NCBI RefSeq assembly: GCF_000026545.1
Contig: NC_011601.1
DNA length: 64,000 bases
Origin: Escherichia coli O127:H6 str. E2348/69
Lineage (GTDB): Bacteria > Pseudomonadota > Gammaproteobacteria > Enterobacterales > Enterobacteriaceae
Direction: 5' to 3' (one strand)
Shown: piece after piece, positions 1 through 64,000 of the stretch
Layout: the number at the start of each line of letters is the position of its first letter
Position numbering within the stretch: position 1 is the first letter of the stretch
Position numbers and translations under genes: made by a program
The notes under the pieces: model-generated
Databases searched by the model: none
Told to the model about the DNA's origin: nothing
Seen by the model: the letters and a program-made list of their open reading frames with translations, nothing else

Positions 1-236
<236 letters not shown>

Positions 237-306
237 TTACGCATAAATAAATATGAAATTATAATCACAAAATATGCATAAAAAATCACTGAATGGCAAT
301 CAGAAA

Positions 307-870
307 TCAGCGATGCAGAAAATTAGCCAGCAGTTGATGTCCTTGTTCGCTAAGAATACTTTCTGGATGGAACTGCACACCTTCCAGATCCCACTGGCGA
401 TGGCGAATCCCCATAATCTCGCGGGTTTCGCTCCAGGCCGTCACTTCAAAGCACTCCGGTAATGAGTCAGGTTCCACCACCAGCGAATGGTAGCGTGTCA
501 CGGTGAGTGGATTTGCCAGCCCCTTAAATACGCCCACACTATTATGTGTAATCGGCGAGGTTTTGCCGTGCATGACCTTTGCGGCGCGCACAACTTTGCC
601 GCCAAATGCCTGCGCCATTGCCTGATGACCGAGGCAGACGCCAAGAATCGGCAAGCGTCCGGCATAGTGACGAATAACGTCAAGGGAGATCCCGGCTTCA
701 TCTGGCGTACAGGGGCCGGGTGAGATGGCAATTTTTTGTGGTTTAAGGGCGTCGATATCCGCCAACGTCAACGCATCGTTGCGCTTAACCAACACATCCG
801 CCCCCAGTTCACAAAAGTACTGGTAGAGGTTCCAGGTAAAAGAATCGTAGTTATCAATAAGCAGGATCAT
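307..870 (-). CDS. pabA: Aminodeoxychorismate synthase glutamine amidotransferase subunit (PabA), 187 aa
   Basis: ORF 307..870 (-), 187 aa, begins [19 protein letters not shown] and contains the class-I amidotransferase GVCLGHQ catalytic-Cys motif; length matches PabA. Confidence 0.95.
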
Positions 871-901
871 GGCGGCTCCGGTACGAAAGAACCGCGCTAT
901 T

Positions 902-1504
902 TTACTCAGATTCCCCGGCTTCGCTTACCACTTTGCTAAATATCATCTGCAGCGCGGTGAGATCCCCCATTGCCCCATTCTGATTTGCCTGATTCCAGGC
1001 CTCTTTTTCGATACCCTGCCAGCTCAGTTGATATCCGGCATGAATCGCCAGTTGCTCGAAGAAGATCCGCTGTGCCAAACCACTTCCCACACGGAAGGGA
1101 TGCAGCACGTTGATTTCACAATAGTAATGCGCCAACCGCTCGACGAATTTATCTTTCTCAAGGCTAGTCAGATACTTCTCTTCCTCCAAATCCTGCATCA
1201 GGGCATTGCCCTCTTTTTCGAGATAGGCAAAGTGGCAGAACGGCGTATCTCCCTGATAAATATCGACTTCGCGCAGTTGCCCCGCCCAGTCGAAAATATC
1301 CTGATACAACTGGCGATGAAGAGTACGCAAATGCGGTAAACCGCGCACCAGCGGACCAAGCTCAATGGTCGCAGCACGCAGCGCCGTCATTTCGTAAGCG
1401 ACCTGTTCCAGCCGCTGCTGCTGGCGGATGTTGAGCTTGTTACGCATGATATCGAGACCAGGATAAAGATACGGATCGCGCCCTTCGCCGAATTTATCGC
1501 TCAT
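902..1504 (-). CDS. fic: Fic-family protein (cell filamentation protein Fic), 200 aa
   Basis: ORF 902..1504 (-), 200 aa, begins [26 protein letters not shown]; Fic-domain His motif region present ([12 protein letters not shown]); pabA-fic-yhfG synteny. Confidence 0.93.
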
Positions 1505-1661
1505 AGTGCCTCCTCAGCGCTTCAAGACGCGCTAAAGCCTCTGCGGCAGTAAGAGTGACTAAAGGCATCTCGACGCCTTCAAGACGGCGACTGGCCTGGA
1601 AATTACGATTACGCTGAAGCTCCCAGAGACGGGACTTTTGCTTATCGGTGAGTTTCTTCAC
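1494..1661 (-). CDS. yhfG: Small Fic-associated protein YhfG (putative antitoxin-like partner of Fic), 55 aa, GTG start
   Basis: Minus-strand reading from GTG at 1659-1661 gives [55 protein letters not shown], ending TAA at 1494-1496, which overlaps the fic ATG (1502-1504). A GGAGG ribosome-binding site lies just upstream. Not in the ORF track because it is under 60 aa. Confidence 0.8.
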
Positions 1662-1734
1662 TTGATGCCTCCCTGAACGTGTCCATTTGCCACAAGTATA
1701 AGCGGCAAATCTGGGTTACGCCGGGAGAGCAGAA

Positions 1735-1757
1735 GCGCGGGCAAGATTGCCCGCGCG
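1735..1757 (-). terminator. Possible hairpin terminator downstream of ppiA
   Basis: GC-rich inverted repeat gcgggc...gcccgc between the ppiA stop (1766) and yhfG; the downstream U-tract on the minus strand is weak. Confidence 0.35.
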
Positions 1758-1765
1758 AGAAATCA

Positions 1766-2347
<582 letters not shown>

Positions 2348-2608
2348 TTAACAAACAGAGCAGAAAAAAAGCAAGTGAAGAGATTCTAAATAGCCTTCAA
2401 GAACAAGGCCATCCCTTTACCTAATTTTACGTATCTGAAATATATGTAACCTGAGGATAACTTTTTATTCCGTGATCAAAATCACCTCTTAAAATGCAAT
2501 TTAGCAACCGATTGCAATAAAACATTTAATCAGATCACAAAATCGCCTAAAATCGCCCGCTCGCGGCATAGCCCGCTATGCCATTTTATTTTTGAACGCA
2601 GGCCAATC

Positions 2609-3790
2609 ATGACTAACAGCAATCGCATCAAGCTCACATGGATTAGCTTTCTTTCCTACGCACTGACCGGTGCGTTGGTTATTGTCACCGGGATGGTGAT
2701 GGGAAATATCGCCGATTATTTCAATCTGCCTGTTTCCAGCATGAGTAACACCTTCACCTTCCTCAATGCCGGCATTTTAATCTCTATCTTCCTCAACGCC
2801 TGGCTGATGGAAATCGTCCCGTTGAAAACGCAGTTACGTTTTGGCTTTCTCCTGATGGTGCTGGCGGTTGCCGGTTTGATGTTCAGCCACAGCCTGGCGC
2901 TGTTCTCGGCGGCGATGTTCATTCTCGGGGTGGTCAGCGGCATCACCATGTCGATTGGTACATTCCTGGTAACACAAATGTATGAAGGACGTCAGCGCGG
3001 TTCACGCCTGTTATTTACCGACTCCTTCTTCAGTATGGCCGGGATGATTTTCCCAATGATCGCCGCGTTTCTGCTGGCACGTAGCATTGAGTGGTACTGG
3101 GTTTATGCCTGCATCGGGCTGGTGTATGTTGCTATTTTTATTCTGACCTTCGGCTGTGAATTCCCGGCACTGGGCAAACATGCGCCAAAAACAGATGCTC
3201 CGGTAGAGAAAGAAAAGTGGGGGATCGGCGTACTGTTTCTCTCTGTTGCGGCGCTGTGCTACATCCTCGGTCAGTTAGGTTTTATCTCCTGGGTGCCAGA
3301 ATATGCCAAAGGTCTGGGTATGAGCCTGAATGACGCTGGCACGCTGGTAAGTAACTTCTGGATGTCGTACATGGTCGGCATGTGGGCGTTCAGCTTTATT
3401 CTTCGCTTCTTTGATTTGCAGCGCATTCTGACCGTACTGGCTGGTCTGGCTGCGATTCTGATGTACGTCTTTAACACCGGAACACCGGCACATATGGCGT
3501 GGTCAATTCTCGCCCTGGGCTTCTTCTCCAGCGCGATCTATACCACCATCATCACCCTGGGTTCACAGCAGACCAAAGTACCGTCGCCAAAACTGGTTAA
3601 CTTTGTCCTGACCTGCGGGACCATCGGTACTATGTTGACCTTTGTGGTTACCGGCCCGATTGTTGAACATAGTGGTCCGCAGGCGGCGCTGCTGACGGCA
3701 AACGGTCTGTACGCTGTCGTCTTTGTGATGTGCTTCCTGTTAGGTTTCGTCAGCCGTCACCGTCAGCATAACACCCTGACCTCTCATTAA
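2609..3790 (+). CDS. tsgA: MFS-family inner-membrane transporter TsgA, 393 aa
   Basis: ORF 2609..3790 (+), 393 aa, multi-pass hydrophobic protein; divergent from ppiA and upstream of nirB as in E. coli. Confidence 0.9.
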
Positions 3791-3950
3791 TTGTTCATGC
3801 CGGGCGGCACTATCGTCGTCCGGCCTTTTCCTCTCTTACTCTGCTACGTACATCTATTTATATAAATCCGTTCAATTTGTCTGTTTTTTGCACAAACATG
3901 AAATGTCAGACAATTCCGTGACTTAAGAAAATTTATACAAATCAGCAACA

Positions 3951-3966
3951 TACCCCTTAAGGAGTA
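3951..3966 (+). promoter_or_regulatory. NarL/NarP 7-2-7 heptamer pair in the nirB promoter (about -69.5)
   Basis: Sequence TACCCCTTAAGGAGTA is an inverted heptamer pair (TACCCCT / AGGAGTA); its centre lies 28 bp upstream of the centre of the FNR box, the spacing expected for the nirB promoter. Confidence 0.7.
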
Positions 3967-3979
3967 TATAAAGGTGAAT

Positions 3980-3993
3980 TTGATTTACATCAA
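3980..3993 (+). promoter_or_regulatory. FNR binding site (TTGAT-N4-ATCAA) of the nirB promoter, about -41.5
   Basis: Perfect TTGATttacATCAA at 3980-3993; a TAAGGT -10-like hexamer about 28 bp downstream; nirB ATG at 4052. Confidence 0.85.
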
Positions 3994-4051
3994 TAAGCGG
4001 GGTTGCTGAATCGTTAAGGTAGGCGGTAATAGAAAAGAAATCGAGGCAAAA

Positions 4052-6595
4052 ATGAGCAAAGTCAGACTCGCAATTATCGGTAACGGTATGGTCGGCCATC
4101 GCTTTATCGAAGATCTTCTTGATAAATCTGATGCGGCCAACTTTGATATTACCGTTTTCTGTGAAGAACCGCGCATCGCTTATGACCGCGTACACCTCTC
4201 GTCTTACTTCTCTCACCACACCGCCGAAGAGCTGTCGCTGGTGCGCGAAGGCTTCTACGAGAAACACGGCATCAAAGTTCTGGTCGGCGAACGCGCTATC
4301 ACCATCAACCGTCAGGAGAAGGTGATTCACTCCAGCGCCGGACGTACCGTTTTTTATGACAAGCTGATCATGGCGACCGGTTCCTACCCGTGGATCCCGC
4401 CAATTAAAGGTTCTGATACTCAGGACTGCTTTGTCTATCGCACCATTGAAGACCTCAACGCCATTGAATCCTGCGCTCGTCGCAGCAAGCGCGGTGCCGT
4501 TGTTGGTGGCGGCCTGTTAGGTCTGGAAGCTGCTGGCGCGCTGAAAAACTTAGGCATTGAAACCCACGTTATCGAATTTGCCCCTATGCTGATGGCGGAA
4601 CAGCTTGATCAGATGGGCGGCGAGCAGCTGCGTCGCAAAATCGAAAGTATGGGCGTGCGCGTTCACACCAGCAAAAACACTCTTGAGATTGTGCAGGAAG
4701 GTGTTGAAGCGCGTAAAACCATGCGTTTTGCCGACGGCAGCGAACTGGAAGTCGACTTTATCGTCTTCTCTACCGGTATCCGTCCGCGCGATAAGCTGGC
4801 AACCCAGTGTGGTCTGGACGTTGCTCCGCGTGGGGGTATCGTCATAAATGATTCCTGCCAGACTTCCGATCCGGATATCTACGCCATCGGTGAATGCGCA
4901 AGCTGGAACAACCGTGTATTTGGTCTGGTAGCACCAGGCTACAAAATGGCGCAGGTCGCCGTTGACCATATTCTTGGTAGCGAAAACGCCTTTGAAGGTG
5001 CAGACCTTAGCGCCAAGCTGAAACTGCTGGGCGTAGACGTAGGCGGTATTGGTGATGCGCACGGTCGCACGCCTGGCGCACGTAGCTACGTTTACCTCGA
5101 CGAAAGCAAAGAGATCTACAAACGCCTGATTGTCAGCGAAGACAACAAGACGCTGCTCGGTGCGGTACTGGTGGGCGATACCAGCGACTACGGCAACCTG
5201 CTGCAACTGGTGCTGAACGCTATCGAACTGCCGGAAAACCCGGATTCTCTGATTCTGCCAGCGCACTCGGGTAGCGGTAAGCCGTCTATCGGTGTTGATA
5301 AACTGCCGGACAGTGCGCAAATCTGCTCCTGCTTCGACGTCACCAAAGGCGATCTGATTGCTGCTATCAACAAAGGCTGCCACACCGTTGCGGCGCTGAA
5401 AGCCGAAACCAAAGCGGGTACTGGCTGCGGTGGCTGTATCCCGCTGGTCACTCAGGTACTGAACGCGGAACTGGCGAAACAGGGCATCGAAGTTAACAAC
5501 AACCTGTGCGAACACTTTGCTTATTCGCGTCAGGAACTGTTCCATTTGATCCGCGTTGAAGGCATTAAAACCTTCGAAGAACTGCTGGCGAAACACGGCA
5601 AAGGTTACGGTTGTGAAGTTTGTAAACCGACCGTCGGTTCGCTGCTGGCCTCCTGCTGGAACGAATACATTCTGAAGCCGGAACATACTCCGCTGCAGGA
5701 TTCTAACGACAACTTCCTCGCGAACATCCAGAAAGACGGCACCTACTCGGTGATCCCGCGTTCTCCGGGCGGTGAAATCACCCCGGAAGGGCTGATGGCA
5801 GTGGGTCGTATCGCGCGTGAATTTAATCTCTACACCAAAATCACCGGCTCTCAGCGCCTGGCGATGTTTGGCGCACAGAAAGACGATCTGCCAGAGATCT
5901 GGCGTCAACTGATTGAAGCCGGCTTCGAAACCGGTCATGCCTATGCGAAAGCACTGCGTATGGCGAAAACCTGCGTGGGTAGCACCTGGTGCCGCTATGG
6001 CGTTGGCGACAGCGTCGGCCTCGGCGTGGAACTGGAAAATCGCTACAAAGGCATCCGTACGCCGCACAAAATGAAGTTCGGTGTCTCCGGCTGTACCCGT
6101 GAATGTTCAGAAGCTCAGGGTAAAGACGTGGGTATTATCGCCACTGAAAAAGGCTGGAACCTGTATGTTTGCGGTAACGGCGGCATGAAACCGCGTCATG
6201 CGGATCTGCTGGCAGCGGATATCGATCGCGAAACGCTGATTAAATATCTTGACCGCTTCATGATGTTCTACATCCGTACTGCCGACAAACTGACGCGTAC
6301 CGCGCCGTGGTTAGAAAACCTCGAAGGTGGCATCGATTACCTGAAAGCGGTGATCATTGACGACAAACTGGGGCTGAACGCACATCTGGAAGAAGAGATG
6401 GCGCGCCTGCGTGAAGCGGTAGTATGTGAGTGGACTGAGACGGTCAATACACCGTCCGCGCAGACTCGCTTCAAACACTTCATCAACAGCGACAAGCGTG
6501 ACCCGAACGTGCAGATGGTGCCAGAGCGCGAACAGCACCGTCCGGCAACGCCGTATGAACGTATCCCGGTAACTCTGGTGGAGGACAACGCATGA
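4052..6595 (+). CDS. nirB: NADH-dependent nitrite reductase large subunit NirB, 847 aa
   Basis: ORF 4052..6595 (+), 847 aa; N-terminal FAD/NAD Rossmann motif (LAIIGNGMVGHRF), siroheme/Fe-S Cys clusters near the C-terminus; stop overlaps the nirD start. Confidence 0.96.
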   Translation: MSKVRLAIIGNGMVGHRFIEDLLDKSDAANFDITVFCEEPRIAYDRVHLSSYFSHHTAEELSLVREGFYEKHGIKVLVGERAITINRQEKVIHSSAGRTVFYDKLIMATGSYPWIPPIKGSDTQDCFVYRTIEDLNAIESCARRSKRGAVVGGGLLGLEAAGALKNLGIETHVIEFAPMLMAEQLDQMGGEQLRRKIESMGVRVHTSKNTLEIVQEGVEARKTMRFADGSELEVDFIVFSTGIRPRDKLATQCGLDVAPRGGIVINDSCQTSDPDIYAIGECASWNNRVFGLVAPGYKMAQVAVDHILGSENAFEGADLSAKLKLLGVDVGGIGDAHGRTPGARSYVYLDESKEIYKRLIVSEDNKTLLGAVLVGDTSDYGNLLQLVLNAIELPENPDSLILPAHSGSGKPSIGVDKLPDSAQICSCFDVTKGDLIAAINKGCHTVAALKAETKAGTGCGGCIPLVTQVLNAELAKQGIEVNNNLCEHFAYSRQELFHLIRVEGIKTFEELLAKHGKGYGCEVCKPTVGSLLASCWNEYILKPEHTPLQDSNDNFLANIQKDGTYSVIPRSPGGEITPEGLMAVGRIAREFNLYTKITGSQRLAMFGAQKDDLPEIWRQLIEAGFETGHAYAKALRMAKTCVGSTWCRYGVGDSVGLGVELENRYKGIRTPHKMKFGVSGCTRECSEAQGKDVGIIATEKGWNLYVCGNGGMKPRHADLLAADIDRETLIKYLDRFMMFYIRTADKLTRTAPWLENLEGGIDYLKAVIIDDKLGLNAHLEEEMARLREAVVCEWTETVNTPSAQTRFKHFINSDKRDPNVQMVPEREQHRPATPYERIPVTLVEDNA

Positions 6596-6918
6596 GCCAG
6601 TGGAAAGACATCTGCAAAATCGATGACATCCTGCCTGAAACCGGCGTCTGCGCGCTGTTAGGTGACGAACAAGTAGCAATTTTCCGCCCGTATCACAGCG
6701 ATCAGGTGTTTGCGATCAGCAACATCGACCCGTTCTTCGAGTCCAGCGTGCTGTCACGCGGGTTGATTGCGGAACACCAGGGCGAGCTGTGGGTCGCCAG
6801 CCCGCTGAAAAAGCAGCGTTTTCGCTTAAGCGACGGCTTGTGCATGGAAGACGAACAGTTTTCCGTCAAGCATTACGACGCGCGAGTGAAAGACGGCGTG
6901 GTACAGCTGCGCGGTTAA
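6592..6918 (+). CDS. nirD: Nitrite reductase small subunit NirD, 108 aa
   Basis: ORF 6592..6918 (+), 108 aa (MSQWKDICKIDDILPETGVCALLGDEQVAIFRP...); ATGA start/stop overlap with nirB. Confidence 0.95.
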   Translation: MSQWKDICKIDDILPETGVCALLGDEQVAIFRPYHSDQVFAISNIDPFFESSVLSRGLIAEHQGELWVASPLKKQRFRLSDGLCMEDEQFSVKHYDARVKDGVVQLRG

Positions 6919-6927
6919 TATTTTAAC

Positions 6928-6953
6928 GGGAGGCGCAATGCCTCCCCTTTTTG
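6928..6953 (+). terminator. Hairpin plus T-tract immediately after nirD (intra-operon terminator/attenuator)
   Basis: gggaggc-gcaat-gcctccc (7-bp GC-rich stem) followed by cttttt, 10 bp after the nirD stop. Confidence 0.6.
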
Positions 6954-7043
6954 CATGGTCCTGTAATAACCTTCGGCATATTGCAGGACATTTTTTAAAC
7001 TTTTTGTTTTATTTTTTGTTTTTATTTTTTAAAGGATAATCAA

Positions 7044-7850
7044 ATGTTTACAGACACTATTACTAAGTGTGCGGCTAACGCTGCGCGCATTGCACGCCTG
7101 TCGGCAAATAACCCGCTCGGCTTTTGGGTCAGCTCCGCGATGGCGGGCGCGTATGTGGGTCTTGGGATCATCCTGATTTTCACGCTCGGTAATTTGCTCG
7201 ACCCGTCCGTACGTCCTCTGGTGATGGGCGCGACCTTTGGTATCGCCTTAACGCTGGTCATTATTGCTGGTTCTGAATTGTTCACCGGACACACCATGTT
7301 CCTCACCTTTGGGGTGAAAGCGGGCACCATCAGCCACGGGCAAATGTGGGCAATCCTGCCGCAAACCTGGCTGGGTAACCTGGTCGGTTCCGTCTTCGTT
7401 GCCATGCTTTATAGCTGGGGCGGCGGTAGCCTGCTGCCGGTCGATACCAGCATCGTTCACTCCGTTGCGCTGGCTAAAACCACTGCACCGGCAATGGTAC
7501 TGTTCTTCAAAGGTGCATTGTGTAACTGGCTGGTTTGTCTGGCTATCTGGATGGCGCTGCGCACTGAAGGGGCGGCGAAATTTATCGCTATCTGGTGGTG
7601 TTTGCTGGCATTTATCGCGTCCGGCTACGAGCACTCCATCGCTAACATGACGCTGTTCGCACTCTCCTGGTTCGGCAACCACAGCGAAGCCTACACGCTG
7701 GCGGGCATTGGTCATAACCTGCTGTGGGTGACGCTGGGTAATACTTTATCGGGTGCCGTATTCATGGGATTGGGTTATTGGTATGCTACGCCGAAAGCGA
7801 ATCGTCCGGTTGCGGACAAATTTAATCAAACTGAAACGGCTGCCGGTTAA
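7044..7850 (+). CDS. nirC: Nitrite transporter NirC (formate/nitrite transporter family), 268 aa
   Basis: ORF 7044..7850 (+), 268 aa, FNT-family membrane protein (MFTDTITKCAANAARIARLSANNPLGFW...). Confidence 0.95.
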   Translation: MFTDTITKCAANAARIARLSANNPLGFWVSSAMAGAYVGLGIILIFTLGNLLDPSVRPLVMGATFGIALTLVIIAGSELFTGHTMFLTFGVKAGTISHGQMWAILPQTWLGNLVGSVFVAMLYSWGGGSLLPVDTSIVHSVALAKTTAPAMVLFFKGALCNWLVCLAIWMALRTEGAAKFIAIWWCLLAFIASGYEHSIANMTLFALSWFGNHSEAYTLAGIGHNLLWVTLGNTLSGAVFMGLGYWYATPKANRPVADKFNQTETAAG

Positions 7851-7868
7851 TTACTAAGGGGTTTTTAC

Positions 7869-9242
7869 GTGGATCATTTGCCTATATTTTGCCAATTACG
7901 CGATCGCGACTGTCTGATTGTCGGCGGTGGTGATGTCGCGGAACGCAAAGCAAGGTTGCTGTTAGACGCAGGCGCTCGCTTAACGGTGAATGCATTAGCG
8001 TTTATTCCACAGTTCACCGCATGGGCAGATGCAGGCATGTTAACCCTCGTCGAAGGGCCATTTGATGAAAGCCTTCTCGACACCTGCTGGCTGGCGATTG
8101 CAGCGACAGATGATGACGCGCTTAACCAGCGCGTCAGCGAAGCCGCTGAAGCTCGTCGCATCTTCTGTAACGTGGTCGATGCGCCGAAAGCCGCCAGCTT
8201 TATTATGCCGTCGATTATTGACCGCTCGCCGCTCATGGTAGCGGTCTCCTCTGGCGGCACCTCTCCGGTTCTGGCGCGCCTGTTGCGCGAAAAACTCGAA
8301 TCACTGCTGCCGTTACATCTGGGCCAGGTAGCGAAATACGCCGGGCAATTACGCGGGCGAGTGAAACAACAGTTCGCCACGATGGGTGAGCGTCGCCGTT
8401 TCTGGGAGAAATTATTCGTTAACGACCGCCTGGCGCAGTCGCTGGCCAACAACGATCAGAAAGCCATTACTGAAACCACCGAACAGTTAATCAACGAACC
8501 GCTCGACCATCGCGGTGAAGTGGTGCTGGTTGGTGCAGGTCCGGGCGATGCCGGGCTGCTGACACTGAAAGGTCTGCAACAAATTCAGCAGGCAGATGTG
8601 GTGGTCTACGACCGTCTGGTTTCTGACGATATTATGAATCTGGTACGCCGCGATGCTGATCGCGTTTTCGTCGGCAAACGCGCGGGATACCACTGCGTAC
8701 CGCAGGAAGAGATTAACCAGATCCTGCTGCGGGAAGCGCAAAAAGGTAAACGCGTGGTGCGTCTGAAAGGCGGCGATCCGTTTATTTTCGGGCGTGGCGG
8801 AGAAGAGCTGGAAACACTGTGCAACGCGGGTATTCCATTCTCGGTGGTTCCGGGTATTACCGCAGCTTCTGGTTGCTCTGCCTATTCGGGTATTCCGCTC
8901 ACGCATCGCGATTATGCCCAGAGCGTACGCTTAATTACTGGACACTTAAAAACCGGTGGCGAGCTGGACTGGGAAAACCTGGCGGCAGAAAAACAGACGC
9001 TGGTGTTTTATATGGGGCTGAATCAGGCTGCAACTATTCAGCAAAAGCTGATTGAATACGGTATGCCTGGTGAAATGCCGGTGGCAATTGTCGAAAACGG
9101 AACGGCAGTCACGCAGCGCGTGATTGACGGTACGCTCACGCAGCTGGGCGAACTGGCGCAGCAAATGAACAGTCCATCGCTAATTATTATTGGTCGGGTT
9201 GTTGGCCTGCGCGATAAATTGAACTGGTTCTCTAACCATTAA
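7869..9242 (+). CDS. cysG: Siroheme synthase CysG (uroporphyrinogen-III methyltransferase / precorrin-2 dehydrogenase / ferrochelatase), 457 aa, GTG start
   Basis: ORF 7869..9242 (+), 457 aa; N-terminal NAD-binding [18 protein letters not shown]-terminal methyltransferase domain ([18 protein letters not shown]). Confidence 0.95.
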
Positions 9243-9251
9243 TTTAACCAG

Positions 9252-9274
9252 GGCCAGAGAAGTCTGGCCTTTTT
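9252..9274 (+). terminator. Rho-independent terminator after cysG
   Basis: ggccaga-gaag-tctggcc hairpin followed by ttttt, 10 nt after the cysG stop. Confidence 0.75.
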
Positions 9275-9493
9275 CGTTTACAACTCTCTTTATATATTCA
9301 GCAGATAAAAACATAACCCCTTAATAAATATTGTCTGCTAATGGGTTATATTCACCGTTACAGCGACTTACAAAATTAAATCAATCGCTCACTGACGCTA
9401 ATTGAATATTCCTGTATCGTTCTTAATGAGCAGTCTGCTTATATTCATATAATCAATGAATATTAATTAATATATAATACATAGGGAATGTAA

Positions 9494-9661
9494 ATGAACA
9501 AATTTATTAAAGTTGCACTGGTAGGCGCAGTACTGGCTACGTTAACTGCATGTACTGGTCATATTGAAAACCGTGATAAGAACTGCTCTTACGACTACCT
9601 GCTGCACCCGGCAATTTCTATTTCTAAAATCATTGGCAGTTGCGGTCCGACTGCACAGTAA
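9494..9661 (+). CDS. yhfL: Small lipoprotein YhfL, 55 aa
   Basis: ATG at 9494; translation MNKFIKVALVGAVLATLTACTGHIENRDKNCSYDYLLHPAISISKIIGSCGPTAQ with a lipobox (LTAC); below the ORF-track size cutoff. Confidence 0.8.
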   Translation: MNKFIKVALVGAVLATLTACTGHIENRDKNCSYDYLLHPAISISKIIGSCGPTAQ

Positions 9662-9702
9662 GTCTCTGACAGAAATCGGCTAACGCCGGTTTAATTGCCT
9701 GA

Positions 9703-9740
9703 CGCCCTCGGAGTTATCCGAGGGCGTATTTATTTCTGCA
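9703..9740 (+). terminator. Rho-independent terminator after yhfL (at the yhfL/yhfS convergent junction)
   Basis: acgccctcgg-agttat-ccgagggcgt (10-bp stem) followed by atttatttct. Confidence 0.7.
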
Positions 9741-9767
9741 TTCTTTTCGAAAACATCATGCACAAGA

Positions 9768-10853
9768 TTAAATACTGGCAATACTCTCACGCAAAATCCG
9801 CAGCACCGTCTCTTCACCGCTGCGATTCGGGTTAATGCGAATCGCGCAATGTTCGAGTTGTGGATTCGCCTGACGAAACGTTCCGGAAAGTCGATAAAAG
9901 AGCGGCGGGATTTCATATTTCGACTCTGCACCAACCGGGTAAGGCAAGGCACCGAGTTTCTGCGCCTCTTCCAGCACTCTGGCGGCAATCGGCTGATGAA
10001 ACTCCACAATCAATACCTTCGACTGTGCATTGGCAATGACGGCGCTTTTCACTTCAGACACCGCGCCGCCGTTAAGCAAAGCCAGCAACCGTTCAGATAC
10101 TCCCGCCTGCACCGCATGCATCACCGGCGCAAACACCAGCCCACGCAAGACTTCCAGCGCCTGTGCACCCTGAATCTGGCTGCCGCCGGAATAGAGCGTG
10201 GCGCGAATCCGGCTAATAACATCGGCATCGCCTACCACCACACCAACGCCCTCTGGCCCAAACAGCTTGAAGCAGGAGAATGTCGACACATTCGCCCCGC
10301 ATTCGCAGCCGATTCGCGCTACCTTCATCACCGCATAGTTGTCATCGGTTAACGCTGGAACACCTGCCGCGCGCAACGTTGCCAGCACGTCTGCCAGCAC
10401 ATAGCGGTCCTGCGGCTGCTGGCGCGTATGCTGCACCAGCGCGGCATCAGGTTGTTGCTCGTCAACAACCTGCTTCAGTGCCGACAGATCATTGAAATCA
10501 GCCGTAATGAGCGTTAGCCCCATCTGCTCAATAATAACCCGTGTCGTCGGGTAAACAGGCGCGTCATGCACCAGAAGACGCTGCCCCGATTTGAGCAAAG
10601 CCGCCAGTGCCGCACGGATCGCGCCAGTACCCGCGCCCTGTACCAGCGCCGCGGCCTGTGCGTGAAACGCGTCAGCCAGCACCTGTTCCACACGCTGGGT
10701 AATGCGGGGCTGATTTAGCCCCGGCGTTAAGCCCAAATCACCGCAGGTAAGAAACTCGCAGCCAGGAAAATGACGGCAAATCGTGTCCACCAGCGCAAAC
10801 TGCTTTTGCTGCGCCTCAATAAGCGTCAGGCTTTGCAGAGGAAACGTCTTCAT
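9768..10853 (-). CDS. yhfS: YhfS, putative PLP-dependent enzyme of unknown function, 361 aa
   Basis: ORF 9768..10853 (-), 361 aa; recognised as E. coli YhfS by sequence and by synteny with yhfT..yhfZ; function not established. Confidence 0.85.
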   Translation of the reverse strand: MKTFPLQSLTLIEAQQKQFALVDTICRHFPGCEFLTCGDLGLTPGLNQPRITQRVEQVLADAFHAQAAALVQGAGTGAIRAALAALLKSGQRLLVHDAPVYPTTRVIIEQMGLTLITADFNDLSALKQVVDEQQPDAALVQHTRQQPQDRYVLADVLATLRAAGVPALTDDNYAVMKVARIGCECGANVSTFSCFKLFGPEGVGVVVGDADVISRIRATLYSGGSQIQGAQALEVLRGLVFAPVMHAVQAGVSERLLALLNGGAVSEVKSAVIANAQSKVLIVEFHQPIAARVLEEAQKLGALPYPVGAESKYEIPPLFYRLSGTFRQANPQLEHCAIRINPNRSGEETVLRILRESIASI

Positions 10854-10864
10854 AGGTGCCTTCC

Positions 10865-12169
10865 TTAAGCCGGAACGAACAGGCCAAGCCAGTAAAGAAC
10901 ATTCAGCAGGATGCCGGTGATCATTACTGCTACGACCGGTGCCGCCATTTTCTGTACCGGACGGCCCAGGGATTCGTTGAGGAAGTAAATGGCAACCGCG
11001 ATAGAGAATCCGGTATAGCCCGCCATTTTGATTGCTGCAAAGATCGAACCGACCAGCAACGCCACTTCCATCAGCATATTCATGGCGTTACGGATGTTAT
11101 CCGACGCATTACGTACCGACGGGTAGCGCCCCAACCATTTGCCGATCGAACGAAGCAGCAAGACTTCCGCCGAAATAACCACTGCGCCTAATACCGCTGC
11201 AACCATCAGATTCGGCGAGAGATAGCCCACCGCATAAACAAAGGTAAAGCCCGCAACTGCATACACGCCGGTGGCTAACGCGGTGGTGGCAATCAACGGC
11301 ACAAAACCCAGCCCGCGCATAAATTCTGCCAGTGCCGCCTGGTTGATTAGTGTTTGTGATTGTTCCGGCGTTACGCCTGCGGAGTACGCTTTCTCCAGTG
11401 TGAAGATCGACACTTCACTACCGGCGAAAATCTTCATGCTGGCAACGGCAGCAATCAATGCACCCACGATGGCGATATACGGTAAGTTTTTGATAATCCG
11501 TGATGTACGCTCTTCAAACACCGACATACCGCTGGCATCGATATCATTTTCATCACGATGGCGCAGGTCATGAGTTATTGCGATCCCCAGCAGCATCACC
11601 ATGCCAATAAAGATTTCGATGGATTCAGGGTTAAGATGTGGGAAATAGCGCACTACCACCACACGAGTCATCAGTACCACCACGGCGGCGATCAGACTTT
11701 GCTTCCAGCCAAACTGGTAGAAAATCGCCACCAACGGGAACAGTGCAAAAGCTGAAACCACCGGCGAGCTTAATTCCCCCAGGCTACCTAATACATCCAC
11801 CGGTAGCGCGGTCAGCAGCTGGTTTACTGGCAACAGACAGGTGAGGATCAATATTCCCCAGATAGCACCAAGACCAAACGCCATCAGGCTGTTTATCGCC
11901 AGTACGCCGAGGATATCGGTAGGAAGAAAGAGTAACCATGCGTTGAGCAGCCCGGTTTTCAGGGTAAAAGAGATCCCCACCGAGGCCACAAAACCAATGC
12001 TCAGACCAAAAGCGATACTCCCCGCCTCGCGACGGTTCATATAGCCTTCAATCAGTTGCGGCAGGATCGGGCGGATACCGTCATGAAAAACGGCCGCCGA
12101 GCGATGCGCCAGAAGCGATGTCATACCCGTCAGGCACGCCACCACGATAATCTGAATATACAGATCCAT
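10865..12169 (-). CDS. yhfT: YhfT, polytopic inner-membrane protein (putative transporter), 434 aa
   Basis: ORF 10865..12169 (-), 434 aa, highly hydrophobic with many predicted transmembrane segments. Confidence 0.85.
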   Translation of the reverse strand: MDLYIQIIVVACLTGMTSLLAHRSAAVFHDGIRPILPQLIEGYMNRREAGSIAFGLSIGFVASVGISFTLKTGLLNAWLLFLPTDILGVLAINSLMAFGLGAIWGILILTCLLPVNQLLTALPVDVLGSLGELSSPVVSAFALFPLVAIFYQFGWKQSLIAAVVVLMTRVVVVRYFPHLNPESIEIFIGMVMLLGIAITHDLRHRDENDIDASGMSVFEERTSRIIKNLPYIAIVGALIAAVASMKIFAGSEVSIFTLEKAYSAGVTPEQSQTLINQAALAEFMRGLGFVPLIATTALATGVYAVAGFTFVYAVGYLSPNLMVAAVLGAVVISAEVLLLRSIGKWLGRYPSVRNASDNIRNAMNMLMEVALLVGSIFAAIKMAGYTGFSIAVAIYFLNESLGRPVQKMAAPVVAVMITGILLNVLYWLGLFVPA

Positions 12170-12180
12170 AGTCGTGCCTT

Positions 12181-12534
12181 TTATTTCAGATGGTTAATCA
12201 GCATCGGAATCGCGTGTTCAACGTGCTCAACGGAAAGGCCAAACGCCACTTTTCCTTCAGCGATCATTTTGGCGATATGTTCGTCTTTCGCTTTAATGCC
12301 CGGCTTGGCAATGGTGCAACTTTTGTTATAGCCAATCACCGCGATAGCAATCGACAAGGCCGCGCCCGCACCGGTATTACACGCGCCGATGTAGTAATCC
12401 AGTTGCCCGGATTTCACTTTCATTGCCGCTTCCATGTCGTTGTGAATGAAAACTTCAAAACAGCCAGGAGCCGTCGCTTCAATGGTTTTTTTAATCTGCT
12501 CACGCTGTAAGCCTGCAACGCCAATCTTTTTCAT
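12181..12534 (-). CDS. yhfU: YhfU, small conserved protein of unknown function (about 117 aa from the MKKIGVAG start)
   Basis: ORF track gives 12181..12573 (130 aa); the start at 12534 is chosen by gene spacing (stop of php at 12545) and is uncertain. Confidence 0.75.
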   Translation of the reverse strand: MKKIGVAGLQREQIKKTIEATAPGCFEVFIHNDMEAAMKVKSGQLDYYIGACNTGAGAALSIAIAVIGYNKSCTIAKPGIKAKDEHIAKMIAEGKVAFGLSVEHVEHAIPMLINHLK

Positions 12535-12544
12535 GAGTCTGTCC

Positions 12545-13423
12545 TTATTGGAAAAATTGAGAGGGATTTTCACGTAACATCACATCCACATCGGCCTGAC
12601 TGAATCCTGACTGGCGCAATTGCGGAATAAAAGTGGTCAATAAAAAGTCATAGCCATAACCACCGTTGGCTTTTAAATGAGAGCGCCGCGTAATATCCAT
12701 CGACAGCATGACGCGATTCAGCACCCCACGGTCACGTAGCGCATGGAGCATCGCAATGCGCTTTTCGTCCGGGTAGTAACTGTTCTTGCCGATGGTGTCG
12801 AACTGCACATACGCGCCGAGATCGATCATCTTCAAAATGTTGTCGAGATTGTCTTTCAGATCGCAGTGGCCGACGGTGACGCGCGAAAGATCAACTCCGT
12901 GGGCTTGCAACAGAGCCAGTTGCTCCAGCCCCATCGTGCTGAACGACGTATGCGTGGAGATCGGGCGTCCGGTCTGGTTATGTGCCAGCGCGGCGGCAAT
13001 AAACACCTTCTCTTCCAGCGACGTAATCTTCCCTTCGCTGGAGCCGATCTCCGCGATAATTCCGGCTTTCAGGTCAGTGCCATCGATACCCTGCTCAATT
13101 TCATCGACCATCTCCTGCGCCAGTTCCTGCACGCTGCGGGTCGCCACATGTTCCGGGAAAAACGCGTCCTGGTAATAACCGGTACAGGCCACCACGTTGA
13201 TCCCGGTTTCGCGCATTACATCGAGCATAAATTGCGCATTGCGCCCCATGTAACGGTTGGTCATCTCAATCACATTACGCACGCCCCGGGCCATCAGGTC
13301 GTTCATCTCCTGGCAAATGAACGCATACTGATCAAGGCGGCAGTCCACGTTGTTTTTAAAGCCGGAAAGATCAATATGCAGATGCTCATGGGCGAGCGTG
13401 TAGCCCGTCGGATCAAAACTCAT
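12545..13423 (-). CDS. php: Phosphotriesterase homology protein Php (amidohydrolase-superfamily binuclear metal hydrolase), 292 aa
   Basis: ORF 12545..13423 (-), 292 aa; N-terminal HxH metal-ligand motif ([11 protein letters not shown]) typical of the amidohydrolase/PTE fold. Confidence 0.9.
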
Positions 13424-14646
13424 AGGGTGTCTCCTGCAAACCGGAAGGAGGAAAGAAAAGAGCGACCATTTTGTGGCGGTGGCGCACGGAAAAATTCACA
13501 CACGGTAGCCCCCACATCAGAAAGCGTGGTGCGCACACCGAGCTGCGTAGCGACCAGTCCTTGCTGATAAACCAGCACTGGCACCACTTCGCGGGTATGG
13601 TGGCTGTGACCAATGGTCGGATCGTTACCGTGATCCGCCATCACGACCAGGCAATCATCTGGCTGCATCGCCTCAACAAGCCGGGCAAGGTTACGGTCAA
13701 CGACCTGCAAACGTTCGGCATAACGTGCGACGTCTTCTGCATGACCAGCGAGGTCGGTTTCCTGGATATTGGTACAAATAAACGCCGTCGGATAGGTGTT
13801 AAATTCGTTGAGGGTGATATCCATAATCCGCTGGCTATCCACCAGGTTTTGCCAGCTCACGCCATAAGGATTGCTGACGATATCTGCCACCTTACCCACC
13901 AGCACGGTTGGCACGCCCGCTTCATACAGTTTTTGCGGCACCTGCACTTTTTCATCGACACCGTAGCCCATATGTACGACCTGGAAACCGTTGTCATAGG
14001 CGCCAGAACGCGGCGCATTGATGCCAATAAAGCGCCCTTCTTTGCTTTCTGCGGCATCGAGGATGCGCTGGCTGTCGGTTAACAGGCCACCAAATGTAAT
14101 GACCCGACCGACCTGTACCTGCTCACGCACGATACGACCCATTTTGATTGCGTCGTCAAAAGAGATCACAGAGAGATTGGCGGTGATGTTATAGACCTGG
14201 CCTAAATCCGCCTCGAGATTATCGCCAATCGCAACCGCCTGATTGACCCACAGAAATTGCAGATCATCGCCACGACGCTCAACCTGCCAGCCAGCGGAAA
14301 CTAATGCCTGCTCAACACGGTCAATCACATCACGAAAGGGCATCCGCAGCGGCGGTAATGGGCGCGTACCTAAAATCTCCTGATGCCCCATAAAGGTATC
14401 GCCACCTTCATGTTGCAGCTCTGCCACGCCCCAGGTTGCGGAGTCTGACGGCTGCATATCGCCAGGCGCATAACCCAATGCGTTGATTAGCCCCAGCGTC
14501 TCCAGCGTTGGTAGCTGCAAATGCGGCAACTGGCTCAGGATATGACCACAGGTATTCGCCCCGGCATCCTGCGGACGCACCAACGTGACATCTTTCATTG
14601 CCCCTACGCCAAAGCTATCAATCACTAACACCACAAATCGCGCCAT
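13420..14646 (-). CDS. yhfW: YhfW, phosphopentomutase-like / alkaline-phosphatase-superfamily metalloenzyme, 408 aa
   Basis: ORF 13420..14646 (-), 408 aa; stop overlaps the php start (translational coupling). Confidence 0.85.
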
Positions 14647-15810
14647 TTACGCCTCCAGAGGGTTGCCGAGGCTGTCATAACGACCAACTATTTCTGGTTC
14701 GCCATGGTGAATACCGGACACCAGCACCACATCGCTACGGGTGATAAAAATCTGCGTGCGAAAACAGAGCACCACTGCACTACTTACCGGATGCTCGCCT
14801 GCCAGCGGCAGGGTGTAGTCGATACTGCTGTCATCAACGGCGTTGAGATATGTTTCAGTAATTCTTTGATTTTCTGGCGTAAACACCAGCGCATGTTGCG
14901 CGTGACCACGACGGTAGTAACCGCCGCCGTAGCAGTAGCTGTCGCCACGGAAATGATGGGAGATTTCACTTAACCAGAGCATCGCGATACGTTCAGGCTG
15001 ATCGCCCTGTTGATTTGCCGGAATAGTACCCGTCAGCGCATGACCGGGTTCGGTATGAGTCACACCGTATTCCGCCAGCAATGGCAGCGACGTGCAGCTG
15101 GTCGCTGAAGGCGCGTTCAGTTGCTCAATCGCAATACCAGATTTCGCCAGTTGATCCCGTGCTTGTACCAGCGTGTGAAGATTCGGTGTCGGCAAAACTT
15201 TCCCGGCAGCCTCATCCCAAAGCAGGCAAGGGAAATGGGTAAGTCCCGCCAAATGTAGCCCCGGCAGATTCTGGATTTCAGCAACCACCTCGTGCAGCGA
15301 ATGCTGTACAAAACCGCTCTCCTGCCCCGGATAAAGAAAATCATCGTCGCTATAAACTTTGAGCAGCACAGACTGCACACGTCCGGTCTTCACCGCTGCC
15401 GCAGAAATTTCCCGCGCTTTGTCGAGGGTAAACACAGTGATGACGTCGGTTCCCTGTTCAACGGCGTCAGAAACCTGATGACAAGGGATTTGTACCAGAT
15501 GCCCCTGATGCGCTACCGGCAAACCGGCGCGGCGCATGACTCGCGCCTCTTTGTAATCCACCGCCACAATGCCGCTGTAGCCCAGAGCCAGCAGTTTTTC
15601 TGCCAGCCACGGATTACGACCGAATTGTTTGGTCATCAGATACAGTTCAATGCCGTAAAGCCGCGCCGTCTCAATCAGCCGCTTGCCGTTTTCCAGAACT
15701 TGATCCACGTCGATCACCCAACTGTCCGGGGCGATCTTGCCCTGCTGCCACAAACTTAGTGCGGCGGAAATCAGCGCCGGGTTCTGGCGTTTCAATGCTT
15801 CTACAAACAT
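14647..15810 (-). CDS. yhfX: YhfX, alanine-racemase-fold (PLP-binding TIM barrel) protein of unknown function, 387 aa
   Basis: ORF 14647..15810 (-), 387 aa; abuts the yhfW start. Confidence 0.85.
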   Translation of the reverse strand: MFVEALKRQNPALISAALSLWQQGKIAPDSWVIDVDQVLENGKRLIETARLYGIELYLMTKQFGRNPWLAEKLLALGYSGIVAVDYKEARVMRRAGLPVAHQGHLVQIPCHQVSDAVEQGTDVITVFTLDKAREISAAAVKTGRVQSVLLKVYSDDDFLYPGQESGFVQHSLHEVVAEIQNLPGLHLAGLTHFPCLLWDEAAGKVLPTPNLHTLVQARDQLAKSGIAIEQLNAPSATSCTSLPLLAEYGVTHTEPGHALTGTIPANQQGDQPERIAMLWLSEISHHFRGDSYCYGGGYYRRGHAQHALVFTPENQRITETYLNAVDDSSIDYTLPLAGEHPVSSAVVLCFRTQIFITRSDVVLVSGIHHGEPEIVGRYDSLGNPLEA

Positions 15811-15893
15811 CTTGTTGCCTCGTTTCTGTTCCTTGAATTAAATATTCATTTTTTTGAATATTTAGGTTGTACGACGTGGATTTATCGGGAGCT

Positions 15894-16256
15894 TCAAACC
15901 TCTTCGTTAGCAGCCATCCATAATCCATAAAGGTTGGCCAGCAAATAGCCTTCTTCACACGGGTTAACTTCCAGTGCAAATTCCTTCAACAACACCTGAT
16001 GCAATTGCACAACGGCTTGCCAGTGGCTGGATTGCGCCAGTTCCGCCAGCAATTCATCATCCAGCGGCTCTATTTCTTCACCACGGCGACTGCGCATCAG
16101 TGCACTCGCCATATGTGTCATCGCCATCGTTCCTTGCTCACTGCGCACCGGTAGATGGCACTCTGTTTCCAGTACATTGACGACCTGCATCATGCCTTTG
16201 CAAATGTCCTTATCAATAACGCCTGCATCGCAAAGCAGGTTGAGTCTGGTTTCCAT
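15894..16256 (-). CDS. yhfY: YhfY, small protein of unknown function (about 120 aa from METRLNLL)
   Basis: ORF track 15894..16298 (134 aa); the internal Met start at 16256 is chosen to avoid overlap with the yhfZ stop at 16273; start uncertain. Confidence 0.7.
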   Translation of the reverse strand: METRLNLLCDAGVIDKDICKGMMQVVNVLETECHLPVRSEQGTMAMTHMASALMRSRRGEEIEPLDDELLAELAQSSHWQAVVQLHQVLLKEFALEVNPCEEGYLLANLYGLWMAANEEV

Positions 16257-16272
16257 ATCAGATGCCTTTCGT

Positions 16273-17178
16273 TTAATAACTGGGTTCCTGTTCCCCACTG
16301 ACTACTCGCTGTTGATGAGCAAGCAGGGCATGTTTATCAACAACTGCACGCAGCAGTTGTTGCATTGGGTAATCATCGACTCGCGTCAGGACCACGGCTT
16401 CGGTGGCCTGTAAAAATCGCGGATCGTCTGTGAGCGGCGTCGCTTCTAATCCCAGCATGGTCAGTTCGTTTTCCGCCACTACGTTCCAGATAACCGCGTC
16501 AACATCGCCTTTAACAATGCGTTGTAAACTCTCGTGATAAGAGAGATCGACTCGTTCCACATCACTATCGCCAAAAAAGACATCGGTCATGATTTTCTGA
16601 TCCGCCGAACGGTTATCCAGCCCCACGCGCTTCACGTTTGCGGACTCGCCTTTACGGCAAATCAACTGGTGCTCGCCAACGTAGGTATGCGGTCCCAACT
16701 CCAGCGCGAGGCATAATCCTTTTTGCGTGAGATAACTTTCCGCCGCCAGTCGCGAAACCACCGCCATGTCATACACGCCATTAAGTAAACACTCCACGCG
16801 AATATCCGCGCCGCGCATATGCGCATAGTAAAAAGGAATGCCATCAAACTGGGCTTTCAATCCGCTCGCCAGGCCTTCGTACAAACGGGTATAGGGCAAG
16901 GGCATCGCACATACCACGTTGTTGATATCCACATGAGTCAGCAATGCGTTGTTATCCATCTCGACCAGATAACTGCCATTGCGCCCACGGCGTTCAATCC
17001 GTATCGCTCCGCTTGATTCCAGCGTTTTCAACGCGGCCTGCGTCAGGCCAACCGATGAACGGCATTCAGTTGCCAGCTCATCTATGGTTTTCAGTCGATT
17101 ACCGCACTTTTCACCCAACAAATAACGGGCCAGTGTCGTGATAACGACGCCTTCTTTTTTGATAAACGTTCGACGCAT
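16273..17178 (-). CDS. yhfZ: YhfZ, putative DNA-binding transcriptional regulator (N-terminal winged HTH), 301 aa
   Basis: ORF 16273..17178 (-), 301 aa; N-terminus TLARYLLGEKCGNRLKTIDELATECRSSVGLTQAALKTLESSGAIRIERRG resembles a GntR-like winged HTH; first gene of the yhfZ..yhfS same-strand cluster. Confidence 0.85.
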   Translation of the reverse strand: MRRTFIKKEGVVITTLARYLLGEKCGNRLKTIDELATECRSSVGLTQAALKTLESSGAIRIERRGRNGSYLVEMDNNALLTHVDINNVVCAMPLPYTRLYEGLASGLKAQFDGIPFYYAHMRGADIRVECLLNGVYDMAVVSRLAAESYLTQKGLCLALELGPHTYVGEHQLICRKGESANVKRVGLDNRSADQKIMTDVFFGDSDVERVDLSYHESLQRIVKGDVDAVIWNVVAENELTMLGLEATPLTDDPRFLQATEAVVLTRVDDYPMQQLLRAVVDKHALLAHQQRVVSGEQEPSY

Positions 17179-17295
17179 AATATATTTTCAATAAAATGAA
17201 TGTTTATATCTTCAGGAATTTGAAGATAAGGCGCAACAGCGAGATGTGGAAACGGCGAGGCGCTTCACATTTTTTCGGATTATTGCAAATGAGGA

Positions 17296-17322
17296 TAAAA
17301 AAACCGGGTTTCCCCGGTTTTT
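17296..17322 (-). terminator. Rho-independent terminator after trpS (symmetric hairpin flanked by A and T runs)
   Basis: aaaaaaa-ccgggtttccccgg-ttttt; read on the minus strand this is a hairpin followed by a U-run immediately after the trpS stop (17338). Confidence 0.8.
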
Positions 17323-17337
17323 GGCATTAATGTTAAA

Positions 17338-18342
17338 TTACGGCTTCGCCACAAAACCAATCGCTTCGTACACCGCTTTTAGCGTACGGGAAGCGTGTGC
17401 GCTGGCTTTTTCTGCGCCGTCTTTCATCACCTGTTGCAGGAAGGCTTCATCATTGCGGAAACGGTGGTAACGTTCCTGCAATTCAGTCAGCATACCGGAA
17501 ACGGCATCAGCCACTTCACCTTTCAGATGACCATACATCTTGCCTTCGAACTGTTTTTCCAGTTCCGGGATGCTCTGGCCCGTTACCGCAGAAAGGATAT
17601 CCAGCAGGTTGGAAACGCCCGCTTTGTTCTGCACATCGTAGCGAACTACCGGCGGCTCGTCGGAGTCAGTGACCGCGCGTTTGATTTTCTTCACGACCGA
17701 TTTCGGATCTTCCAGCAGGCCGATAACGTTATTGCGGTTATCGTCAGACTTGGACATTTTCTTGGTCGGCTCCAGCAGCGACATTACGCGCGCGCCAGAT
17801 TTCGGAATAAACGGCTCTGGCACCTTAAAGATATCGCCGTACAGCGCGTTGAAACGCTGGGCGATATCGCGGCTCAGTTCCAGGTGCTGTTTCTGGTCTT
17901 CACCCACCGGCACCAGATTAGTTTGATACAGCAGGATGTCCGCAGCCATCAGCACCGGATAGTCAAACAGACCAGCGTTGATGTTCTCGGCATAACGCGC
18001 AGATTTATCTTTAAACTGCGTCATGCGGCTCAGTTCGCCGAAGTAGGTATAGCAGTTCAGTGCCCAGCCTAACTGCGCATGTTCCGGCACGTGGGACTGA
18101 ACAAAAATGGTGCTTTTCTCAGGATCGATACCACAAGCCAGATACAACGCCAGCGTATCCAGCGTCGCTTTACGCAGCTTCTGTGCATCCTGGCGCACGG
18201 TGATCGCGTGTTGGTCAACGATACAGTAAATGCAATGGTAGTCATCCTGCATGTTTACCCACTGACGCAGCGCACCCATGTAGTTACCAATGGTCAATTC
18301 ACCTGAGGGCTGTGCGCCACTAAAAACGATGGGCTTAGTCAT
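17338..18342 (-). CDS. trpS: Tryptophan--tRNA ligase TrpS, 334 aa
   Basis: ORF 17338..18342 (-), 334 aa; class-I aaRS HIGH-type motif (TIGNYMG) and KMSKS motif present. Confidence 0.96.
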
Positions 18343-19093
18343 TTTTCGATTCCTGATTTTCGCTATGCGGAAGCCCTAATGCGGGCAGAAGGTCATTTAT
18401 AGACTGATAAATTACATCAGGCTGGCTGAGATCGATAGCCTCGCCGTAGTTATATCCGTAGGTTAAGCCAACTGATGGGCAACCTGCCGCTTTTGCCGCC
18501 TGAATATCATTGCGTGAGTCGCCGACAAACAGCATCTGTTGTGGGGCAATTCCCATCCGCTCAGCCACCAGTAGCAGCGGGTCCGGGTGCGGTTTTTTAT
18601 TTTGCACATCATCACCACCAATCACCACGCTGAAGTATTTGGCGATATCTAAGACTTCGAGCAGCGGCGCGACGAACGGCGTCGGTTTGTTGGTGACCAA
18701 GCCTAGCGGCAGGCCTTTAGCCTGCAACGCGCCCAACGTATCGGCAACATGCGGGAACAAAAACGTCCCCTCTTCGGCAACCTCGCCATAGTAGCGATCG
18801 AACAGTTTACGCAGAATACGTACCTGTTCTTCTGCCGGAATGTCGTCATCAACGGGCGGTTTACCCATTGTTTTACGCAGAGTCGCACGTTCCTGACGCG
18901 CCCAGGTCAATGCGCGCTCCATCAGAATATCTGCGCCGTTACCAATCCAGGTAATAACGCGTTCTTCACCTGCGACAGGCAACTCCAGCGCATACAGCGC
19001 CATATCTACCGCAGCAGCAAGACCGGGTGCACTGTCAACCAGCGTACCGTCGAGATCAAAAGCGACGCCGCGAATATCTTCAAACTTATTCAT
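18335..19093 (-). CDS. gph: Phosphoglycolate phosphatase Gph (HAD superfamily), 252 aa
   Basis: ORF 18335..19093 (-), 252 aa; HAD motif I ([12 protein letters not shown]); overlaps the trpS start. Confidence 0.95.
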
Positions 19094-19763
19094 GACTTAC
19101 CTTTGCCAGTTCACTGCGCATTTCATCAATGACTTTTTTGTAGTCTGGCTGGTCGAAGATTGCCGAACCAGCAACAAACATATCCGCGCCCGCCGCAGCG
19201 ATTTCGCCAATGTTGTTCACCTTCACGCCACCGTCCACTTCCAGTCGAATGTCAAAGCCAGACTCGTCGATACGACGACGTACTTCGCGCAGTTTATCCA
19301 GTGTTTGAGGAATGAAAGACTGACCGCCGAAACCAGGATTGACGGACATCAGCAGGATCACATCCAGCTTATCCATCACGTAATCCAGATAACTCAGAGG
19401 TGTCGCCGGGTTAAATACCAGACCCGCTTTACAGCCATTTTCTTTAATCAGTTGCAGCGTGCGGTCAACATGCTCGGAGGCTTCTGGATGAAAGGTAATG
19501 ATGCTGGCACCAGCGGCAGCGAAATCAGGCACAATGCGATCGACGGGTTTCACCATCAGATGTACGTCGATAGGGGCGGTAATGCCGTAGTTACGCAAGG
19601 ATTTCAGCACCATTGGCCCAATCGTCAGATTGGGAACATAGTGGTTATCCATGACATCAAAATGCACGACATCAGCGCCAGCTGCCAGGGCTTTTGCGGT
19701 ATCTTCACCCAGGCGGGCAAAATCAGCCGACAGAATTGAGGGGGCAATCAAATACTGTTTCAT
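19086..19763 (-). CDS. rpe: Ribulose-phosphate 3-epimerase Rpe, 225 aa
   Basis: ORF 19086..19763 (-), 225 aa ([22 protein letters not shown]...). Confidence 0.96.
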
Positions 19764-19780
19764 CCGCTTCTCCTTGAGAA

Positions 19781-20617
19781 TTATTTTTTCGCGGGTGAAA
19801 CGACTCCTGGTTTGTACAAAGCCAGCAGTTCGTCCACCTTTTTACGTGTGCCGCCGTTGCTGCTTATACTGCGTCGAACTTTGACGACATGCAATTTTGC
19901 GCGCTGATACCACTCACGCGTTAACATCGTATCGTGATTGGAGATCAGCACTGGAATATGGCGATCAACCAGACCTTCAGCGATCTCCGCCAGATGCGCT
20001 TGTTGTTCAAGCGTAAAACTGTTTGTGTGATAAGCCGTAAAGTTGGCAGTCGCAGACAGCGGCGCATAAGGCGGATCGCAATAGACGACAGATGCATCAT
20101 CTGCGCGCGCCATGCTATCGGCGTAAGACTCACAATAGAAAAAGGCATTCTGCGCTTTTTCAGCGAAGTGATACAACTCTGCTTCCGGGAAATAGGGTTT
20201 TTTGTAGCGGCCAAACGGCACGTTAAACTCACCGCGCAGATTGTAACGACACAGGCCGTTGTAACCGTAGCGGTTCAAATATAAAAACAGTACCGCCCGA
20301 CGGAACGGATCCTGGCTTTTGTTGAACTCTTCGCGGAACTGATAGTAAACCTCGGCGCAATTTGTTTCGGGAACAAACAGCTCGCGTGCGGCCTGTACGT
20401 ACTCATCAGTACGCATCTTCACAATGTTATAGAGACTGATCAGGTCGCTATTGATATCGGCAAGGATATAACGAGAAAAGTCGGTGTTGAGAAACACCGA
20501 CCCGGCACCTACAAAAGGCTCAACCAGACATTCGCCCTTGGGCAAATGCCGTTTAATATCATCAAGCAGGGGATACTTGCCCCCTGCCCACTTCAAAAAA
20601 GCGCGATTTTTCTTCAT
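19781..20617 (-). CDS. dam: DNA adenine methyltransferase Dam (GATC N6-adenine MTase), 278 aa
   Basis: ORF 19781..20617 (-), 278 aa; [19 protein letters not shown]-terminus and DPPY catalytic motif ([10 protein letters not shown]). Confidence 0.96.
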
Positions 20618-20723
20618 GCTGACTAACTAATTACACCTTCTCCGGCTGTGGAGAAAGCTCCGACAGCATCCAGCGCTTCAGGCAACTCCCGCGATGATAA
20701 ACCATTGCGGGAGATAACCTTGA

Positions 20724-31171: not shown

Positions 31172-33307
31172 ATGAGCACCATTGTGATTTTTTTAGCTGC
31201 TTTGCTGGCCTGCTCACTACTTGCGGGATGGCTGATAAAAGTGCGATCCAGACGGCGTCAGCTGCCCTGGACCAACGCCTTCGCGGATGCGCAAACGCGT
31301 AAACTCACATCTGAAGAACGTAGCGCCGTTGAAAATTATCTTGAGAGCCTGACGCAGGTATTACAGGTGCCTGGCCCAACGGGAGCCAGCGCGGCACCGA
31401 TCTCTCTGGCGCTGAATGCCGAAAGCAACAACGTCATGATGCTGACACACGCTATCACGCGTTATGGCATCTCTACCGACGATCCGAATAAATGGCGTTA
31501 CTACCTCGATTCGGTAGAAGTCCACCTGCCGCCTTTCTGGGAACAGTACATCAACGATGAGAATACCGTTGAACTGATTCATACCGATTCGCTGCCGCTG
31601 GTTATTTCACTCAACGGTCATACGCTGCAGGAGTACATGCAGGAAATTCGCGGCTATGCCTTGCAACCTGTTCCGTCAACGCAGGCGTCGATTCGCGGGG
31701 AAGAGAGCGAGCAAATAGAACTGCTCAATATTCGCAAAGAAACGCACGAAGAGTATGCGCTGAGTCGTCCGCGCGGGCTGCGCGAAGCGTTGCTGATTGT
31801 CGCCTCCTTCCTGATGTTCTTTTTCTGCCTGATTACCCCGGATGTCTTTGTTCCGTGGCTGGCAGGCGGCGCGTTACTGCTGCTGGGCGCAGGTCTGTGG
31901 GGGCTATTCGCGCCCCCGGCAAAATCCTCCCTGCGGGAAATTCATTGTCTGCGCGGTACACCCCGTCGTTGGGGATTGTTTGGCGAAAACGATCAGGAAC
32001 AGATCAACAATATTTCACTCGGTATTATCGACCTGGTCTATCCCGCACACTGGCAGCCATACATTGCTCAGGATCTTGGTCAACAAACCGATATCGATAT
32101 CTATCTCGACCGCCACGTAGTGCGTCAGGGGCGATATCTTTCGCTGCATGATGAAGTAAAAAACTTTCCGTTACAGCACTGGCTGCGCAGTACGATTATT
32201 GCTGCGGGCTCGCTATTGGTGCTGTTTATGCTGTTATTCTGGATCCCGCTGGATATGCCACTGAAATTCACCCTCTCGTGGATGAAAGGCGCACAGACCA
32301 TTGAAGCCACTAGCGTAAAACAACTGGCTGACGCTGGCGTGCGGGTTGGCGATACATTGCGTATTAGCGGTACGGGAATGTGTAATATTCGCACTTCCGG
32401 TACCTGGAGCGCGAAAACCAATTCACCTTTTTTACCATTTGACTGCTCGCAGATCATCTGGAACGACGCCCGCTCATTGCCATTACCAGAATCTGAACTG
32501 GTCAACAAAGCGACGGCATTGACCGAAGCAGTTAATCGCCAGCTGCACCCTAAACCGGAAGATGAATCTCGCGTCAGTGCCTCATTACGTTCAGCAATTC
32601 AAAAATCCGGTATGGTATTGCTTGATGATTTTGGCGACATTGTTCTGAAGACAGCAGATCTGTGTTCTGCCAAAGATGACTGTGTGCGACTGAAAAATGC
32701 GCTGGTCAATCTCGGCAACAGTAAAGACTGGGACGCGCTGGTAAAACGCGCCAACGCCGGGAAACTCGATGGCGTGAATGTGTTATTACGCCCGGTGAGT
32801 GCGGAATCGCTGGATAACCTGGTGGCCACCTCTACCGCGCCGTTTATCACGCATGAAACGGCGCGAGCGGCACAATCACTAAACAGTCCGGCCCCCGGCG
32901 GATTCCTGATTGTCAGCGACGAAGGCAGCGATTTTGTTGATCAGCCCTGGCCTTCGGCATCACTTTACGACTATCCGCCGCAAGAACAGTGGAACGCTTT
33001 CCAGAAACTGGCACAAATGCTGATGCATACGCCGTTTAACGCCGAAGGTATCGTCACAAAAATCTTCACTGACGCCAATGGTACGCAGCATATTGGCCTT
33101 CATCCGATCCCGGATCGTTCCGGCCTGTGGCGCTATCTCAGCACCACGCTGCTGCTACTGACGATGCTGGGTAGCGCCATTTATAATGGCGTACAGGCCT
33201 GGCGTCGTTACCAGCGCCATCGTACTCGCATGATGAAGATTCAGGCCTATTATGAAAGCTGCCTGAACCCGCAACTGATCACCCCTTCAGAAAGCCTTAT
33301 CGAATAA
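31172..33307 (+). CDS. igaA: IgaA/YrfF, inner-membrane negative regulator of the Rcs phosphorelay, 711 aa
   Basis: ORF 31172..33307 (+), 711 aa; multi-pass membrane protein with a large periplasmic domain. Confidence 0.93.
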   Translation: MSTIVIFLAALLACSLLAGWLIKVRSRRRQLPWTNAFADAQTRKLTSEERSAVENYLESLTQVLQVPGPTGASAAPISLALNAESNNVMMLTHAITRYGISTDDPNKWRYYLDSVEVHLPPFWEQYINDENTVELIHTDSLPLVISLNGHTLQEYMQEIRGYALQPVPSTQASIRGEESEQIELLNIRKETHEEYALSRPRGLREALLIVASFLMFFFCLITPDVFVPWLAGGALLLLGAGLWGLFAPPAKSSLREIHCLRGTPRRWGLFGENDQEQINNISLGIIDLVYPAHWQPYIAQDLGQQTDIDIYLDRHVVRQGRYLSLHDEVKNFPLQHWLRSTIIAAGSLLVLFMLLFWIPLDMPLKFTLSWMKGAQTIEATSVKQLADAGVRVGDTLRISGTGMCNIRTSGTWSAKTNSPFLPFDCSQIIWNDARSLPLPESELVNKATALTEAVNRQLHPKPEDESRVSASLRSAIQKSGMVLLDDFGDIVLKTADLCSAKDDCVRLKNALVNLGNSKDWDALVKRANAGKLDGVNVLLRPVSAESLDNLVATSTAPFITHETARAAQSLNSPAPGGFLIVSDEGSDFVDQPWPSASLYDYPPQEQWNAFQKLAQMLMHTPFNAEGIVTKIFTDANGTQHIGLHPIPDRSGLWRYLSTTLLLLTMLGSAIYNGVQAWRRYQRHRTRMMKIQAYYESCLNPQLITPSESLIE

Positions 33308-33371
33308 CACGTTTGCGCGGCAGGTTATGCTACCCTGTCGCGCAAATTGCTTCACTCTGGAGATTTCCCTC

Positions 33372-34040
33372 ATGCATATCAACATTGCCTGGCAGGACGT
33401 AGATACCGTTCTGCTGGATATGGACGGCACGTTGCTCGACCTCGCCTTCGATAACTATTTCTGGCAAAAGCTGGTGCCTGAAACATGGGGCGCGAAAAAC
33501 GGAGTTACGCCACAGGAAGCGATGGAATATATGCGCCAGCAATATCACGACGTACAGCATACGCTAAACTGGTACTGTCTTGATTACTGGAGTGAGCAAC
33601 TGGGTCTGGATATCTGTGCGATGACCACCGAGATGGGACCGCGTGCCGTACTGCGTGAAGATACCATTCCGTTTCTTGAGGCACTGAAAGCCAGCGGTAA
33701 GCAGCGAATTTTGCTCACCAATGCGCATCCGCACAACCTGGCGGTAAAACTTGAGCATACCGGTCTGGACGCACACCTTGATTTATTACTTTCCACCCAC
33801 ACATTTGGTTATCCGAAAGAGGATCAGCGGTTATGGCATGCGGTGGCCGAAGCTACGGGTCTTAAAGCTGAAAGAACGCTGTTTATTGATGACAGCGAAG
33901 CGATTCTCGATGCTGCCGCGCAATTTGGTATTCGTTACTGCCTCGGTGTGACTAATCCTGACTCCGGGATTGCCGAGAAACAGTATCAACGCCATCCGTC
34001 ACTGAATGACTACCGCCGCCTGATCCCCTCGCTAATGTGA
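33372..34040 (+). CDS. yrfG: HAD-family nucleotidase YrfG (GMP/IMP phosphatase), 222 aa
   Basis: ORF track 33327..34040; start assigned to MHINIAWQDVDTVLLDMDGTLLD (HAD motif I). Confidence 0.9.
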   Translation: MHINIAWQDVDTVLLDMDGTLLDLAFDNYFWQKLVPETWGAKNGVTPQEAMEYMRQQYHDVQHTLNWYCLDYWSEQLGLDICAMTTEMGPRAVLREDTIPFLEALKASGKQRILLTNAHPHNLAVKLEHTGLDAHLDLLLSTHTFGYPKEDQRLWHAVAEATGLKAERTLFIDDSEAILDAAAQFGIRYCLGVTNPDSGIAEKQYQRHPSLNDYRRLIPSLM

Positions 34041-34050
34041 AGGAGATGCC

Positions 34051-34452
34051 ATGAAAGAAAAACCTGCTGTTGAGGTTCGACTGGATAAATGGCTATGGGC
34101 TGCCCGTTTTTATAAAACCCGCGCGCTGGCCCGTGAAATGATTGAAGGCGGTAAGGTGCATTACAACGGGCAGCGCAGCAAGCCAAGCAAAATCGTCGAG
34201 CTGAATGCCACGCTCACTCTGCGCCAGGGAAATGACGAACGCACGGTGATTGTAAAGGCGATTACTGAACAGCGTCGCCCCGCCAGCGAGGCAGCCTTGC
34301 TGTATGAAGAGACTGCGGAAAGTGTAGAGAAACGCGAAAAAATGGCGCTGGCACGTAAACTTAATGCCTTAACCATGCCGCATCCGGACCGACGCCCGGA
34401 CAAAAAAGAGCGCCGCGACCTGTTACGATTTAAACACGGCGACAGTGAATAA
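34051..34452 (+). CDS. hslR: Heat-shock protein Hsp15 (ribosome-associated, S4-like RNA-binding), 133 aa
   Basis: ORF 34051..34452 (+), 133 aa (MKEKPAVEVRLDKWLWAARFYKTRALAREMIEGGKV...). Confidence 0.95.
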   Translation: MKEKPAVEVRLDKWLWAARFYKTRALAREMIEGGKVHYNGQRSKPSKIVELNATLTLRQGNDERTVIVKAITEQRRPASEAALLYEETAESVEKREKMALARKLNALTMPHPDRRPDKKERRDLLRFKHGDSE

Positions 34453-34476
34453 CTGTCACCTGCAAGAGAGATGATT

Positions 34477-35355
34477 ATGCCGCAACATGACCAATTACAT
34501 CGCTATCTGTTTGAAAACTTTGCCGTTCGCGGCGAACTGGTAACCGTTTCGGAAACCCTGCAACAGATCCTTGAGAATCACGATTATCCGCAGCCCGTTA
34601 AAAACGTGCTGGCAGAACTGCTGGTTGCGACCAGCCTGTTAACCGCTACGTTGAAGTTTGATGGTGATATCACCGTACAGCTGCAAGGCGACGGTCCGAT
34701 GAATCTGGCGGTTATTAACGGTAACAACAACCAGCAGATGCGCGGTGTGGCGCGCGTGCAGGGCGAAATTCCAGAAAATGCCGACCTGAAAACGCTGGTC
34801 GGCAATGGTTACGTGGTGATCACCATCACTCCGAGCGAAGGCGAACGCTATCAGGGCGTGGTTGGTCTGGAAGGTGATACCCTAGCGGCCTGCCTGGAAG
34901 ATTACTTTATGCGTTCTGAACAGCTGCCGACGCGCCTGTTTATTCGCACCGGCGACGTAGACGGCAAACCGGCTGCAGGCGGAATGTTGTTGCAGGTAAT
35001 GCCTGCGCAAAATGCCCAGCAGGACGACTTTGACCACCTGGCAACGCTAACCGAAACCATCAAAACCGAAGAACTGCTGACTTTACCGGCAAACGAAGTG
35101 TTGTGGCGTTTGTATCACGAAGAAGAGGTGACGGTTTACGATCCGCAGGATGTGGAGTTCAAATGCACCTGCTCGCGTGAACGTTGCGCCGATGCGCTGA
35201 AAACGCTGCCTGATGAAGAAGTCGATAGCATCCTGGCGGAAGATGGCGAAATTGACATGCATTGTGATTACTGCGGTAACCACTATCTGTTCAATGCGAT
35301 GGATATTGCCGAGATCCGCAACAACGCGTCTCCGGCAGATCCGCAAGTTCATTAA
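34477..35355 (+). CDS. hslO: Redox-regulated chaperone Hsp33 (HslO), 292 aa
   Basis: ORF track 34471..35355; C-terminal zinc-binding CxC...CxxC (KCTCSRERC ... HCDYCGNHY). Confidence 0.95.
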
Positions 35356-35364
35356 TGAGTATGT

Positions 35365-35391
35365 CCGGCAGAGAGGACTCTGCCGGATTTT
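35365..35391. terminator. Bidirectional hairpin terminator between convergent hslO and yhgE
   Basis: ccggcagag-agga-ctctgccgg (9-bp stem) followed by attttta. Confidence 0.6.
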
Positions 35392-35417
35392 ACGACTAAT
35401 ACACCTGATGCGCTTTG

Positions 35418-37142
35418 TCACTCATTCAGATTCACATCCAGCCTTTCACCATCCACTACAAGATCGCGCCACGCTTTAGGCCTCGTCCCCAGCTTTCCAT
35501 CCTTCGCAGCAGCGAGTAATTTTTCTTTCGTTATTTGGCGCGGAAGTAAACTCATATCAAGCGCGTCCCATTCTTTTCTGGCTGAGTCAAAGCCATAGAC
35601 AATGACTCTGTCATCATTAAAAGCAAACAGGATCCGCTCCGCCTGACCATCACTATTCAGATCTTGCTCGACCAGTACGCAGGCGTCTTTTTCAATACAG
35701 GTCATCACGTTATAGCGATCCTGGATTAAGGCCGACCAGAATGTCGCATCCGGTTTACCAGAACCTGGGGCAATTAACACATTATCGGCTAATACTTTTT
35801 CCGATACCTGTTCCTGAAGATGTTGCTCTCCATCTAACGCCATCAGCAGATCCCGCGCGCGTTTCGGGTCTTTCATATACTCGGCATCGCTTTTCAGCGA
35901 CTCAAGCGCCGCACGTCCATAGCGACCGCTCTGTTCGAGCATGTAGATAGTTACCTGGTCTGGCGTGTTTTTGCCGCTCTGATAACGCGCCATATGACTG
36001 TTCACGCTAATGCGCATACTGTCCAGCACCGGCGAATTAAGAAGCACCAGTATTACCAACACCAATAACGAAACCGCAAGGTTCACTTTGCCCTGAAGAT
36101 CAAGGGGATTTTGCCCTTTACGCCAGACGATACTGACAAAATACCCCAGCGACCATACCAGTAACACCAGCACCGCCAGCACGCCCTGCAAGCGGTCGGC
36201 AGTCCAGCCGTACTGAGCGACCCGCAGCCATAACGCCCAGGCGGCGACGAACACATACAGCGGAGCAACCAGCAAAGCGGTTTTAATCAGGCAACGCAAT
36301 GGCCCCGTCCAGGGAAGTGACGCTTTTTGCGGATCGCGGACAATAGCCATTAAGATCAATTGCAAAAAGGCCAGCGTTAACAGCAACCCAGCGGCGGAGA
36401 TGTGGCGAGAAATCGCGCTCAGGCCCGTAAACGGCAGGGTGATAATAAACATCAGGGTTAGCAATGATACTAACGGCAGCAACCCCGTGGCGATTAACGT
36501 GAACAACTTTTGAATAGAGTCGATTAAACGTGACTGTGTTCGCGCGAGGATCACCGCCAGCGCGGTAGCCAGACCTAACGTGAGATAAATAAACCAGTCG
36601 GTTGCAAAAAAGAGCGTTTTGAAAAACGTGATGCCAACAAGTTTAAACAACTCACTCCACAGTAAAAGCACCAGCCACGTCAGGCCATTGGCGAGAAAAA
36701 TCACCAGTAATATAAGTACGTTATGCCATACAGACTGGTAAAAGTAGCGATAGCGGCTACTGTCATTGCGGATGCGAAGGCTTTGTTGTATCCACGGTAG
36801 CAACAACATTGCCATCAGCAGCAGATAGCAGCCAAAATCCCAAAGCGCCTTTTCAACTCTCCAGGGGGTCATGCCATCAGTTTGCCACTTCAGCCAGCCG
36901 CTCATTCCCAGCGTGGCAATAAACACCAGCGCCAGCCATCCCCAAAGGCGCTTCTGTTTAAAGGAGATCACGGAGAAGAGTAAAACGGATGAAAACGCGA
37001 CGGTCGCAGGCACGCCATAAACAATCCAACTGAGATTTTTTCCGGCAAGCCAGGCGATCAGCAGGTAGCAAACCAACCCCTGAAGTAATCCGGTAGCAAT
37101 CATCCCCCAGCGTGTTGCCGGTGAAAGTTCAACGTTATCCAT
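35418..37142 (-). CDS. yhgE: YhgE, polytopic inner-membrane protein of unknown function, 574 aa
   Basis: ORF 35418..37142 (-), 574 aa; hydrophobic N-terminal two-thirds and a soluble C-terminal domain. Confidence 0.88.
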
Positions 37143-37520
37143 GTTGTTTATCCAGAATCAAAAGGTGGGTTAATTATCGCATCCGGGCAGTAGTATTTTG
37201 CTTTTTTCAGAAAATAATCAAAAAAAGTTAGCGTGGTGAATCGATACTTTACCGATTGAATTTGCATCAATTTCATTCATGAATGCGATTCCACTCACAA
37301 TATTCCCGCCATATAAACCAAGATTTAACCTTTTGAGAACATTTTTCACACCTAAAATGCTATTTCTGCGATAATAGCAACCGTTTCGTGACAGGAATCA
37401 CGGAGTTTTTTGTCAAATATGAATTTCTCCAGATACGTAAATCTATGAGCCTTGTCGCGGTTAACACCCCCAAAAAGACTTTACTATTCAGGCAATACAT
37501 ATTGGCTAAGGAGCAGTGAA

Positions 37521-39143
37521 ATGCGCGTTAACAATGGTTTGACCCCGCAAGAACTCGAGGCTTATGGTATCAGTGACGTACATGATATCGTTTACAACCC
37601 AAGCTACGATCTGCTGTATCAGGAAGAGCTGGACCCGAGCCTGACCGGTTATGAGCGCGGGGTGTTAACTAATCTGGGTGCCGTTGCCGTCGATACCGGG
37701 ATCTTCACCGGTCGTTCACCGAAAGATAAGTATATCGTTCGTGACGATACCACTCGCGATACTTTCTGGTGGGCAGACAAAGGCAAAGGTAAGAACGACA
37801 ACAAACCTCTCTCTCCGGAAACCTGGCAGCATCTGAAAGGCCTGGTGACCAGGCAGCTTTCCGGCAAACGTCTGTTCGTTGTCGACGCCTTCTGTGGTGC
37901 GAACCCGGATACTCGTCTTTCCGTCCGTTTCATCACCGAAGTGGCCTGGCAGGCGCATTTTGTCAAAAACATGTTTATTCGCCCGAGCGATGAAGAGCTG
38001 GCAGGTTTCAAACCAGACTTTATCGTTATGAACGGCGCGAAGTGCACTAACCCGCAGTGGAAAGAACAGGGTCTGAACTCCGAAAACTTCGTGGCGTTTA
38101 ACCTGACCGAGCGCATGCAGCTGATTGGCGGCACCTGGTACGGCGGCGAAATGAAGAAAGGGATGTTCTCGATGATGAACTACCTGCTGCCGCTGAAAGG
38201 TATCGCTTCTATGCACTGCTCCGCCAACGTTGGCGAGAAAGGCGATGTTGCGGTGTTCTTCGGCCTTTCCGGCACCGGTAAAACCACCCTTTCCACCGAC
38301 CCGAAACGCCGCCTGATTGGCGATGACGAGCACGGCTGGGATGATGACGGTGTGTTTAACTTCGAAGGCGGCTGCTACGCGAAAACTATCAAGCTGTCGA
38401 AAGAAGCGGAACCTGAAATCTACAACGCTATCCGTCGCGATGCGCTGCTGGAAAACGTCACCGTGCGTGAAGATGGCACAATCGACTTTGATGATGGTTC
38501 AAAAACCGAGAACACCCGCGTTTCTTATCCGATCTATCACATCGATAACATCGTTAAGCCGGTTTCCAAAGCGGGCCACGCAACGAAAGTTATCTTCCTG
38601 ACCGCCGACGCCTTTGGCGTGCTGCCGCCGGTTTCTCGTCTGACTGCCGATCAAACCCAGTACCACTTCCTCTCTGGCTTCACCGCCAAACTGGCCGGGA
38701 CTGAGCGTGGCATCACCGAACCGACGCCAACCTTCTCCGCCTGCTTCGGCGCGGCGTTCCTGTCGCTGCACCCAACTCAGTACGCAGAAGTGCTGGTAAA
38801 ACGTATGCAGGCGGCGGGTGCGCAGGCGTATCTGGTTAACACCGGCTGGAACGGCACTGGCAAACGTATCTCCATTAAAGATACCCGCGCTATTATCGAC
38901 GCCATCCTCAACGGTTCGCTGGATAACGCAGAAACCTTCACTCTGCCGATGTTTAACCTGGCGATCCCAACCGAACTGCCAGGCGTAGACACGAAGATCC
39001 TCGATCCGCGTAACACCTACGCTTCTCCGGAACAGTGGCAGGAAAAAGCCGAAACGCTGGCGAAACTGTTTATCGACAACTTCGATAAATACACCGACAC
39101 CCCTGCGGGTGCCGCGCTGGTAGCGGCTGGTCCGAAGCTGTAA
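37521..39143 (+). CDS. pckA: Phosphoenolpyruvate carboxykinase (ATP) PckA, 540 aa
   Basis: ORF track 37452..39143; start assigned to [17 protein letters not shown] (ATG 37521, preceded by AAGGAG); kinase-1a motif GLSGTGKTT present. Confidence 0.96.
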
Positions 39144-39162
39144 TCAGCTGATATCTCATTGA

Positions 39163-39193
39163 CCCCTTATCCAAACGGATAAGGGGTTTTTTT
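39163..39193 (+). terminator. Rho-independent terminator after pckA
   Basis: ccccttatcc-aaac-ggataagggg followed by ttttttt. Confidence 0.85.
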
Positions 39194-39252
39194 ATATCTA
39201 ATTAGCTACCAATATGTACACTTATAATTATCAATAGACCGCAGGATGCATT

Positions 39253-39569
39253 ATGTTCACCTTTATTGAACTACAAGGATTTAGCAAACGCCGCCAGTTA
39301 TTGCTACCTGATAAGTAGTTCCGGGCTTTTCAGGAACTACTCATTCAAGATCCCACTGCCGGTGACATTATCGCAGGCACAGGCAGTTTTAGAAAAATTC
39401 GCTGGAACCGTTCTGGAATGGGGAAACGGGGTGCATTCGGATAATTTATTACAACGTAACACGCAATGGCCGAATTTATCTGGCGTTGATTTATCCTAAA
39501 AATGAACAGGATGATTTAACAGAAGAACAAAGAAAGGCATTGAAACTATTGTCCGAGAAGCTGCTTTAA
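39253..39569 (+). pseudogene. Disrupted RelE/ParE-superfamily (HigB-2-like) toxin gene: in-frame TAG at codon 22 plus a -1 frameshift
   Basis: Frame 1 from ATG 39253 reads MFTFIELQGFSKRRQLLLPDK* (TAG at 39316-39318) and resumes FRAFQELLIQDPTAGDIIAGTGSFRKIRWNRSGMGKRGAFG*. A different frame from about 39432 reads CIRIIYYNVTRNGRIYLALIYPKNEQDDLTEEQRKALKLLSEKLL*. Together these resemble a roughly 105-aa HigB-2-type toxin (GTGxxRKxR...GKRGGxRxIYY motifs, recalled from memory). The total span is 317 nt, i.e. 318-1. Confidence 0.6.
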
Positions 39570-39627
39570 TGTTGAAGCTCCACAAATTCCACCATGGCCG
39601 AAATGCCAACGGAGGCATTGAAAACAG

Positions 39628-39924
39628 ATGAAAGATGAATTATTTGCTGATCTTCTTGCCAGCGCAGAAGAAATGGTACGCATCGAAAAGGGTGAAGAAA
39701 CGCCTGAACCAGAGCACGTCCATACTTTTAGCGAAATCGATGTAAAAGCGATCCGTGAAGCAACGGGTTTACGTCAGCAAGATTTTGCTGTCGCCGTAGG
39801 GGTAAGTTATGACCTGGTCAAAAGCTGGGAAACCAAACGCCGTCAGCCTACCGGAGCACCCCGAAAATTGCTCCTGCTTTTGCAAGCGAATCCTTTCATT
39901 ATCAATCAATTGAAAACAATCTAA
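39628..39924 (+). CDS. HTH (XRE-like) antitoxin-type DNA-binding protein, HigA-2-like, 98 aa, apparently intact
   Basis: ORF 39628..39924 (+), 98 aa: MKDELFADLLASAEEMVRIEKGEETPEPEHVHTFSEIDVKAIREATGLRQQDFAVAVGVSYDLVKSWETKRRQPTGAPRKLLLLLQANPFIINQLKTI; GGAGG ribosome-binding site 12 nt upstream; HTH segment LRQQDFAVAVGVSYDLVKSWE; lies directly downstream of the toxin remnant. Confidence 0.7.
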   Translation: MKDELFADLLASAEEMVRIEKGEETPEPEHVHTFSEIDVKAIREATGLRQQDFAVAVGVSYDLVKSWETKRRQPTGAPRKLLLLLQANPFIINQLKTI

Positions 39925-39953
39925 AAACGGGAGGCACCTTCACCTCCCGTTTT
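39924..39953. terminator. Bidirectional hairpin terminator shared by the antitoxin gene and convergent envZ
   Basis: aaaacgggagg-caccttca-cctcccgtttt (11-bp stem flanked by A and T runs); the envZ stop is at 39956. Confidence 0.8.
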
Positions 39954-39955
39954 AT

Positions 39956-42024
<2,069 letters not shown>

Positions 42025-42251
42025 TGTTTGTACTCCCAAAGGTTCGCAACAATTTGTAAGCGTGTATTCTTAAAAAAGCTCACGTTCGTCACCAGCTAAA
42101 TCTGGTATGAATTTCAGCCTAAATTGTTACAAAGCATATTAAACAGCAGCTTAAGTATACAATTTATTCGGCGAAACATTATTGATTCTGTTGATATGAT
42201 CACGTTATACCCAATGTGCGCATTATCAAACAGACAAAGGGAATCAACGAG

Positions 42252-42728
42252 ATGAAAACGCCCCTGGTTACCCGGGAAGGGTATGAAAAACTCAAACAAG
42301 AGCTTAATTATCTCTGGCGTGAAGAACGCCCGGAGGTCACAAAGAAAGTGACCTGGGCCGCAAGTCTGGGCGACCGCAGCGAAAATGCTGACTATCAGTA
42401 TAATAAAAAGCGCCTGCGTGAAATCGACCGTCGCGTGCGCTATCTCACTAAATGCATGGAAAATCTCAAAATCGTCGATTACTCCCCGCAGCAGGAAGGC
42501 AAAGTCTTTTTTGGTGCGTGGGTGGAGATTGAAAACGACGATGGTGTGACTCACCGTTTCCGTATTGTCGGCTACGATGAAATTTTTGGCCGTAAAGATT
42601 ACATCTCTATCGATTCCCCGATGGCCCGCGCATTGCTGAAAAAAGAAGTCGGCGATCTGGCGGTGGTGAATACCCCTGCCGGGGAAGCGAGCTGGTATGT
42701 TAATGCTATCGAGTACGTGAAACCGTAA
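42252..42728 (+). CDS. greB: Transcription elongation factor GreB, 158 aa
   Basis: ORF track 42216..42728; start assigned to MKTPLVTREGYEKLKQELNYLW. Confidence 0.95.
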   Translation: MKTPLVTREGYEKLKQELNYLWREERPEVTKKVTWAASLGDRSENADYQYNKKRLREIDRRVRYLTKCMENLKIVDYSPQQEGKVFFGAWVEIENDDGVTHRFRIVGYDEIFGRKDYISIDSPMARALLKKEVGDLAVVNTPAGEASWYVNAIEYVKP

Positions 42729-42824
42729 GGAAGAGTCTTAACCTCCTGCCGATGGCTGGCATTTTTGCCAGCCAGTCCGTATAACTATCCCCTGATTTTT
42801 GATCCGAAAAGATGAACTCAAACC

Positions 42825-45146
42825 ATGATGAATGATTCGTTCTGCCGCATTATTGCGGGTGAAATTCAGGCGCGCCCGGAACAGGTTGACGCTGCCGTTC
42901 GCCTGCTTGACGAAGGGAATACCGTGCCGTTTATCGCACGTTATCGTAAGGAAATCACCGGCGGTCTGGATGACACGCAGCTGCGTAATCTGGAAACGCG
43001 TCTGAGCTATCTGCGCGAGCTGGAAGAGAGACGTCAGGCGATCCTCAAGTCCATTTCCGAGCAAGGCAAACTCACCGATGATCTGGCGAATGCCATCAAC
43101 GCCACCCTAAGCAAAACCGAACTCGAAGACCTCTACCTGCCCTACAAACCTAAACGCCGCACCCGTGGGCAAATCGCCATTGAAGCAGGGCTTGAGCCGT
43201 TGGCCGATCTGCTGTGGAGCGATCCGTCACACACGCCAGAAGTCGCCGCTGCACAATATATTGATGCCGATAAAGGCGTGGCAGATACCAAAGCCGCGCT
43301 GGACGGCGCGCGCTATATCCTGATGGAACGGTTTGCCGAAGATGCCGCGCTGCTGGCGAAAGTGCGTGATTATCTGTGGAAGAACGCGCATTTGGTTTCT
43401 ACGGTGGCGAGCGGTAAAGAAGAGGAAGGGGCGAAATTCCGCGACTATTTCGATCATCACGAACCGCTGTCCACGGTGCCTTCTCACCGCGCGCTGGCGA
43501 TGTTCCGTGGTCGTAACGAAGGCATACTTCAGCTTTCGCTGAATGCCGATCCGCAGTTCGAAGAACCGCCGAAAGAGAGCTATTGCGAGCAAATCATCAT
43601 GGATCACCTTGGCCTGCGCCTGAACAATGCCCCAGCGGATAGCTGGCGCAAAGGTGTGGTGAGCTGGACGTGGCGCATCAAGGTGTTGATGCATCTGGAA
43701 ACTGAACTGATGGGCACCGTGCGCGAACGCGCGGAAGATGAAGCAATCAACGTCTTTGCCCGTAACCTGCATGATCTGCTGATGGCGGCCCCTGCCGGGC
43801 TGCGTGCAACGATGGGCCTCGATCCGGGTCTGCGTACTGGGGTAAAAGTGGCGGTAGTCGATGCAACTGGCAAACTGGTGGCGACCGATACCATTTATCC
43901 GCATACCGGGCAGGCCGCAAAAGCAGCGATGACCGTTGCTGCGCTGTGTGAAAAGCATAATGTTGAACTGGTGGCGATCGGCAACGGTACAGCTTCTCGC
44001 GAAACCGAACGTTTCTATCTCGACGTGCAGAAGCAGTTCCCGAAAGTGACCGCGCAGAAAGTGATCGTCAGCGAAGCTGGCGCGTCGGTTTACTCGGCTT
44101 CCGAGCTGGCAGCACAGGAATTCCCGGATCTCGACGTTTCGCTGCGTGGCGCGGTGTCTATCGCCCGTCGTTTGCAGGATCCGCTGGCGGAGCTGGTGAA
44201 AATCGATCCGAAATCTATCGGCGTAGGTCAGTATCAGCATGACGTCAGCCAGACGCAGCTGGCACGCAAACTGGATGCAGTAGTAGAAGACTGCGTAAAC
44301 GCCGTTGGCGTCGATCTCAACACCGCTTCTGTTCCTCTGTTAACCCGCGTGGCGGGCCTGACGCGCATGATGGCGCAAAACATCGTAGCCTGGCGCGATG
44401 AGAACGGCCAGTTCCAGAACCGTCAGCAACTGTTAAAAGTGAGCCGTCTGGGGCCGAAAGCCTTCGAGCAGTGCGCGGGTTTCTTGCGCATTAACCACGG
44501 TGATAACCCGCTGGACGCTTCTACCGTTCACCCGGAAGCCTATCCGGTGGTGGAACGCATTCTGGCAGCAACACAGCAGGCACTGAAAGATCTGATGGGT
44601 AACAGCAGCAAACTGCGTAACCTGAAAGCATCTGGCTTTACTGATGAGAAATTCGGTGTGCCGACGGTAACCGACATCATCAAAGAGCTGGAAAAACCGG
44701 GTCGCGATCCGCGTCCGGAATTTAAAACCGCTCAGTTTGCCGATGGCGTCGAGACAATGAACGACCTGCAACCGGGTATGATCCTCGAAGGTGCGGTGAC
44801 CAACGTCACCAACTTTGGCGCGTTTGTCGATATTGGCGTGCATCAGGACGGCCTGGTTCACATCTCTTCATTGTCGAACAAGTTTGTGGAAGATCCGCAT
44901 ACCGTGGTGAAAGCGGGCGACATTGTGAAGGTGAAAGTGCTGGAAGTGGATCTTCAGCGTAAACGTATCGCCCTGACCATGCGTCTGGACGAGCAGCCTG
45001 GCGAAACCAACGCCCGTCGCGGCGGCGGTAATGAACGCCCGCAAAACAACCGCCCGGCAGCCAAAACGCGTGGGCGTGAAGCGCAGCCTGCCGGTAACAG
45101 CGCGATGATGGATGCGCTGGCGGCGGCAATGGGCAAAAAACGTTAA
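42825..45146 (+). CDS. tex: Tex (YhgF), S1-domain transcription accessory protein, 773 aa
   Basis: ORF 42825..45146 (+), 773 aa; YqgF/RuvC-like and HhH domains and a C-terminal S1 domain ([21 protein letters not shown]). Confidence 0.94.
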
Positions 45147-45227
45147 ACGCCCGGACTGGCCCCTAAACCTGCGCGATTAGGCGTTCACGCCGCATCTGGC
45201 AACGAACGCCTTGCCTGACATAAAAGT

Positions 45228-45253
45228 GCCGGAGAATATCTCCGGTCTTTTTA
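45228..45253 (+). terminator. Hairpin plus T-run downstream of tex
   Basis: gccggaga-ata-tctccggtc followed by ttttt. Confidence 0.6.
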
Positions 45254-45380
45254 TTCCACAACCAAACTCATAATAGATTCCGTTAATATTTATCACTTCA
45301 TTAACAACTGAAACCTTAATTAAACATTAACCAGCCCTAATAATTCGTCATGCGAATTATATTTTCGCTGCGATATAACC

Positions 45381-45394
45381 TTGAGCCATATCAA
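45381..45394 (+). promoter_or_regulatory. FNR-like site upstream of feoA (TTGAG-N4-ATCAA)
   Basis: ttgagccatatcaa, one mismatch from the TTGAT-N4-ATCAA consensus; feoABC is known to be FNR-activated. Confidence 0.45.
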
Positions 45395-45452
45395 CATTGA
45401 GTCAGATTATTATTCAAACCAACATTCACACACATTTTAAGTATTGCTGATA

Positions 45453-45473
45453 GAAACCATTCTCATTATCATT
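45453..45473 (+). promoter_or_regulatory. Fur-box-like sequence in the feoA promoter region
   Basis: gaaaccattctcattatcatt contains the TCATTATC core of the Fur consensus (GATAATGATAATCATTATC); about 110 bp upstream of the feoA ATG. Confidence 0.45.
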
Positions 45474-45583
45474 GTACTGTTGATTATTTAATCTCTCCTT
45501 CGTTGGCAAATCATCTGGTCTCATGTCGCTGTCAAACGCCCCATGAGGTAGTTATCCAGTTAATGAGAAACAAGTAGGCACCT

Positions 45584-45811
45584 ATGCAATATACTCCAGA
45601 TACTGCGTGGAAAATTACTGGCTTTTCCCGTGAAATCAGCCCGGCATATCGCCAAAAACTGCTTTCTCTTGGCATGTTACCTGGCTCCTCTTTTAATGTG
45701 GTGCGCGTCGCTCCACTCGGCGACCCCATTCATATCGAAACCCGTCGTGTGAGCCTGGTATTACGCAAAAAAGATCTGGCCTTATTAGAAGTGGAAGCGG
45801 TTTCCTGTTAA
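45584..45811 (+). CDS. feoA: Ferrous iron transport protein A, 75 aa
   Basis: ORF 45584..45811 (+), 75 aa ([41 protein letters not shown]...). Confidence 0.95.
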
Positions 45812-45827
45812 TACGGTGATAACAACA

Positions 45828-48149
45828 ATGAAAAAATTAACCATTGGCTTAATTGGTAATCCAAATTCTGGCAAGACAACGTTATTTAACCAGCTCACTG
45901 GCTCACGTCAGCGTGTAGGTAACTGGGCTGGCGTTACCGTCGAACGTAAAGAAGGGCAATTCTCCACCACCGATCATCAGGTCACGCTGGTGGACCTGCC
46001 CGGCACCTATTCTCTGACCACCATCTCATCGCAGACCTCGCTCGATGAGCAAATCGCCTGTCACTACATTTTGAGTGGCGACGCAGACCTGCTGATTAAC
46101 GTGGTGGATGCGTCTAACCTTGAGCGTAACCTGTACCTGACGCTGCAACTGTTGGAACTCGGCATTCCATGCATCGTGGCGCTGAACATGCTCGACATTG
46201 CCGAGAAGCAAAATATTCGCATTGAAATTGATGCGCTGTCGGCGCGTCTTGGCTGCCCGGTGATCCCGCTGGTTTCAACCCGTGGTCGCGGTATTGAAGC
46301 GCTCAAGCTGGCGATTGATCGCTATAAAGCTAACGAGAATGTGGAACTGGTGCATTACGCTCAGCCGCTGCTCAACGAAGCAGATTCACTGGCAAAAGTG
46401 ATGCGTTCCGACATCTCGCTGAAACAACGTCGCTGGCTGGGCCTGCAAATGCTGGAAGGCGATATCTACAGCCGCGCCTACGCCGGTGAAGCGTCGCAGC
46501 ATCTGGATGCCGCCCTCGCCCGTCTGCGTAATGAGATGGACGATCCGGCGCTGCACATTGCCGATGCTCGTTACCAGTGCATTGCCGCCATCTGTGATGT
46601 GGTAAGCAACACCCTGACGGCAGAACCCAGCCGTTTCACCACTGCGATAGATAAAATCGTGCTCAACCGTTTCCTCGGTCTGCCGATTTTCCTCTTTGTG
46701 ATGTACCTGATGTTCTTGCTGGCTATCAACATCGGCGGGGCGTTACAGCCGCTGTTTGACGTCGGCTCCGTAGCACTCTTTGTGCATGGTATTCAGTGGA
46801 TTGGCTACACGCTCCACTTCCCGGACTGGCTGACTATCTTCCTCGCCCAAGGCCTGGGCGGCGGTATTAACACCGTGCTGCCACTGGTGCCGCAGATCGG
46901 CATGATGTACCTGTTCCTCTCCTTCCTTGAGGACTCCGGCTATATGGCGCGTGCGGCGTTTGTGATGGACCGTCTGATGCAGGCGCTGGGCTTGCCGGGG
47001 AAATCCTTTGTACCGCTGATCGTTGGTTTCGGTTGTAACGTACCGTCGGTAATGGGCGCACGTACGCTTGATGCACCGCGTGAACGTCTGATGACCATCA
47101 TGATGGCACCGTTTATGTCCTGCGGCGCGCGTCTGGCTATCTTCGCAGTATTTGCGGCTGCCTTCTTCGGGCAGAACGGTGCGCTGGCGGTCTTCTCGCT
47201 GTATATGCTCGGTATTGTGATGGCGGTGCTGACTGGCCTGATGCTCAAGTACACCATCATGCGCGGTGAAGCGACGCCGTTTGTCATGGAGCTGCCGGTC
47301 TACCATGTACCACACGTTAAAAGCCTGATTATCCAGACCTGGCAGCGTCTGAAAGGCTTCGTTCTGCGTGCTGGTAAAGTGATTATCATCGTCAGCATTT
47401 TCCTGAGTGCTTTCAACAGCTTCTCTCTGAGCGGGAAAATCGTCGATAACATCAACGACTCGGCGCTGGCGTCCGTCAGCCGGGTGATCACCCCGGTCTT
47501 CAAGCCAATTGGCGTGCATGAAGATAACTGGCAGGCAACGGTTGGCCTGTTTACAGGTGCCATGGCGAAAGAAGTGGTAGTGGGTACGCTCAACACCCTC
47601 TACACCGCAGAAAATATTCAGGACGAAGAGTTCAATCCGGCAGAGTTTAACCTCGGTGAAGAGCTGTTCAGTGCGATAGATGAAACCTGGCAGAGCCTGA
47701 AAGACACCTTCAGCCTTAGCGTACTGATGAACCCCATTGAAGCCAGCAAAGGCGACGGCGAAATGGGTACCGGGGCGATGGGCGTGATGGATCAGAAATT
47801 CGGTAGCGCAGCAGCAGCTTACAGCTACCTGATTTTCGTCCTGCTGTATGTACCATGTATCTCGGTGATGGGAGCCATCGCCCGTGAATCAAGCCGTGGC
47901 TGGATGGGCTTCTCCATCCTGTGGGGGCTGAATATCGCTTACTCGCTGGCAACATTGTTCTATCAGGTCGCCAGCTACAGTCAGCACCCAACTTACAGCC
48001 TGGTGTGCATTCTGGCGGTTATCCTGTTTAACATCGTGGTTATCGGTCTGCTGCGCCGCGCGCGTAGCCGGGTGGATATCGAACTGCTGGCAACCCGCAA
48101 GTCGGTAAGCAGTTGCTGCGCAGCCAGCACCACCGGTGATTGCCATTAA
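45828..48149 (+). CDS. feoB: Ferrous iron transporter FeoB (N-terminal GTPase plus membrane permease), 773 aa
   Basis: ORF track 45816..48149; start assigned to [25 protein letters not shown] (G1 motif). Confidence 0.96.
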
Positions 48150-48385
48150 TGGCTTCACTTATTCAGGTGCGTGATTTGCTGGCGTTACGGAGCCGTATGG
48201 AAGCGGCCCAGATAAGCCAGACATTGAACACTCCGCAGCCAATGATTAACGCCATGCTGCAACAGTTGGAAAGCATGGGCAAAGCCGTGCGGATTCAGGA
48301 AGAACCTGACGGCTGCCTCTCTGGCAGTTGTAAAAGCTGCCCGGAAGGCAAAGCCTGTCTGCGCGAGTGGTGGGCGCTGCGTTAA
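48149..48385 (+). CDS. feoC: FeoC (winged-helix, Cys-rich), 78 aa
   Basis: ORF track 48140..48385; [14 protein letters not shown] start overlapping the feoB stop; C-terminal CxxGxCKxCPxGxAC cluster. Confidence 0.9.
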
Positions 48386-48406
48386 CCATACTCCATCGCC
48401 TGTTTT

Positions 48407-48442
48407 GAAAAGCCCGGTATGCGTTTGCATCCGGGCTTTTTT
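48407..48442 (+). terminator. Rho-independent terminator after feoC
   Basis: aaaagcccgg-tatgcgtttgcat-ccgggctttttt. Confidence 0.8.
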
Positions 48443-48587
48443 GCGTGCGGCTTTCCATAAAAATGCAATTCTTGCAGTACAACGTAAGTTCCTCTGAAAG
48501 CATCTCGCAGGGATGAAAACTCGCTAATGCACAGGTGTGGAGTGGCGCGTAGAGTCACGGCATTCAAACAACAGGTGAAGGAACGCC

Positions 48588-49469
48588 ATGAGCAAAAAGC
48601 AGAGTTCCACCCCACATGATGCACTGTTCAAACTCTTTTTACGCCAACCGGACACGGCACGCGATTTTCTTGCGTTCCATTTACCGGCACCTATTCACGC
48701 GCTCTGTGATATGAAAACCCTCAAGCTGGAGTCGAGCAGCTTTATTGATGATGATCTGCGTGAAAGCTATTCCGACGTGCTGTGGTCGGTGAAAACGGAA
48801 CAAGGACCGGGATATATCTATTGTCTGATTGAACATCAAAGCACCTCAAACAAACTGATCGCATTTCGCATGATGCGTTACGCTATTGCCGCAATGCAAA
48901 ATCACCTGGATGCCGGATACAAAACGTTGCCGATGGTGGTGCCATTGTTGTTTTACCACGGCATTGAAAGCCCCTATCCCTATTCACTGTGTTGGCTGGA
49001 TTGTTTCGCCGATCCCAAACTGGCAAGGCAGCTTTATGCCTCTGCATTTCCGCTGATTGATGTCACTGTCATGCCTGATGATGAAATCATGCAGCACCGG
49101 CGCATGGCGCTGCTGGAGCTAATTCAAAAACATATACGTCAACGCGACCTGATGGGGCTGGTAGAGCAAATGGCCTGCTTATTAAGTAGTGGATACGCTA
49201 ATGACAGACAAATCAAAGGGCTGTTTAATTACATACTACAAACCGGCGATGCGGTACGTTTTAACGATTTTATCGACGGCGTTGCCGAACGTTCACCGAA
49301 ACACAAGGAGAGTTTAATGACTATTGCGGAAAGATTGCGGCAAGAAGGGTTTCAGAAAGGTATACGAGCTATCGCCAAAACCATGCTGGATGCCGGAGTC
49401 CCTCTTGAGGACGTTCTGCGATTTACCAGCCTGACGGTTGAAGACCTTGCTGAAATAAATCATCAATAA
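48588..49469 (+). CDS. yhgA: Rpn-family recombination-promoting nuclease / 'putative transposase' YhgA (RpnA), 293 aa
   Basis: ORF 48588..49469 (+), 293 aa ([28 protein letters not shown]...), typical Rpn/YhgA N-terminus; no terminal inverted repeats seen around it. Confidence 0.88.
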
Positions 49470-49486
49470 CGTAAAGGATGGTTTTA

Positions 49487-49660
49487 ATGACAGATGCAGA
49501 AAGAGAATATCTTATTAGTTACCTGATTGGTTATTTATTGGGTCGACGCCTGGAAGCCCTGGATATCGCCAAAAGAATGCTGTAATCCGGAGTCCCTCTT
49601 GCAGACATCATGCGCTTTACCGGGGTGTCAGAAGAAGAGTTGGCTGCGGCGAGCCAGTAA
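49487..49660 (+). pseudogene. Small Rpn-C-terminal-domain-like ORF interrupted by an in-frame TAA (32 codons + stop + 24 codons)
   Basis: ATG 49487 gives MTDAEREYLISYLIGYLLGRRLEALDIAKRML, then TAA (49583-85), then in frame SGVPLADIMRFTGVSEEELAAASQ*. The second part parallels the YhgA C-terminus [25 protein letters not shown] and shares the 15-mer ccggagtccctcttg (49393-49407 and 49587-49601). Confidence 0.45.
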
Positions 49661-49688
49661 AGTTCTGTCTCGCCATTTCAAAAGCCAC

Positions 49689-50477
<789 letters not shown>

Positions 50478-50478
50478 T

Positions 50479-51180
<702 letters not shown>

Positions 51181-51238
51181 AGCCTCGATGATGGGCGTAT
51201 TATAACCAACTAAAATAGTCAACTATTAGGCCATTACT

Positions 51239-51814
51239 ATGATCCGTATTTCCGATGCTGCACAAGCGCACTTTGCCAAACTGCTGGCAAATCAGGAAGA
51301 AGGGACACAAATCCGCGTATTTGTGATTAACCCTGGCACGCCTAACGCTGAATGTGGTGTTTCTTATTGCCCGCCGGACGCTGTGGAAGCCACCGACACC
51401 GCCCTGAAATTTGACCTGCTGACCGCGTATGTTGATGAGTTAAGCGCTCCTTACCTGGAAGATGCAGAGATCGATTTTGTTACCGACCAGTTGGGTTCGC
51501 AGCTGACGCTGAAAGCGCCTAACGCCAAAATGCGTAAAGTGGCTGACGATGCGCCGCTGATGGAGCGCGTGGAGTATATGCTGCAATCACAGATCAACCC
51601 ACAGCTTGCTGGTCACGGTGGTCGCGTTTCGCTGATGGAAATCACCGAAGACGGTTACGCCATTTTGCAATTTGGCGGCGGCTGTAACGGTTGTTCCATG
51701 GTCGATGTAACGCTGAAAGAGGGGATCGAGAAGCAGTTGCTGAACGAATTCCCGGAGCTGAAAGGTGTACGCGATCTCACCGAACACCAACGCGGCGAGC
51801 ACTCTTACTACTAA
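51239..51814 (+). CDS. nfuA: Fe-S cluster carrier protein NfuA, 191 aa
   Basis: ORF 51239..51814 (+), 191 aa; C-terminal Nfu CxxC motif (GGGCNGCSM). Confidence 0.95.
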
Positions 51815-52001
51815 GTTCTCTCCTCTTTTGTCGATTGCCCGATGTGACGCTAAAGCGTCTTATCGGGCCTGTACGTTGCACGAGAGTCTGACATTAGCGC
51901 AGAATTACCTCAGCAAATCCAATCTCTTCGTTTCCCCACGATAATATGACCAACCTCTCATAATTTAAATTTACCCCGCTCTGGTGATTCTCAAGCACGT
52001 A

Positions 52002-52017
52002 ATGTTACCCGTATCAT
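52002..52017 (+). promoter_or_regulatory. GntR operator-like site 1 in the gntT regulatory region
   Basis: atgttacccgtatcat resembles the GntR operator (ATGTTACCCGTATCAT-type); assignment from memory of gntT regulation. Confidence 0.5.
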
Positions 52018-52142
52018 TCCCATGGGCACCAAACACACTCATAACATCTGACTACACTAACTCGTTTTAGGGGTCATCAGCCGTGGTGCCGTAACATCTC
52101 TGTTCCCAGTTGGGACAACCAGGATTTTCCGTCAGAAACCTG

Positions 52143-52158
52143 ACGTTACCCATAACAA
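52143..52158 (+). promoter_or_regulatory. GntR operator-like site 2 in the gntT regulatory region
   Basis: acgttacccataacaa, second copy of the GTTACCC core, about 20 nt upstream of the gntT ATG. Confidence 0.45.
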
Positions 52159-52177
52159 ATTAAAGGCCAGGTAAATC

Positions 52178-53494
52178 ATGCCATTAGTCATTGTTGCTAT
52201 CGGTGTAATCTTGTTATTACTCCTGATGATCCGCTTCAAAATGAACGGTTTCATCGCTCTCGTCCTCGTGGCGCTTGCTGTTGGATTAATGCAAGGAATG
52301 CCGCTGGATAAAGTTATTGGCTCCATCAAAGCCGGTGTCGGCGGAACGCTCGGTAGCCTTGCCCTGATCATGGGTTTTGGCGCAATGCTGGGCAAAATGC
52401 TGGCAGACTGCGGTGGCGCACAACGTATCGCCACCACGCTGATTGCTAAATTTGGTAAAAAACACATCCAGTGGGCGGTGGTACTGACCGGTTTTACCGT
52501 TGGTTTTGCCCTGTTCTATGAAGTGGGTTTCGTGCTGATGCTGCCGCTGGTGTTTACCATCGCGGCTTCCGCGAATATTCCACTGCTGTATGTTGGTGTA
52601 CCAATGGCGGCTGCACTGTCTGTGACCCACGGCTTCCTGCCACCGCATCCGGGTCCGACTGCGATTGCCACCATTTTCAATGCCGATATGGGTAAAACCC
52701 TGCTGTACGGTACTATTCTGGCAATCCCGACCGTTATTCTCGCCGGTCCGGTTTACGCTCGCGTGCTGAAAGGTATCGATAAGCCAATCCCGGAAGGTCT
52801 GTACAGCGCGAAAACCTTCAGCGAAGAAGAGATGCCAAGCTTTGGCGTCAGCGTCTGGACTTCTCTGGTGCCGGTTGTGCTGATGGCGATGCGTGCAATT
52901 GCCGAAATGATCCTGCCGAAAGGTCACGCTTTCCTGCCGGTGGCGGAGTTCCTCGGTGACCCGGTAATGGCAACGCTGATTGCCGTGCTGATTGCTATGT
53001 TCACCTTTGGTCTGAACCGTGGTCGTTCAATGGATCAGATTAACGACACGCTGGTTTCTTCCATCAAAATCATCGCGATGATGCTGTTGATCATCGGTGG
53101 TGGCGGTGCGTTCAAGCAGGTGCTGGTAGACAGCGGCGTGGACAAATACATTGCTTCCATGATGCACGAAACCAACATTTCTCCGCTGCTGATGGCCTGG
53201 TCGATTGCCGCCGTACTGCGTATCGCGCTGGGTTCCGCAACCGTTGCGGCAATCACTGCGGGGGGTATCGCGGCACCACTAATTGCAACGACGGGTGTTA
53301 GCCCGGAACTGATGGTTATTGCGGTTGGTTCCGGTAGTGTGATTTTCTCTCACGTGAACGATCCGGGCTTCTGGCTGTTCAAAGAGTACTTTAACCTGAC
53401 TATCGGCGAGACCATCAAGTCCTGGTCGATGCTGGAAACCATTATCTCGGTGTGCGGTCTGGTAGGCTGTCTGCTGCTGAATATGGTGATTTGA
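52178..53494 (+). CDS. gntT: High-affinity gluconate:H+ symporter GntT, 438 aa
   Basis: ORF 52178..53494 (+), 438 aa; GntP-family permease (MPLVIVAIGVILLLLLMIRFKMNGF...). Confidence 0.95.
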   Translation: MPLVIVAIGVILLLLLMIRFKMNGFIALVLVALAVGLMQGMPLDKVIGSIKAGVGGTLGSLALIMGFGAMLGKMLADCGGAQRIATTLIAKFGKKHIQWAVVLTGFTVGFALFYEVGFVLMLPLVFTIAASANIPLLYVGVPMAAALSVTHGFLPPHPGPTAIATIFNADMGKTLLYGTILAIPTVILAGPVYARVLKGIDKPIPEGLYSAKTFSEEEMPSFGVSVWTSLVPVVLMAMRAIAEMILPKGHAFLPVAEFLGDPVMATLIAVLIAMFTFGLNRGRSMDQINDTLVSSIKIIAMMLLIIGGGGAFKQVLVDSGVDKYIASMMHETNISPLLMAWSIAAVLRIALGSATVAAITAGGIAAPLIATTGVSPELMVIAVGSGSVIFSHVNDPGFWLFKEYFNLTIGETIKSWSMLETIISVCGLVGCLLLNMVI

Positions 53495-53506
53495 TAATAC
53501 TGATAG

Positions 53507-53593
53507 CCGGATGCGGCGTGAACGCCTTATCCGGCCTACGATTCGGCATTAATTAGTAGGCCGGATAAGACGCGTCAAGCGTCGCATCCGGCA
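53507..53593. repeat. BIME: two inverted REP elements between convergent gntT and malQ
   Basis: gccggatgcggcgtgaacgccttatccggcctac (53507-53540) and taggccggataagacgcgtcaagcgtcgcatccggca (53558-53593) in opposite orientation. Confidence 0.85.
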
Positions 53594-53604
53594 TCAACCG
53601 CACT

Positions 53605-55689
53605 CTACTTCTTCTTCGCTGCCGCTCTGCGCCGTCTGTCCAAATCCTTCAGCAACTTGTTCACGCCATCATCGGCAAACATCGTCTCAAGCGTTGCGGA
53701 AAGCTTGCGTCGCCAGTTTTTGTACTGGTAGCTGGTGCCAGGAATATTTACCGGTTCGGCCATATCCAGCCAGTCTTCTGGCTGAAGCCCTAACAGAGCA
53801 CTGTTACTATCAGCGATATAACGTTGCAAACCACGATTAAGCATCGGCGTCATCGACATTAACGATGCCTTATGCCCCGCACGTTTTGGCAGGCAACCAT
53901 GTTTATGCAGTGCATCCAGCAACCCTTGCTTCGCCAGTTCGCGATCCTGATACAGACCGCGCAATACCACTTCATCCGGGTACAGCCCCAGCGTTTTACC
54001 CAGTGTTAAATCCCCGCTCTCCCAGTAGCCACGCAGTGTAGGCAGGTCGTGTGTCGCCGCAACCGCCATCGACTGCTCCGGATACGCTTTCGGCGCGCGG
54101 AATGTCTTCTCGTGGTCGCTTTCGAAATAGAGCACTTTGTAGGAGTACACACCGCTGCTGCGCAGTTTACCGACAATCTCTACCGGTACAGTGCCGAGGT
54201 CTTCACCAATCACCATGCAGCGATGGCGCTTACTTTCGAGTGCCAGAATCGAGAGCAGATCATCTACCGGATAGTGAACATACGCGCCCTGATCTGCCGT
54301 CTCGCCATACGGTATCCACCACAAACGCAGCATCGACATCACGTGATCAATTCGTAATGCGCCGCAGTTTTGCATATTGGCACGCAACAGCTCGATAAAC
54401 GGTTCATAGGCACGCGCGGTGATGATATGCGGGTCCATTGGCGGCAATCCCCAGTTCTGCCCCAACGGGCCGAGGATATCCGGCGGCGCGCCAACCGACG
54501 CTTTCAGGCAATACAGTTCACGGTCGCACCAGGTTTCTGCCCCACCTTCTGCTACACCAACGGCCAGATCACGATACAAGCCAATCGGCATTTCATAGCC
54601 CTGGCTTATCTCCCAGCAGGCGGCAAACTGGCTGTAAGCCAGCCACTGCAACCAGAGATAAAAATCGACGTCATCACGATGTTCTTCGCAGAACTGGCGC
54701 ACTTCTGGTGAATCCACGTTCTGATACATCTCTGGCCATGCTGGCCAGCCCCAGCGCATTTCGTCCTCTTTCACTTGCTGGGCATGTAGCGCATCAAAGG
54801 CTGCCTGCCAGAACAGGCTGTCGCCCTGCTCTGCAACAAACTGGCGAAACGCGGTCATCTGCTCATCATCACGTTGCGCGAAACCTTTCCACGCCATTCG
54901 TAATGCTGTCATTTTTAGGGTGGTAACCGTGGAGTAATCAACCCAGTCGGCATCCCGCGCCTGTTGCAGCGTCTGTTGCGTGGTCGGCAACTTCCACCAG
55001 GCCAGAGCCTCTTCGCTAAGATGGAAATCTTCAACGGCGTTAACGTCGATATAAATCACATTCAGCCAACGGCGAGAAGACGGGCTATACGGGCTGGCAC
55101 TTTCCGGATTTGCCGGATAGAGCGCATGAATCGGGTTCAGACCGATGAACGACCCGCCACGTTTTGCCACATCCACCAGCATCGCTTTGAGATCGCCAAA
55201 ATCCCCAATACCCCAGTTTTTTTCCGATCGCAGCGTATAAAGCTGAACGCAGGCACCCCACAGCTTTTGTTTGTTCAGCAACGCCTGCGGTTCGTAACAG
55301 CGTTTCGGGGCGACAATCACCCGGCAATGCGCGCGCTGGTCGTCCTGGGTGAGTATCAGCGTGTGATAACCTTCCGGCAGCTTCGTCGGTAGATTGAACG
55401 CTTTGCCCCCCGTTACATGGCCTTTGTACTGCGTTCCTTCTTCGGTGGTCAGCAGCCAGCTATATTCGCCGCTGCCCTCCACCACCATCGGCATTTTTTT
55501 GCCGCTGGTATAAACCATGACATTCGGGACTGGTGTTACCGCCACTTTCGTGGCGGTACGTTGATGCATCGCGTCAAGCAAACGCCGTTTGGTTTCGGCG
55601 CTAATCGACTGCGGTTTACCGTGGGCATTGATGTAATTGGGGCTAATCCCCGCCGCCAGCGCGGCATTATCCAGACGTTTGCTTTCCAT
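53605..55689 (-). CDS. malQ: 4-alpha-glucanotransferase (amylomaltase) MalQ, 694 aa
   Basis: ORF 53605..55689 (-), 694 aa. Confidence 0.96.
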   Translation of the reverse strand: MESKRLDNAALAAGISPNYINAHGKPQSISAETKRRLLDAMHQRTATKVAVTPVPNVMVYTSGKKMPMVVEGSGEYSWLLTTEEGTQYKGHVTGGKAFNLPTKLPEGYHTLILTQDDQRAHCRVIVAPKRCYEPQALLNKQKLWGACVQLYTLRSEKNWGIGDFGDLKAMLVDVAKRGGSFIGLNPIHALYPANPESASPYSPSSRRWLNVIYIDVNAVEDFHLSEEALAWWKLPTTQQTLQQARDADWVDYSTVTTLKMTALRMAWKGFAQRDDEQMTAFRQFVAEQGDSLFWQAAFDALHAQQVKEDEMRWGWPAWPEMYQNVDSPEVRQFCEEHRDDVDFYLWLQWLAYSQFAACWEISQGYEMPIGLYRDLAVGVAEGGAETWCDRELYCLKASVGAPPDILGPLGQNWGLPPMDPHIITARAYEPFIELLRANMQNCGALRIDHVMSMLRLWWIPYGETADQGAYVHYPVDDLLSILALESKRHRCMVIGEDLGTVPVEIVGKLRSSGVYSYKVLYFESDHEKTFRAPKAYPEQSMAVAATHDLPTLRGYWESGDLTLGKTLGLYPDEVVLRGLYQDRELAKQGLLDALHKHGCLPKRAGHKASLMSMTPMLNRGLQRYIADSNSALLGLQPEDWLDMAEPVNIPGTSYQYKNWRRKLSATLETMFADDGVNKLLKDLDRRRRAAAKKK

Positions 55690-55698
55690 CGAGCTTCC

Positions 55699-58116
<2,418 letters not shown>

Positions 58117-58161
58117 TCAACACAACGTTATCGCTAGTTTGCCAGGCTCGATGTTGACCTT

Positions 58162-58206
58162 CCTCATCCTGCGGGGGATTAGGCAGGGAGGAGTTGCGGG
58201 GATGAG
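58162..58206 (-). promoter_or_regulatory. MalT boxes of the malPQ promoter
   Basis: cctcatcc (reverse complement GGATGAGG, 58162-58169) and ggggatgagc (58197-58206) match the MalT box consensus GGGGA(T/G)GAGG; located 70-115 bp upstream of the malP ATG on the minus strand. Confidence 0.65.
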
Positions 58207-58707
58207 CAAGGAAATGTGATCTCGACCACTTAAAGCTAGTGCAAACCACAGGATTAGCAGCAAATCAATGCTATACAGCGCAGAAAATCTGTATCTAAGT
58301 GCAAAAAATGGCCGTTGCGTATTTTCAAAAAGCGGAAGGTAACTCTATAAATTAAGTAAAGGGGTGAAACAGTTTCATAAGTAAAATATCAAGTGTGCTC
58401 CATCTCATTCTTAATAGATTTATTAAGATCATCTTTTTAGATGGCACTTTCATCAGAAATGAAGAAGAAACCCTTGCTTAAATGAAACTGATGAACATAA
58501 GGAAAATACCGTACAACCCAGTATTCACGCTGGATCAGCGTCGTTTTAGGTGAGTTGTTAATAAACATTTGGAATTGTGACACAGTGCAAATTCAGACAC
58601 ATAAAAAAACGTCATCGCTTGCATTAGAAAGGTTTCTGGCCGACCTTATAACCATTAATTACGAAGCGCAAAAAAATAATATTTCCTCATTTTCCACAGT
58701 GAAGTGA

Positions 58708-61419
<2,712 letters not shown>

Positions 61420-61423
61420 GTTT

Positions 61424-61449
61424 AGCCGGATAATGCATTGGATCCGGCT
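61424..61449. terminator. Hairpin between convergent malT and rtcA
   Basis: agccggat-aatgcattgg-atccggct (8-bp stem), 5 nt after the malT stop. Confidence 0.5.
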
Positions 61450-61461
61450 TACATCTTTATA

Positions 61462-62481
<1,020 letters not shown>

Positions 62482-63708
62482 TTATCCTTTTACGCACACC
62501 ACCTGACGCAGGGTATAGATAACTTCCACCAGATCGCTTTGTGCCGCCATCACCGCATCAATATCTTTATACGCCATCGGGATTTCGTCGATCACTTCGG
62601 CATCTTTACGGCATTCCACATGCGCGGTGGCACGAATTTGATCTTCCACGCTGAACAGTTTTTTCGCTTTAGTACGGCTCATTACCCGCCCGGCACCGTG
62701 GCTGCACGAACAGAACGACTCTTCATTTCCCAGCCCACGGACAATAAAGCTTTTCGCCCCCATCGAACCGGGAATAATTCCATATTGACCAGCACGCGCA
62801 GACACCGCGCCTTTACGCGTCACATAGATCTCTTCGCTAAAGTGCTGTTCTTTTTGCACATAGTTGTGGTGACAGTTGATCTCTTCCATCGCCAGCGTTT
62901 GTGGCTGTCTTACCGTTTTCTGCGTAACGCTCTGCAACGCCGTTACCACGTTTTCCATCATCGCATCGCGGTTAAGGCTGGCAAAAAGCTGCGCCCAGGC
63001 CACCGCTTTCAGGTAATCGTCAAAATATTCCGTACCTTCCATAAAGTACGCCAGGTCACGCGATGGCAACGTTTCAAGTGTTTCCTGCATCTCTTTTTGC
63101 GCCAGATCGATAAAGTAAGTCCCGATGGCATTACCAATTCCGCGTGAACCGGAGTGCAGCATAATCCACACCTGATCCGACTCATCAAGGCAAATTTCAA
63201 TAAAGTGGTTACCCGTTCCCAGCGTTCCCAGGTGTTTATAGTTATTGGTATTAAGGAAACGCGGATATTTTTGCGTTAACCACTGATAACCGGCTTCAAG
63301 CTCAGCCCATTTCGCATCGACGTTAACAGGCGGTTTTTCCCATGCGCCTTTATCACGTTTACAACGGCCTGTGGTACGCCCATGCGGCACGGCAGCTTCA
63401 ATCGCCTGACGCAGCTCCGCCAGGTTTTCAGGCAGGTCAGCCGCCGTTAACGCGGTACGCAGCGCGTTCATTCCACAACCGATATCTACCCCCACCGCCG
63501 CCGGAATAATCGCTCCTTTGGTTGGGATCACGCTACCAATGGTGGAACCTTTACCCAGATGTACATCAGGCATTACCGCAATATGTTTGAAAATAAACGG
63601 CATCTTCGCCGTATTTATCAGTTGCTGACGCGCATCGTCTTCTACCGGTACGCCTTTGGTCCACATTTTTACCGGGACATTTTCAGTGGTCAGTAATTCG
63701 TAATTCAT
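62482..63708 (-). CDS. rtcB: RNA-splicing ligase RtcB, 408 aa
   Basis: ORF 62482..63708 (-), 408 aa (MNYELLTTENVPVKMWTKGVPVEDDARQQL...). Confidence 0.95.
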   Translation of the reverse strand: MNYELLTTENVPVKMWTKGVPVEDDARQQLINTAKMPFIFKHIAVMPDVHLGKGSTIGSVIPTKGAIIPAAVGVDIGCGMNALRTALTAADLPENLAELRQAIEAAVPHGRTTGRCKRDKGAWEKPPVNVDAKWAELEAGYQWLTQKYPRFLNTNNYKHLGTLGTGNHFIEICLDESDQVWIMLHSGSRGIGNAIGTYFIDLAQKEMQETLETLPSRDLAYFMEGTEYFDDYLKAVAWAQLFASLNRDAMMENVVTALQSVTQKTVRQPQTLAMEEINCHHNYVQKEQHFSEEIYVTRKGAVSARAGQYGIIPGSMGAKSFIVRGLGNEESFCSCSHGAGRVMSRTKAKKLFSVEDQIRATAHVECRKDAEVIDEIPMAYKDIDAVMAAQSDLVEVIYTLRQVVCVKG

Positions 63709-63744
63709 TTTATTTTTCTCTTTTCGTTGTTTGCTGTCCAGATA

Positions 63745-63761
63745 ATTGCAACCGTCGTGCC
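63745..63761 (-). promoter_or_regulatory. Sigma-54 (-24/-12) promoter of rtcBA
   Basis: The minus strand reads TGGCACgacggTTGCA, a perfect match to TGGCAC-N5-TTGCA, 37-53 nt upstream of the rtcB ATG. Confidence 0.85.
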
Positions 63762-63896
63762 AGAAAATTAAATGAGTAGATTAATTTTTTAATTCATTGT
63801 TTTTAAATAGATAAAATCTTTACGTCCGTAAACGGAGATTTCCCACAAAGCCAATTTTCCGATAATGAAATATCGTCTTTTATAAGGATATCTAAG

Positions 63897-64000
63897 ATGC
63901 GTAAAACAGTGGCTTTTGGCTTTGTCGGCACCGTACTGGATTATGCCGGGCGCGGCAGTCAGCGATGGTCGAAATGGCGTCCGTCACTCTGTCTATGCCA
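63897..64000 (+). CDS. rtcR: Sigma-54-dependent activator RtcR, N-terminal fragment (continues beyond window end)
   Basis: ATG 63897 gives MRKTVAFGFVGTVLDYAGRGSQRWSKWRPSL...; divergent from rtcBA. Confidence 0.85.
   Translation, partial: MRKTVAFGFVGTVLDYAGRGSQRWSKWRPSLCLC

Follow-up and report, generated by a model that had tools for sequence, protein, structure and literature searches.

The deviant Fic protein of the chromosomal yhfG-fic pair in Escherichia coli E2348/69: signature motif, conservation and possible function

The fic gene of enteropathogenic E. coli encodes a Fic-domain protein whose signature loop departs from the motif of the AMP transferases, and the locus thus raises the question whether this protein still transfers AMP, uses a different substrate, or has a role outside catalysis. 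The window, i.e. the complete 64-kb stretch of DNA analysed here, is the exact reverse complement of NZ_CP059840.2:373054-437053 of E2348/69 (EPEC O127:H6), in which yhfG and fic are both annotated, and is part of the ordinary core chromosome, extending from argD/pabA to rtcB. Elsewhere in the window, RefSeq annotates the pseudogene hofP (25319-25722, minus strand), which is frameshifted in E2348/69, and a RelE/ParE-family toxin pseudogene with a frameshift and an internal stop (39253-39569, plus strand), which adjoins nadS (39628-39924) between envZ and pckA.

The fic reading frame belongs to the Fic/DOC domain family, with a match to Pfam Fic (PF02661, E 3.9e-13, 50.5 bits with a cutoff of 24) over residues 58-152, covering the core helices and the signature loop, and it scores 421.7 bits (cutoff 181) with the NCBIfam equivalog NF007672, 'putative adenosine monophosphate-protein transferase Fic'. 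The best-matching PDB chains were 5JFZ_A and 5JFF_A for Fic (E 6.6e-129 and 8.8e-128) and 5JFF_B and 5JFZ_B for YhfG (E about 1e-29), the latter protein also matching Pfam YhfG (PF10832, E 1.3e-24). Both PDB entries are crystal structures of the K-12 Fic/YhfG complex (Stanger, Harms, Dehio and Schirmer 2016, PMC5033356), so that the structure of the complex, suggested as a check in the original prediction made from the E2348/69 sequence, had already been solved for the K-12 proteins; in the same study the genes were renamed ecficT and ecficA and placed in class I of the Fic family. Taking all evidence together, we consider it probable that the window locus is this chromosomal ecficA-ecficT pair and that EcFicT is not a conventional AMP transferase, with a YhfG-gated enzyme as the favoured reading.

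Table 1. Features of the yhfG-fic locus and of related loci (positions are those of the window unless stated otherwise).
Feature	Position	Strand	Description	Basis
pabA	307..870	-	31 nt downstream of fic, same strand	ORF list, annotation
fic (ecficT) CDS	902..1504	-	200 aa + stop; class I Fic-domain protein	ORF list, RefSeq annotation of E2348/69
Fic signature loop	1067..1102	-	residues 135-146 of Fic	translation, alignment, per-site tallies
Gly55 codon (GGT)	1340..1342	-	mutated in the classical fic-1 allele (G55R); wild type in the window	translation
yhfG stop / fic start overlap	1494..1504	-	11 nt, ATGAGCGATAA	read from sequence
yhfG (ecficA) CDS	1494..1661	-	55 aa + stop, GTG start; FicA-type antitoxin homologue	ORF list, RefSeq
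YhfG residues 24-29	1575..1592	-	SRRLEG, [S/T]xxxE[G/N] inhibition motif	translation
Ribosome-binding site	1672-1668	-	GGAGG before the yhfG GTG start	read from sequence
Putative promoter region upstream of yhfG	1686..1709	-	TATACT at 1700-1695	by eye
Imperfect inverted repeat	within 1686..1709	-	TTTGCCGC-N8-GTGGCAAA around TATACT	read from sequence
GC-rich inverted repeat	1735..1756	-	GCGCGGGCAA-TC-TTGCCCGCGC, just after the ppiA stop	read from sequence
Fused yhfG-fic ORFs	L009:1011-1613; L010/L011:2501-3085; L012/L013:2501-3103		outside the window	

The signature loop and AMP transfer

Exact translation of the minus strand within the 200-aa Fic ORF confirmed that the signature loop (Table 1) is non-canonical, and this translation together with the 100% identity to the annotated genome ruled out a translation or annotation artefact. 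In HMMER alignments to AMPylating relatives the loop lies opposite HPFREGNGRAQR of Pseudomonas Fic-1 (8WT0) and HPFREGNGRTLR of VbhT, from which the changes in the window protein can be read as E to V at residue 139, N to S at residue 141 and R1 to L at residue 143; this is the alignment to characterised Fic proteins by which the original prediction was to be checked. The conserved histidine, which had been predicted to be present, is His135, and in comparison with the canonical AMP transferase motif the H, F, both G and R2 positions are retained, whereas D/E, N and R1 deviate. With regard to the claim that the acidic residue, the GNG and the first arginine are all replaced, this holds for the acid (Val139) and for R1 (Leu143), but in the GNG only the Asn is lost, and the anion-binding loop retains its two glycines (GSG).

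The motif finding is correct but not new, as the motif, the crystal structure and the absent AMP-transfer activity were all published in 2016; with the motif deviation, its structural consequences and its phylogenetic distribution already described, there is nothing new about the window itself. The published description has Leu at R1, a hydrophobic residue in place of the acid, and Ser in place of Asn in about half of the clade, and assigns His135 as general base and Phe137 as a structural residue (PMC5033356). Neither auto- nor target-adenylylation by EcFicT was detected, even with the E28G variant of EcFicA, and this lack of activity was attributed to the Leu at R1 and to the hydrophobic residue replacing the Mg-binding acid, which in the structure speak against binding of ATP (PMC5033356). 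Similarly, EcFic (b3361) did not AMPylate E. coli GyrB and is absent from the ParE modifiers listed by Lu et al. 2020 (PMC7479194). A functional assignment of EcFicT after 2016 was not found in the literature, and in June 2026 Chen et al. still called the biochemical mechanism of EcFic elusive (PMC13327609). As V139 and L143 replace the ATP-Mg2+ ligands and Asn141 has become Ser, EcFicT is not a conventional AMP transferase, and this part of the original prediction agrees with the negative assays as well as with the homologue tallies and dN/dS values given below; the ATP-based transfer assays that it called for are thus already in print, with a negative outcome.

It is very improbable that EcFicT is nevertheless an AMP or NMP transferase which acts on a specific target or under special conditions such as high temperature, cAMP or stationary phase. 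The RefSeq and NCBIfam name still has it as a putative adenosine monophosphate-protein transferase, the adenine pocket is apparently present in the structure, and the phenotype of the fic-1 allele (G55R) depends on cAMP and 43 C (PMC5033356); however, auto-AMPylation was absent even without the inhibitory Glu, and with GyrB unmodified and EcFic missing from the reported ParE modifiers this reading has largely been refuted already. The G55 residue altered in fic-1 is invariant in all 113 full-length Fic homologues compared.

Distribution, conservation and selection of yhfG-fic

The gene order ppiA-yhfG-fic-pabA at the window locus is also found at Enterobacter and Buttiauxella loci, and vertical inheritance of the ppiA/pabA-flanked fic locus in the Enterobacteriaceae has been described previously (PMC5033356). 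Of 5426 complete E. coli genomes, 5425 contain the yhfG-fic segment, in nearly all cases as one chromosomal copy. The K-12 pair EcFicT/EcFicA corresponds to it in genes and location, with identical motif, YhfG SRRLEG sequence and 11-nt overlap. Relative to MG1655, the E2348/69 Fic protein has nine amino acid differences (K23R, V35A, L62I, L95I, K110G, T113V, S114G, D118A, N176S), none of these being in the motif or at specificity-determining positions, and there are two amino acid differences between the respective YhfG proteins. The dN/dS values of fic ranged from 0.03 to 0.16 among six E. coli alleles (Nei-Gojobori), which indicates purifying selection within E. coli.

Divergence between E2348/69 and K-12 has a hot spot of 22 nt differences in the 200 nt at window positions 1139-1338 (fic residues about 56-122), including the four clustered amino acid changes K110G, T113V, S114G and D118A, whereas ppiA, yhfG and the intergenic region have 0-2 differences per 100 nt. 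Over the whole gene, fic dS reaches 0.25 between E. coli alleles, and the hot spot could represent old allelic lineages or recombination. At residues 27 and 2, the crystallised EcFicT chains (5JFF_A/5JFZ_A) have His and Gly, in contrast to Arg and Ser in both MG1655 RefSeq (L006:1362-1964) and the window; the discrepancy lies far from the motif and probably stems from the construct or the strain. In one complete genome, that of E. coli MS 21-1 (NZ_CP146670.1), fic is split by the IS21-family element ISEc10 (istA/istB, L005:215-3233), and hence fic is dispensable in at least one natural isolate.

The 120 closest homologues (90%-cluster representatives with at least 76% identity, from Escherichia, Salmonella, Citrobacter, Klebsiella and Leclercia) all read H-P-F-R-[LIVF]-G-[SN]-G-[LMI]-[AVT]-Q-R, bar one with Cys at R0. 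Within the motif, H135, P136, F137, G140, G142, Q145 and R146 are invariant in 113/113 full-length homologues, and this is also true for Y12, T40, G55, Y67, F71, E79 and Y83 outside it; the variable motif positions are 139 (always L/I/V/F), 141 (S in 70, N in 43) and 143 (L/M/I), and 85 of the 200 Fic sites are invariant across genera. The Mg-binding acid was missing in all syntenic enterobacterial homologues examined (about 230 sequences). We also searched 1.84 billion 50%-identity representatives exhaustively with HMMER: in the 138 best distant matches with an aligned motif, the canonical HPFR[DE]GNGRxxR was present in 116, which marks the deviant motif as that of a narrow clade. The canonical distant relatives carry E/T/F/Y at the positions equivalent to A36/T40/Y67/F71 of the EcFicT clade. 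With regard to non-canonical outliers, P0129 (YFFCFGNGLIQC) was discarded as it looks like C-to-T-converted reads, P0126 as frameshifted and several others as fragments.

A narrow deviant clade matches the published inference that EcFicT-like proteins would derive from canonical AMP transferases, with the canonical subgroup 1 regarded as ancestral by Stanger et al. 2016 (PMC5033356). The nearest relatives outside the clade are indeed canonical, and intermediates retaining R1 exist (HPFRIGSGRAQR, HPFRIGTGRAQR), in a comparison limited by the closest-120 set ending at 76% identity and by the 50% clustering, which collapses the EcFicT clade. The EcFicT-like subgroup 3 was defined by a small or medium-sized hydrophobic residue at R1, a hydrophobic residue after R0, A36/T40/Y67/F71 and location at the ppiA-pabA site (Stanger et al. 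2016, PMC5033356), and the window protein belongs to this subgroup, with L143, V139, A36, T40, Y67 and F71 and the ppiA-yhfG-fic-pabA synteny.

The conservation data also bear on whether EcFicT is an enzyme at all. It could be a pseudoenzyme whose fold has been retained, along with the YhfG partner, for binding or regulation without catalysis, such as the sequestration of a protein or metabolite; the conserved His, Gly and Arg would then serve folding and YhfG binding only. Loss of both charged ATP/Mg ligands, the negative outcome of all published assays (PMC5033356, PMC7479194), viable knock-outs, the IS-disrupted allele and the location of the fic-1 G55R site far from the active site (PMC5033356) are all in line with this. 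We nonetheless consider it unlikely, as the active-site lock consisting of R146 and Glu28 of YhfG is also retained. Pseudoenzymes commonly lose the catalytic base over such a depth of divergence, which likewise counts against this reading. His135 is invariant in 113/113 homologues, yet has no structural role described in the accessible part of the structural paper, and the specificity-determining residues line a groove adjoining the signature loop (PMC5033356).

YhfG, its upstream region and YhfG-Fic fusions

In class I of the Fic family, the inhibitory helix with its [S/T]xxxE[G/N] motif belongs to a second, small protein, the gene of which lies immediately upstream (Engel et al. 2012, as summarised in PMC5033356), and the window locus conforms to this with a separate yhfG directly upstream, the 11-nt overlap and SRRLEG at YhfG residues 24-29. 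The SRRLEG sequence is exact in 108/120 YhfG cluster representatives and Glu28 is present in 119/120, with the lone exception appearing to be the engineered E28G crystallisation construct from the PDB. In the crystal structure a salt bridge links Glu28 of EcFicA to R146 (R2) of the Fic motif (PMC5033356); both residues are present in the window alleles, the complex having been solved for the K-12 alleles, which are about 95% identical (5JFF/5JFZ). The annotation of five further E. coli genomes shows an identical yhfG/fic overlap, and the overlap is consistent with translational coupling, as judged from the gene arrangement. The toxin/antitoxin-like arrangement with an overlapping yhfG, as originally predicted, is borne out by the PF10832 match, the 11-nt overlap and the published EcFicT/EcFicA pair; the title of the 2016 paper says 'toxin-like' (PMC5033356), and no report of toxicity or activity of EcFicT was found in the literature.

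Upstream of yhfG, the 1686-1709 region is identical in six E. coli alleles, and the 103 nt preceding yhfG are almost invariant. The imperfect inverted repeat around TATACT could be an operator, and we know of no binding protein for the TTTGCCGC/GTGGCAAA repeat. A review table, with reference to Utsumi et al. 1993, the title of which attributes fic expression to rpoS, gives TATACT as the -10 sequence of the stationary-phase Fic promoter (PMC5650638), and we infer that the TATACT at 1700-1695 would be this mapped -10 of the fic promoter. A scan of window positions 250-2500 with the sigma-70 consensus predicted no promoter upstream of yhfG. The GC-rich repeat just after ppiA is likely to be the ppiA terminator, which would separate ppiA from yhfG-fic; it was not flagged in the terminator scan, as it is without a strong T-run.

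In Buttiauxella, Dryocola, Scandinavium and part of Enterobacter, yhfG and fic form a single ORF of 194-200 aa with both the Pfam YhfG and Pfam Fic domains. At their N-terminus the fusions have the inhibitory helix of YhfG (about residues 1-28, FQAS..L[E/D], with SxxxE or SxxxD kept), followed in frame by the Fic core from about residue 38-48, and DNA alignment shows a deletion of about 165 nt in the fused gene relative to the window. In Buttiauxella noackiae ATCC 51607, GCA_029676565.1 and GCA_017151435.1 the fused gene occupies the ppiA-pabA site and a separate yhfG is absent; the last two assemblies carry a protein to which NCBI gives the name Enterobacter hormaechei. Among 40 cluster representatives of the fusion at least two junction types occur, and these differing junctions together with a quick neighbour-joining distance tree, calculated without support values, suggest at least two independent YhfG-Fic fusions. 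They arose within the EcFicT-like clade by in-frame deletion rather than from class II proteins, although they share the order of helix and then core with Fic proteins of class II, for example FICD and EfFic; the window locus itself is class I, with two separate genes instead of a single chain. The accessible part of PMC5033356 describes a 'distinctive N-terminal region' without DPY motif for the Enterobacter subgroup 2, and a reading of this N-terminus as an antitoxin fusion was not found in that part. The fusions of helix and Fic core argue for the helix-bound state being a working state and not a stored toxin, and against a release mechanism.

Possible activities of the EcFicT-YhfG complex

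The window pair has the fold, length and small upstream antitoxin with SxxxE[G/N] motif in common with Fic-1/AntF (8WT0) and VbhT/VbhA (3SHG, 3ZC7), as well as the Glu-R2 salt bridge and the N-terminal DPY segment (PMC5033356), with E-values of 4.2e-47 for Pseudomonas Fic-1 and about 5e-33 for Bartonella VbhT. However, Fic-1 and VbhT are class I FicT/FicA toxin-antitoxin AMP transferases that have the canonical HPFREGNGRxxR and AMPylate the topoisomerases GyrB/ParE. In the window Fic, the acid is replaced by V, the Asn by S and R1 by L, A36/Y67/F71 stand where Fic-1 and VbhT have E/F/Y, and the published EcFicT lacks AMPylation. The EcFicT gene is also inherited vertically at a fixed chromosomal site instead of being mobile (PMC5033356).

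By analogy to Fic-1-AntF, the closest AMPylating relative with a solved structure, the YhfG-bound complex might be an eraser, i.e. a hydrolase that would remove AMP or another phosphodiester-linked group by means of Glu28. Fic-1-AntF is a deAMPylase dependent on E28 of AntF (PMC13327609), and the pair studied here retains Ser24 and Glu28 in YhfG and His135 and R146 in Fic; as R1 contacts the beta-phosphate of ATP (PMC5033356), it should be unneeded for an AMP-protein adduct, and the natural fusions in Buttiauxella and Enterobacter keep an acid at the Glu28 position, which implies that the helix-bound state is functional. Despite Glu28 being present, the acidic cleft of Fic-1 (E29, E36, E139) is replaced by Q29, A36 and V139 in the window Fic, and among the homologues A/F/V predominate at position 29, A occupies position 36 in 110/113, and the residue at position 139 is always hydrophobic. 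Lack of conservation at three of the four acidic positions in the cleft led us to down-weight the deAMPylase analogy; moreover, deAMPylation by Fic-1-AntF needs a divalent metal (PMC13327609), for which EcFicT lacks the metal-binding acid of the motif, and no AMPylator partner is known in E. coli, all of which makes an eraser improbable.

Deviant Fic motifs can accompany other donors or reactions, as with the kinase Doc and the phosphocholine transferase AnkX (PMC5033356). The window Fic is by sequence closest to the FicT AMP transferases and not to Doc or AnkX, neither of which was among its 29 PDB matches at E up to 0.01, and Doc- or AnkX-like chemistry was rejected as it is without sequence support. 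Furthermore, R1 of AnkX still contacts CDP-choline at its alpha-phosphate (PMC5033356), whereas R1 is lost in the window Fic.

The reading that we favour, and which is the likeliest although we hold it tentatively, is that EcFicT is still an enzyme gated by YhfG but would use a different, non-ATP donor. The yhfG-fic locus is a vertically inherited class I Fic/antitoxin-like pair descended from the FicT AMP transferases, in which both residues expected to hold ATP-Mg2+ have become hydrophobic (D/E to Val139, R1 to Leu143) and Asn141 has become Ser; ATP-Mg would be unable to bind productively once hydrophobic side chains stand in for R1, the ligand of the beta-phosphate, and for D/E, the ligand of Mg. 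At the same time, His135, the loop glycines (a phosphate-binding nest), R146 and the Ser24/Glu28 lock of YhfG appear to have been kept under purifying selection across the Enterobacteriaceae, as does the clade-specific hydrophobic groove of A36, T40, Y67, F71 and V/L/I139. Retention of the His, of the nest, of R2 and of the Glu lock, taken with the conserved groove, points to an active site that is gated and serves another ligand. The donor would be less charged than ATP, partly hydrophobic and phosphate-containing, and EcFicT would modify a hydroxyl group of a target docked on the flap. The structural paper already described this hydrophobic groove (A36, F71, V139, Y67, T40) as conserved and proposed a non-ATP substrate (PMC5033356), and the original suggestion of a different substrate or a non-catalytic role matches that proposal and the negative assays. 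Against a YhfG-gated enzyme, no catalytic activity has ever been shown for EcFicT, fic deletion mutants are viable like the wild type (PMC5033356) and one complete genome has the IS21-family insertion, while the conservation of His135 and the glycines could be structural instead of catalytic, and absence of the Mg acid, as seen in the about 230 sequences, would be unusual for a phosphoryl- or nucleotidyl-transferase.

If EcFicT-like enzymes are active, they may possibly employ an undescribed Fic chemistry, either transfer of a non-nucleotide or partly hydrophobic phosphate-linked group or a de-modification by the helix-bound form, with the Fic-YhfG complex as the working unit; we regard this as a plausible but speculative extension. 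It is hinted at by the invariant His135, Gly-x-Gly, R146 and YhfG Glu28, the hydrophobic groove and the natural helix-Fic fusions, and the transfer part was already proposed in 2016. What is added here is modest: the published pattern was confirmed independently with sequence sets of far larger size, there is evidence for purifying selection among E. coli alleles, and antitoxin-helix fusions were noted in relatives, the latter bearing on whether this module works as a toxin-antitoxin system in the first place. Some 40 years have passed since discovery of this founding member of the very large, protein-modifying Fic family, and it is still without a known biochemical activity; the main clue to such an activity is the deviant motif, and with its substrate identified, a new reaction would join those of the Fic family.

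Follow-up and report, generated by a model that had tools for sequence, protein, structure and literature searches.

E. coli Fic is the founding member of the Fic family, and its pairing with the small protein YhfG was predicted in 2009 to be a toxin-antitoxin (TA) system (PMC2701414). Stanger et al. 2016 renamed yhfG ecficA and fic ecficT, described the pair as a class I Fic module and solved two complexes of it (PMC5033356). In the K-12 complex, YhfG embraces Fic as two helices, and residues S24 and E28 of YhfG contact R146 of the Fic loop (PMC5033356). Neither auto- nor target adenylylation by EcFicT was detected, even with YhfG E28G, and the structure paper suggests an extended hydrophobic pocket in Fic for a ligand that it leaves unspecified (PMC5033356).

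The homologous Fic-1/AntF pair of Pseudomonas bijieensis 2P24 (8WT0) likewise comprises a Fic protein of class I with a small DUF2559/YhfG partner encoded upstream; according to a 2026 report, Fic-1, whose loop is the canonical HPFREGNGRAQR, AMPylates GyrB and together with AntF forms a deAMPylase (PMC13327609). E. coli Fic has V139, S141 and L143. The two pairs share the numbering of S24 and E28 in the small partner and of H135 and R146 in Fic. The Fic studied here aligned with Fic-1 (8WT0_A) without gaps over residues 1-196 (E=4e-47), so catalytic residue numbers transfer directly, and a YhfG profile built from 32 sequences reached AntF (8WT0_B; E=0.0035) in an alignment that includes the motif. 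VbhA/VbhT of Bartonella schoenbuchensis (3SHG, 3ZC7) shares the fold and the mode of inhibition, the inhibitory helix coming from a separate small protein, and Fic matched VbhT at E=4.5e-33. Unlike Fic, VbhT is an active adenylyl transferase that has a C-terminal BID domain and is tied to a conjugative type IV secretion system. When YhfG alone was searched against the PDB at E up to 10, it matched nothing but itself, and neither this one sequence nor the 32-sequence profile detected VbhA there. Phd/Doc of phage P1 also has its small antitoxin upstream, and Doc belongs with Fic to the Fido superfamily; the antitoxin helix kinks where that of YhfG does, but Phd is a DNA-binding autoregulator, whereas YhfG is not known to bind DNA. 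Doc acts as a kinase on EF-Tu.

We analysed the yhfG-fic locus within a window of 64,000 nucleotides, the whole stretch of DNA under study, of which segment 880-1780 matches E. coli E2348/69 at 100% identity. Both genes lie on the minus strand. The smaller, yhfG (ficA), occupies 1494..1661 and comprises 55 codons from a GTG at 1661-1659 to a TAA at 1496-1494; fic (ecficT) occupies 902..1504 and comprises 200 codons beginning with ATG at 1504-1502. The protein encoded by fic belongs to Pfam PF02661 and to NCBIfam NF007672 (421.7 bits) and matches PDB 5JFZ_A at E=6.6e-129. The original prediction had presented the small gene as unannotated, a description that applies to the ORF track from which it was made and to nothing else: in the comparison with reference genomes that the prediction had proposed, the RefSeq record of E2348/69 places yhfG (1494-1661) and fic (902-1504) at exactly the coordinates found here, and K-12 MG1655 carries them as b3362 and b3361 with the same geometry and an 11-nt overlap. 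In some newer PGAP records the gene appears as 'ficA: FicA/YhfG family antitoxin', and the locus is carried by 5425 of 5426 complete E. coli genomes. The pair is already known, with the gene, its GTG start, its partner, the structure and the promoter all in public annotation and literature. It is highly probable, to our minds, that the full reading developed below holds jointly: that 1494-1661 on the minus strand is yhfG/ficA, the known 55-residue partner of Fic, that re-initiation at the junction would facilitate fic translation, and that the pair is TA in architecture with a Fic that is only toxin-like.

The nearest relative is the K-12 pair EcFicA/EcFicT itself (5JFF, 5JFZ; PMC5033356), the same locus with the same gene order, 11-nt overlap, GTG start, SRRLEG motif and Fic loop. 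YhfG of the window is identical to chain B of 5JFF/5JFZ ('Uncharacterized protein YhfG') at 53 of 55 residues, and the two substitutions that set it apart from K-12, E48A and S51R, are allelic only. The second of these is a change from AGC to AGG, which makes the fic Shine-Dalgarno sequence longer than in K-12. Fic departs from its K-12 counterpart at some 10 of 200 residues; at the DNA level, identity to K-12 is 94.4% for fic and 97-99% for the flanking genes.

The yhfG frame, read on the minus strand of 1440-1800, consists of the GTG and 54 further sense codons followed by TAA. Its absence from the ORF track agrees with a size cutoff, as had been proposed: the default floor of 60 aa would hide a 55-aa product, and with the floor set to 30 aa the ORF is recovered at 1494..1661 on the minus strand as 55 aa with a GTG start. 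Length alone is no evidence of coding, because 274 ORFs of 55 aa or more occur over the six frames of the 64-kb window, 167 of them of 55-99 aa. Window YhfG scored 86.3 bits against Pfam PF10832 (YhfG, DUF2559; cut-off 22.6, E=1.3e-24), covering positions 1-54 of the 54-position profile, and 126.6 bits against the equivalog model NCBIfam NF007573 (cut-off 77), and it matched PDB 5JFF_B at E=2.5e-29. With both model cut-offs passed, the inhibition motif present and a same-strand class I Fic gene directly downstream, the product falls within the FicA/YhfG family. The case for yhfG as a coding gene is one of homology and conservation, and the earlier assertion that the ORF is truly coding is borne out by the family models, the PDB match, the presence of the ORF at all 80 loci compared and a pN/pS of 0.30. 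An Rfam scan over the whole 64-kb window found no family at gathering score.

Conservation was assessed across 80 loci from different species of Enterobacteriaceae. Fic rather than YhfG served as the query, so that loci were not chosen for having the small ORF, and their Fic proteins were between 95% and 63% identical to that of the window. Every locus (80/80) has a YhfG-like ORF directly upstream of fic on the same strand, each of 168 nt counted from the aligned first codon. The original prediction had named absence of the ORF across Enterobacteriaceae as the outcome that would count against it, and on 80 of 80 loci with a pN/pS of 0.30 this outcome fails decisively. The gene begins with GTG in Escherichia, Salmonella and most Citrobacter, and in most other genera with ATG, either aligned with the GTG or one codon upstream. 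Together with a Shine-Dalgarno sequence, GGGAGG at 1668..1673 on the minus strand, which lies 6 nt upstream of the GTG and is kept as (C)AGGGAGG in nearly all 80 loci, these aligned or adjacent starts in other genera support the GTG as the probable start codon. The order ppiA-yhfG-fic-pabA is found in 78 of the 80 loci; of the remaining two, one is truncated just after fic (L072) and the other has no pabA match (L062).

Mean pairwise pN/pS was 0.30 for yhfG codons 2-47 and 0.23 for fic, with synonymous sites near saturation (pS about 0.64), and omega for close pairs of yhfG lay between 0 and 0.29. On these substitution patterns, yhfG is conserved and selected as a protein under purifying selection, and the purifying selection on fic indicates that Fic is not decaying. 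Judged by its synteny, the pair is vertically inherited within Enterobacteriaceae, and Stanger et al. likewise conclude that the locus has not spread by horizontal transfer (PMC5033356). The E. albertii type-strain assembly carries a TGA at yhfG codon 13 with fic intact. If this stop, observed in a single assembly, is real, it hints that YhfG may be dispensable in E. albertii at least.

The two genes meet in an 11-nt overlap, ATGAGCGATAA (1494..1504, minus strand), which the 3' end of yhfG (Y E R stop) shares, in a different frame, with the 5' end of fic (M S D K). Read directly, the minus strand at this junction runs CTG AGG AGG CAC TATG AGC GAT AAA. The original prediction had the yhfG stop overlapping the fic start codon; the genes do overlap, and its coordinates were exact, but the codons themselves lie 5 nt apart (1497-1501), with the fic ATG (1504-1502) 8 nt upstream of the yhfG TAA (1496-1494). 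The overlap is present in 79 of 80 loci with a nearly invariant sequence, the exception being Shimwellia (L078), which has a different junction. Upstream of the ATG by 4 nt stands the fic Shine-Dalgarno sequence GAGGAGG (1509..1515, minus strand), embedded in yhfG codons 49-51 (CTG AGG AGG). The purine run of the fic Shine-Dalgarno sequence is maintained: of the 80 yhfG sequences free of internal stops, 77 have AGG or CGG at codon 50, and 70 have AGG or GGG at codon 51. AGG is rarely used as a codon in E. coli. Its retention at codons 50-51 fits selection on the fic Shine-Dalgarno sequence at the nucleotide level.

This arrangement makes translational coupling between yhfG and fic plausible. 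The 11-nt overlap would set the fic Shine-Dalgarno sequence and ATG within the last seven yhfG codons, and a ribosome terminating at 1494-1496 would cover 1502-1515, which we infer to link termination and fic initiation physically. A ribosome ending yhfG could then re-initiate on fic, and re-initiation of this kind would tie Fic synthesis to YhfG synthesis, such that Fic would be made with its inhibitor at hand. Stop and start lie within a few nucleotides of each other on one mRNA, and this is kept in 79 of 80 loci; a masked downstream initiation site, as an obligatory form of coupling might use, was not found. The minimum-free-energy fold of the junction was no better than that of shuffled sequence (z=0.05), and RNAalifold on 29 aligned junctions gave no conserved structure (-2.5 kcal/mol, 5 pairs). 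On these single-sequence and alignment folds, we rejected structure-dependent coupling, in which RNA would hide the fic Shine-Dalgarno sequence. Because fic has a strong, unstructured Shine-Dalgarno sequence of its own, coupling is probably facilitating rather than obligatory. A literature search combining yhfG with ribosome profiling returned no papers.

The inhibition motif of YhfG, S24-R-R-L-E28-G29 of the form [S/T]xxxE[G/N], is encoded at 1575..1592 on the minus strand. It is strongly kept, with S24 in 81 of 81 sequences, E28 in 80, G29 in 75 and either G or N at position 29 in 78. From the 96%-identical K-12 proteins (5JFF/5JFZ), the window YhfG is predicted to bind Fic with E28 set against R146. 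The corresponding Fic signature, from H135 to R146 (1067..1102, minus strand), is degenerate: relative to the canonical HxFx(D/E)GNGRxxR it carries V139, S141 and L143 (E139->V, N141->S and R143->L), so that the catalytic FIC signature is not present in the window Fic, and residues on which adenylylation depends are lost from the E. coli-type protein. Residues H135, R138, G140, G142, Q145 and R146 are invariant across the 81 sequences. At position 139, 79 of the 81 have a hydrophobic residue and one an acidic residue, and position 143 is L, I, M or V in 72 and R in 9. Co-variation of Fic 143 with YhfG 25 was considered as a compensatory contact and dropped; R143 occurs in the nine most divergent lineages, which may represent one split, and in the structure paper R25 lies against T40 of Fic (PMC5033356).

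These residues bear on how far the pair can be described as TA-like. The architecture agrees with the label: the antitoxin-type gene comes first, on the same strand, with an 11-nt overlap and one promoter block, the proteins were named EcFicA/EcFicT (PMC5033356), and a TA system was predicted at this locus in 2009 (PMC2701414). The biochemistry does not agree, since the Fic motif is degenerate and no adenylylation was seen, and the distribution is the opposite of mobile and patchy, with the locus in 5425 of 5426 E. coli genomes and syntenic in 78 of 80 loci. The 'toxin-antitoxin style pair' of the original prediction therefore holds for architecture only, and 'toxin-like' is the honest term for Fic.

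Several other readings of the locus were weighed against this one. That the 55-codon ORF is an untranslated chance frame has numbers behind it, most of the 167 window ORFs of 55-99 aa being chance frames, but curated family matches, a solved structure, a fixed length in 80 of 80 loci and purifying selection refute it, and we regard it as virtually impossible. A more serious competitor holds that the overlap reflects genome compaction only, with translation of fic proceeding independently from the gene's own Shine-Dalgarno sequence and no effect of yhfG translation on Fic output. The strong AGGAGG 4 nt from the ATG speaks for this, as does a junction that shows no occluding structure in either the single sequence or the alignment. 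Set against it are the retention of the overlap and its sequence in 79 of 80 loci, despite synonymous sites saturated elsewhere (pS about 0.64), and the coverage of 1502-1515 by a ribosome at 1494-1496, which would make full independence impossible; on balance, we find compaction alone somewhat unlikely. Dual coding by itself forces part of the junction's conservation.

What the two proteins do together invites further alternatives. The pair might be an active type II TA system in which free Fic adenylylates DNA gyrase or topoisomerase IV and arrests growth, as VbhT and Fic-1 do, with YhfG as a labile antitoxin. The antitoxin-first, overlapping, operonic genes suit this proposal, as do the homology of Fic to VbhT and Fic-1 and of YhfG to AntF, and the term TA system is applied to the pair in PMC2701414 and in PMC13327609. 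Yet the Fic motif is without an acidic residue 139, N141 and R143, and the structure authors saw no auto- or target adenylylation even with YhfG E28G (PMC5033356); in Fic-1, E139A and R143A lose AMPylation (PMC13327609). The locus is moreover syntenic, near-universal and not mobile, and the E. albertii assembly combines a nonsense yhfG with an intact fic, all of which leaves an active TA system very unlikely. Slightly less improbable, and still clearly unlikely, is that Fic and YhfG are the subunits of an obligate two-subunit de-modifying enzyme, for example a deAMPylase, rather than a toxin and its antidote or a silenced AMP-transferase, with E28 and H135 catalytic. In the 2026 report, the homologous Fic-1-AntF complex is a deAMPylase for which AntF E28 and Fic-1 H135 are essential, and the Fic-1 mutants E139A and R143A retain deAMPylation but no longer AMPylate (PMC13327609). 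The residue pattern of E. coli Fic and YhfG fits that report: the E. coli-type Fic is changed at 139 and 143 (and also at N141), H135 and R146 are invariant, S24 and E28 of YhfG are kept in 81 and 80 of 81 sequences, and both genes are under purifying selection and inherited vertically together. If this were true, the conserved 11-nt overlap would serve joint production of both subunits. Against it, EcFicT/EcFicA is without any demonstrated activity, and the structure paper proposes an extended hydrophobic pocket instead (PMC5033356); no AMPylated substrate is known in E. coli for the pair; and in the accessible sections of the 2026 report the E. coli pair figures only as a listed Fic TA system, in structural comparison and in molecular replacement (PMC13327609).

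The reading that we prefer, facilitated re-initiation within a pair that is TA in architecture, places both genes behind one conserved promoter block upstream of yhfG. The spacer between ppiA and yhfG is 104 nt long and holds the block CTGCGTAAC...TTGCYGCTTATACTTGTGGCA, which is about 80-100% conserved across genera. On the basis of this conservation and of the published fic promoter fragment, we place the promoter block at 1687..1723 on the minus strand, with the -10 hexamer TATACT at 1700-1695. The hexamer is TATACT in 75 of 81 loci and TATAAT in five of the remaining six, and conservation of TTGCYGCTTATACTTGTGGCA around the -10 is at least 80-95%. Primers in the ppiA 3' end and inside yhfG were used to amplify the fragment known in the literature as 'the fic promoter', which is described as strictly sigma-38-dependent (PMC3089606); because the fragment spans the ppiA 3' end into yhfG, the classic fic promoter drives yhfG first. 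Biochemical proof of sigma-S dependence is attributed to Hiratsu 1995, as cited in PMC3141248, and arrays in EDL933 show yhfG-fic as one RpoS-dependent unit (PMC2907692). A sigma-70 consensus scan found no promoter in the ppiA-yhfG spacer, which is consistent with the sigma-38-specific promoter of the literature. CRP and sigma-54 sites near the promoter were considered by eye and set aside, their half-sites being poor and unconserved in other genera. A literature search combining yhfG, pabA and promoter returned no papers, and no binding data on operator binding or autoregulation by YhfG or the complex were found in the literature. The -10 is itself spanned by an imperfect inverted repeat, ATTTGCCGC-N8-GTGGCAAAT, which is a candidate operator.

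Across 80 Enterobacteriaceae fic loci and the window, residue 143 of Fic, which lies in the degenerate Fic signature (residues 135-146), varies together with residue 25 of the YhfG inhibition motif. Fic R143 is kept in nine of the loci (L002-L081), and YhfG position 25 is non-arginine in all nine, the motif reading SNRLEG, SSALEG, SCLLEG, SQHLEG or STALDG. Leucine, isoleucine, methionine or valine occupies Fic position 143 in the other 72 sequences, 71 of which carry YhfG R25. Divergence is greatest in the lineages that retain R143, so this pairing of aligned residues may stem from a single ancestral split.

One locus, L005 from Escherichia albertii NBRC 107761, carries a TGA at codon 13 of yhfG (2380-2382 within a gene at 2344-2511, L005 coordinates), which cuts YhfG short ahead of the inhibition motif. 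A sense codon occupies this position in the window (TGG) and in the other 79 loci, 80 sequences in all. The fic gene downstream of the L005 yhfG is intact and encodes a Fic 91% identical to that of the window. The TGA is either a tolerated natural loss of the 'antitoxin' or an assembly error.

We found that the window fic (902-1504, minus strand) is 94.4% identical to that of K-12, and that pabA, yhfG, ppiA, tsgA and nirB are 96.6-99.0% identical to their K-12 counterparts. Mismatches in fic between the window and K-12 peak in the 100-nt bin 1101-1200, which holds 13 and corresponds to Fic residues about 102-134. Among E. coli genomes, only the three E2348/69 assemblies reach at least 99% identity over 880-1780, with the next best genome at 98.2%. 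In E. coli MS 21-1 (NZ_CP146670.1, 469607-469996), the match extends over just half of the query, on the yhfG side, and is divided between two places, a half-length, split alignment suggesting that fic is interrupted in this strain. One of 5428 matching places in E. coli is located on a plasmid.

In the ppiA-yhfG spacer, an imperfect inverted repeat, ATTTGCCGC-N8-GTGGCAAAT (1684-1712, minus strand), spans the -10 element of the fic promoter, the conserved hexamer TATACT. The core of the repeat, TTGC...GCAA, is retained in other genera, and the repeat may act as an operator. Directly past the ppiA stop codon lies a G+C-rich hairpin (1735-1756) formed by GCGCGGGC, a 6-nt loop and GCCCGCGC, its stem conserved and its loop variable across genera. 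This hairpin is probably the ppiA terminator, despite the absence of a T run after the stem. An Rfam scan of both strands of the window (1-64000) returned 0 families at gathering score.

A further small gene, yrfJ (173-226, minus strand; K-12 b4820), overlaps the argD start and encodes a 17-residue protein. It is genuinely missing from the E2348/69 annotation, because YrfJ in the window is intact and identical to the K-12 b4820 product yet unlisted by RefSeq over this stretch.

Follow-up and report, generated by a model that had tools for sequence, protein, structure and literature searches.

The element located between tsgA and nirB in the EPEC O127:H6 strain E2348/69 is almost certainly pnir, the nirB operon promoter of E. 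coli that has been characterized in K-12. In the window, i.e., the whole 64 kb stretch of DNA that was analyzed, we found its FNR and NarL/NarP sites at the spacing of pnir; identity to K-12, conservation in other species, the downstream operon and intact genes for FNR, NarX and NarL were likewise observed directly. The sequence-only reading of this DNA had proposed that the operon is wired for anaerobic, nitrate/nitrite-responsive expression in this strain. The K-12 identity, the operon context, the published motif positions and the intact fnr, narX and narL genes argue for this proposal, and the EPEC strain, with intact fnr and narXL, is probably still wired in the standard way for cytoplasmic nitrite reduction that is anaerobic and induced by nitrate or nitrite. 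The promoter is already known. We agree with the earlier view that it represents expected biology and an internal control, and its value lies mostly in quality control, as it confirms the assignment of the window to the tsgA / nirBDC-cysG region of E. coli.

Activator sites and core promoter

The placement of pnir is based on ORFs, NCBIfam matches and RefSeq annotation, which put tsgA upstream and nirB-nirD-nirC-cysG directly downstream of it (Table 1). The stop codon of tsgA, a gene whose identity is backed by RefSeq annotation and NCBIfam, lies at position 3790, and a terminator-like hairpin sets tsgA apart from the nirB promoter. An assignment of the FNR box to tsgA was rejected, as tsgA is located upstream on the same strand and is closed by this hairpin. 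A minus-strand ORF at 3923-4330 (135 aa, GTG start) was also rejected as a divergent gene, since it runs mostly antisense within nirB and is absent from the RefSeq annotation. Over 25 kb, the window shows 100% identity to E2348/69. The pnir region is present in 5425 of 5426 complete E. coli genomes. According to the annotation, E2348/69 has intact copies of fnr, narX and narL; a narP gene was detected in 5423 of the 5426 E. coli genomes.

Table 1. Features of the tsgA-nirB region and the nirB operon in E2348/69 (window coordinates; promoter positions relative to the predicted transcription start).
Feature	Position	Strand	Sequence	Remarks
Terminator-like hairpin and T-run	3799..3834	+	CTTTTCCTCT (after the stem)	10-pair stem with 8 G-C pairs
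Conserved upstream block	3900..3932	+		about -128 to -96; mean information 1.21 bits vs 0.40-0.43 in flanks (52 species)
Probable IHF I core	3940..3952	+	AATCAGCAACATA	WATCAR-N4-TTR with 1 mismatch; from -88; shares 2 bp with NarL site
NarL/NarP 7-2-7 site	3951..3966	+	TACCCCT-TA-AGGAGTA = TACCCCTTAAGGAGTA	centre 3958.5 (-69.5)
FNR site	3980..3993	+	TTGAT-TTAC-ATCAA = TTGATTTACATCAA	perfect consensus match; centre 3986.5 (-41.5)
Cra/FruR-like half-site	4005..4018	+	GCTGAATCGTTAAG	overlaps -10 region; 16-bp form 4004-4019, centre -16.5
-10 hexamer	4015..4020	+	TAAGGT	-13 to -8; 3/6 to TATAAT (T1, A2, T6 kept)
Predicted transcription start	4028	+	A	placed by setting FNR at -41.5 and by identity to K-12
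24-nt leader	4028..4051	+		Shine-Dalgarno GAGG 4043-4046, five nt before ATG
Operon nirB-nirD-nirC-cysG	4052..9242	+		ORFs; NCBIfam scores far above cut-offs; RefSeq annotation of identical E2348/69 locus
nirB	4052-6595	+		ATG at 4052
nirD	6592-6918	+		
nirC	7044-7850	+		
cysG	7869-9242	+		

The perfect FNR box that had been proposed at 3980-3993 was recovered exact to the base. It is the sole match to TTGATNNNNATCAA in the 64 kb window, where 0.08 matches were expected by chance and at least one occurred in 8 of 100 shuffles. The same sequence, TTGATTTACATCAA, serves as FNR consensus operator in a synthetic-biology paper. With the -41.5 position taken over from the K-12 nirB promoter (PMC3688515), the box is predicted to occupy a class II activator position over the missing -35 element. 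The identical site in K-12 has been listed with a PWM score of 17.06, an FNR ChIP peak was located some 15-20 bp from it, and the nirB RNA level in an fnr mutant was 0.03 of that of the wild type (PMC3688515).

The inverted heptamer pair at 3951-3966 was also confirmed to the base. Two TACYYMT heptamers in inverted orientation with 2 bp between them form a perfect 7-2-7 site, which is the only match to TACYYMTNNAKRRGTA in the 64 kb window (0.00 expected, never found in the shuffles). The NarL and FNR sites, both located directly upstream of nirB, are separated by 13 bp, and their centres at 3958.5 and 3986.5 lie 28 bp apart. This equals the difference between -69.5 and -41.5, the positions for which the spacing had been said to be suited. 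In pnir of K-12, NarL binds at -69.5 and IHF at -88 (PMC10853779), and induction of a nirB::lacZ fusion by nitrite and nitrate was dependent on NarXL/NarQP (PMC1802743).

The -10 hexamer TAAGGT that had been noticed is present at 4015-4020, and 49 of 52 species retain it. A match to the -35 consensus is absent, with AATAAG located 17 bp upstream of TAAGGT. A simple sigma-70 scan of 3700-4150 yielded no consensus sigma-70 promoter, which is expected for an activator-dependent promoter without a -35 element. The start at 4028 was carried over from K-12 on the basis of the sequence identity; a literature search (promoter sequences, pnir7150, nirB start) returned no directly stated nirB start coordinate. 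K-12 shows an anaerobic-specific sigma-70 ChIP peak at nirB (PMC3688515), which after coordinate conversion corresponds to about position 4039 of the window, approximately 11 bp downstream of the predicted +1. The conversion was validated with the ppiA/tsgA site, which fell at 2472 as predicted.

In the leader, 11 of the 24 columns are invariant among 52 species. An Rfam search of 3700-4400 with E-values up to 1 gave no match and thus no known leader RNA family. In K-12 the leader is presumably overlapped by a Fis site (+23). The -10 region is overlapped by the conserved Cra-like sequence GCTGAATCG. The half-site GCTGAATCGTTAAG has one mismatch to RSTGAAWCSNTHHW, a pattern too common to be evidence by itself, with 24 matches in the window vs 12.8 expected; 48 of 52 species retain GCTGAATCGT. 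Tyson, Busby and Cole reportedly described in 1997 that nirB is regulated by Cra. Since the conservation between -20 and the ATG (4008-4051) goes beyond the needs of the -10 hexamer and the Shine-Dalgarno sequence, this segment could hold an undescribed control element, either in the promoter-proximal DNA or in the 24-nt leader (e.g., a target of an sRNA or protein). We consider this idea tentative and rather doubtful; such an element would come on top of the Cra-like site and the presumed K-12 Fis site.

Putative IHF/Fis region and predicted mode of activation

The sequence-only reading had described 3940-4052 as a complete promoter architecture. The sites are indeed present, but "complete" is too strong, because the regulatory region extends further upstream, with published IHF/Fis sites located upstream of or overlapping this segment, and because it contains a Cra-like site. 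Within the intergenic region, AATCAGCAACATA was the sole match in a scan with the IHF consensus, but this pattern occurs frequently in the window as a whole, and the match is not evidence alone. Six of the seven columns of AAATCAG (3939-3945) are invariant among 52 species, as is the AATCAG core, which is located at the published position -88. For K-12, Browning et al. 2000-2008 reportedly placed further IHF and Fis sites (IHF II around -115, Fis III around -97) in the region that corresponds to the conserved block at 3900-3932.

The transcription start, the binding of the proteins and the anti-repression mechanism are taken from the K-12 literature, according to which pnir of E2348/69 would function as follows. 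In the absence of oxygen, an FNR dimer would bind to TTGAT-N4-ATCAA centered 41.5 bp upstream of the start and, from this class II position, recruit RNA polymerase to a promoter with a weak -10 region (TAAGGT) and no -35 region. The nucleoid proteins IHF (around -88) and Fis would hold down this FNR-dependent activation. When nitrate or nitrite is available, phosphorylated NarL or NarP would occupy the 7-2-7 site at -69.5 and displace IHF, as this site overlaps the IHF core, so that repression would be lifted. In K-12, FNR-dependent activity is reported to become independent of NarL in an ihf fis background or when the upstream sites are deleted.

By the literature, NarL/NarP at -69.5 thus acts as an anti-repressor displacing IHF rather than as a conventional co-activator. 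An upstream co-activator touching RNA polymerase (alpha-CTD) together with FNR, instead of IHF/Fis displacement, appears unlikely. Direct recruitment of RNA polymerase by NarL has indeed been described for yeaR (-43.5) and ogt (-44.5 and -77.5) (PMC10853779), and the fixed 13-bp gap, found in all 69 nirB-linked matches listed (see below), would also suit a protein contact on one face of the helix. However, the conserved AATCAG core shares 2 bp with the NarL site, which fits competition, and footprinting and mutational work summarized in PMC10853779 showed, in agreement with PMC3688515, that at pnir NarL collides with IHF at -88 and alleviates the repression by Fis.

The nrfA promoter of E. coli (pnrf) belongs to another operon, that of the periplasmic nitrite reductase. 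Its sites differ from those of pnir, with NarL/NarP at about -74.5, IHF at about -54 and Fis at about -15, and the two promoters are not known to have any sequence in common beyond the motifs. Like pnir, pnrf has FNR at -41.5, a NarL/NarP 7-2-7 site upstream, and suppression of FNR-dependent transcription by IHF and Fis, according to PMC5434802 and PMC3688515. In a different organism, the aniA promoter of Neisseria gonorrhoeae also controls a nitrite reductase, in this case a copper enzyme, is co-activated by FNR and NarQ-NarP, and has comparable targets for them whose positions nearly coincide with those in PnirB; gonococcal NarQP fails to complement E. coli at PnirB (PMC1802743).

Comparison with K-12 and other Enterobacterales

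The alignment to the characterized pnir, a check that had been suggested with the initial claim, showed that the sequence from 3957 through the ATG is identical to that of K-12 MG1655. Over the 270-bp intergenic region the identity was 94.8%, with 14 substitutions, 12 of them upstream of -120, and no indels; between 3879 and 4063 only four positions differed (3883, 3905, 3949, and 3956). Both strains have the promoter between tsgA and nirBDC-cysG, with a 7-2-7 site, and agree in every base from -71 to the ATG, which covers the FNR box and its 13-bp distance from the NarL site as well as TAAGGT and the leader with its Shine-Dalgarno sequence. They differ in two core bases, which in E2348/69 are changed by -72 A>C, converting TACCCAT to TACCCCT, and -79 T>C. 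The NarL site of E2348/69 is therefore one base off the K-12 site TACCCATTAAGGAGTA, a difference absent from the sequence-only reading.

Positions 3950-4010 of the window are matched identically by 3823 of 5425 E. coli records (70%), and C at -72 is carried by five of six sampled strains. Judging from these records, C at -72 is probably the majority allele in E. coli, and the NarL heptamer of K-12, the strain to which all pnir work refers, is probably the minority allele. The T>C exchange at 3949 (-79), which falls within AATCAGCAACATA, is rare in E. coli: over the segment 3906-3955, which holds this C, identity to the window was limited to 31 of 5392 E. coli records. The EPEC O127:H6 lineage carries a rare base at the junction of IHF and NarL. 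In a set of 54 other species, C and A are equally frequent at -72 (27 each), and 12 of the 54 have C at -79.

Both exchanges, of which the one at -79 is so rare, fall within or beside the stretch where the NarL and IHF sites overlap, and there they might shift the affinity for NarL/NarP or IHF and make nitrate/nitrite induction in E2348/69 unlike that in K-12. We regard an altered response as quite improbable, since TACCCCT (C at 3956) still fits the heptamer consensus TACYYMT, 70% of the complete E. coli genomes and most sampled strains share the -72 region or base, -72 is evenly divided between C and A in the other species, and -79, where several of them have C, belongs to the N4 that the IHF consensus leaves unspecified.

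The retention of the K-12 arrangement in E2348/69 is paralleled in other Enterobacterales. We scanned about 100,000 species genomes, allowing gaps of 3-33 bp, for loci with exact matches to both motifs. In this motif-selected sample, which gives no frequency of nirB-bearing species without the arrangement, the gap was exactly 13 bp in 69 of the 69 nirB-linked matches listed, and the FNR box was separated from the start of NirB by 57-66 nt (57-59 nt in 68 of them), with the NirB alignment beginning 58-67 nt after the end of the box (58-60 nt in 68 of them). The genera among the matches listed include Citrobacter, Salmonella, Enterobacter, Cedecea, Buttiauxella, Pantoea, and Pectobacterium, and the geometry of NarL site, FNR box and ATG is thus fixed across many enterobacterial genera. 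The mean pairwise identity among 52 species was 0.87 from -20 to the ATG, 0.83 in the nirB coding region and 0.66 in the non-contact spacers.

A joint occurrence of the FNR and NarL motifs by chance, without a regulatory role, can be called already refuted: although perfect FNR boxes did arise in some of the shuffled windows (8 of 100 with at least one copy), the 7-2-7 site never did, the motif pair coincides in place and sequence with the characterized promoter, dozens of species keep one geometry despite diverging spacers (mean pairwise identity 0.66, vs 0.87 from -20 to the ATG), and FNR occupies the identical K-12 sequence in vivo.

Compared to pnir of E. coli, the other enterobacterial nirB promoters have the same order of NarL site, 13-bp gap, FNR box and NirB and mostly keep TAAGGT and GCTGAATCGT, but differ in the heptamer variants, the N4 bases of the FNR box and the spacers. 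Among 54 species, the FNR boxes TTGATTTGTATCAA and TTGATTTGCATCAA were commoner than the E. coli version TTGATTTACATCAA.

Layout of the nirB promoter

The 270-bp tsgA-nirB intergenic region showed 100% identity to E. coli E2348/69, and over the first 25 kb of the window, E2348/69 and two further records of O127:H6 were the only ones with 100% identity. The RefSeq annotation lists tsgA, nirB, nirD, nirC and cysG at this locus, all of which lie far above their NCBIfam cut-offs (e.g., NirB with 1873 bits versus 883). Therefore, the element at 3940-4052 represents the promoter region of nirBDC-cysG in a typical EPEC strain. This element, pnir, is already known and had been described earlier as expected biology; of 5426 complete E. 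coli genomes, 5425 carry it. Further downstream (window about 9500-9800), yhfL is directly followed by yhfS in E2348/69, whereas in K-12 it is followed by frlA of the fructoselysine operon (stretches L001, 11871-11978, and L002, 7616-7911, compared). A 34-bp match covering the promoter end and the start of nirB, annotated as nirB, occurs in the 86-kb E. coli plasmid record NZ_AP027533.1; three plasmid places in all match the promoter region.

Direct reading of 3700-4300 bore out every coordinate of the sequence-only reading. In agreement with the perfect FNR box and the inverted heptamer pair described there, the FNR consensus TTGAT-N4-ATCAA and the NarL/NarP 7-2-7 consensus TACYYMT-N2-AKRRGTA each had a single match in the 64 kb window (0.08 and 0.00 expected, respectively). 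Their centres, 3986.5 and 3958.5, are 28 bp apart. Positions -41.5 and -69.5 differ by exactly this amount, so the spacing is the one that had been claimed. If FNR is centred at -41.5, A4028 would be the +1, the proposed -10 element TAAGGT would extend from -13 to -8, and the leader would comprise 24 nt including a GAGG motif.

Features of the nirB promoter region
Feature	Position	Strand	Basis
Terminator-like hairpin, then T-run	3799-3824		same scan as for sigma-70 promoters
Probable IHF core, 1 mismatch	3940-3952
NarL/NarP 7-2-7 site TACCCCTTAAGGAGTA	3951-3966	+	direct reading of 3700-4300
FNR box TTGATTTACATCAA	3980-3993	+	direct reading of 3700-4300
Cra-like match, 1 mismatch	4005-4018
TAAGGT	4015-4020	+	direct reading of 3700-4300
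GAGG	4043-4046
nirB ATG	4052	+	start of 847-codon ORF

Since the hexamer 17 bp before TAAGGT is AATAAG, pnir has no -35 element. A simple consensus scan of 3700-4150 found no sigma-70 promoter, as expected for an activator-dependent promoter; the terminator-like hairpin it detected lies right after the upstream gene. The probable IHF core opens with the invariant AATCAG at window position 3940, corresponding to -88, and shares 2 bp with the NarL site. The Cra-like match is statistically unremarkable, yet conserved across species. The region matched no Rfam family. The architecture had been called complete, but 3940-4052 represents the promoter core and not the whole regulatory region. Further Fis sites at about -142, -97 and +23 and a second IHF site at about -115 probably belong to pnir as well, and Cra presumably acts at -16.5.

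Regulation of pnir and its regulators

In K-12, nirBDC-cysG is activated by FNR from a site at -41.5 (PMC3688515). According to the supplements of that study, the identical K-12 box has a PWM score of 17.06 and FNR ChIP peaks at a distance of about 15-20 bp, the sigma-70 peak at nirB increases from 91 to 747 under anaerobic conditions, and an fnr mutant has 0.03 of the wild-type level of nirB RNA. The coordinates of this study, which refer to an older genome version, were converted with an offset of 1978 bp fixed by the motif itself; the conversion is valid because the ppiA/tsgA site of the paper lands exactly at the predicted window position 2472. After conversion, the K-12 sigma-70 peak falls near window position 4039, and the inferred +1 lies about 11 bp upstream of it. 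At pnir, NarL binds at -69.5, where it collides with IHF (at -88) and displaces it, thereby relieving repression by Fis, so that FNR can activate (PMC10853779). With the probable IHF core at -88, each of three published coordinates (-41.5, -69.5 and -88) thus has a matching feature in the sequence. Induction of nirB::lacZ by nitrite and nitrate depends on NarXL and NarQP (PMC1802743).

Going by the K-12 work, anaerobic FNR at -41.5 would recruit RNA polymerase, its activation would be held down by IHF and Fis, and phospho-NarL or NarP at -69.5 would remove IHF and lift the repression. This points to NarL/NarP as an anti-repressor and not a simple co-activator, which refines the interpretation. 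Both fnr and narX-narL are intact in E2348/69. Together with the cis elements, the operon and the K-12 literature, they support the earlier claim that the operon is wired for anaerobic, nitrate/nitrite-responsive expression.

The regulators are near-universal in complete E. coli genomes (fnr 5399/5426, narXL 5421/5426, narP 5423/5426). For fnr, 27 of the 5426 genomes gave no megablast match, and some complete genomes (records H56-H58) carry IS481 or IS3 insertions within narX-narL. Strains with disrupted narX-narL or without fnr would retain the promoter and lack its regulators.

Allelic variation and conservation across species

Only two points are mildly non-trivial: how frequent the alleles at -72 and -79 are, and how strongly the stretch between -20 and the ATG is conserved. 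In an alignment of the window with six E. coli strains, K-12 MG1655 among them, the stretch from 3957 to the ATG was invariant in all seven, so that identity to the characterised K-12 promoter was confirmed there. Over 270 bp, K-12 differs from the window by 14 substitutions and no indels; 12 lie upstream of 3906 (3794-3905, upstream of -120) and two inside the element. In 1319 E. coli records, the 270-bp intergenic region was only 90-95% identical.

At 3956 (-72), K-12 has A and the window C, giving the heptamers TACCCAT and TACCCCT, respectively, which both match TACYYMT. Because 3950-4010 is identical to the window in 3823 of 5425 E. coli records (70%) and C is present in five of the six aligned strains, the laboratory reference K-12 probably holds a minority allele of the upstream NarL heptamer. 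At 3949 (-79), 2 bp before the NarL site and at its junction with the probable IHF core, K-12 has T and the window C. Over 3906-3955, no more than 31 of 5392 E. coli records match the window completely, so the C allele at -79 is rare in E. coli.

One genome per species from about 100,000 species was scanned for pairs of an FNR box and a 7-2-7 site with 3-33 bp between them. The scan yielded at least 120 stretches, a motif-selected sample from which the frequency of species without the arrangement is not derivable. Among the matches listed, 69 had a NirB homologue immediately downstream, and the gap was exactly 13 bp in all 69; the distance from the FNR box to the NirB alignment start was 58-60 nt in 68 of them (59 in the window, 4052 minus 3993) and 67 nt in the outlier, L099. 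The search design imposes conservation of the motif bases, but neither the constant gap nor the nearly constant distance to the ATG. Genera among these matches include Citrobacter, Salmonella, Enterobacter, Cedecea, Buttiauxella, Kosakonia, Atlantibacter, Pantoea, Mixta and Pectobacterium.

In 52 Enterobacterales loci from the matches listed with the ATG in register, mean pairwise identity was 0.87 from -20 to the ATG (4008-4051, including the 24-nt leader), 0.83 for the first 50 nirB codons and 0.66 for the NarL-FNR and FNR-(-21) spacers. Conservation from -20 to the ATG is thus about equal to that of the nirB coding sequence. TAAGGT was retained in 49 and GCTGAATCGT, which overlaps the -10 region, in 48 of the 52 loci, and six of the seven columns of AAATCAG (3939-3945) were invariant. 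Among 54 such loci, C and A were equally frequent at -72 (27 each), and at -79, 37 loci had T and 12 had C; therefore, both window variants are tolerated states.

Other FNR-type and composite sites

The ppiA-tsgA intergenic region contains GTGATCAAAATCAC (window 2472-2485), the 'ppiA/tsgA' site of the K-12 FNR PWM and ChIP tables, which seems to resemble a CRP site no less than an FNR site. Another sequence, TTGAGCCATATCAA (window 45381-45394), departs from the FNR consensus at one position and is similar to the K-12 feoA FNR site TTGAGCCACATCAA (PMC3688515).

In a second family of composites of a 7-2-7 site and an FNR box, the gap is 14 bp; among the matches listed, this family does not lie upstream of nirB (L017, L020-L022, L028, L039, L042, L050, L060, L062, L067, L069, L087, L088, L094, L102, L111, L115, L117, L122). 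Its hosts are Rheinheimera, Alishewanella, Arsukibacterium and related MAGs. Downstream of these composites, at a distance of about 30-77 nt (9 nt in L020, which is truncated), follows a gene for a Cys-rich protein of ~125 aa with the motif KPLVY[AS]CSGCSNVAQL...DGCPL. Two more matches with a 14-bp gap among those listed, L015 and L084, precede a gene for a NapF-like ferredoxin.

Follow-up and report, generated by a model that had tools for sequence, protein, structure and literature searches.

The sequence analyzed here (the window) is a 64-kb stretch of the Escherichia coli E2348/69 genome, to which it was 100% identical over the tested stretch. The nirBDC-cysG operon lies on its plus strand and comprises the open reading frames nirB (4052-6595), nirD (6592-6918), nirC (7044-7850), which encodes a nitrite transporter, and cysG (7869-9242). 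All four were assigned with NCBIfam equivalog models and scored far above the cut-off; nirD matched the NirD model NF007066 with 211.8 bits (cut-off 135), and nirC matched NF008595 with 573 bits. The nirD stop codon TAA (6916-6918, plus strand) is separated from nirC by a spacer of 125 nt (6919-7043, plus strand), which holds two hairpins, HP1 and HP2, and a T-rich tract. As a whole, this spacer folds with a z-score of -4.3, and none of 200 shuffled sequences folded as well.

The nirD-nirC locus was found in 5425 of 5426 complete E. coli genomes. A 156-nt query covering the spacer matched one place per genome (median 1) in these 5425 genomes; the E2348/69 spacer is thus not multi-copy, and its membership of the REP/BIME or ERIC families was rejected. 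In E. coli strain 1002W03 (locus L091, 1980-2595), the annotation lists nirC as a frameshifted pseudogene; the gene has lost ~190 nt internally, and its spacer measures 120 nt. A scan of positions 3500-10500 revealed no sigma-70-like promoter on either strand. The motif TATATT in the HP2 of K-12 was considered as a promoter by eye and rejected, as it has no -35 element at a usable spacing.

Hairpins and the T-rich tract between nirD and nirC

HP1 (6928-6946, plus strand) starts 9 nt after the nirD stop codon. The terminator scan, folding, conservation and orthology to Salmonella point to HP1 as the GC-rich stem-loop of an intra-operonic intrinsic terminator. Its sequence, GGGAGGC-GCAAT-GCCTCCC followed by CTTTTTG, can form either a 7-bp stem with a 5-nt loop or, when a G-U pair is included, an 8-bp stem with a 3-nt loop. 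With 6 G-C pairs in the stem, it is a GC-rich stem-loop of the kind found in intrinsic terminators (~5-14 bp, short loop). The U-rich tract that such terminators carry directly 3′ of the stem is present after both hairpins, as C and T5 after HP1 and as A and T6 after HP2. The HP1 U-tract (6947-6952, plus strand) was read from the sequence, and a T-run follows HP1 in most genera; it is the likely site of partial termination and RNase E processing. The folding energy of HP1 is -14.7 kcal/mol (z -3.67), and none of 200 shuffled sequences was as stable. Within a 381-nt context its pair probabilities were 0.99-1.0, and it also formed in nascent-length folds ending at 6946 and 6952.

The terminator scan, which covered 7 kb, ranked HP1 third-best. 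It returned 16 matches against 9.2 ± 3.2 expected, and a lone terminator-like match is therefore not rare. We do not regard HP1 as a chance match, because it lies 9 nt after a stop codon and is conserved across genera with covariation. The d'Aubenton-Carafa-style score of HP1 was -5.9 or +22.6, depending on whether the first base of the tail is counted as part of the stem, and was comparable to the scores of -8 to +7 for the terminators at the operon ends (tsgA and cysG) in the same window; these scores were computed with modern energy parameters and have relative value only. The U-tract of HP1 is short in Escherichia (C and U5), and its scoring as a terminator is marginal.

HP2 (6958-6989, plus strand) was recognized as an inverted repeat and by folding. 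It has a stem of 11 bp that is AU-rich in its upper half and capped by a CUUCGG apex, and its arms, GTCCTGTAATA (6958-6968) and TATTGCAGGAC (6979-6989), are 91% complementary. Its energy is -15.2 kcal/mol (z -4.92), none of 200 shuffled sequences was as stable, and it is followed by ATTTTTT. The pair probabilities of HP1 and HP2 together ranged from 0.93 to 1.0 in the 381-nt context. Only 4 pairs of the 11-bp stem are G-C, and it is closed by a 10-nt apex. With a d'Aubenton-Carafa-style score of -26.9 or +9.7, HP2 makes a poor canonical terminator if the A at 6990 is left out of the stem, and by canonical criteria it is weaker than HP1.

Among the nirD-nirC spacers compared, HP2 was found in the genus Escherichia only, where it occurs with two types of apex: CUUCGG in the coli type, and an unrelated apex of ~16 nt in the albertii type. 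The lower stem, UCCUGYA/UGCAGGA, is common to both types and invariant in E. coli. In the albertii-type clade, the basal G-C pair is changed to A-U, a compensatory exchange. Across the genus, the flanking position has three states. The albertii-type allele was absent from the complete E. coli genomes (191-nt query, best identity 85%). Variation of HP2 within E. coli is mostly confined to the apex; the UUCG motif was altered in 2 of 11 sampled strains, so the tetraloop is not strictly required. The origin of HP2 as a derivative of a repeat element was rejected, as it is single-copy in each E. coli genome. Our literature search found no study of HP2 or of the repeat tract that follows it.

The T-rich tract (6990-7031, plus strand) was identified from its composition and tandem repeats as a degenerate microsatellite of T5R hexamers. 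Its 42 nt comprise 32 T, 7 A, 2 G and 1 C; no other 42-mer of the 64-kb window, on either strand, contains as many T (the runner-up has 26). Tandem repeat finder reported periods of 6 and 13. The length of the tract differs between E. coli strains, with runs of T6 to T8 and changes of 1-2 T in single runs. In E. coli A4, a possum isolate (locus L090, 1597-1656), it is longer by ~30 nt and contains about ten tandem TTTTTA units. It thus shows the behavior of a microsatellite. The tract provides the U-tail of HP2, is rich in RNase E consensus sites, and, lying ahead of the nirC ribosome-binding site, is a candidate binding platform for Hfq or S1. In 29 of 50 spacers, the sequence immediately before this site is likewise high in T, but this is not so where an ERIC-like insert abuts the site, and a T-tract is therefore not universally required in this position. 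A third hairpin, in which the U-tract pairs with the ribosome-binding site, was weak and no better than in shuffled sequences (z -1.15). Matches to the RNase E consensus RN|WUU number 7.2 per 100 nt of spacer, compared to 1.0 in nirBD, which fits the processing seen in Salmonella.

These features largely match a preliminary description of the spacer. The GC hairpin followed by T's that it placed at 6928-6953 was recovered as HP1 and its U-tract. The second inverted repeat, given as about 6957-6985, is present as HP2, but its noted end fell 4 nt short, and the stretch of roughly 50 nt of nearly pure T/A is the T-rich tract at its actual length of 42 nt.

Conservation of HP1 and its Salmonella counterpart

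For comparison, 80 loci encoding NirD were fetched, one genome per species, and nirC or cysG was then located downstream. In 50 loci nirD was followed by nirC, with spacers of 67 to 402 nt. The conserved part of these spacers is the sequence directly after the nirD stop codon, and their middle is hypervariable. The sequence GGGAGGCGCAAYGCCTCCC followed by a T-run was found in Escherichia, Salmonella, Citrobacter and Klebsiella, and variants such as CGGGGGYGCAATGCCCCCG occur in Leclercia, Silvania, Kosakonia, Phytobacter and Siccibacter. The sequence is unrelated in Atlantibacter, Buttiauxella and Tenebrionibacter, yet a GC hairpin with a T-run is present at the position of HP1. The gap between the stop codon and the hairpin is 5-10 nt across genera, and 42 of 51 spacers contain a terminator-like hairpin starting ≤25 nt from the stop codon, compared to 7% of shuffled spacers.

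An alignment of HP1 comprised 43 enterobacterial sequences from more than 15 genera. In this alignment, 90.2% of the cells form standard pairs (46-68% in slid controls), and 27 cells show changes on both sides of a pair, compared to 8.6 ± 2.2 in shuffled alignments; kinship of the compared genomes inflates these statistics, but their direction is clear. The clearest compensatory swaps were A-U to G-C (10 sequences) and G-C to C-G (7 sequences). At the other end of the spacer, GGATAATCA in the ribosome-binding region was kept in 32 of the 50 spacers and a relaxed form of this motif in 45.

Several spacers contain insertions that resemble repetitive elements, identified by eye from the consensus sequences. 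These are REP-like palindromes in Citrobacter and ERIC-like elements (CCCCAGGAGC...GTGACTGGGGTGAG) in Salmonella, some Citrobacter, Leclercia and Phytobacter (loci L008, L011, L012, L015, L017, L036, L057 and L064). The ~170-nt insertion in the narS gene of E. coli (K-12; locus L082, 338-521), also identified by eye, is a similar ERIC-like element in inverted orientation. The regulator and the target RNA have thus each acquired such a repeat, in different lineages.

In 31 loci nirC is absent and nirBD is directly followed by cysG. These belong to Enterobacter, Kluyvera, Lelliottia, Pseudocitrobacter, Trabulsiella and others (among them loci L025, L029-L035, L037, L039, L041 and L044-L045). A few of the nirC-less loci retain an HP1-like hairpin (L029, L048 and L068), and most have a different conserved long hairpin, AACAGCAGGAAAAA...TTCCTGCTGTT, upstream of cysG.

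An intra-operonic terminator located after nirD and composed of a stem-loop and a U-tract was described for the nirBDC-cysG operon of Salmonella by Wang, Chao, Matera, Gao and Vogel (NAR 2020, PMC7038943). Judged from its sequence, HP1 is the ortholog of this terminator. Both lie 8-9 nt past the nirD stop codon, share the stem GGGAGGCG...GCCTCCC and a tail of C and a U-run, and have similar energies (-14.7 for HP1 and -14.9 as reported for Salmonella). In the 43-sequence alignment, the stems of S. enterica subsp. arizonae and diarizonae are identical to that of HP1, with one loop base that differs. The nirC Shine-Dalgarno region with the pairing site of the small RNA NarS, AAAGGATAATCAAATG, is also the same in Salmonella and E. 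coli. The two spacers differ in that the U-run has 5 residues in Escherichia and 6 or more in Salmonella. Moreover, the Salmonella spacer is ~190-200 nt long, its U-tract and ribosome-binding site being separated by an ERIC-like insert, whereas the 125-nt spacer of E. coli contains HP2 and the T5R microsatellite instead.

The NarS site of E2348/69 (7031-7045, plus strand; AAAGGATAATCAAAT) covers the nirC Shine-Dalgarno region and start codon. It was assigned by complementarity and is the exact reverse complement (15/15) of the K-12 NarS seed ATTTGATTATCCTTT, which was taken from narS (b4813) in the RefSeq annotation of MG1655. The match was read directly from the sequence, since RNAduplex on full-length NarS gave an over-extended duplex. 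In Salmonella, the NarS footprint extends from -12 to +1 of nirC (PMC7038943).

The Salmonella operon has been studied experimentally (PMC7038943). Northern blots showed a full-length transcript of 5.4 kb and species of 2.8 kb (nirBD), 2.5 kb (nirC-cysG) and 1.4 kb (cysG). The last of these arises from a promoter of its own inside nirC, so the spacer mainly affects nirC. Deletion of the terminator and U-tract decreased the nirBD transcript and increased the nirC-cysG transcript; it also reduced the NarS repression of a nirDC-sfGFP fusion from ~30-fold to ~5-fold. The 5′ ends of the nirC-cysG species are processed (monophosphorylated) and lie in a uridine-rich region that starts at the nirD stop codon, and inactivation of RNase E abolishes this species. 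Termination and 3′-end protection were inseparable for Wang et al. themselves.

Probable partial termination and processing at the nirD-nirC junction

The spacer probably acts as a module that decouples nirBD from nirC-cysG at the RNA level within the operon. HP1 and its short U-tract would form a leaky intrinsic terminator, at which a fraction of the polymerases stop and yield nirBD mRNA. HP1 would also shield the 3′ end of nirBD fragments that are cut from read-through transcripts, and cleavage of these transcripts by RNase E in the U-rich stretches would release the nirC-cysG mRNA. The U-rich RNA, together with the site at 7031-7045, would then let the Hfq-dependent NarS control the translation and stability of nirC, with nirBD left untouched. 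Partial termination or 3′ protection of nirBD, release by RNase E and control by NarS were shown in Salmonella; for E. coli, we infer them by orthology, and the coverage drop in K-12 described below supports this.

The leakiness of HP1 may depend on translation. In the work of Li et al. (2016, PMC4824070), the terminating ribosome almost fully repressed a terminator located a few bp past the stop codon; repression affects terminators closer than ~10-15 nt to the stop codon, and maximum efficiency is reached beyond ~30 nt. From this distance effect and the 9-nt gap of HP1, we infer that nirD translation keeps HP1 leaky. A ribosome terminating on nirD would hinder the folding of HP1, which would make termination partial and dependent on the coupling between transcription and translation. 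HP2 and its U6 lie 39 nt past the stop codon, beyond the reach of this ribosome. In Escherichia, HP2 would most likely be a back-up terminator and/or a stabilizing hairpin.

In the preliminary description, the spacer was read as an internal attenuator that lowers nirC-cysG relative to nirBD. The lowering is supported by the Salmonella deletion and by the K-12 read counts, but switchable attenuation is not. No competing antiterminator structure was found in folds of the 381-nt context or in nascent-length folds (HP1 and HP2 probabilities of 0.93-1.0). A switchable attenuator with alternating terminator and antiterminator folds was therefore rejected, as no fold excludes HP1, which argues for a leaky terminator combined with a processing module. 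The spacer resembles the trp and pyrBI attenuators in that a terminator hairpin lies near a translated reading frame and the position of the ribosome can affect termination. It differs from them in having neither a leader peptide nor antiterminator pairing, and in its location between structural genes instead of in a 5′ leader. Another parallel, drawn by Wang et al. (PMC7038943), is the discoordinate control of the iscRSUA operon by RyhB, where the small RNA likewise targets an internal cistron while a hairpin between cistrons keeps the upstream fragment intact. The protective structure of iscRSUA is a REP element, whereas that of the nir operon is a terminator-like hairpin that also stops transcription.

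The same elements could also be explained without termination. All polymerases would then read through the spacer, RNase E would cut the U-rich stretches, HP1 would block 3′ exonucleases on nirBD, and HP2, as a 5′-proximal hairpin, would protect nirC-cysG. We consider a main role of the hairpins in RNA stability and processing possible, but rather doubtful. It is consistent with the monophosphorylated, RNase E-dependent 5′ ends of the Salmonella nirC-cysG species, with a 7-fold higher density of RN|WUU sites in the spacer compared to nirBD, and with the location of HP2 just downstream of the first U-tract. Against it, HP1 and its U-run have the canonical signature of a terminator, which was kept or re-invented in 42 of 51 spacers, and the Salmonella deletion raises nirC-cysG, as expected when a stop of transcription is removed. 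This explanation and that of a decoupling module are not mutually exclusive.

Published transcript counts for E. coli K-12 bear on both the decoupling module and a further explanation. In the DirectRNA-seq data of Adams et al. (2021, PMC7815308, Supplementary file 2), 586 reads were counted upstream and 24 downstream of position 3497031 (plus strand), and 920 and 149 reads, respectively, in the presence of bicyclomycin. Coverage across the nirD/nirC junction, proposed as a check in the preliminary description, thus drops 24-fold, of which 6-fold is Rho-independent and a further ~4-fold is Rho-dependent; the counts come from 800-nt windows, and differential decay, rather than termination, is a possible cause. 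Position 3497031 corresponds to ~7072 in the window, 28 nt into nirC, and was reported as a Rho termination region (Rho score 3.95, p 6e-12; PMC7815308). It adds a Rho component to the polarity of the junction, possibly linked to poor translation of nirC. If nirC were translated so poorly that Rho stopped most transcription early in this gene, the hairpins would be incidental. We consider this unlikely, as the 6-fold drop persists when Rho is inhibited, the spacer is C-poor (1 C in the 42-nt T-tract), unlike a rut site, and the conservation and covariation of HP1 would be left unexplained.

The curated Term-seq lists of Adams et al. for aerobically grown K-12 contain no 3′ end at HP1, HP2 or elsewhere in the spacer, and none for any gene from tsgA to cysG either; the locus is probably too weakly expressed under aerobic conditions for these lists to be informative. 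There is no nirD or nirC entry in the TERMITe supplements.

The region from HP1 to the U-tail of HP2 also resembles SroE, and 6919-6997 (HP1, HP2 and U6) might accumulate as a stable small RNA with a function of its own, analogous to SroE. In Rfam, positions 6918-6997 matched sroE (RF00371) over its full length with 24 bits (E 0.001-0.006), far below the gathering threshold of 51 bits, and the search of the spacer gave no other match. The spacer was therefore rejected as a member of the SroE family, and the resemblance is architectural only. SroE lies in the ispG-hisS spacer of E. coli (locus L092, 146-237), and the layout shared by the two consists of a TAA stop codon, a gap of ~9-10 nt, a first hairpin (GGGAAGCG...CGCUUCCC in SroE), a longer hairpin with a U-run (U5 in SroE) and the next ribosome-binding site. 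The first hairpins have the common pattern GGGA(A/G)GCG...C(U/C)UCCC, with GGGAAGCG in SroE corresponding to GGGAGGCG in the nir spacer. In SroE, however, the first hairpin has no U-tail, the locus is different, and a stable small RNA from the nir spacer is only putative. A hairpin with a U-tail is typical of Hfq or ProQ ligands, and this as well as the full-length Rfam match and the shared layout speaks for such an RNA. The low score, the restriction of HP2 to Escherichia, and the lack of a report of this RNA in the literature searched speak against it, as does the finding of Wang et al. that no Hfq-CLIP peak lies in this intergenic region, in data from aerobic growth (PMC7038943). Overall, we regard this small RNA as quite improbable.

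Adams et al. also reported an antisense Rho termination region at K-12 position 3496855 (minus strand; ~6896 in the window), in the 3′ end of nirD, with a Rho score of 3.56 and read counts that fall from 262 upstream to 12 downstream, and from 405 to 66 in the presence of bicyclomycin (PMC7815308). Some antisense transcript thus extends from inside nirC through the spacer to the vicinity of nirD, where it ends. These antisense reads, and the nature of the spacer as a hot spot of insertion (67 to 402 nt, with REP-like or ERIC-like elements in Citrobacter, Salmonella, Leclercia and Phytobacter), would fit a T-rich tract that functions as DNA, either by binding a nucleoid-associated protein or as a promoter or UP-like element, and drives nirC or the antisense transcript, with HP2 as a remnant of an inserted element; this is very improbable, given that the scan found no sigma-70-like promoter on either strand, the Salmonella nirC 5′ ends are processed and not primary, HP2 is single-copy in every E. 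coli genome and has a covarying stem, and the T-runs recur with a 6-nt period that is not in helical phase.

Role of the spacer in Escherichia and its relatives

The spacer feature is real and strongly conserved, and is functionally explained by the published work on its Salmonella ortholog. An internal signal that sets nirC-cysG below nirBD is already known from that operon, and the E. coli result confirms it: the Salmonella element also exists in E. coli, where it is conserved in all but one of the 5426 complete genomes, and the published K-12 read counts fit it. On the present analysis, the spacer is best described as a leaky terminator combined with a module for processing and response to a small RNA; RNase E processing, protection of the nirBD 3′ end and the need for the terminator and U-tract in NarS repression of nirC, all from the published work, go beyond the idea of a simple internal attenuator.

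In Escherichia, the ancestral spacer of HP1, U-tract and ribosome-binding site may have gained a second module composed of HP2 and the slippage-prone T5R repeat. A stable SroE-like small RNA of ~78 nt (6919-6997), with its end at the U-tail of HP2, might arise from this module, or the module might act as a tunable knob, although we consider this proposal speculative and unlikely to hold. If the module were such a knob, changes in repeat length, such as T6 to T8 or the 30-nt TTTTTA expansion of strain A4, would alter NirC output or the responsiveness to NarS and Hfq between strains.

For the operon as a whole, the spacer sets the level of the nirC cistron. It explains how a single promoter can provide a high level of the nitrite reductase NirBD and a low, separately controllable level of the nitrite importer NirC. 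In the view of Wang et al., the combination of high NirBD and low NirC protects the cytoplasm from nitrite during nitrate respiration (PMC7038943).

Follow-up and report, generated by a model that had tools for sequence, protein, structure and literature searches.

The frlABCDR-less yhfL-yhfS junction of Escherichia coli O127:H6 E2348/69 as the probable ancestral, unoccupied form of the site

The frlABCDR operon for fructoselysine utilisation is situated between yhfL and yhfS in E. coli K-12. E. coli O127:H6 E2348/69, a strain of phylogroup B2 (PMC4464170), was found to contain only a short spacer at this position, and the question is whether its lineage has lost the operon or has never carried it. 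A sequence-only reading of a 64-kb stretch of E2348/69 DNA (the window) had claimed that frlABCDR was absent from the junction, being either never acquired or cleanly lost.

The absence of frl from B2 is already known from the literature, and E2348/69 is a true but ordinary case of it. Previous work reported that neither the transporter nor the frl operon occurs in B2 strains and predicted no growth of these strains on fructoselysine or psicoselysine (Fang et al., 2018; PMC5996543); the reported figures were 0-3% of B2 strains against 69-91% in the other E. coli/Shigella categories (PMC5996543). The absence has also been called a hallmark of B2 in a 2025 preprint (bioRxiv 10.1101/2025.09.14.675865). 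The genotype of E2348/69 is the same thing as this published frl-negative B2 genotype and does not differ from it in kind. Beyond the published B2 trait, our study adds the exact break points, the evidence on the ancestral site and the finding of the empty allele in arpA-positive (non-B2/F/G) genomes.

The junction in E2348/69 and its counterpart in K-12

In the window, the genes nirB, nirD, nirC and cysG were present upstream of yhfL, and yhfS was followed downstream, on the minus strand, by yhfT, yhfU, php, yhfW and on to trpS. In RefSeq, the E2348/69 sequence identical to the window is annotated with yhfS directly after yhfL. When 9250-10250 was searched by megablast in a set of 5,426 complete E. 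coli genomes, E2348/69 matched at 100% over 1,001 bp. The YhfL proteins of the window and K-12 were 98% identical, and yhfS was 96% identical at the amino-acid level and 92% at the DNA level. The ORF list and the terminator scan confirmed the distance of 106 bp between the two stop codons and the one hairpin terminator described in the sequence-only reading, and RNA folding added a second, weaker hairpin upstream (Table 1).

Table 1. Features of the yhfL-yhfS junction in the window.
Feature	Position	Strand	Description and basis
yhfL	9494-9661	+	55-aa YhfL family small protein, left flank; ORF list, RefSeq
yhfL-yhfS intergenic region	9662-9767	.	106 bp; unoccupied form of the K-12 frlABCDR site
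Weaker upstream hairpin	~9673-9692	+	8-bp stem, shortly 3' of the yhfL stop; RNA fold
Main hairpin and T-rich tail	9702-9737	+	11-bp stem 9702-9727, 4-nt loop; terminator scan
29-bp spacer GCATTCTTTTCGAAAACATCATGCACAAG	9738-9766	.	Confined to empty-site alleles; pairwise alignment
yhfS	9768-10853	-	361 aa, PLP-dependent aminotransferase-fold protein, right flank; ORF list, RefSeq

The terminator scan of the spacer gave a single site, with the tail ATTTATTTCT after the stem. Eight of the 11 stem pairs were G-C, and over nine Escherichia haplotypes 97% of the cells were paired, with compensatory changes at two pairs. The main hairpin thus resembled rho-independent terminators in its GC-rich stem-loop, the T-run after it and the conservation of the stem among relatives, and it is likely to be the terminator of yhfL, as predicted from these features. 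The RNA fold of 9655-9775 was -39.2 kcal/mol (z = -5.2 vs shuffles). An Rfam scan of 9000-10200 at E <= 1 found no match, and hence no known sRNA in the spacer.

The order of genes in K-12 (NCM3722, L001) was cysG-yhfL-frlA-frlB-frlC-frlD-frlR-yhfS, so the K-12 map given in the sequence-only reading was right and yhfL and yhfS were not adjacent there. The site is the same in both strains, with nirBDC-cysG-yhfL to its left and yhfS to yhfZ, then trpS, to its right. Local pairwise alignment has shown that the left homology ended at 9737, just beyond the terminator tail, and that the right homology began at 9767, 1 nt before the yhfS stop codon. Between these break points the window contained the 29 bp of 9738-9766, whereas K-12 contained 5,242 bp (L001 8483-13724), which bears out the absence of frlABCDR from this junction. 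The K-12 segment starts with about 220 bp upstream of frlA (promoter/operator), followed by frlA-D and frlR, and a REP element and a ~45-bp GC-rich palindromic repeat, which we take to be boxC-like, are present 3' of frlR. In a MAFFT alignment, the first ~20 bp of the 29-bp spacer loosely matched the left end of the insert, ATGTCCTTCTTG...AAAAATAT, with a 13-bp gap; this identity is too low to be decisive, which places the left boundary anywhere from 9737 to ~9757.

Distribution of the empty junction and of frl

The contiguous yhfL-yhfS junction, with one alignment piece spanning it, was found in 2,105 of the 5,426 complete E. coli genomes (39%), and 3,297 genomes contained 80% or more of the frl segment of K-12. 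A sensitive blastn search for frlB, with detection down to ~65-70% identity, found frlB-like DNA in 3,299 genomes and none in the other 2,127. About 22 of the 5,426 genomes fell in neither class, among them a partial frlB (H170) and a truncation of the yhfL region (H40). As the frlB, island and junction counts show, the empty junction and the presence of frl are essentially complementary states.

The same counts bear on the idea that E2348/69 contains the frl genes at another chromosomal or plasmid site. The frlB gene was found at a single place per genome in all but one genome, which contained two, and in every case it lay on the chromosome, with no plasmid copy; the 2,127 genomes without it stand against 2,105 empty junctions. 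No frl DNA was found elsewhere in the frl-less genomes of the 5,426, where the island query matched just REP-type and GC-rich repeats, and a tblastn search found no Frl homologue encoded across the 64-kb window. Previous work also reported B2 strains without the transporter and the operon (PMC5996543). Together, the collection-wide counts and the literature suggest that frl would be absent from E2348/69 outside the window as well, and we assign almost no probability to a relocated operon.

In the Clermont scheme, phylogroups B2, F and G are marked by the absence of arpA. In our study, arpA served as the phylogroup proxy, and phylogroup labels other than that of E2348/69 are provisional or deduced from the arpA counts. 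Since arpA-like DNA was found in 4,108 of the 5,426 genomes, at most 1,318 are without it, and at least 787 of the 2,105 frl-less genomes are therefore arpA-positive. One E. coli strain, EBJ003, was checked directly and was found to contain a full-length arpA, yhfS adjoining yhfL and a 29-bp spacer identical to that of the window; strain BEC1-S17-ESBL-09 (BEC1), which is also arpA-positive, carries frl. The absence of frl is wider than B2, being found in at least one arpA-positive strain. A passage on B2 and D in PMC11774025, in which Amadori degradation is described as exclusive to "lower phylons", was considered and set aside as evidence; it is ambiguous and conflicts with these counts and with PMC5996543.

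The ancestral state of the site

To place the empty junction among relatives, one genome per species was surveyed with a YhfS query and 10-kb flanks, in which YhfT, YhfS, Frl, YhfL, CysG and NirC were placed by tblastn. The yhfS gene adjoined yhfL without frl in the type strain of E. albertii, in E. whittamii, in Escherichia sp. MOD1-EC7003 and in strain SCPM-O-B-8794, as well as in five Citrobacter, one Enterobacter and four Buttiauxella genomes. In several other genera, cysG was its direct neighbour. The only representative of this YhfS-based scan to contain frl was strain E69, which is labelled E. coli. The 29-bp spacer and the terminator of the window aligned with those of Escherichia sp. 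(L004), E. whittamii (L005), a further Escherichia lineage (L006) and E. albertii (L010), and by this Escherichia alignment the junction of the window was orthologous to the empty junctions of the outgroups. No clear counterpart of the 29-bp spacer was found in K-12, O157 or E69, its first part aligning weakly to the left end of the insert. Because the spacer and the terminator are conserved among the empty sites of Escherichia, the empty yhfL-yhfS junction is, as judged from these alignments, the ancestral, unoccupied site and not a deletion scar.

Our main reading, to which we give a probability of about 0.8, is that the B2 lineage of E2348/69 never carried frl and that its junction has kept the ancestral, unoccupied state. 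A single insertion of 5.2 kb, consisting of the frlA promoter/operator and frlABCDR, would have occurred elsewhere in the species (in K-12, O111 and O157, for example) and would have replaced or disrupted the 29-bp spacer beside the yhfS stop codon. Nothing would have been deleted in the lineage of E2348/69, and the 106-bp spacer would consist of the original spacer together with the terminator of yhfL.

The opposite course, in which the B2 lineage had a K-12-like yhfL-frlABCDR-yhfS arrangement and lost 5.2 kb by a clean intrachromosomal deletion, is highly improbable. Deletions do occur in this interval, for example that of yhfS-yhfZ in O157:H7 through two copies of a ~45-bp repeat, but the frl-positive arrangement does not contain the sequence of 9738-9766 as such, whereas four further Escherichia lineages have conserved it. 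As a deletion adds no new sequence and these 29 bp are not found as such in frl-positive genomes, a plain deletion is excluded. Direct repeats that could mediate such a loss were not found to flank the K-12 segment: the longest k-mer shared by the K-12 joints was 6 nt, which was equalled in 969 of 1,000 shuffles, so that the short direct repeats proposed as a hint of deletion did not appear beyond chance. Of the two alternatives left by the sequence-only reading, never acquired is thus the favoured one and cleanly lost, in the form of a plain deletion, is excluded.

A second course is that the B2 ancestor contained frl and that recombination across yhfL/cysG and yhfS with an frl-less Escherichia donor restored the exact 29-bp spacer. 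This may be argued from E69 (CP089930.1, L003 5286-10158), in which frlABCDR lies at the identical joints and differs by 4-9% at the DNA level, for the most part synonymously, so that the insertion may be older than much of the E. coli radiation. The genes around the site in E69 were as distant from those of K-12, B2, O157 and BEC1 as are those of other Escherichia species (cysG ~94%, yhfT 92-93%); if E69 branches outside B2 and K-12, B2 would have regained the empty allele by recombination. The yhfS gene points in the same direction. The yhfS alleles of K-12, B2 and BEC1 were equidistant, at ~92% mutual DNA identity against 95.5-98% in the neighbouring genes, and they did not sort by the presence of frl (window vs L001, L091 and L003); this incongruence indicates that recombination has acted around the site, and the polymorphism suggests either old alleles or recombination beside the insertion site. 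Against a restored spacer, the B2 flanks were no nearer to the sampled non-coli Escherichia than those of K-12 (yhfS 89-90%, vs 92% to K-12), and with the empty state in 39% of the genomes, at least 787 of them arpA-positive and EBJ003 checked, one gain elsewhere in the species is simpler. We regard the restoration of the empty allele as unlikely, though less so than a plain deletion of the operon.

If the lineage of E2348/69 never carried frl, the strain should be unable to import, phosphorylate or deglycate fructoselysine and psicoselysine, in keeping with the pathway of K-12 (Wiame et al., 2002, 2004, as cited in PMC5996543) and with the model predictions for B2 (PMC5996543). This has limited practical weight. 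As with other strains of B2, E2348/69 would be expected not to use these two dietary Amadori products, and comparisons of metabolic models already draw on the niche difference that separates B2 from most strains of A, B1 and E.

The frl insertion and other alleles of the cysG-trpS interval

The left joint of the insertion, in which …GTATTTGTTTCT is followed by AT…, and the right joint, in which …CTATCCAGC is followed by ATTAAATACTGG, were common to K-12, O111:H8, BEC1 and E69. O157:H7 contained the same left joint, its right end having gone through a later deletion. For phylogroups, we take K-12 to be A, O111:H8 to be B1 and O157:H7 to be E. As the joints are identical in all frl-positive haplotypes examined, the operon represents one derived insertion. 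Compared with K-12, the frl genes of O157 were 97-98.7% identical (flanking core: nirC 98.6%, cysG 97.0%), those of BEC1 95-98% (flanking core 95.8-97.6%) and those of E69 91-96% (flanking core 93-97%). The divergence of frl between lineages is about that of the flanking core genes, which argues that the insertion is old. The statement that B2 dispensed with the enzymes (PMC5996543) is then probably the wrong way round, since frl would have been gained once, long ago, by part of the species, and not lost in B2.

Like the classical genomic islands, frl of K-12 is a strain-variable accessory metabolic block at a fixed site; it differs from them in lacking the hallmarks of mobile elements and in having the G+C content of its neighbours. 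No target-site duplication or terminal inverted repeat beyond chance was found at the K-12 joints, and the K-12 frl segment contained no integrase, transposase, tRNA or IS element, its annotation showing frlABCDR alone. The G+C content of the frl coding region was 0.51-0.59, without deviation from the 0.50-0.60 of nirC/cysG and yhfS/yhfT.

The nearest FrlB proteins outside E. coli were those of Serratia sp. and Sodalis sp. C49 (83-84% identity); those of Paenibacillus and of many Clostridia came next, at 55-73%. The operons of Serratia and Sodalis were colinear with that of E. coli (permease, SIS deglycase, epimerase, PfkB kinase and GntR regulator) and showed 72% DNA identity to it over 4.95 kb, including the operator region of frlA. 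The operator-like motif CATCATATGTTGTTATATTCATCAT was present upstream of frlA in the E. coli, Serratia and Sodalis operons, so the promoter region arrived with the insert. The Frl proteins were 60-84% identical to those of Sodalis/Serratia, and the neighbouring core proteins of Sodalis were in the same range (56-85%). With the closest outside FrlB at just 83-84%, no donor can be named. Entry may have been by illegitimate recombination, or by import of the operon with flanks that were later homogenised; both are guesses.

The Serratia sp. operon (L084) was found in an unrelated context. In Sodalis sp. C49 (L083 6603-11559), the colinear frlABCDR adjoins trpS, in the interval fic-yhfG-ppiA-tsgA ... 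trpS-gph-rpe-dam-damX, so the cysG/tsgA-trpS interval may be a recurrent landing site. A wider picture, which we offer tentatively and hold to be rather doubtful, is that the frl difference is an ancient polymorphism: a single insertion without a mobile signature that has persisted, or has been swapped through homologous recombination in its flanks, among the E. coli phylogroups and at least in the strongly diverged lineage of E69, with cysG/tsgA-trpS as a recurrent landing site of metabolic operons in Enterobacterales.

The O157:H7 type is another allele of the same variable cysG-trpS interval, but its content is the opposite of that in the window, frl being present and yhfS-yhfZ absent. In O157:H7 EDL933 (L086 8085-8235), frlR was directly followed by trpS, with yhfS to yhfZ missing, and this frlR-trpS junction was found in 342 of the 5,426 genomes. 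The GC-rich repeat TCCCCTCACCCTAACCCTCTCCCCAAAGGGGCGAGGGGACCGT (~45 bp) was present in two direct copies in O111:H8 (L088 1720-1890 and 9285-9570), one after frlR and the other just before the stop codon of trpS; neither copy was found in the window. The O157 junction was an exact recombinant of both O111:H8 copies, and its arrangement is therefore secondary, the product of a repeat-mediated deletion of ~7.7 kb. This repeat-recombinant junction rules out the O157 type as the original entry of frl, which the frlR-trpS adjacency of Sodalis had hinted at.

Some further variation was observed in the interval. The frlD gene of EDL933, encoding fructoselysine 6-kinase (L086 6475-7260), was annotated as a pseudogene with an internal stop, so the frl operon of O157:H7, though present, may be non-functional. 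The yhfZ-trpS spacer of the window (17179-17337) was 159 bp long, vs 289 bp in K-12 and ~270 bp in O111:H8, and was devoid of the REP elements that K-12 contains there and of the GC-rich repeat that O111:H8 contains there. At least three allelic forms of the cysG-trpS interval were thus found, which can be used as simple lineage markers. In BEC1 (L091 2645-2751), the frlR-yhfS spacer was 107 bp instead of 151 bp, with most of the GC-rich repeat gone and eight extra bases present, which indicates that the repeat 3' of frlR is itself variable among frl-positive strains.

Follow-up and report, generated by a model that had tools for sequence, protein, structure and literature searches.

The intact eight-gene yhfZ–yhfS operon of Escherichia coli E2348/69 and a tentative catabolic role for its products

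The eight-gene yhf cluster of Escherichia coli raises the question of what compound its enzymes, transporter and regulator might handle. The locus has long been annotated and is already known, and the yhfZ–yhfS operon is intact in the window analysed here, a stretch of 64,000 nucleotides that is a 100 % match to the E. coli E2348/69 chromosome. A sequence-only reading had placed all eight genes on the minus strand between positions 9768 and 17178, and both the RefSeq coding sequence limits and the open reading frame list agree; the gene order is yhfZ-yhfY-yhfX-yhfW-php-yhfU-yhfT-yhfS. The same reading regarded the cluster as a known conserved hypothetical locus with no established pathway, a description that stands. 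No biochemical assignment of a substrate or pathway for the yhf operon was found in a full-text literature search, and the June 2026 NCBIfam names and PDB titles (4KBX, 4J8L, 2OZZ, and 1BF6/4LEF) for the yhf proteins are generic. The domains that it had assigned to the enzymes, transporter, and regulator are all correct, based on family-model and Pfam matches, which supports its suggestion that the cluster handles an amino- or phosphate-containing small molecule.

The genes are full-length compared with family models or solved structures and are tightly packed, as had been proposed, with gaps of 0–83 nt. These are 16 nt between yhfZ and yhfY, 83 nt between yhfY and yhfX, 0 nt between yhfX and yhfW, 10 nt between php and yhfU, and 11 nt both between yhfU and yhfT and between yhfT and yhfS. 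Start/stop overlaps had been claimed at two junctions; that of yhfW and php is a 4-nt ATGA, the sole overlap in the cluster, whereas yhfX and yhfW simply abut (TAAATG). The upstream boundary of the transcription unit is marked by the intrinsic terminator of trpS (17299..17322, minus strand), in which AAAAACCGGG-GAAA-CCCGGTTTTT and then a T run come directly after the trpS stop codon. A hairpin with an 11-bp stem (ACGCCCTCGGAG-TTAT-CCGAGGGCGT, 9702..9727) between the convergent yhfL and yhfS genes probably forms the downstream boundary; because its T tract is on the yhfL (+) side only, we infer rather than observe that the yhf transcript terminates there.

Consistent with the regulator-led operon originally proposed, the first gene, yhfZ (16273..17178, minus strand), encodes a GntR-type winged-HTH protein. 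It scores 372.6 bits against the NF041241 YhfZ_full model (cut-off 260) and contains the Pfam domains HTH_41 and YhfZ_C. The latter, at the C-terminus, has been solved (2OZZ, titled 'hypothetical protein') and is taken here to be the ligand-binding part. Upstream of yhfZ, candidate operator O1 (17208..17227; ATCTTCA-N6-TGAAGAT) has perfect 8-nt inverted arms and a 6-nt spacer, and 24 bp from it candidate O2 (17184..17203) ends 6 nt before the yhfZ ATG. Paired candidate sites with this spacing are present in Escherichia, Citrobacter, Klebsiella, Buttiauxella, and Cedecea loci. Candidate O3 (15839..15864; TAAATATTCA-N6-TGAATATTTA), with perfect 10-nt arms, is within the 83-nt yhfY–yhfX gap; it is kept in Escherichia, Citrobacter, Klebsiella, and Trabulsiella loci, but the corresponding Buttiauxella and Cedecea gaps lack it. 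The sequence ATNTTCA-N6-TGAANAT has three matches in the window, against 0.12 expected, all of them in yhf regulatory DNA. The palindrome upstream of yhfZ is kept in other genera as far as Sebaldella, and the TTCA-N6-TGAA core is approximately 60-fold enriched in their yhf regulatory regions, including those of Vibrionaceae and Sebaldella (2.98 versus 0.05 per kb). It is likely that the palindrome is the binding site of YhfZ, as a putative repressor. Possibly, O3 marks a second regulated promoter, for yhfX–yhfS, in which case the cluster may comprise two transcription units under joint control instead of a single one.

At least 80 % of the cluster is found in 5058 out of 5426 complete E. coli genomes, and it is missing from about 7 %, O157:H7 included. 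The dN/dS values for the eight genes are 0.03–0.13 each, and all are under purifying selection. Genome-context analysis, which had been suggested as a check, shows that the cluster recurs across several phyla and that its genes are rearranged from locus to locus; it is present in Enterobacterales, Vibrionaceae, Fusobacteria, Clostridia, and Bacilli. A core of seven genes (yhfZ, yhfY, yhfX, yhfW, php, yhfU, and yhfT) stays clustered even where the YhfT homologues are down to 26–35 % identity; this is evidently no chance arrangement. The clusters of Yersinia, Vibrio, Photobacterium, and several Clostridia are without yhfS, which is an accessory gene outside the core. In addition, eight Yersinia species lack yhfW, and Enterovibrio has no php, yhfZ, or yhfY, so not every pathway step is obligatory. 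No kinase gene is in any cluster version looked at, and no EIIA gene is present with the cluster.

Some features of the cluster point to the phosphotransferase system (PTS). The product of yhfY (15894..16256, minus strand; 120 aa) is a stand-alone PRD (PTS regulatory domain) protein with an invariant histidine, His48 and Arg55 being invariant in the family. Pfam PRD matches 15 of 28 family members at E<=0.001 and 26 of 28 at E<=0.1; E. coli YhfY itself matches at E 0.004 across model positions 2–84 of 90. It also matches TIGR03582 EF_0829 (E 2.4e-6), under the cut-off of that model. HPr genes are 0–54 nt after the last cluster gene in four loci (L077, L079, L081, and L085) and an Enzyme I (EI) gene is 5 nt after it in another (L073), thus HPr or EI is attached in 5 out of 88 loci, all Firmicutes-type. 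In nearly all loci yhfU is directly upstream of yhfT, even where the other genes are shuffled. YhfU (12181..12534, minus strand; DUF2620, 117 aa) has an RpiB/LacAB-like fold and an invariant Cys52 within a G-x-C-[NE]-[TS]-G-x-G-A-A loop, a position that is probably equivalent to the catalytic Cys of RpiB. YhfT (10865..12169, minus strand; PF10797) is a single 434-aa polytopic permease with an internal duplication, for which there is no structural relative among solved structures and no EIIC-like fold.

The active-site comparison that had been called for found catalytic residues kept in all four enzymes. YhfX (14647..15810, minus strand) is a fold-type III (alanine-racemase-fold) PLP enzyme with the Pfam domains Ala_racemase_N and YhfX-like_C, solved as 'uncharacterized protein YhfX' (4KBX). 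Its invariant residues include K61, H103, C195, and EPGH, of which Lys61 is probably the PLP lysine; among named families ornithine racemase Orr comes nearest, with only 29 bits (cut-off 480). YhfW (13420..14646, minus strand) is a phosphopentomutase-like metalloenzyme of the alkaline-phosphatase superfamily that scores 736 bits against NF009049 and 140.8 bits against the true deoB model TIGR01696 (cut-off 341). Aligned to the Bacillus cereus phosphopentomutase (PPM) 3M8W, it keeps DS, DT..GH.E, D..GH, ADHGNDP, and HTRE, and D10, T/S84, D298, H302, D338, and H339 are conserved in 26–27 of 27 homologues. The catalytic core is intact and the cap domain diverged. Php (12545..13423, minus strand) belongs to the PTE family of amidohydrolase-fold hydrolases and has a binuclear metal centre; it matches solved structures 1BF6/4LEF, and its H12, H14, E125, H158, H186, and D243 are shared by 95 % or more of family members. 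Its nearest characterized relatives are lactonases and phosphotriesterases (SsoPox, ~135 bits; 3PNZ, 112 bits). The accessory YhfS (9768..10853, minus strand) is a fold-type I PLP enzyme, solved as 'uncharacterized protein YhfS' (4J8L), with a weak match to Cys/Met gamma-lyase (43.6 bits, cut-off 550) and Lys196 as its probable PLP lysine.

Neighbouring genes in other loci give hints of the substrate class, in particular nagB and the amidase and Cof-phosphatase genes. In Thalassobacillus, nagB lies 28 nt past the cluster in the same orientation, and it comes after the cluster in Melghirimyces as well; a Cof-type sugar phosphatase gene is present after yhfW in L089 and L090. Amidase genes lie within the cluster or are fused to YhfT; the amide hydrolases around YhfT comprise amidase-signature genes in L060 and L084, a YhfT–amidase fusion, and a formamidase-like gene in L070.

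The explanation favoured here, although held tentatively and with somewhat less than even confidence, is a substrate-inducible, YhfZ-repressed, PTS-linked catabolic operon for an amino-bearing sugar-like compound handled as its phosphate ester. YhfZ would keep the operon off through the conserved palindrome, at two sites at the yhfZ promoter and one before yhfX. The substrate would have an amino-bearing, sugar-like or sugar-acid-like skeleton and be an intracellular phosphate ester; with low confidence, it may be a 2-amino-2-deoxy sugar acid or the lactone of one, or else an N-acyl amino sugar. It would be imported by YhfT, as a permease of new fold, with its constant partner YhfU. The Cys loop of YhfU and the single-PRD His of YhfY would tie the system to the PEP:sugar phosphotransferase relay (EI/HPr), such that either the substrate is phosphorylated on entry or PTS status and transport are reported to YhfZ. 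Phosphorylation linked to the PTS would account for a phosphomutase in a cluster without a kinase. The chemical steps are each proposed from family membership. Php would hydrolyse the intermediate, either at a lactone or lactam ring or at an N-acyl bond, YhfW would shift the phosphate by a phosphopentomutase mechanism with a phospho-Thr84 enzyme, and YhfX would carry out epimerization/racemization or beta-elimination/deamination at the amino-bearing carbon. YhfS may add a lineage-specific PLP step, and genes outside the cluster would encode the enzymes that pass the products into central metabolism. The usual substrates of both PLP folds are alpha-amino acids, in keeping with an amino sugar acid but not with a plain amino sugar; the nagB neighbour argues for the reverse. 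Counting against this explanation, there is no EIIA, HPr/EI genes are attached in so few loci, and PRD proteins are usually regulators, not phosphate donors to sugars.

A similar logic is known from the Salmonella dgaABCDEF pathway for D-glucosaminate, where PTS uptake is followed by a PLP ammonia-lyase acting on the amino sugar acid 6-phosphate and then by KDPG; the phosphate comes from the PTS and no kinase is needed. However, the EIIABCD of dga is of the canonical mannose family, its PLP enzyme is SelA-like, and it encodes an aldolase of its own. The yhf cluster lacks an aldolase; its permease is of new fold, its PLP enzyme is of fold-type III, and it includes a PTE-fold hydrolase and a phosphomutase. 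YhfS does not match a DgaE-type model at E<=0.001. The PTE/amidohydrolase fold and binuclear centre of Php are shared with the COG1735 lactonases (Listeria Lmo2620, PDB 3PNZ; Bacillus Bh0225; Mycoplasma NF045706), which are found in PTS-linked sugar clusters and hydrolyse already phosphorylated lactones. Php is not a member of the phospho-furanose lactonase equivalog NF045706 (96.5 bits, cut-off 630), and we know of no activity of Php on phosphorylated sugar lactones. Clusters of the EF_0829/AHA_3910 type have a PRD protein, a glycine-rich SFCGS protein, small membrane proteins, a PLP enzyme, and an amidohydrolase. Their front end of PRD protein, small Cys/Gly-loop protein, and membrane component(s) resembles that of yhf, with matches under curated cut-offs (one DUF2620 member matches Pfam Gly_rich_SFCGS at E 8e-4), although yhf has the single YhfT in place of their small membrane proteins. 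Likewise, canonical PTS permeases that have PRD-containing regulators (e.g. Bgl, Mtl, and Ula) combine a PRD whose His can be phosphorylated and a small, Cys-containing alpha/beta protein beside the permease; the HPr/EI genes of some yhf clusters add to this likeness, and the proposed yhf hydrolase, with a phospho-product as its substrate, would parallel UlaG.

The same catabolic role without the PTS in transport is possible, although on balance doubtful. YhfT would then be a secondary carrier and YhfU a soluble RpiB-type sugar-phosphate isomerase, with YhfY only modulating YhfZ as a carbon-catabolite input and the phosphate coming from an unlinked kinase, unless the compound is imported phosphorylated. 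The top fold matches of YhfU are indeed RpiB/LacAB isomerases, with the Cys-x-Thr/Ser-Gly loop kept, and the missing EIIC-like fold and EIIA gene, the periplasmic acid phosphatase genes after yhfT in Pluralibacter and Enterobacter sp. BIGb0383, and the CUT1-type ABC sugar transporter preceding YhfT in L085 are all consistent with it. However, YhfU detectably resembles RpiB in sequence only over residues 28–63, around the Cys loop, YhfU is ~30 residues shorter, strict adjacency to yhfT is unusual for a soluble pathway enzyme, and catabolite control alone hardly explains the extra HPr/EI genes in Firmicutes clusters. Were YhfU instead a pentose phosphate isomerase, its closeness to ribose-5-phosphate isomerase B would suit the salvage or catabolism of a nucleoside-like or pentosyl compound. 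YhfT would import a ribosyl conjugate, Php would open or deacylate the aglycone or amino-acid part, and YhfW, closest to phosphopentomutase and with the whole catalytic set kept, would be a true mutase that converts pentose 1-phosphate to pentose 5-phosphate. Of the YhfT homologues examined, the most distant (27 % identity) has a PNP_UDP_1 nucleoside phosphorylase gene 14 nt downstream, and housekeeping DeoB could plausibly cover the reaction in the several Yersinia species that have lost yhfW. This is unlikely, as the core cluster has no phosphorylase, nucleosidase, or kinase and two PLP enzymes are left unexplained. In addition, YhfW shares the superfamily core, metal ligands, and Thr nucleophile with DeoB and 3M8W, but is well under the deoB cut-off and matches PPM structures at only ~105 bits, mostly in the C-terminal half, with a diverged cap (substrate) domain.

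Quite unlikely, too, is a pathway that involves no sugar and degrades a small N-acyl amine or cyclic amide, in which Php would be an amidase or lactamase, YhfX would racemize the amino compound, YhfS would transaminate or cleave it, and YhfW would act on a phosphate or phosphonate group. Mammalian PTER, like Php a PTE-family protein and long an orphan, has been de-orphanized as an N-acetyltaurine/N-acetyl-beta-alanine amidohydrolase (PMC11374699, PMC12873775, PMC13311154), and its modelled metal contacts, which include H26, H28, and E169 (PMC11374699), echo H12, H14, and E125 of Php, a likeness at the level of reported residues. PTER acts alone and has a helical insertion specific to eukaryotes (PMC12873775), whereas Php is part of an operon. 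The amide hydrolases around YhfT and the kinship of YhfX with ornithine racemase would fit such a pathway, but the PRD protein, HPr/EI, the RpiB-like protein, the phosphopentomutase-like enzyme, and the nagB and Cof-phosphatase neighbours point to sugar-phosphate chemistry. That the locus survives in E. coli only as a cryptic or decaying remnant, without current function, is very improbable. It is absent from some genomes, no phenotype or inducing condition was found in the literature searched, and yhfZ has no obvious Shine-Dalgarno sequence; against this, all eight open reading frames are intact, dN/dS is low, catalytic residues are invariant, and cluster and candidate operator are conserved across phyla.

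The conserved seven-gene core, the likely repressor site, and the PTS links make the function of yhf testable.

The eight genes of the yhf cluster of Escherichia coli O127:H6 str. E2348/69 are all annotated on the minus strand by RefSeq, in the order yhfZ (16273-17178), yhfY (15894-16256), yhfX (14647-15810), yhfW (13420-14646), php (12545-13423), yhfU (12181-12534), yhfT (10865-12169) and yhfS (9768-10853). These coordinates are identical to the limits proposed in the sequence-only reading and a mechanical ORF list is concordant with them; the 7.8 kb at 9600-17400 is 100 % identical to the E2348/69 chromosome. From yhfZ to yhfS the spacers are 16, 83, 0, -4, 10, 11 and 11 nt. Start/stop overlaps had been claimed at two junctions. 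That between yhfW and php is real, with an ATGA overlap, whereas yhfX and yhfW abut without overlapping, the junction being TAAATG. Two starts are possible for yhfY. A GTG at 16298 opens the longest ORF (134 aa), which runs into the end of yhfZ, and RefSeq uses ATG 16256 (120 aa), the shorter start from which the homologues align.

The trpS terminator (17299-17322) delimits the unit upstream, and a hairpin with a perfect 11-bp stem, ACGCCCTCGGAG/TTAT/CCGAGGGCGT (9702-9727), delimits it downstream, between the convergently oriented genes yhfL and yhfS. Only the yhfL side has a T tract, therefore the hairpin is a clear terminator for yhfL and only possibly one for yhf. Internal terminator-like matches in the unit are weak and not above the count in shuffled sequence; likewise, neither promoter nor terminator scans gave counts above those of shuffled sequence.

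Proteins of the YhfT family are few, with 304 representatives among 1.84 billion proteins. Scanning one genome per species with a 12-sequence YhfT alignment identified relatives in 289 species; 80 loci were fetched (compared loci and contigs carry L-numbers here) and the eight E. coli proteins were compared with them by tblastn. The locus had been described as a conserved hypothetical one, and its genome context agrees: the cluster recurs across Enterobacterales, Vibrionaceae, Fusobacteria, including Sebaldella, and Firmicutes, in both Clostridia and Bacilli. Seven genes are recurrent (yhfZ, yhfY, yhfX, yhfW, php, yhfU, and yhfT), and yhfS is restricted to the Escherichia/Citrobacter/Klebsiella/Buttiauxella group and a few Firmicutes and Fusobacteria. 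Gene order depends on the group, being Z-Y-php-U-T-X-W in Vibrio and Z-(Y)-U-T-php-(S)-X-W in Firmicutes, and yhfU is directly 5′ of yhfT in every locus holding both. Enterovibrio has no php, yhfZ, or yhfY. Clustering persists around YhfT homologues of only 26-35 % identity, as seen on contigs L085-L090 from genomes and metagenomes. In comparisons with E. albertii, Citrobacter, and Klebsiella, dN/dS lies at 0.03-0.13 across the eight genes, with constraint strongest on yhfU and yhfT. Purifying selection on every gene, with conserved clustering, indicates a functional unit rather than a relic.

Within E. coli, the region 9600-17400 is unusually divergent, with 95 genomes at 99 % identity or above, 4729 at 95-99 %, many of these near 95 %, and 601 at 90-95 %. 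Against E. albertii, dS is 1.31 for yhfT and 0.22-0.71 for neighbouring genes, which suggests a mosaic history or recombination. The yhfL-trpS interval (9243-9767 and 17179-17337; L093) is a hotspot with two modules, yhfS-Z and the fructoselysine genes frlABCDR. Strain E2348/69 has yhfS-Z and lacks frlABCDR; O157:H7 strain SS17 has frlABCDR, with frlD a pseudogene, and lacks yhfS-Z; K-12-type genomes carry both, and the interval query splits between its positions 138 and 168.

The first gene encodes a GntR-family regulator. YhfZ belongs to NF041241 (372.6 bits over residues 4-301, cut-off 260) and contains the Pfam domains HTH_41 and YhfZ_C; the C-terminal domain, residues 74-301, was solved as 2OZZ under the name 'hypothetical protein'. 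Three candidate operators were identified. O1, an inverted repeat TATCTTCA-N6-TGAAGATA, is at 17207-17228 in the yhfZ upstream region; O2, a related site 24 bp from O1, is at 17184-17203 and ends 6 nt before the yhfZ ATG; O3, a perfect inverted repeat TAAATATTCA-N6-TGAATATTTA, is at 15839-15864 in the yhfY-yhfX gap. The 20-nt pattern ATNTTCA-N6-TGAANAT, with up to one mismatch, has three matches in the 64-kb window against 0.12 expected; all three are O1, O2, and O3, and none of 100 shuffles reached three. In the fetched loci the core TTCA-N6-TGAA has a density of 2.98 per kb in yhf regulatory DNA and 0.05 per kb elsewhere, and extended sites of the same form are present 5′ of yhfZ in Citrobacter, Klebsiella, Buttiauxella, Cedecea, Yersinia, Vibrio, Photobacterium, and Sebaldella. 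On this sequence evidence, the palindrome is the phylogenetic footprint of a predicted operator, with a dimer of YhfZ, the GntR-type product of the first gene, as its obvious candidate binder. The footprint supports a probable transcription start 5′ of yhfZ, with autoregulation, and also suggests, for the Escherichia group, another regulated point of entry ahead of yhfX. The fetched Firmicutes loci do not have the motif and presumably use a different operator site. No recognisable Shine-Dalgarno sequence is present at yhfZ (17179-17200), and the sole promoter-like site beside the gene would start transcription within the ORF, so it was not used here. Based on these two observations and on the position of O2, it is possible that the yhfZ transcript is leaderless or has a very short leader.

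No yhf enzyme reaches the equivalog cut-off for the named family closest to it, and each retains the catalytic machinery of its superfamily. An active-site comparison had been suggested for these proteins, and it showed the catalytic and metal-binding residues to be kept in YhfW and Php. YhfW has a model to itself, NF009049, likewise called 'phosphopentomutase' by NCBI, and scores about 105 bits against real phosphopentomutase structures. In the alignment with B. cereus phosphopentomutase (PPM), all metal-ligand and Thr-nucleophile motifs are kept (D10, T84, D298, H302, D338, H339, and the HTRE motif), and these residues are conserved in 26-27 of the 27 homologues, Thr84 being Ser in two; the cap domain, at about residues 100-235, aligns poorly. 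As a DeoB equivalog (TIGR01696) YhfW was rejected, at 140.8 bits against a cut-off of 341.2. In eight species of Yersinia (L037, L040-L044, L047, and L048) yhfW is cleanly absent, and it is kept in Y. nurmii (L039). Housekeeping DeoB might substitute for it in those species; such a replacement would point to a YhfW reaction near that of ordinary phosphopentomutase.

Php matches 1BF6 and 4LEF and the TIM-barrel profile of the phosphotriesterase (PTE) family (PF02126, COG1735). Its binuclear-site residues (H12, H14, E125, H158, H186, and D243) are each conserved in at least 95 % of 24 homologues, and its closest characterised relatives are lactonases and phosphotriesterases. It is not a phospho-furanose lactonase of NF045706 (96.5 bits, cut-off 630). 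YhfX is a fold-type III PLP protein (PF01168, Ala_racemase_N, and PF21279), solved as 4KBX and named 'uncharacterized'. It matches the fold-type III N-terminal barrel profile, and K61, invariant in the family alignment, is the probable PLP lysine. Its nearest named family is the ornithine racemase Orr (NF040742), for which YhfX scores 29.2 bits where the cut-off is 480. The fold-type I PLP protein YhfS is likewise solved (4J8L) and 'uncharacterized', with K196 and a DDNY motif conserved within the family. With 43.6 bits for methionine gamma-lyase (TIGR01328, cut-off 549.7), it shares with the Cys/Met-metabolism PLP lyases the fold-type I core only.

The remaining three proteins may connect the cluster to the phosphotransferase system (PTS). 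The YhfY family is a stand-alone PRD domain (PF00874), with 15 of 28 members matching at E ≤ 0.001 and 26 of 28 at E ≤ 0.1; E. coli YhfY matches the Pfam model at E 0.004 over positions 2-84 of 90, and precomputed Pfam assignments also call PRD on the homologues in L086, L089, and L090. His48 and Arg55 are invariant in the family alignment, making His48 a candidate for the phosphorylatable His of the domain. YhfT (PF10797) and YhfU (DUF2620) have no NCBIfam match at E ≤ 0.001. Computation assigned YhfU an RpiB-type Cys-loop fold. Cys52 is invariant in a loop G-x-C-[N/E]-[T/S]-G-x-G-A-A, as is Thr/Ser54, and by alignment offset this pair would occupy the position of the catalytic Cys and Thr of RpiB. 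The match to Pfam LacAB_rpiB (PF02502) covers residues 32-61 only, at a non-significant E of 0.16; no similarity to RpiB was detectable outside the Cys loop, and YhfU is about 30 residues shorter. Searching PDB sequences with the YhfU profile returned only chance-level matches, to fumarase and RpiB (RpiB E 0.17-0.4). A reading of YhfU as a canonical PTS EIIB was not supported, as RpiB scores much higher. One DUF2620 member matches Pfam Gly_rich_SFCGS at E 8e-4; the best 120 matches listed from a YhfU profile search of a large protein database are all DUF2620 proteins, so the link to SFCGS comes from that single Pfam match. YhfT contains an internal duplication (residues 7-144 against 229-377; hhalign probability 80 %, E 1e-5). 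It did not qualify as a PTS EIIC, a known EIIC fold not being found.

General PTS genes are also linked to the cluster. In addition to the PRD protein of the core, an HPr gene is present on the same strand 0-54 nt past the last cluster gene in four loci (L077, L079, L081, and L085), and an Enzyme I gene is co-oriented 5 nt past it in another (L073). Other neighbours concern metabolism. A nagB gene is 28 nt past the cluster in Thalassobacillus, where it scores above its cut-off, and 229 nt past it in Melghirimyces. In both Fusobacteria loci an amidase-signature gene lies between yhfT and yhfS (L060, 11347-12378; L084, 1410-2447). Clostridium citroniae has an amidase-signature domain fused to YhfT (AFDB G5HJH7). 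This fusion and the neighbouring amidases hint at an amide bond in some versions of the substrate. A Cof-type HAD phosphatase gene follows yhfW in L089 and L090, periplasmic acid phosphatase genes follow yhfT in two enterobacterial loci without yhfS, and a PNP_UDP_1 nucleoside phosphorylase gene is 14 nt past the most distant YhfT examined (L092). No kinase was found in any version of the cluster among the loci compared. Three Vibrionaceae loci (L050, 4258-7153; L059; L070) have a lactose/cellobiose-type PTS IIB-IIC-IIA and a DUF7916 protein, faintly DeoC/LacD-like, adjoining the cluster. The side and orientation of this module vary by locus; it was set aside as an uninformative clue to function, possibly independent of the cluster.

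The yhf locus is a member of no characterised pathway. It is proposed, with confidence a little short of even, that it encodes a PTS-linked catabolic route for an amino-bearing, sugar-like compound handled as a phosphate ester. YhfZ would repress the operon until the inducer arrives, and YhfT would import the compound with YhfU as its partner. YhfU and YhfY would link the system to the PTS relay, which may phosphorylate the substrate on entry or, alternatively, report transport or PTS state to YhfZ. Phosphorylation on entry would explain a phosphomutase without a kinase. Php would then hydrolyse the ring of a lactone or lactam, or else an N-acyl bond, YhfW would relocate the phosphate, YhfX would act at the amino-bearing carbon, and YhfS would provide an optional extra PLP step. 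Alpha-amino acids are the usual substrates of both PLP folds, and among the relatives of Php are hydrolases of phosphorylated sugar lactones; therefore a 2-amino-2-deoxy sugar acid or its lactone is favoured as the putative substrate, by analogy with the D-glucosaminate pathway (dga) of Salmonella. The nagB and amidase neighbours keep an N-acyl amino sugar in play.

Other explanations account for part of the same evidence. The same pathway might operate without PTS-driven transport, YhfU being a plain isomerase; its RpiB-type loop is in keeping with that, the HPr and Enzyme I genes beside the cluster point to the PTS, and this version is possible but rather improbable. A nucleoside- or pentosyl-type route would draw on the phosphopentomutase motifs of YhfW and on the nucleoside phosphorylase gene in L092, with the YhfW score under the DeoB cut-off to be set against it, and is improbable. 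Slightly more so is degradation of a small N-acyl amine or lactam in the manner of PTER, the mammalian N-acetyltaurine/N-acetyl-beta-alanine amidohydrolase of the PTE family, a route that Php and the amidases would suit, the phosphopentomutase-like YhfW pointing instead to sugar-phosphate chemistry. A decaying locus is opposed by the selection data and is very improbable indeed.

In a stronger form of the PTS-linked route, YhfT, YhfU, and YhfY would together be a previously unrecognised type of PTS-coupled permease, an unlikely proposal. Phosphate would pass from HPr to His48 of YhfY, to Cys52 of YhfU, and to the substrate carried by the duplicated YhfT, a permease of a fold without a solved relative; the EF_0829/SFCGS clusters, which combine a PRD protein with a glycine-rich SFCGS protein, would be a sister branch. 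In its proposed mode of action the yhf locus as a whole comes closest to PTS-linked operons for sugar derivatives, such as the Ula system, Lmo2620-type clusters, and dga, in which a permease is coupled to a hydrolase for the phospho-product. Its transporter, its free-standing PRD protein, and its GntR-type regulator set it apart from these.

To our knowledge, no function has been assigned to the yhf operon. No study of its substrate or regulation was found in the full-text literature searched, mostly outside subscription journals, where mentions of the genes are in gene lists or screens: yhfZ was picked up in a screen for resistance to the lacritin peptide N-104, and further mentions came from a DNA pull-down list and a note about a BIME attenuator. 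NCBIfam names (June 2026) and PDB molecule names for the proteins are still generic. The earlier view that the operon has no established pathway is upheld by all three sources, and the absence from the literature is strong evidence, short of proof, that no function has been published. Annotation of the locus goes back decades, and structural genomics has solved four of its proteins, so it is not in itself a discovery.

The yhf operon is among the larger remaining blocks of E. coli genes without a function, crystal structures exist for four of its proteins, and Php is the bacterial namesake of the phosphotriesterase-related family. With a predicted repressor site, two candidate phosphorylation residues (YhfY His48 and YhfU Cys52), and a short list of substrate classes, this orphan operon is now more tractable. 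If the proposal is true, the missing function would be a PTS-linked route for an amino-bearing sugar derivative via an unclassified transporter family; its strong form would add a new PTS family and show the route, long missing, by which Php, YhfW, and YhfX receive their substrate. Most E. coli carry the locus, this EPEC strain among them, and O157:H7 lacks it; it may thus mark a difference in nutrient niche between strains.

Follow-up and report, generated by a model that had tools for sequence, protein, structure and literature searches.

A probable case of toxin-first decay in a HigBA2-type cassette between pckA and envZ of Escherichia coli

Between pckA and envZ, the chromosome of Escherichia coli O127:H6 E2348/69 carries a disrupted toxin gene followed by a whole antitoxin gene, within the 64,000-nucleotide stretch of contig NC_011601.1 that we analysed (hereafter the window). 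This arrangement raises the question of why an antitoxin gene should remain open beside a toxin gene that has been broken. Our results indicate that the locus is very probably a partly decayed chromosomal type II toxin-antitoxin cassette, of the HigBA2 type known from Vibrio cholerae. That the toxin is dead and nadS whole is already known from public annotation, since RefSeq/PGAP lists at the same coordinates a [quoted passage not shown] and a "NadS family protein" (in NZ_CP059840.2, toxin pseudogene H4J01_RS25260 and nadS H4J01_RS01895). New with respect to that annotation are a deletion in the promoter/operator region, the distribution of the lesions among lineages, and the finding that other genera carry the cassette at this site too.

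The cassette and its relation to HigBA2

Alignment with K-12 showed that flanking homology breaks at 39144 and returns at 39924, delimiting a two-gene cassette of 779 bp (39145-39923) that K-12 does not have, and in place of which K-12 has 43 unrelated bp (Table 1). The short K-12 spacer that the earlier note gave for this position is indeed 75 bp in MG1655, and the toxin-then-antitoxin module that it placed between the pckA and envZ terminators was likewise found, with the toxin (39253-39569) followed on the same strand by the antitoxin (39628-39924) across a 58-nt spacer that holds no terminator. The hairpin of the pckA terminator is part of the cassette; K-12 lacks it and has only the envZ-side hairpin, and a homologous hairpin lies 3' of pckA in Citrobacter, Kluyvera and Pluralibacter. 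An Rfam scan of the locus gave no RNA family close to threshold, PADLOC gave no specific defence-system match, and sensitive blastn found no DNA paralogue of the cassette in any E. coli genome. The two genes are bridged by a 20-aa ORF (39569-39631), whose start overlaps the toxin stop (TAATG) and whose stop overlaps the nadS start (ATGA). We considered this ORF as a device for translational coupling and rejected it as a chance occurrence that is not kept in Citrobacter, Klebsiella and Pseudescherichia.

Table 1. Features of the pckA-envZ interval, in window coordinates.
Feature	Position	Strand	Basis or remark
pckA end	39143		
pckA intrinsic terminator	39161..39195	+	12-bp stem (6 G-C pairs), 4-nt loop, T-run
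TGTACA, remnant of the 13-bp palindrome TGTACacgGTACA (putative NadS/HigA-2 operator)	39215..39220	+	alignments with intact alleles
-10 hexamer TATAAT of the predicted cassette promoter	39223..39228	+	read from sequence
HigB-2-type (PF06296, RelE-fold) toxin pseudogene	39253..39569	+	PGAP pseudogene; Pfam; PDB HigB-2
Quasi-palindrome, arms 39311-39322 and 39333-39344	39311..39344	+	repeat search
Lesion 1: GAT GAG to AAG TAG, three substitutions, stop at codon 22	39313..39318	+	
Lesion 2: one G missing in codon 61, GGT GGC to GGT GC, -1 frameshift	39433 (about)	+	comparison with intact alleles
Toxin-antitoxin spacer with antitoxin Shine-Dalgarno GGAGG (39611-39615)	39570..39627	+	
nadS, intact HigA-2-type antitoxin, N-terminal toxin-neutralising segment and C-terminal XRE HTH	39628..39924	+	
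Hairpin terminator shared in position by nadS and envZ	39924..39953	.	terminator-like on the envZ strand (scan); K-12 has the same
envZ end	39956	minus	

The repaired toxin frame encodes 105 aa from the ATG at 39253, and its proposed HigB-2/RelE-like identity was borne out by a Pfam scan, in which the repaired frame matched PF06296 with E=4.7e-5 and the intact allele with E=1e-5. Both sequences matched this family only, with no match to a HigB/Plasmid_killer family, and the toxin had no NCBIfam match. The intact E. coli allele (WP_000493756.1 in other strains) aligned with V. cholerae HigB-2 from the PDB over residues 3-100 (E=1.3e-23), and homologues in the protein database bear both PF06296 and the name "Toxin HigB-2". 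Mutagenesis of the V. cholerae toxin has identified R51, R64, Y82 and K84 as important residues (PMC5416850). In the alignment, their counterparts in the intact E. coli toxin are R50, R63, Y81 and K83, and the window retains the codons for all four, each of them located after the stop and three of the four after the frameshift.

The downstream gene, originally read as an intact HTH antitoxin gene, proved to be just that: its 98-aa ORF is uninterrupted, and its product carries HTH_31 and HTH_3 matches at residues 39-76 and scores 75.1 bits against a cut-off of 60 for the NCBIfam equivalog NadS (NF041265), residues 5-96 covering profile positions 3-92 of 94. The match to HigA-2 in the PDB (E=4.9e-5) extends over residues 4-91 and includes the N-terminal helix region. 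The protein (WP_000650976.1) is identical to the antitoxin that adjoins intact toxins in other strains. An assignment to the MqsA-type antitoxins (TIGR03830/PF15731) was rejected, since the score of 31.1 bits falls short of the cut-off (61.8) and the alignment covers no more than the C-terminal HTH half; it is further contradicted by E=0.11 for PF15731 and by the absence of any cysteine, and so of a CxxC motif, from the 98 aa. The ribosome-binding site of nadS, described in the earlier note as good, does have a strong GGAGG core, but it lies 12 nt from the ATG, versus 6 nt in the homologues of Citrobacter, Klebsiella and Pseudescherichia. Our literature search returned no paper defining the name "NadS".

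The cassette and V. cholerae HigBA2 (PDB 5JA8, 5JA9, 5JAA, 5J9I, 8A0W and 8A0X) are alike in being toxin-first operons, with a toxin of about 105-110 aa that can be aligned end to end and keeps the four active-site residues in the intact E. coli allele, an antitoxin of about 100 aa whose N-terminal neutralising segment can likewise be aligned and whose C-terminal part is an XRE HTH, and a single inverted-repeat operator (putative in E. coli) at or over the -10 with the outer pentamers TGTAC and GTACA. They differ in that the E2348/69 toxin is a pseudogene and the putative operator is deleted. They also differ in setting: the E2348/69 cassette lies between two core genes, whereas the V. cholerae module is located in the superintegron. 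The HigBA systems of K-12 (YgjN/YgjM) and Proteus vulgaris Rts1 share with the cassette the name, the reversed gene order, a RelE-superfamily toxin and an HTH antitoxin, but their toxin belongs to another family, the cassette toxin matching PF06296 only, and the mode of neutralisation differs between the two types (PMC5416850). The "higBA" that Norton and Mulvey deleted in CFT073 is a different locus, and their knockout primers do not match cassette DNA. In the literature we found no experimentally tested E. coli member of the HigBA2 type, and no paper on a pckA-envZ toxin-antitoxin module or on an E. coli HigB-2.

Distribution and age of the cassette

In a sample of 5,426 complete E. coli genomes, the cassette was present in 1,328-1,330 (about 24.5%) and the K-12-type short spacer in 4,074. 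Strains with an intact cassette exist, D5 and MRSN346647 among them. The pckA-envZ interval also holds the cassette in E. albertii, in Citrobacter (three species), in Kluyvera (two species) and in one Pluralibacter MAG. The description of the insert as strain-specific, given in the earlier note, is thus overturned both by its frequency within E. coli and by its presence at the same site in other genera. Since that site is occupied across genera, the short spacer of K-12 is probably the derived state, reflecting the loss from K-12 of an old cassette. Two apparently divergent E. coli loci were set aside, those of HS-02 and BS-04, which both carry "hypothetical proteins" at this site. The HS-02 sequence is homopolymer-ridden noise of assembly, and in BS-04, a genome of the same project, alignment breaks down over the same interior stretch, which is probably the same artefact.

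The opposite history, in which the pckA-envZ spacer was short ancestrally and the cassette entered it recently in one lineage, is doubtful in our assessment. It would accord with the short spacer in 4,074 of the 5,426 genomes. The unit can evidently move, as Klebsiella variicola and Pseudescherichia vulneris have homologous cassettes at sites unrelated to this one, and pS between E. albertii and E. coli is 0.05-0.10 for the cassette against 0.26 for pckA, which points to recent exchange. Against such an insertion stands the shared position in Citrobacter, Kluyvera, Pluralibacter and E. albertii, accompanied by a homologous pckA terminator hairpin. Between genera, moreover, synonymous divergence of the cassette is at least that of the flanks (pS of 0.69-0.82 for the cassette genes versus 0.48-0.64 for the flanking genes), and the alleles within E. 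coli diverge by up to about 3%, as core genes do. A search for mobility genes, target duplications, and plasmid or phage copies of the cassette found none. The apparent plasmid matches were entries of 0.57-5.4 Mb deposited as plasmids, among them two Pantoea entries of about 0.7 Mb with only weak partial matches; no phage DNA matched the cassette, and protein homologues at about 40% identity were present in nine phage records.

Three lesions in the toxin gene and its promoter region

The window holds no uninterrupted, translatable toxin gene. Both lesions reported for it by the earlier note are present, the TAG at codon 22 (39316-39318, in frame from the ATG at 39253) and the -1 frameshift within 39430-39441. 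The nonsense lesion is not a single point mutation; three substitutions lie together there (GATGAG to AAGTAG), within one arm of a quasi-palindrome. Of the 12 arm positions, 10 pair in the intact allele, and the two mismatches are adjacent; in the mutant allele both mismatches have been "corrected", thereby creating the TAG. When folded as single-stranded DNA, the observed allele has a calculated energy of -7.2 kcal/mol, between those of the intact allele (-5.6) and the fully templated product (-11). The intermediate allele predicted by hairpin templating, GATGAGTAG, occurred in none of the 1,328 carrier genomes; templating may therefore explain two of the three substitutions, and we offer it as a hypothesis that leaves the third, G to A at 39313, unaccounted for.

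The stop allele, recognised as an exact 81-mer, was present in 106 of the 1,328 carriers. About 106 genomes have in common both the stop and a deletion in the putative operator, and these include CFT073, Nissle 1917 and ATCC 25922, with ABU 83972 falling in the same group. The frameshift was restricted to three of the 1,328 carriers, all of them independent, separately deposited assemblies of E2348/69 (O127:H6). Nissle-type genomes have the stop and lack the frameshift, and the two lesions are therefore separate events.

The loss of the putative operator palindrome is a third lesion, which the earlier note overlooked. One 7-bp unit (GTACACG) has been deleted at 39215/16, with a junction that is ambiguous within 39215-39222, and the deletion allele was found in 102 genomes exactly and in five more nearly so. 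The exact palindrome is present in all of the intact-toxin E. coli loci that were fetched and in none of the stop-allele loci. Its conservation beyond E. coli could be observed directly: TGTAC-N3-GTACA occurs in 18 of 18 homologous loci with enough upstream DNA, from several genera, with invariant arms and a variable centre, and a second copy lies about 30 bp farther upstream in 10 of the 18. The -10 sits 2 nt downstream of the palindrome in every homologue. A consensus scan of the plus strand called no full -35/-10 pair and no sigma-70 promoter in either allele, so that the promoter is assigned from its perfect -10 and from the cross-species alignment.

These observations suggest that TGTAC-N3-GTACA is most likely the operator of the antitoxin. 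The experimentally mapped operator of V. cholerae HigA2, TGTACGC-N5-GCGTACA, extends from after the -35 across the -10 (PMC11006873), and thus has 7-bp arms and a 5-bp centre where the putative E. coli operator has 5-bp arms and a 3-bp centre. The base-contacting residues also differ at three of four positions, R68, E71, N72 and R77 of the V. cholerae protein corresponding to D62, K65, S66 and R71 of NadS. Because both the contact residues and the half-site spacing differ, the operator assignment rests on conservation and position, together with the existence of the V. cholerae operator, and not on a transfer of the V. cholerae contacts. In the window the inverted-repeat candidate has been cut to TGTACA, and there is no TGTAC-N3-GTACA, even with one mismatch allowed, anywhere in the 64 kb. 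The loss of the palindrome weakens the case for a retained regulatory role of the antitoxin, at least on its own promoter.

By analogy with the V. cholerae homologue, the intact form of the cassette would be transcribed from a promoter just 3' of the pckA terminator, toxin first and antitoxin second. The intact toxin would be a ribosome-dependent mRNA endonuclease, and the disordered N-terminus of the antitoxin would fold onto it and neutralise it, while the C-terminal HTH dimer would bind TGTAC-N3-GTACA abutting the -10 and repress the promoter. In one E. coli sublineage, comprising E2348/69, the CFT073/Nissle 1917/ABU 83972/ATCC 25922 group and their relatives, the stop and the deletion in the putative operator became fixed. 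The three-base change at codon 22 includes two bases of the kind expected from hairpin-templated "correction" of the quasi-palindrome. Half of the operator was probably removed by slippage between the direct repeats GTACAC(G)GTACAC, and with these 7 bp gone everything upstream lies 7 bp nearer the -10. E2348/69 later dropped one further base in toxin codon 61. As a result, no toxin can be made.

Persistence of the antitoxin gene and its meaning

The antitoxin of such a pair is known to be dispensable only once the toxin is dead. With the toxin dead and the operator gone, nadS most likely persists only through this constraint on the order of loss: it could not have been lost before the toxin, and too little time would have passed since then for it to decay. 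The order constraint therefore explains the intact orphan without invoking selection. The earlier note had presented an orphaned antitoxin as the expected product of selection against an active toxin, and had suggested that it may retain a role as a transcription factor. Neither view drew support from our tests, polymorphism in the stop clade being too low, and the order constraint suffices. The same pattern is seen in decaying chromosomal toxin-antitoxin loci in general, in which the toxin has been hit by nonsense, frameshift or deletion mutations while the antitoxin ORF stays open, and nothing is unusual here except that the operator was lost too.

A domesticated orphan, in which nadS is kept by selection as a transcription factor for other genes or as anti-addiction immunity, is in our judgement unlikely. 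In the variant based on immunity, NadS would neutralise HigB-2-type toxins arriving on phages or plasmids. In either variant, loss of the operator would make its expression constitutive. A few phage records do contain distant HigB-2 homologues (about 40% identity), and PHROG families are matched by the toxin and the antitoxin alike. The gene may well be transcribed, judging from the perfect TATAAT -10 and the AT-rich DNA upstream of it, and a PGAP-named nadS of K-12 has been reported as expressed (PMC12350097). We found nadS intact in 11 of 11 sampled stop-allele genomes, an observation that also fits purifying selection; however, these genomes show four polymorphic sites in all (three synonymous and one conservative change), too few substitutions for a test of constraint. 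Estimates of dN/dS, in which intergeneric dS is saturated, point to strong constraint on NadS overall, with a median of 0.04, and are still 0.03-0.12 for the orphan copies in other genera. The toxin has been independently disrupted beside a full-length nadS at 8 of 25 loci of other species, a count from a scan that demanded an intact nadS 5' end and to which decayed antitoxins were thus invisible. Among these loci is that of K. sichuanensis, in which the promoter and operator are retained and the toxin is internally deleted. Such a toxin-first state is forced by lethality and needs no selection on the antitoxin. In the stop clade, furthermore, the only recognisable NadS site has been destroyed, with no other in the window, and the geometry of the promoter has been altered by 7 bp, which resembles loss of the whole unit more than the upkeep of one part. 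A still less probable proposal is that toxin death and operator deletion in the CFT073/Nissle/E2348-69 sublineage produced an unregulated, constitutive orphan NadS kept by selection, as immunity or as a regulator, and that the recurrent toxin-dead loci of other Enterobacteriaceae represent the same domestication.

There is a negligible chance that the pair is really intact and that both coding lesions arose in sequencing or assembly, a possibility raised in the earlier note. The short G-rich run around the frameshift, GGGGTGGC, is indeed of a kind in which indel errors are frequent, but the frameshift is identical in the three E2348/69 assemblies, 106 complete genomes produced by many laboratories agree on the stop allele, and in Nissle-type genomes the stop occurs without the frameshift. 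Nor is there any real likelihood of a functional toxin made by recoding, through read-through of the TAG and a programmed +1/-1 shift at codon 61, for which nothing speaks beyond a downstream frame still open up to the original stop, and which would require two independent recoding events at lesions of different age and in different lineages, with no slippery heptamer or stimulatory structure at 39425-39440.

Decay of a HigBA2-type module, with the toxin and the operator going first and the antitoxin last, thus remains the best account of this locus, and we infer that little or no function is left in it. As ordinary gene decay, the finding matters little beyond correct annotation. The locus nevertheless offers a tidy and datable example of such decay, in strains that serve widely in experimental work (E2348/69, CFT073, Nissle 1917 and ATCC 25922). 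The conserved TGTAC-N3-GTACA provides a concrete, testable operator candidate for the uncharacterised enterobacterial NadS/HigA-2 subfamily, and the natural 7-bp deletion allele could serve as a ready-made negative control for a test of that operator. Should nadS turn out to be expressed and under selection as an orphan, this would be a small case study in antitoxin domestication.

The pckA-envZ module and its toxin gene lesions

The window matched E. coli E2348/69 at 100% identity over the region, and RefSeq (PGAP) labels its two cassette genes 'type II toxin-antitoxin system RelE/ParE family toxin; frameshifted; internal stop' and 'nadS, NadS family protein'. The earlier note had read them as a HigB-2-type toxin gene followed by an intact 98-aa HTH antitoxin gene, and sequence comparisons bore out both identities. 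The product of the intact toxin allele (WP_000493756.1, 105 aa) matched V. cholerae HigB-2 crystal-structure sequences over residues 3-100 (E=1.3e-23) and Pfam PF06296 (E=1e-5), and the window's frame, translated with X in place of the two coding lesions, matched PF06296 at E=4.7e-5. Alanine substitutions demonstrate that R51, R64, Y82 and K84 of VcHigB2 matter for activity (PMC5416850); all four are conserved in the intact E. coli toxin, as R50, R63, Y81 and K83. The antitoxin scored 75.1 bits against a curated NCBIfam NadS cut-off of 60, has an XRE-type HTH at residues 39-76, and matched HigA-2 across residues 4-91 (E=4.9e-5), a stretch that takes in the N-terminal segment responsible for toxin neutralisation in V. 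cholerae. Together, these matches indicate that the module is a HigBA2-type type II toxin-antitoxin pair. It does not belong to the Proteus/K-12 HigBA type, to which no profile match was returned, and an MqsA identity was rejected because the antitoxin scored under the MqsA cut-off and lacks cysteines.

Features of the pckA-envZ interval in E2348/69 (window coordinates)
Feature	Position	Strand	Detail or basis
pckA	ends 39143	+	sequence reading, RefSeq annotation
Direct repeat, copy 1	39151-39160		ATATCTCATT
pckA hairpin terminator, strong	39161-39188 plus T-run		terminator and repeat scans
Direct repeat, copy 2	39194-39203		ATATCTAATT
Lesion 3	39215/39216		seven bases GTACACG missing, promoter region
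-10 hexamer, perfect	39223-39228		TATAAT
Toxin ribosome-binding site	6 nt before ATG 39253		AGGA
Broken toxin frame	from ATG 39253, end 39569		317 nt
Quasi-palindrome arms	39311-39322, 39333-39344		10-nt loop
Lesion 1	39313-39318		GAT GAG to AAG TAG, three substitutions, stop at codon 22
Lesion 2	~39433		one G missing from GGT GGC, codon 61
Toxin-nadS spacer			58 nt
nadS, intact	39628-39924		98 codons
Hairpin abutting both nadS and envZ	39924-39953		terminator score on envZ strand
envZ	39956-41308	-	sequence reading, RefSeq annotation

Several smaller observations concern this layout. The direct repeat, whose copies start 43 bp apart, brackets the pckA terminator hairpin, and the K-12 short spacer has one copy only (ATATCTAT); the repeat could mark an old junction or be due to chance. 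A 20-aa ORF (39569-39631) overlaps the toxin stop with its start (TAATG) and the nadS start with its stop (ATGA); it is unconserved in Citrobacter, Klebsiella and Pseudescherichia spacers and is probably fortuitous. Across genera (L002 against L012, L010 and L014, homologous loci fetched from other genomes), amino acid identity was 89-95% for the antitoxin and 74-82% for the toxin. In type II modules the opposite is expected, the antitoxin being less conserved than the toxin. K-12 BW25113, which lacks the cassette, also has a gene named nadS by PGAP (RS26030), too divergent for a DNA search with the window's nadS and reported as expressed in a transposon-reporter study (PMC12350097).

The toxin frame translates as MFTFIELQGFSKRRQLLLPDK up to the stop and runs on beyond it, with no change of frame, as far as ...GMGKRG, after which the -1 frame leads to ...IRIIYYNVTRNGRIYLALIYPKNEQDDLTEEQRKALKLLSEKLL and a final stop. 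Reading of the window's frames confirmed every coordinate of the earlier note, including those of the stop and the frameshift, but alignment with three other E. coli alleles revealed three lesions and not two, the 7-bp promoter deletion having been absent from its list. The lesions are real. We quantified the alleles among 5,426 complete E. coli genomes with 81-nt probes, for which a 99% identity band is reached by exact matches only. The stop allele occurred in 106 genomes, including CFT073, Nissle 1917, ABU 83972, ATCC 25922 and isolates from dog, bat, sheep and pig, and the promoter deletion in 102 exact and 5 near-exact cases; the frameshift was found in three, all separately deposited E2348/69 assemblies. 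Nissle-type genomes have lesions 1 and 3 without lesion 2. From this distribution we infer that the stop and the promoter deletion, in either order, were fixed in the common ancestor of a sublineage, and that the frameshift is a later addition confined to E2348/69. The window has the intact-allele base at 39440 and 39470, where the other nine sampled stop-allele sequences share derived bases, and E2348/69 is therefore an early branch within this clade.

A quasi-palindrome carries the TAG in its left arm, at a point where D-D-E is encoded by all intact alleles of E. coli, Citrobacter, Klebsiella and Pseudescherichia. Of the 12 arm positions, 10 are paired in intact alleles, and the two mismatches stand side by side; the mutant allele 'corrects' exactly these two, and the correction makes the TAG. 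Predicted single-strand DNA hairpin energies were -5.6 kcal/mol for the intact allele, -7.2 for the observed one and -11 for the fully templated product. For the third substitution of lesion 1 (G to A at 39313) the hairpin offers no template, and the intermediate allele expected from templating was found in none of the genomes searched. A hairpin-templated origin of the stop is plausible but unproven.

Distribution and age of the cassette

E. coli is dimorphic at pckA-envZ: the K-12-type short spacer was present in 4,074 of the 5,426 complete genomes and the cassette in 1,328-1,330, the two forms representing 99.6%. Homology between them breaks right after the pckA stop (39144) and returns at the final base of the nadS stop codon (39924), with 779 bp between these ends in the cassette form and 43 unrelated bp in the short form. 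The arrangement yhgE-pckA-(toxin-nadS)-envZ-ompR-greB, with a homologous pckA terminator hairpin, also occurs in Citrobacter sp. Marseille-Q6884, C. gillenii, C. portucalensis, Kluyvera ascorbata, K. sichuanensis, a Pluralibacter MAG and E. albertii. Between genera, the proportion of synonymous differences was 0.69-0.82 in the cassette genes and 0.48-0.64 in pckA and envZ; divergence no lower than that of the flanks argues against recent transfer. These comparisons favour long occupancy of the pckA-envZ site, the K-12-like majority of E. coli having lost the cassette. The cassette, which the earlier note had called a strain-specific insert, is thus not strain-specific and probably not an insertion, and is better described as an old polymorphic resident.

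E. albertii was an exception to the pattern seen between genera, with synonymous differences from E. coli of 0.05-0.10 in the cassette and 0.26 in adjacent pckA, and the two species may thus have exchanged the cassette recently. The E. albertii locus (L026, NBRC 107761, 3757-4429) encodes a toxin protein 100% identical to that of E. coli, and 3' of its nadS the envZ match is partial and gives way to pckA-like fragments. In Klebsiella and Pseudescherichia, homologous cassettes at unrelated sites indicate that the unit has moved as well; no mobility genes were found, and DNA-level searches gave no copies on plasmids or phages. One apparent variant, E. coli HS-02 (L007, 2140-2615), was rejected: the interior of the locus in this 'complete' genome is homopolymer-ridden noise, in which PGAP calls a lysine/proline-rich 'hypothetical protein'. 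BS-04 (L006, 2105-2614), from the same project, gave no alignment over the same stretch, and both interiors look like assembly artefacts.

A candidate operator in the promoter

The upstream regions of homologous cassettes contain a 13-bp palindrome, TGTAC-N3-GTACA, which stops 2 nt short of the -10 hexamer and was initially spotted in Citrobacter, Klebsiella variicola and Pseudescherichia vulneris. For a wider comparison, one genome per bacterial species was searched with a degenerate pattern based on the opening 32 nt of nadS, which yielded 28 more loci. In all 18 loci where a toxin start could be recognised and the upstream sequence reached 130 nt or more, the exact palindrome was present, its arms invariant and its central triplet variable, and 10 of the 18 had a second copy ~30 bp farther upstream. 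In many homologues the two copies are exactly 30 bp apart and flank the -35 (K. variicola, L010/L011 2919-2961; P. vulneris, L014/L015 2917-2959); all pckA-envZ cassettes keep only the proximal copy, with the pckA terminator in place of the distal one. Footprinting of V. cholerae HigA2 placed its operator at TGTACGC-N5-GCGTACA, extending from after the -35 over the -10 (PMC11006873). The enterobacterial palindrome resembles it in outer pentamers and position but differs in spacing, which is consistent with changes in three of the four base-contacting residues (R68/E71/N72/R77 in VcHigA2, D62/K65/S66/R71 in NadS, from the HigA-2 alignment). We therefore regard the palindrome as a putative NadS operator.

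The palindrome was present in every intact-toxin locus fetched and absent from every stop-allele locus fetched. In the window only TGTACA is left of it, and the sequence 5' of the -10 sits 7 bp nearer, so that neither repression nor the native -35/-10 geometry should survive. Because the palindrome holds a direct repeat, GTACAC-G-GTACAC, replication slippage is the obvious mechanism, and we infer that it produced the deletion.

Persistence of the orphan antitoxin

Persistence of nadS after toxin death could be neutral or could reflect a retained role. While the toxin works its antitoxin cannot be lost, and toxin-first decay is therefore expected without selection. It is conceivable that the orphan has been domesticated: nadS was intact in all 11 stop-allele genomes inspected, its only changes being three synonymous ones and a conservative I42L, the E2348/69 protein is identical to the antitoxin partnering intact toxins, and NadS is in general strongly constrained (median pairwise dN/dS 0.04). 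However, the stop clade arose too recently for constraint to be tested, and dS is saturated between genera. Also in favour of a retained role, the toxin was independently disrupted beside a full-length nadS in 8 of 25 usable loci of the species scan (L053, Kluyvera sichuanensis, 12986-13123; L042, Pluralibacter MAG, 3748-3894; L049, L043, L051, L048, L037 and L045), through internal deletions, truncations, replacement by REP-like DNA, nonsense codons or complete loss, although the scan detects only loci with an intact nadS 5' end and is biased accordingly. L053 and L042 occupy the pckA-envZ site itself, and K. sichuanensis has kept promoter and operator, with toxin codon 17 fused to the toxin 3' end. 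In the E2348/69 lineage, by contrast, the only recognisable candidate binding site of NadS is destroyed, and no other TGTAC-N3-GTACA, even with one mismatch, occurs in the 64-kb window. Weighing these points, we consider neutral persistence more likely than domestication, which is possible but unsupported. Three synonymous nadS polymorphisms within the stop-allele group (39735, 39846 and 39861) also occur in intact-toxin alleles, suggesting recombination inside the cassette or old standing variation.

Systems of the HigBA2 kind are well characterised structurally and biochemically in V. cholerae, and RefSeq already contains the locus, with its toxin gene marked as a pseudogene and its antitoxin labelled NadS. 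We found no paper on the E. coli pckA-envZ module; the CFT073 'higBA' of Norton and Mulvey is, per their primers, a different locus. The finding is real, was mainly read correctly from the sequence in the earlier note, and is ordinary, holding no surprise for a specialist. What this analysis adds is a third lesion, a lineage census, a well-supported operator candidate for the enterobacterial subfamily, and the revision of a supposed strain-specific insert to an old polymorphic resident.
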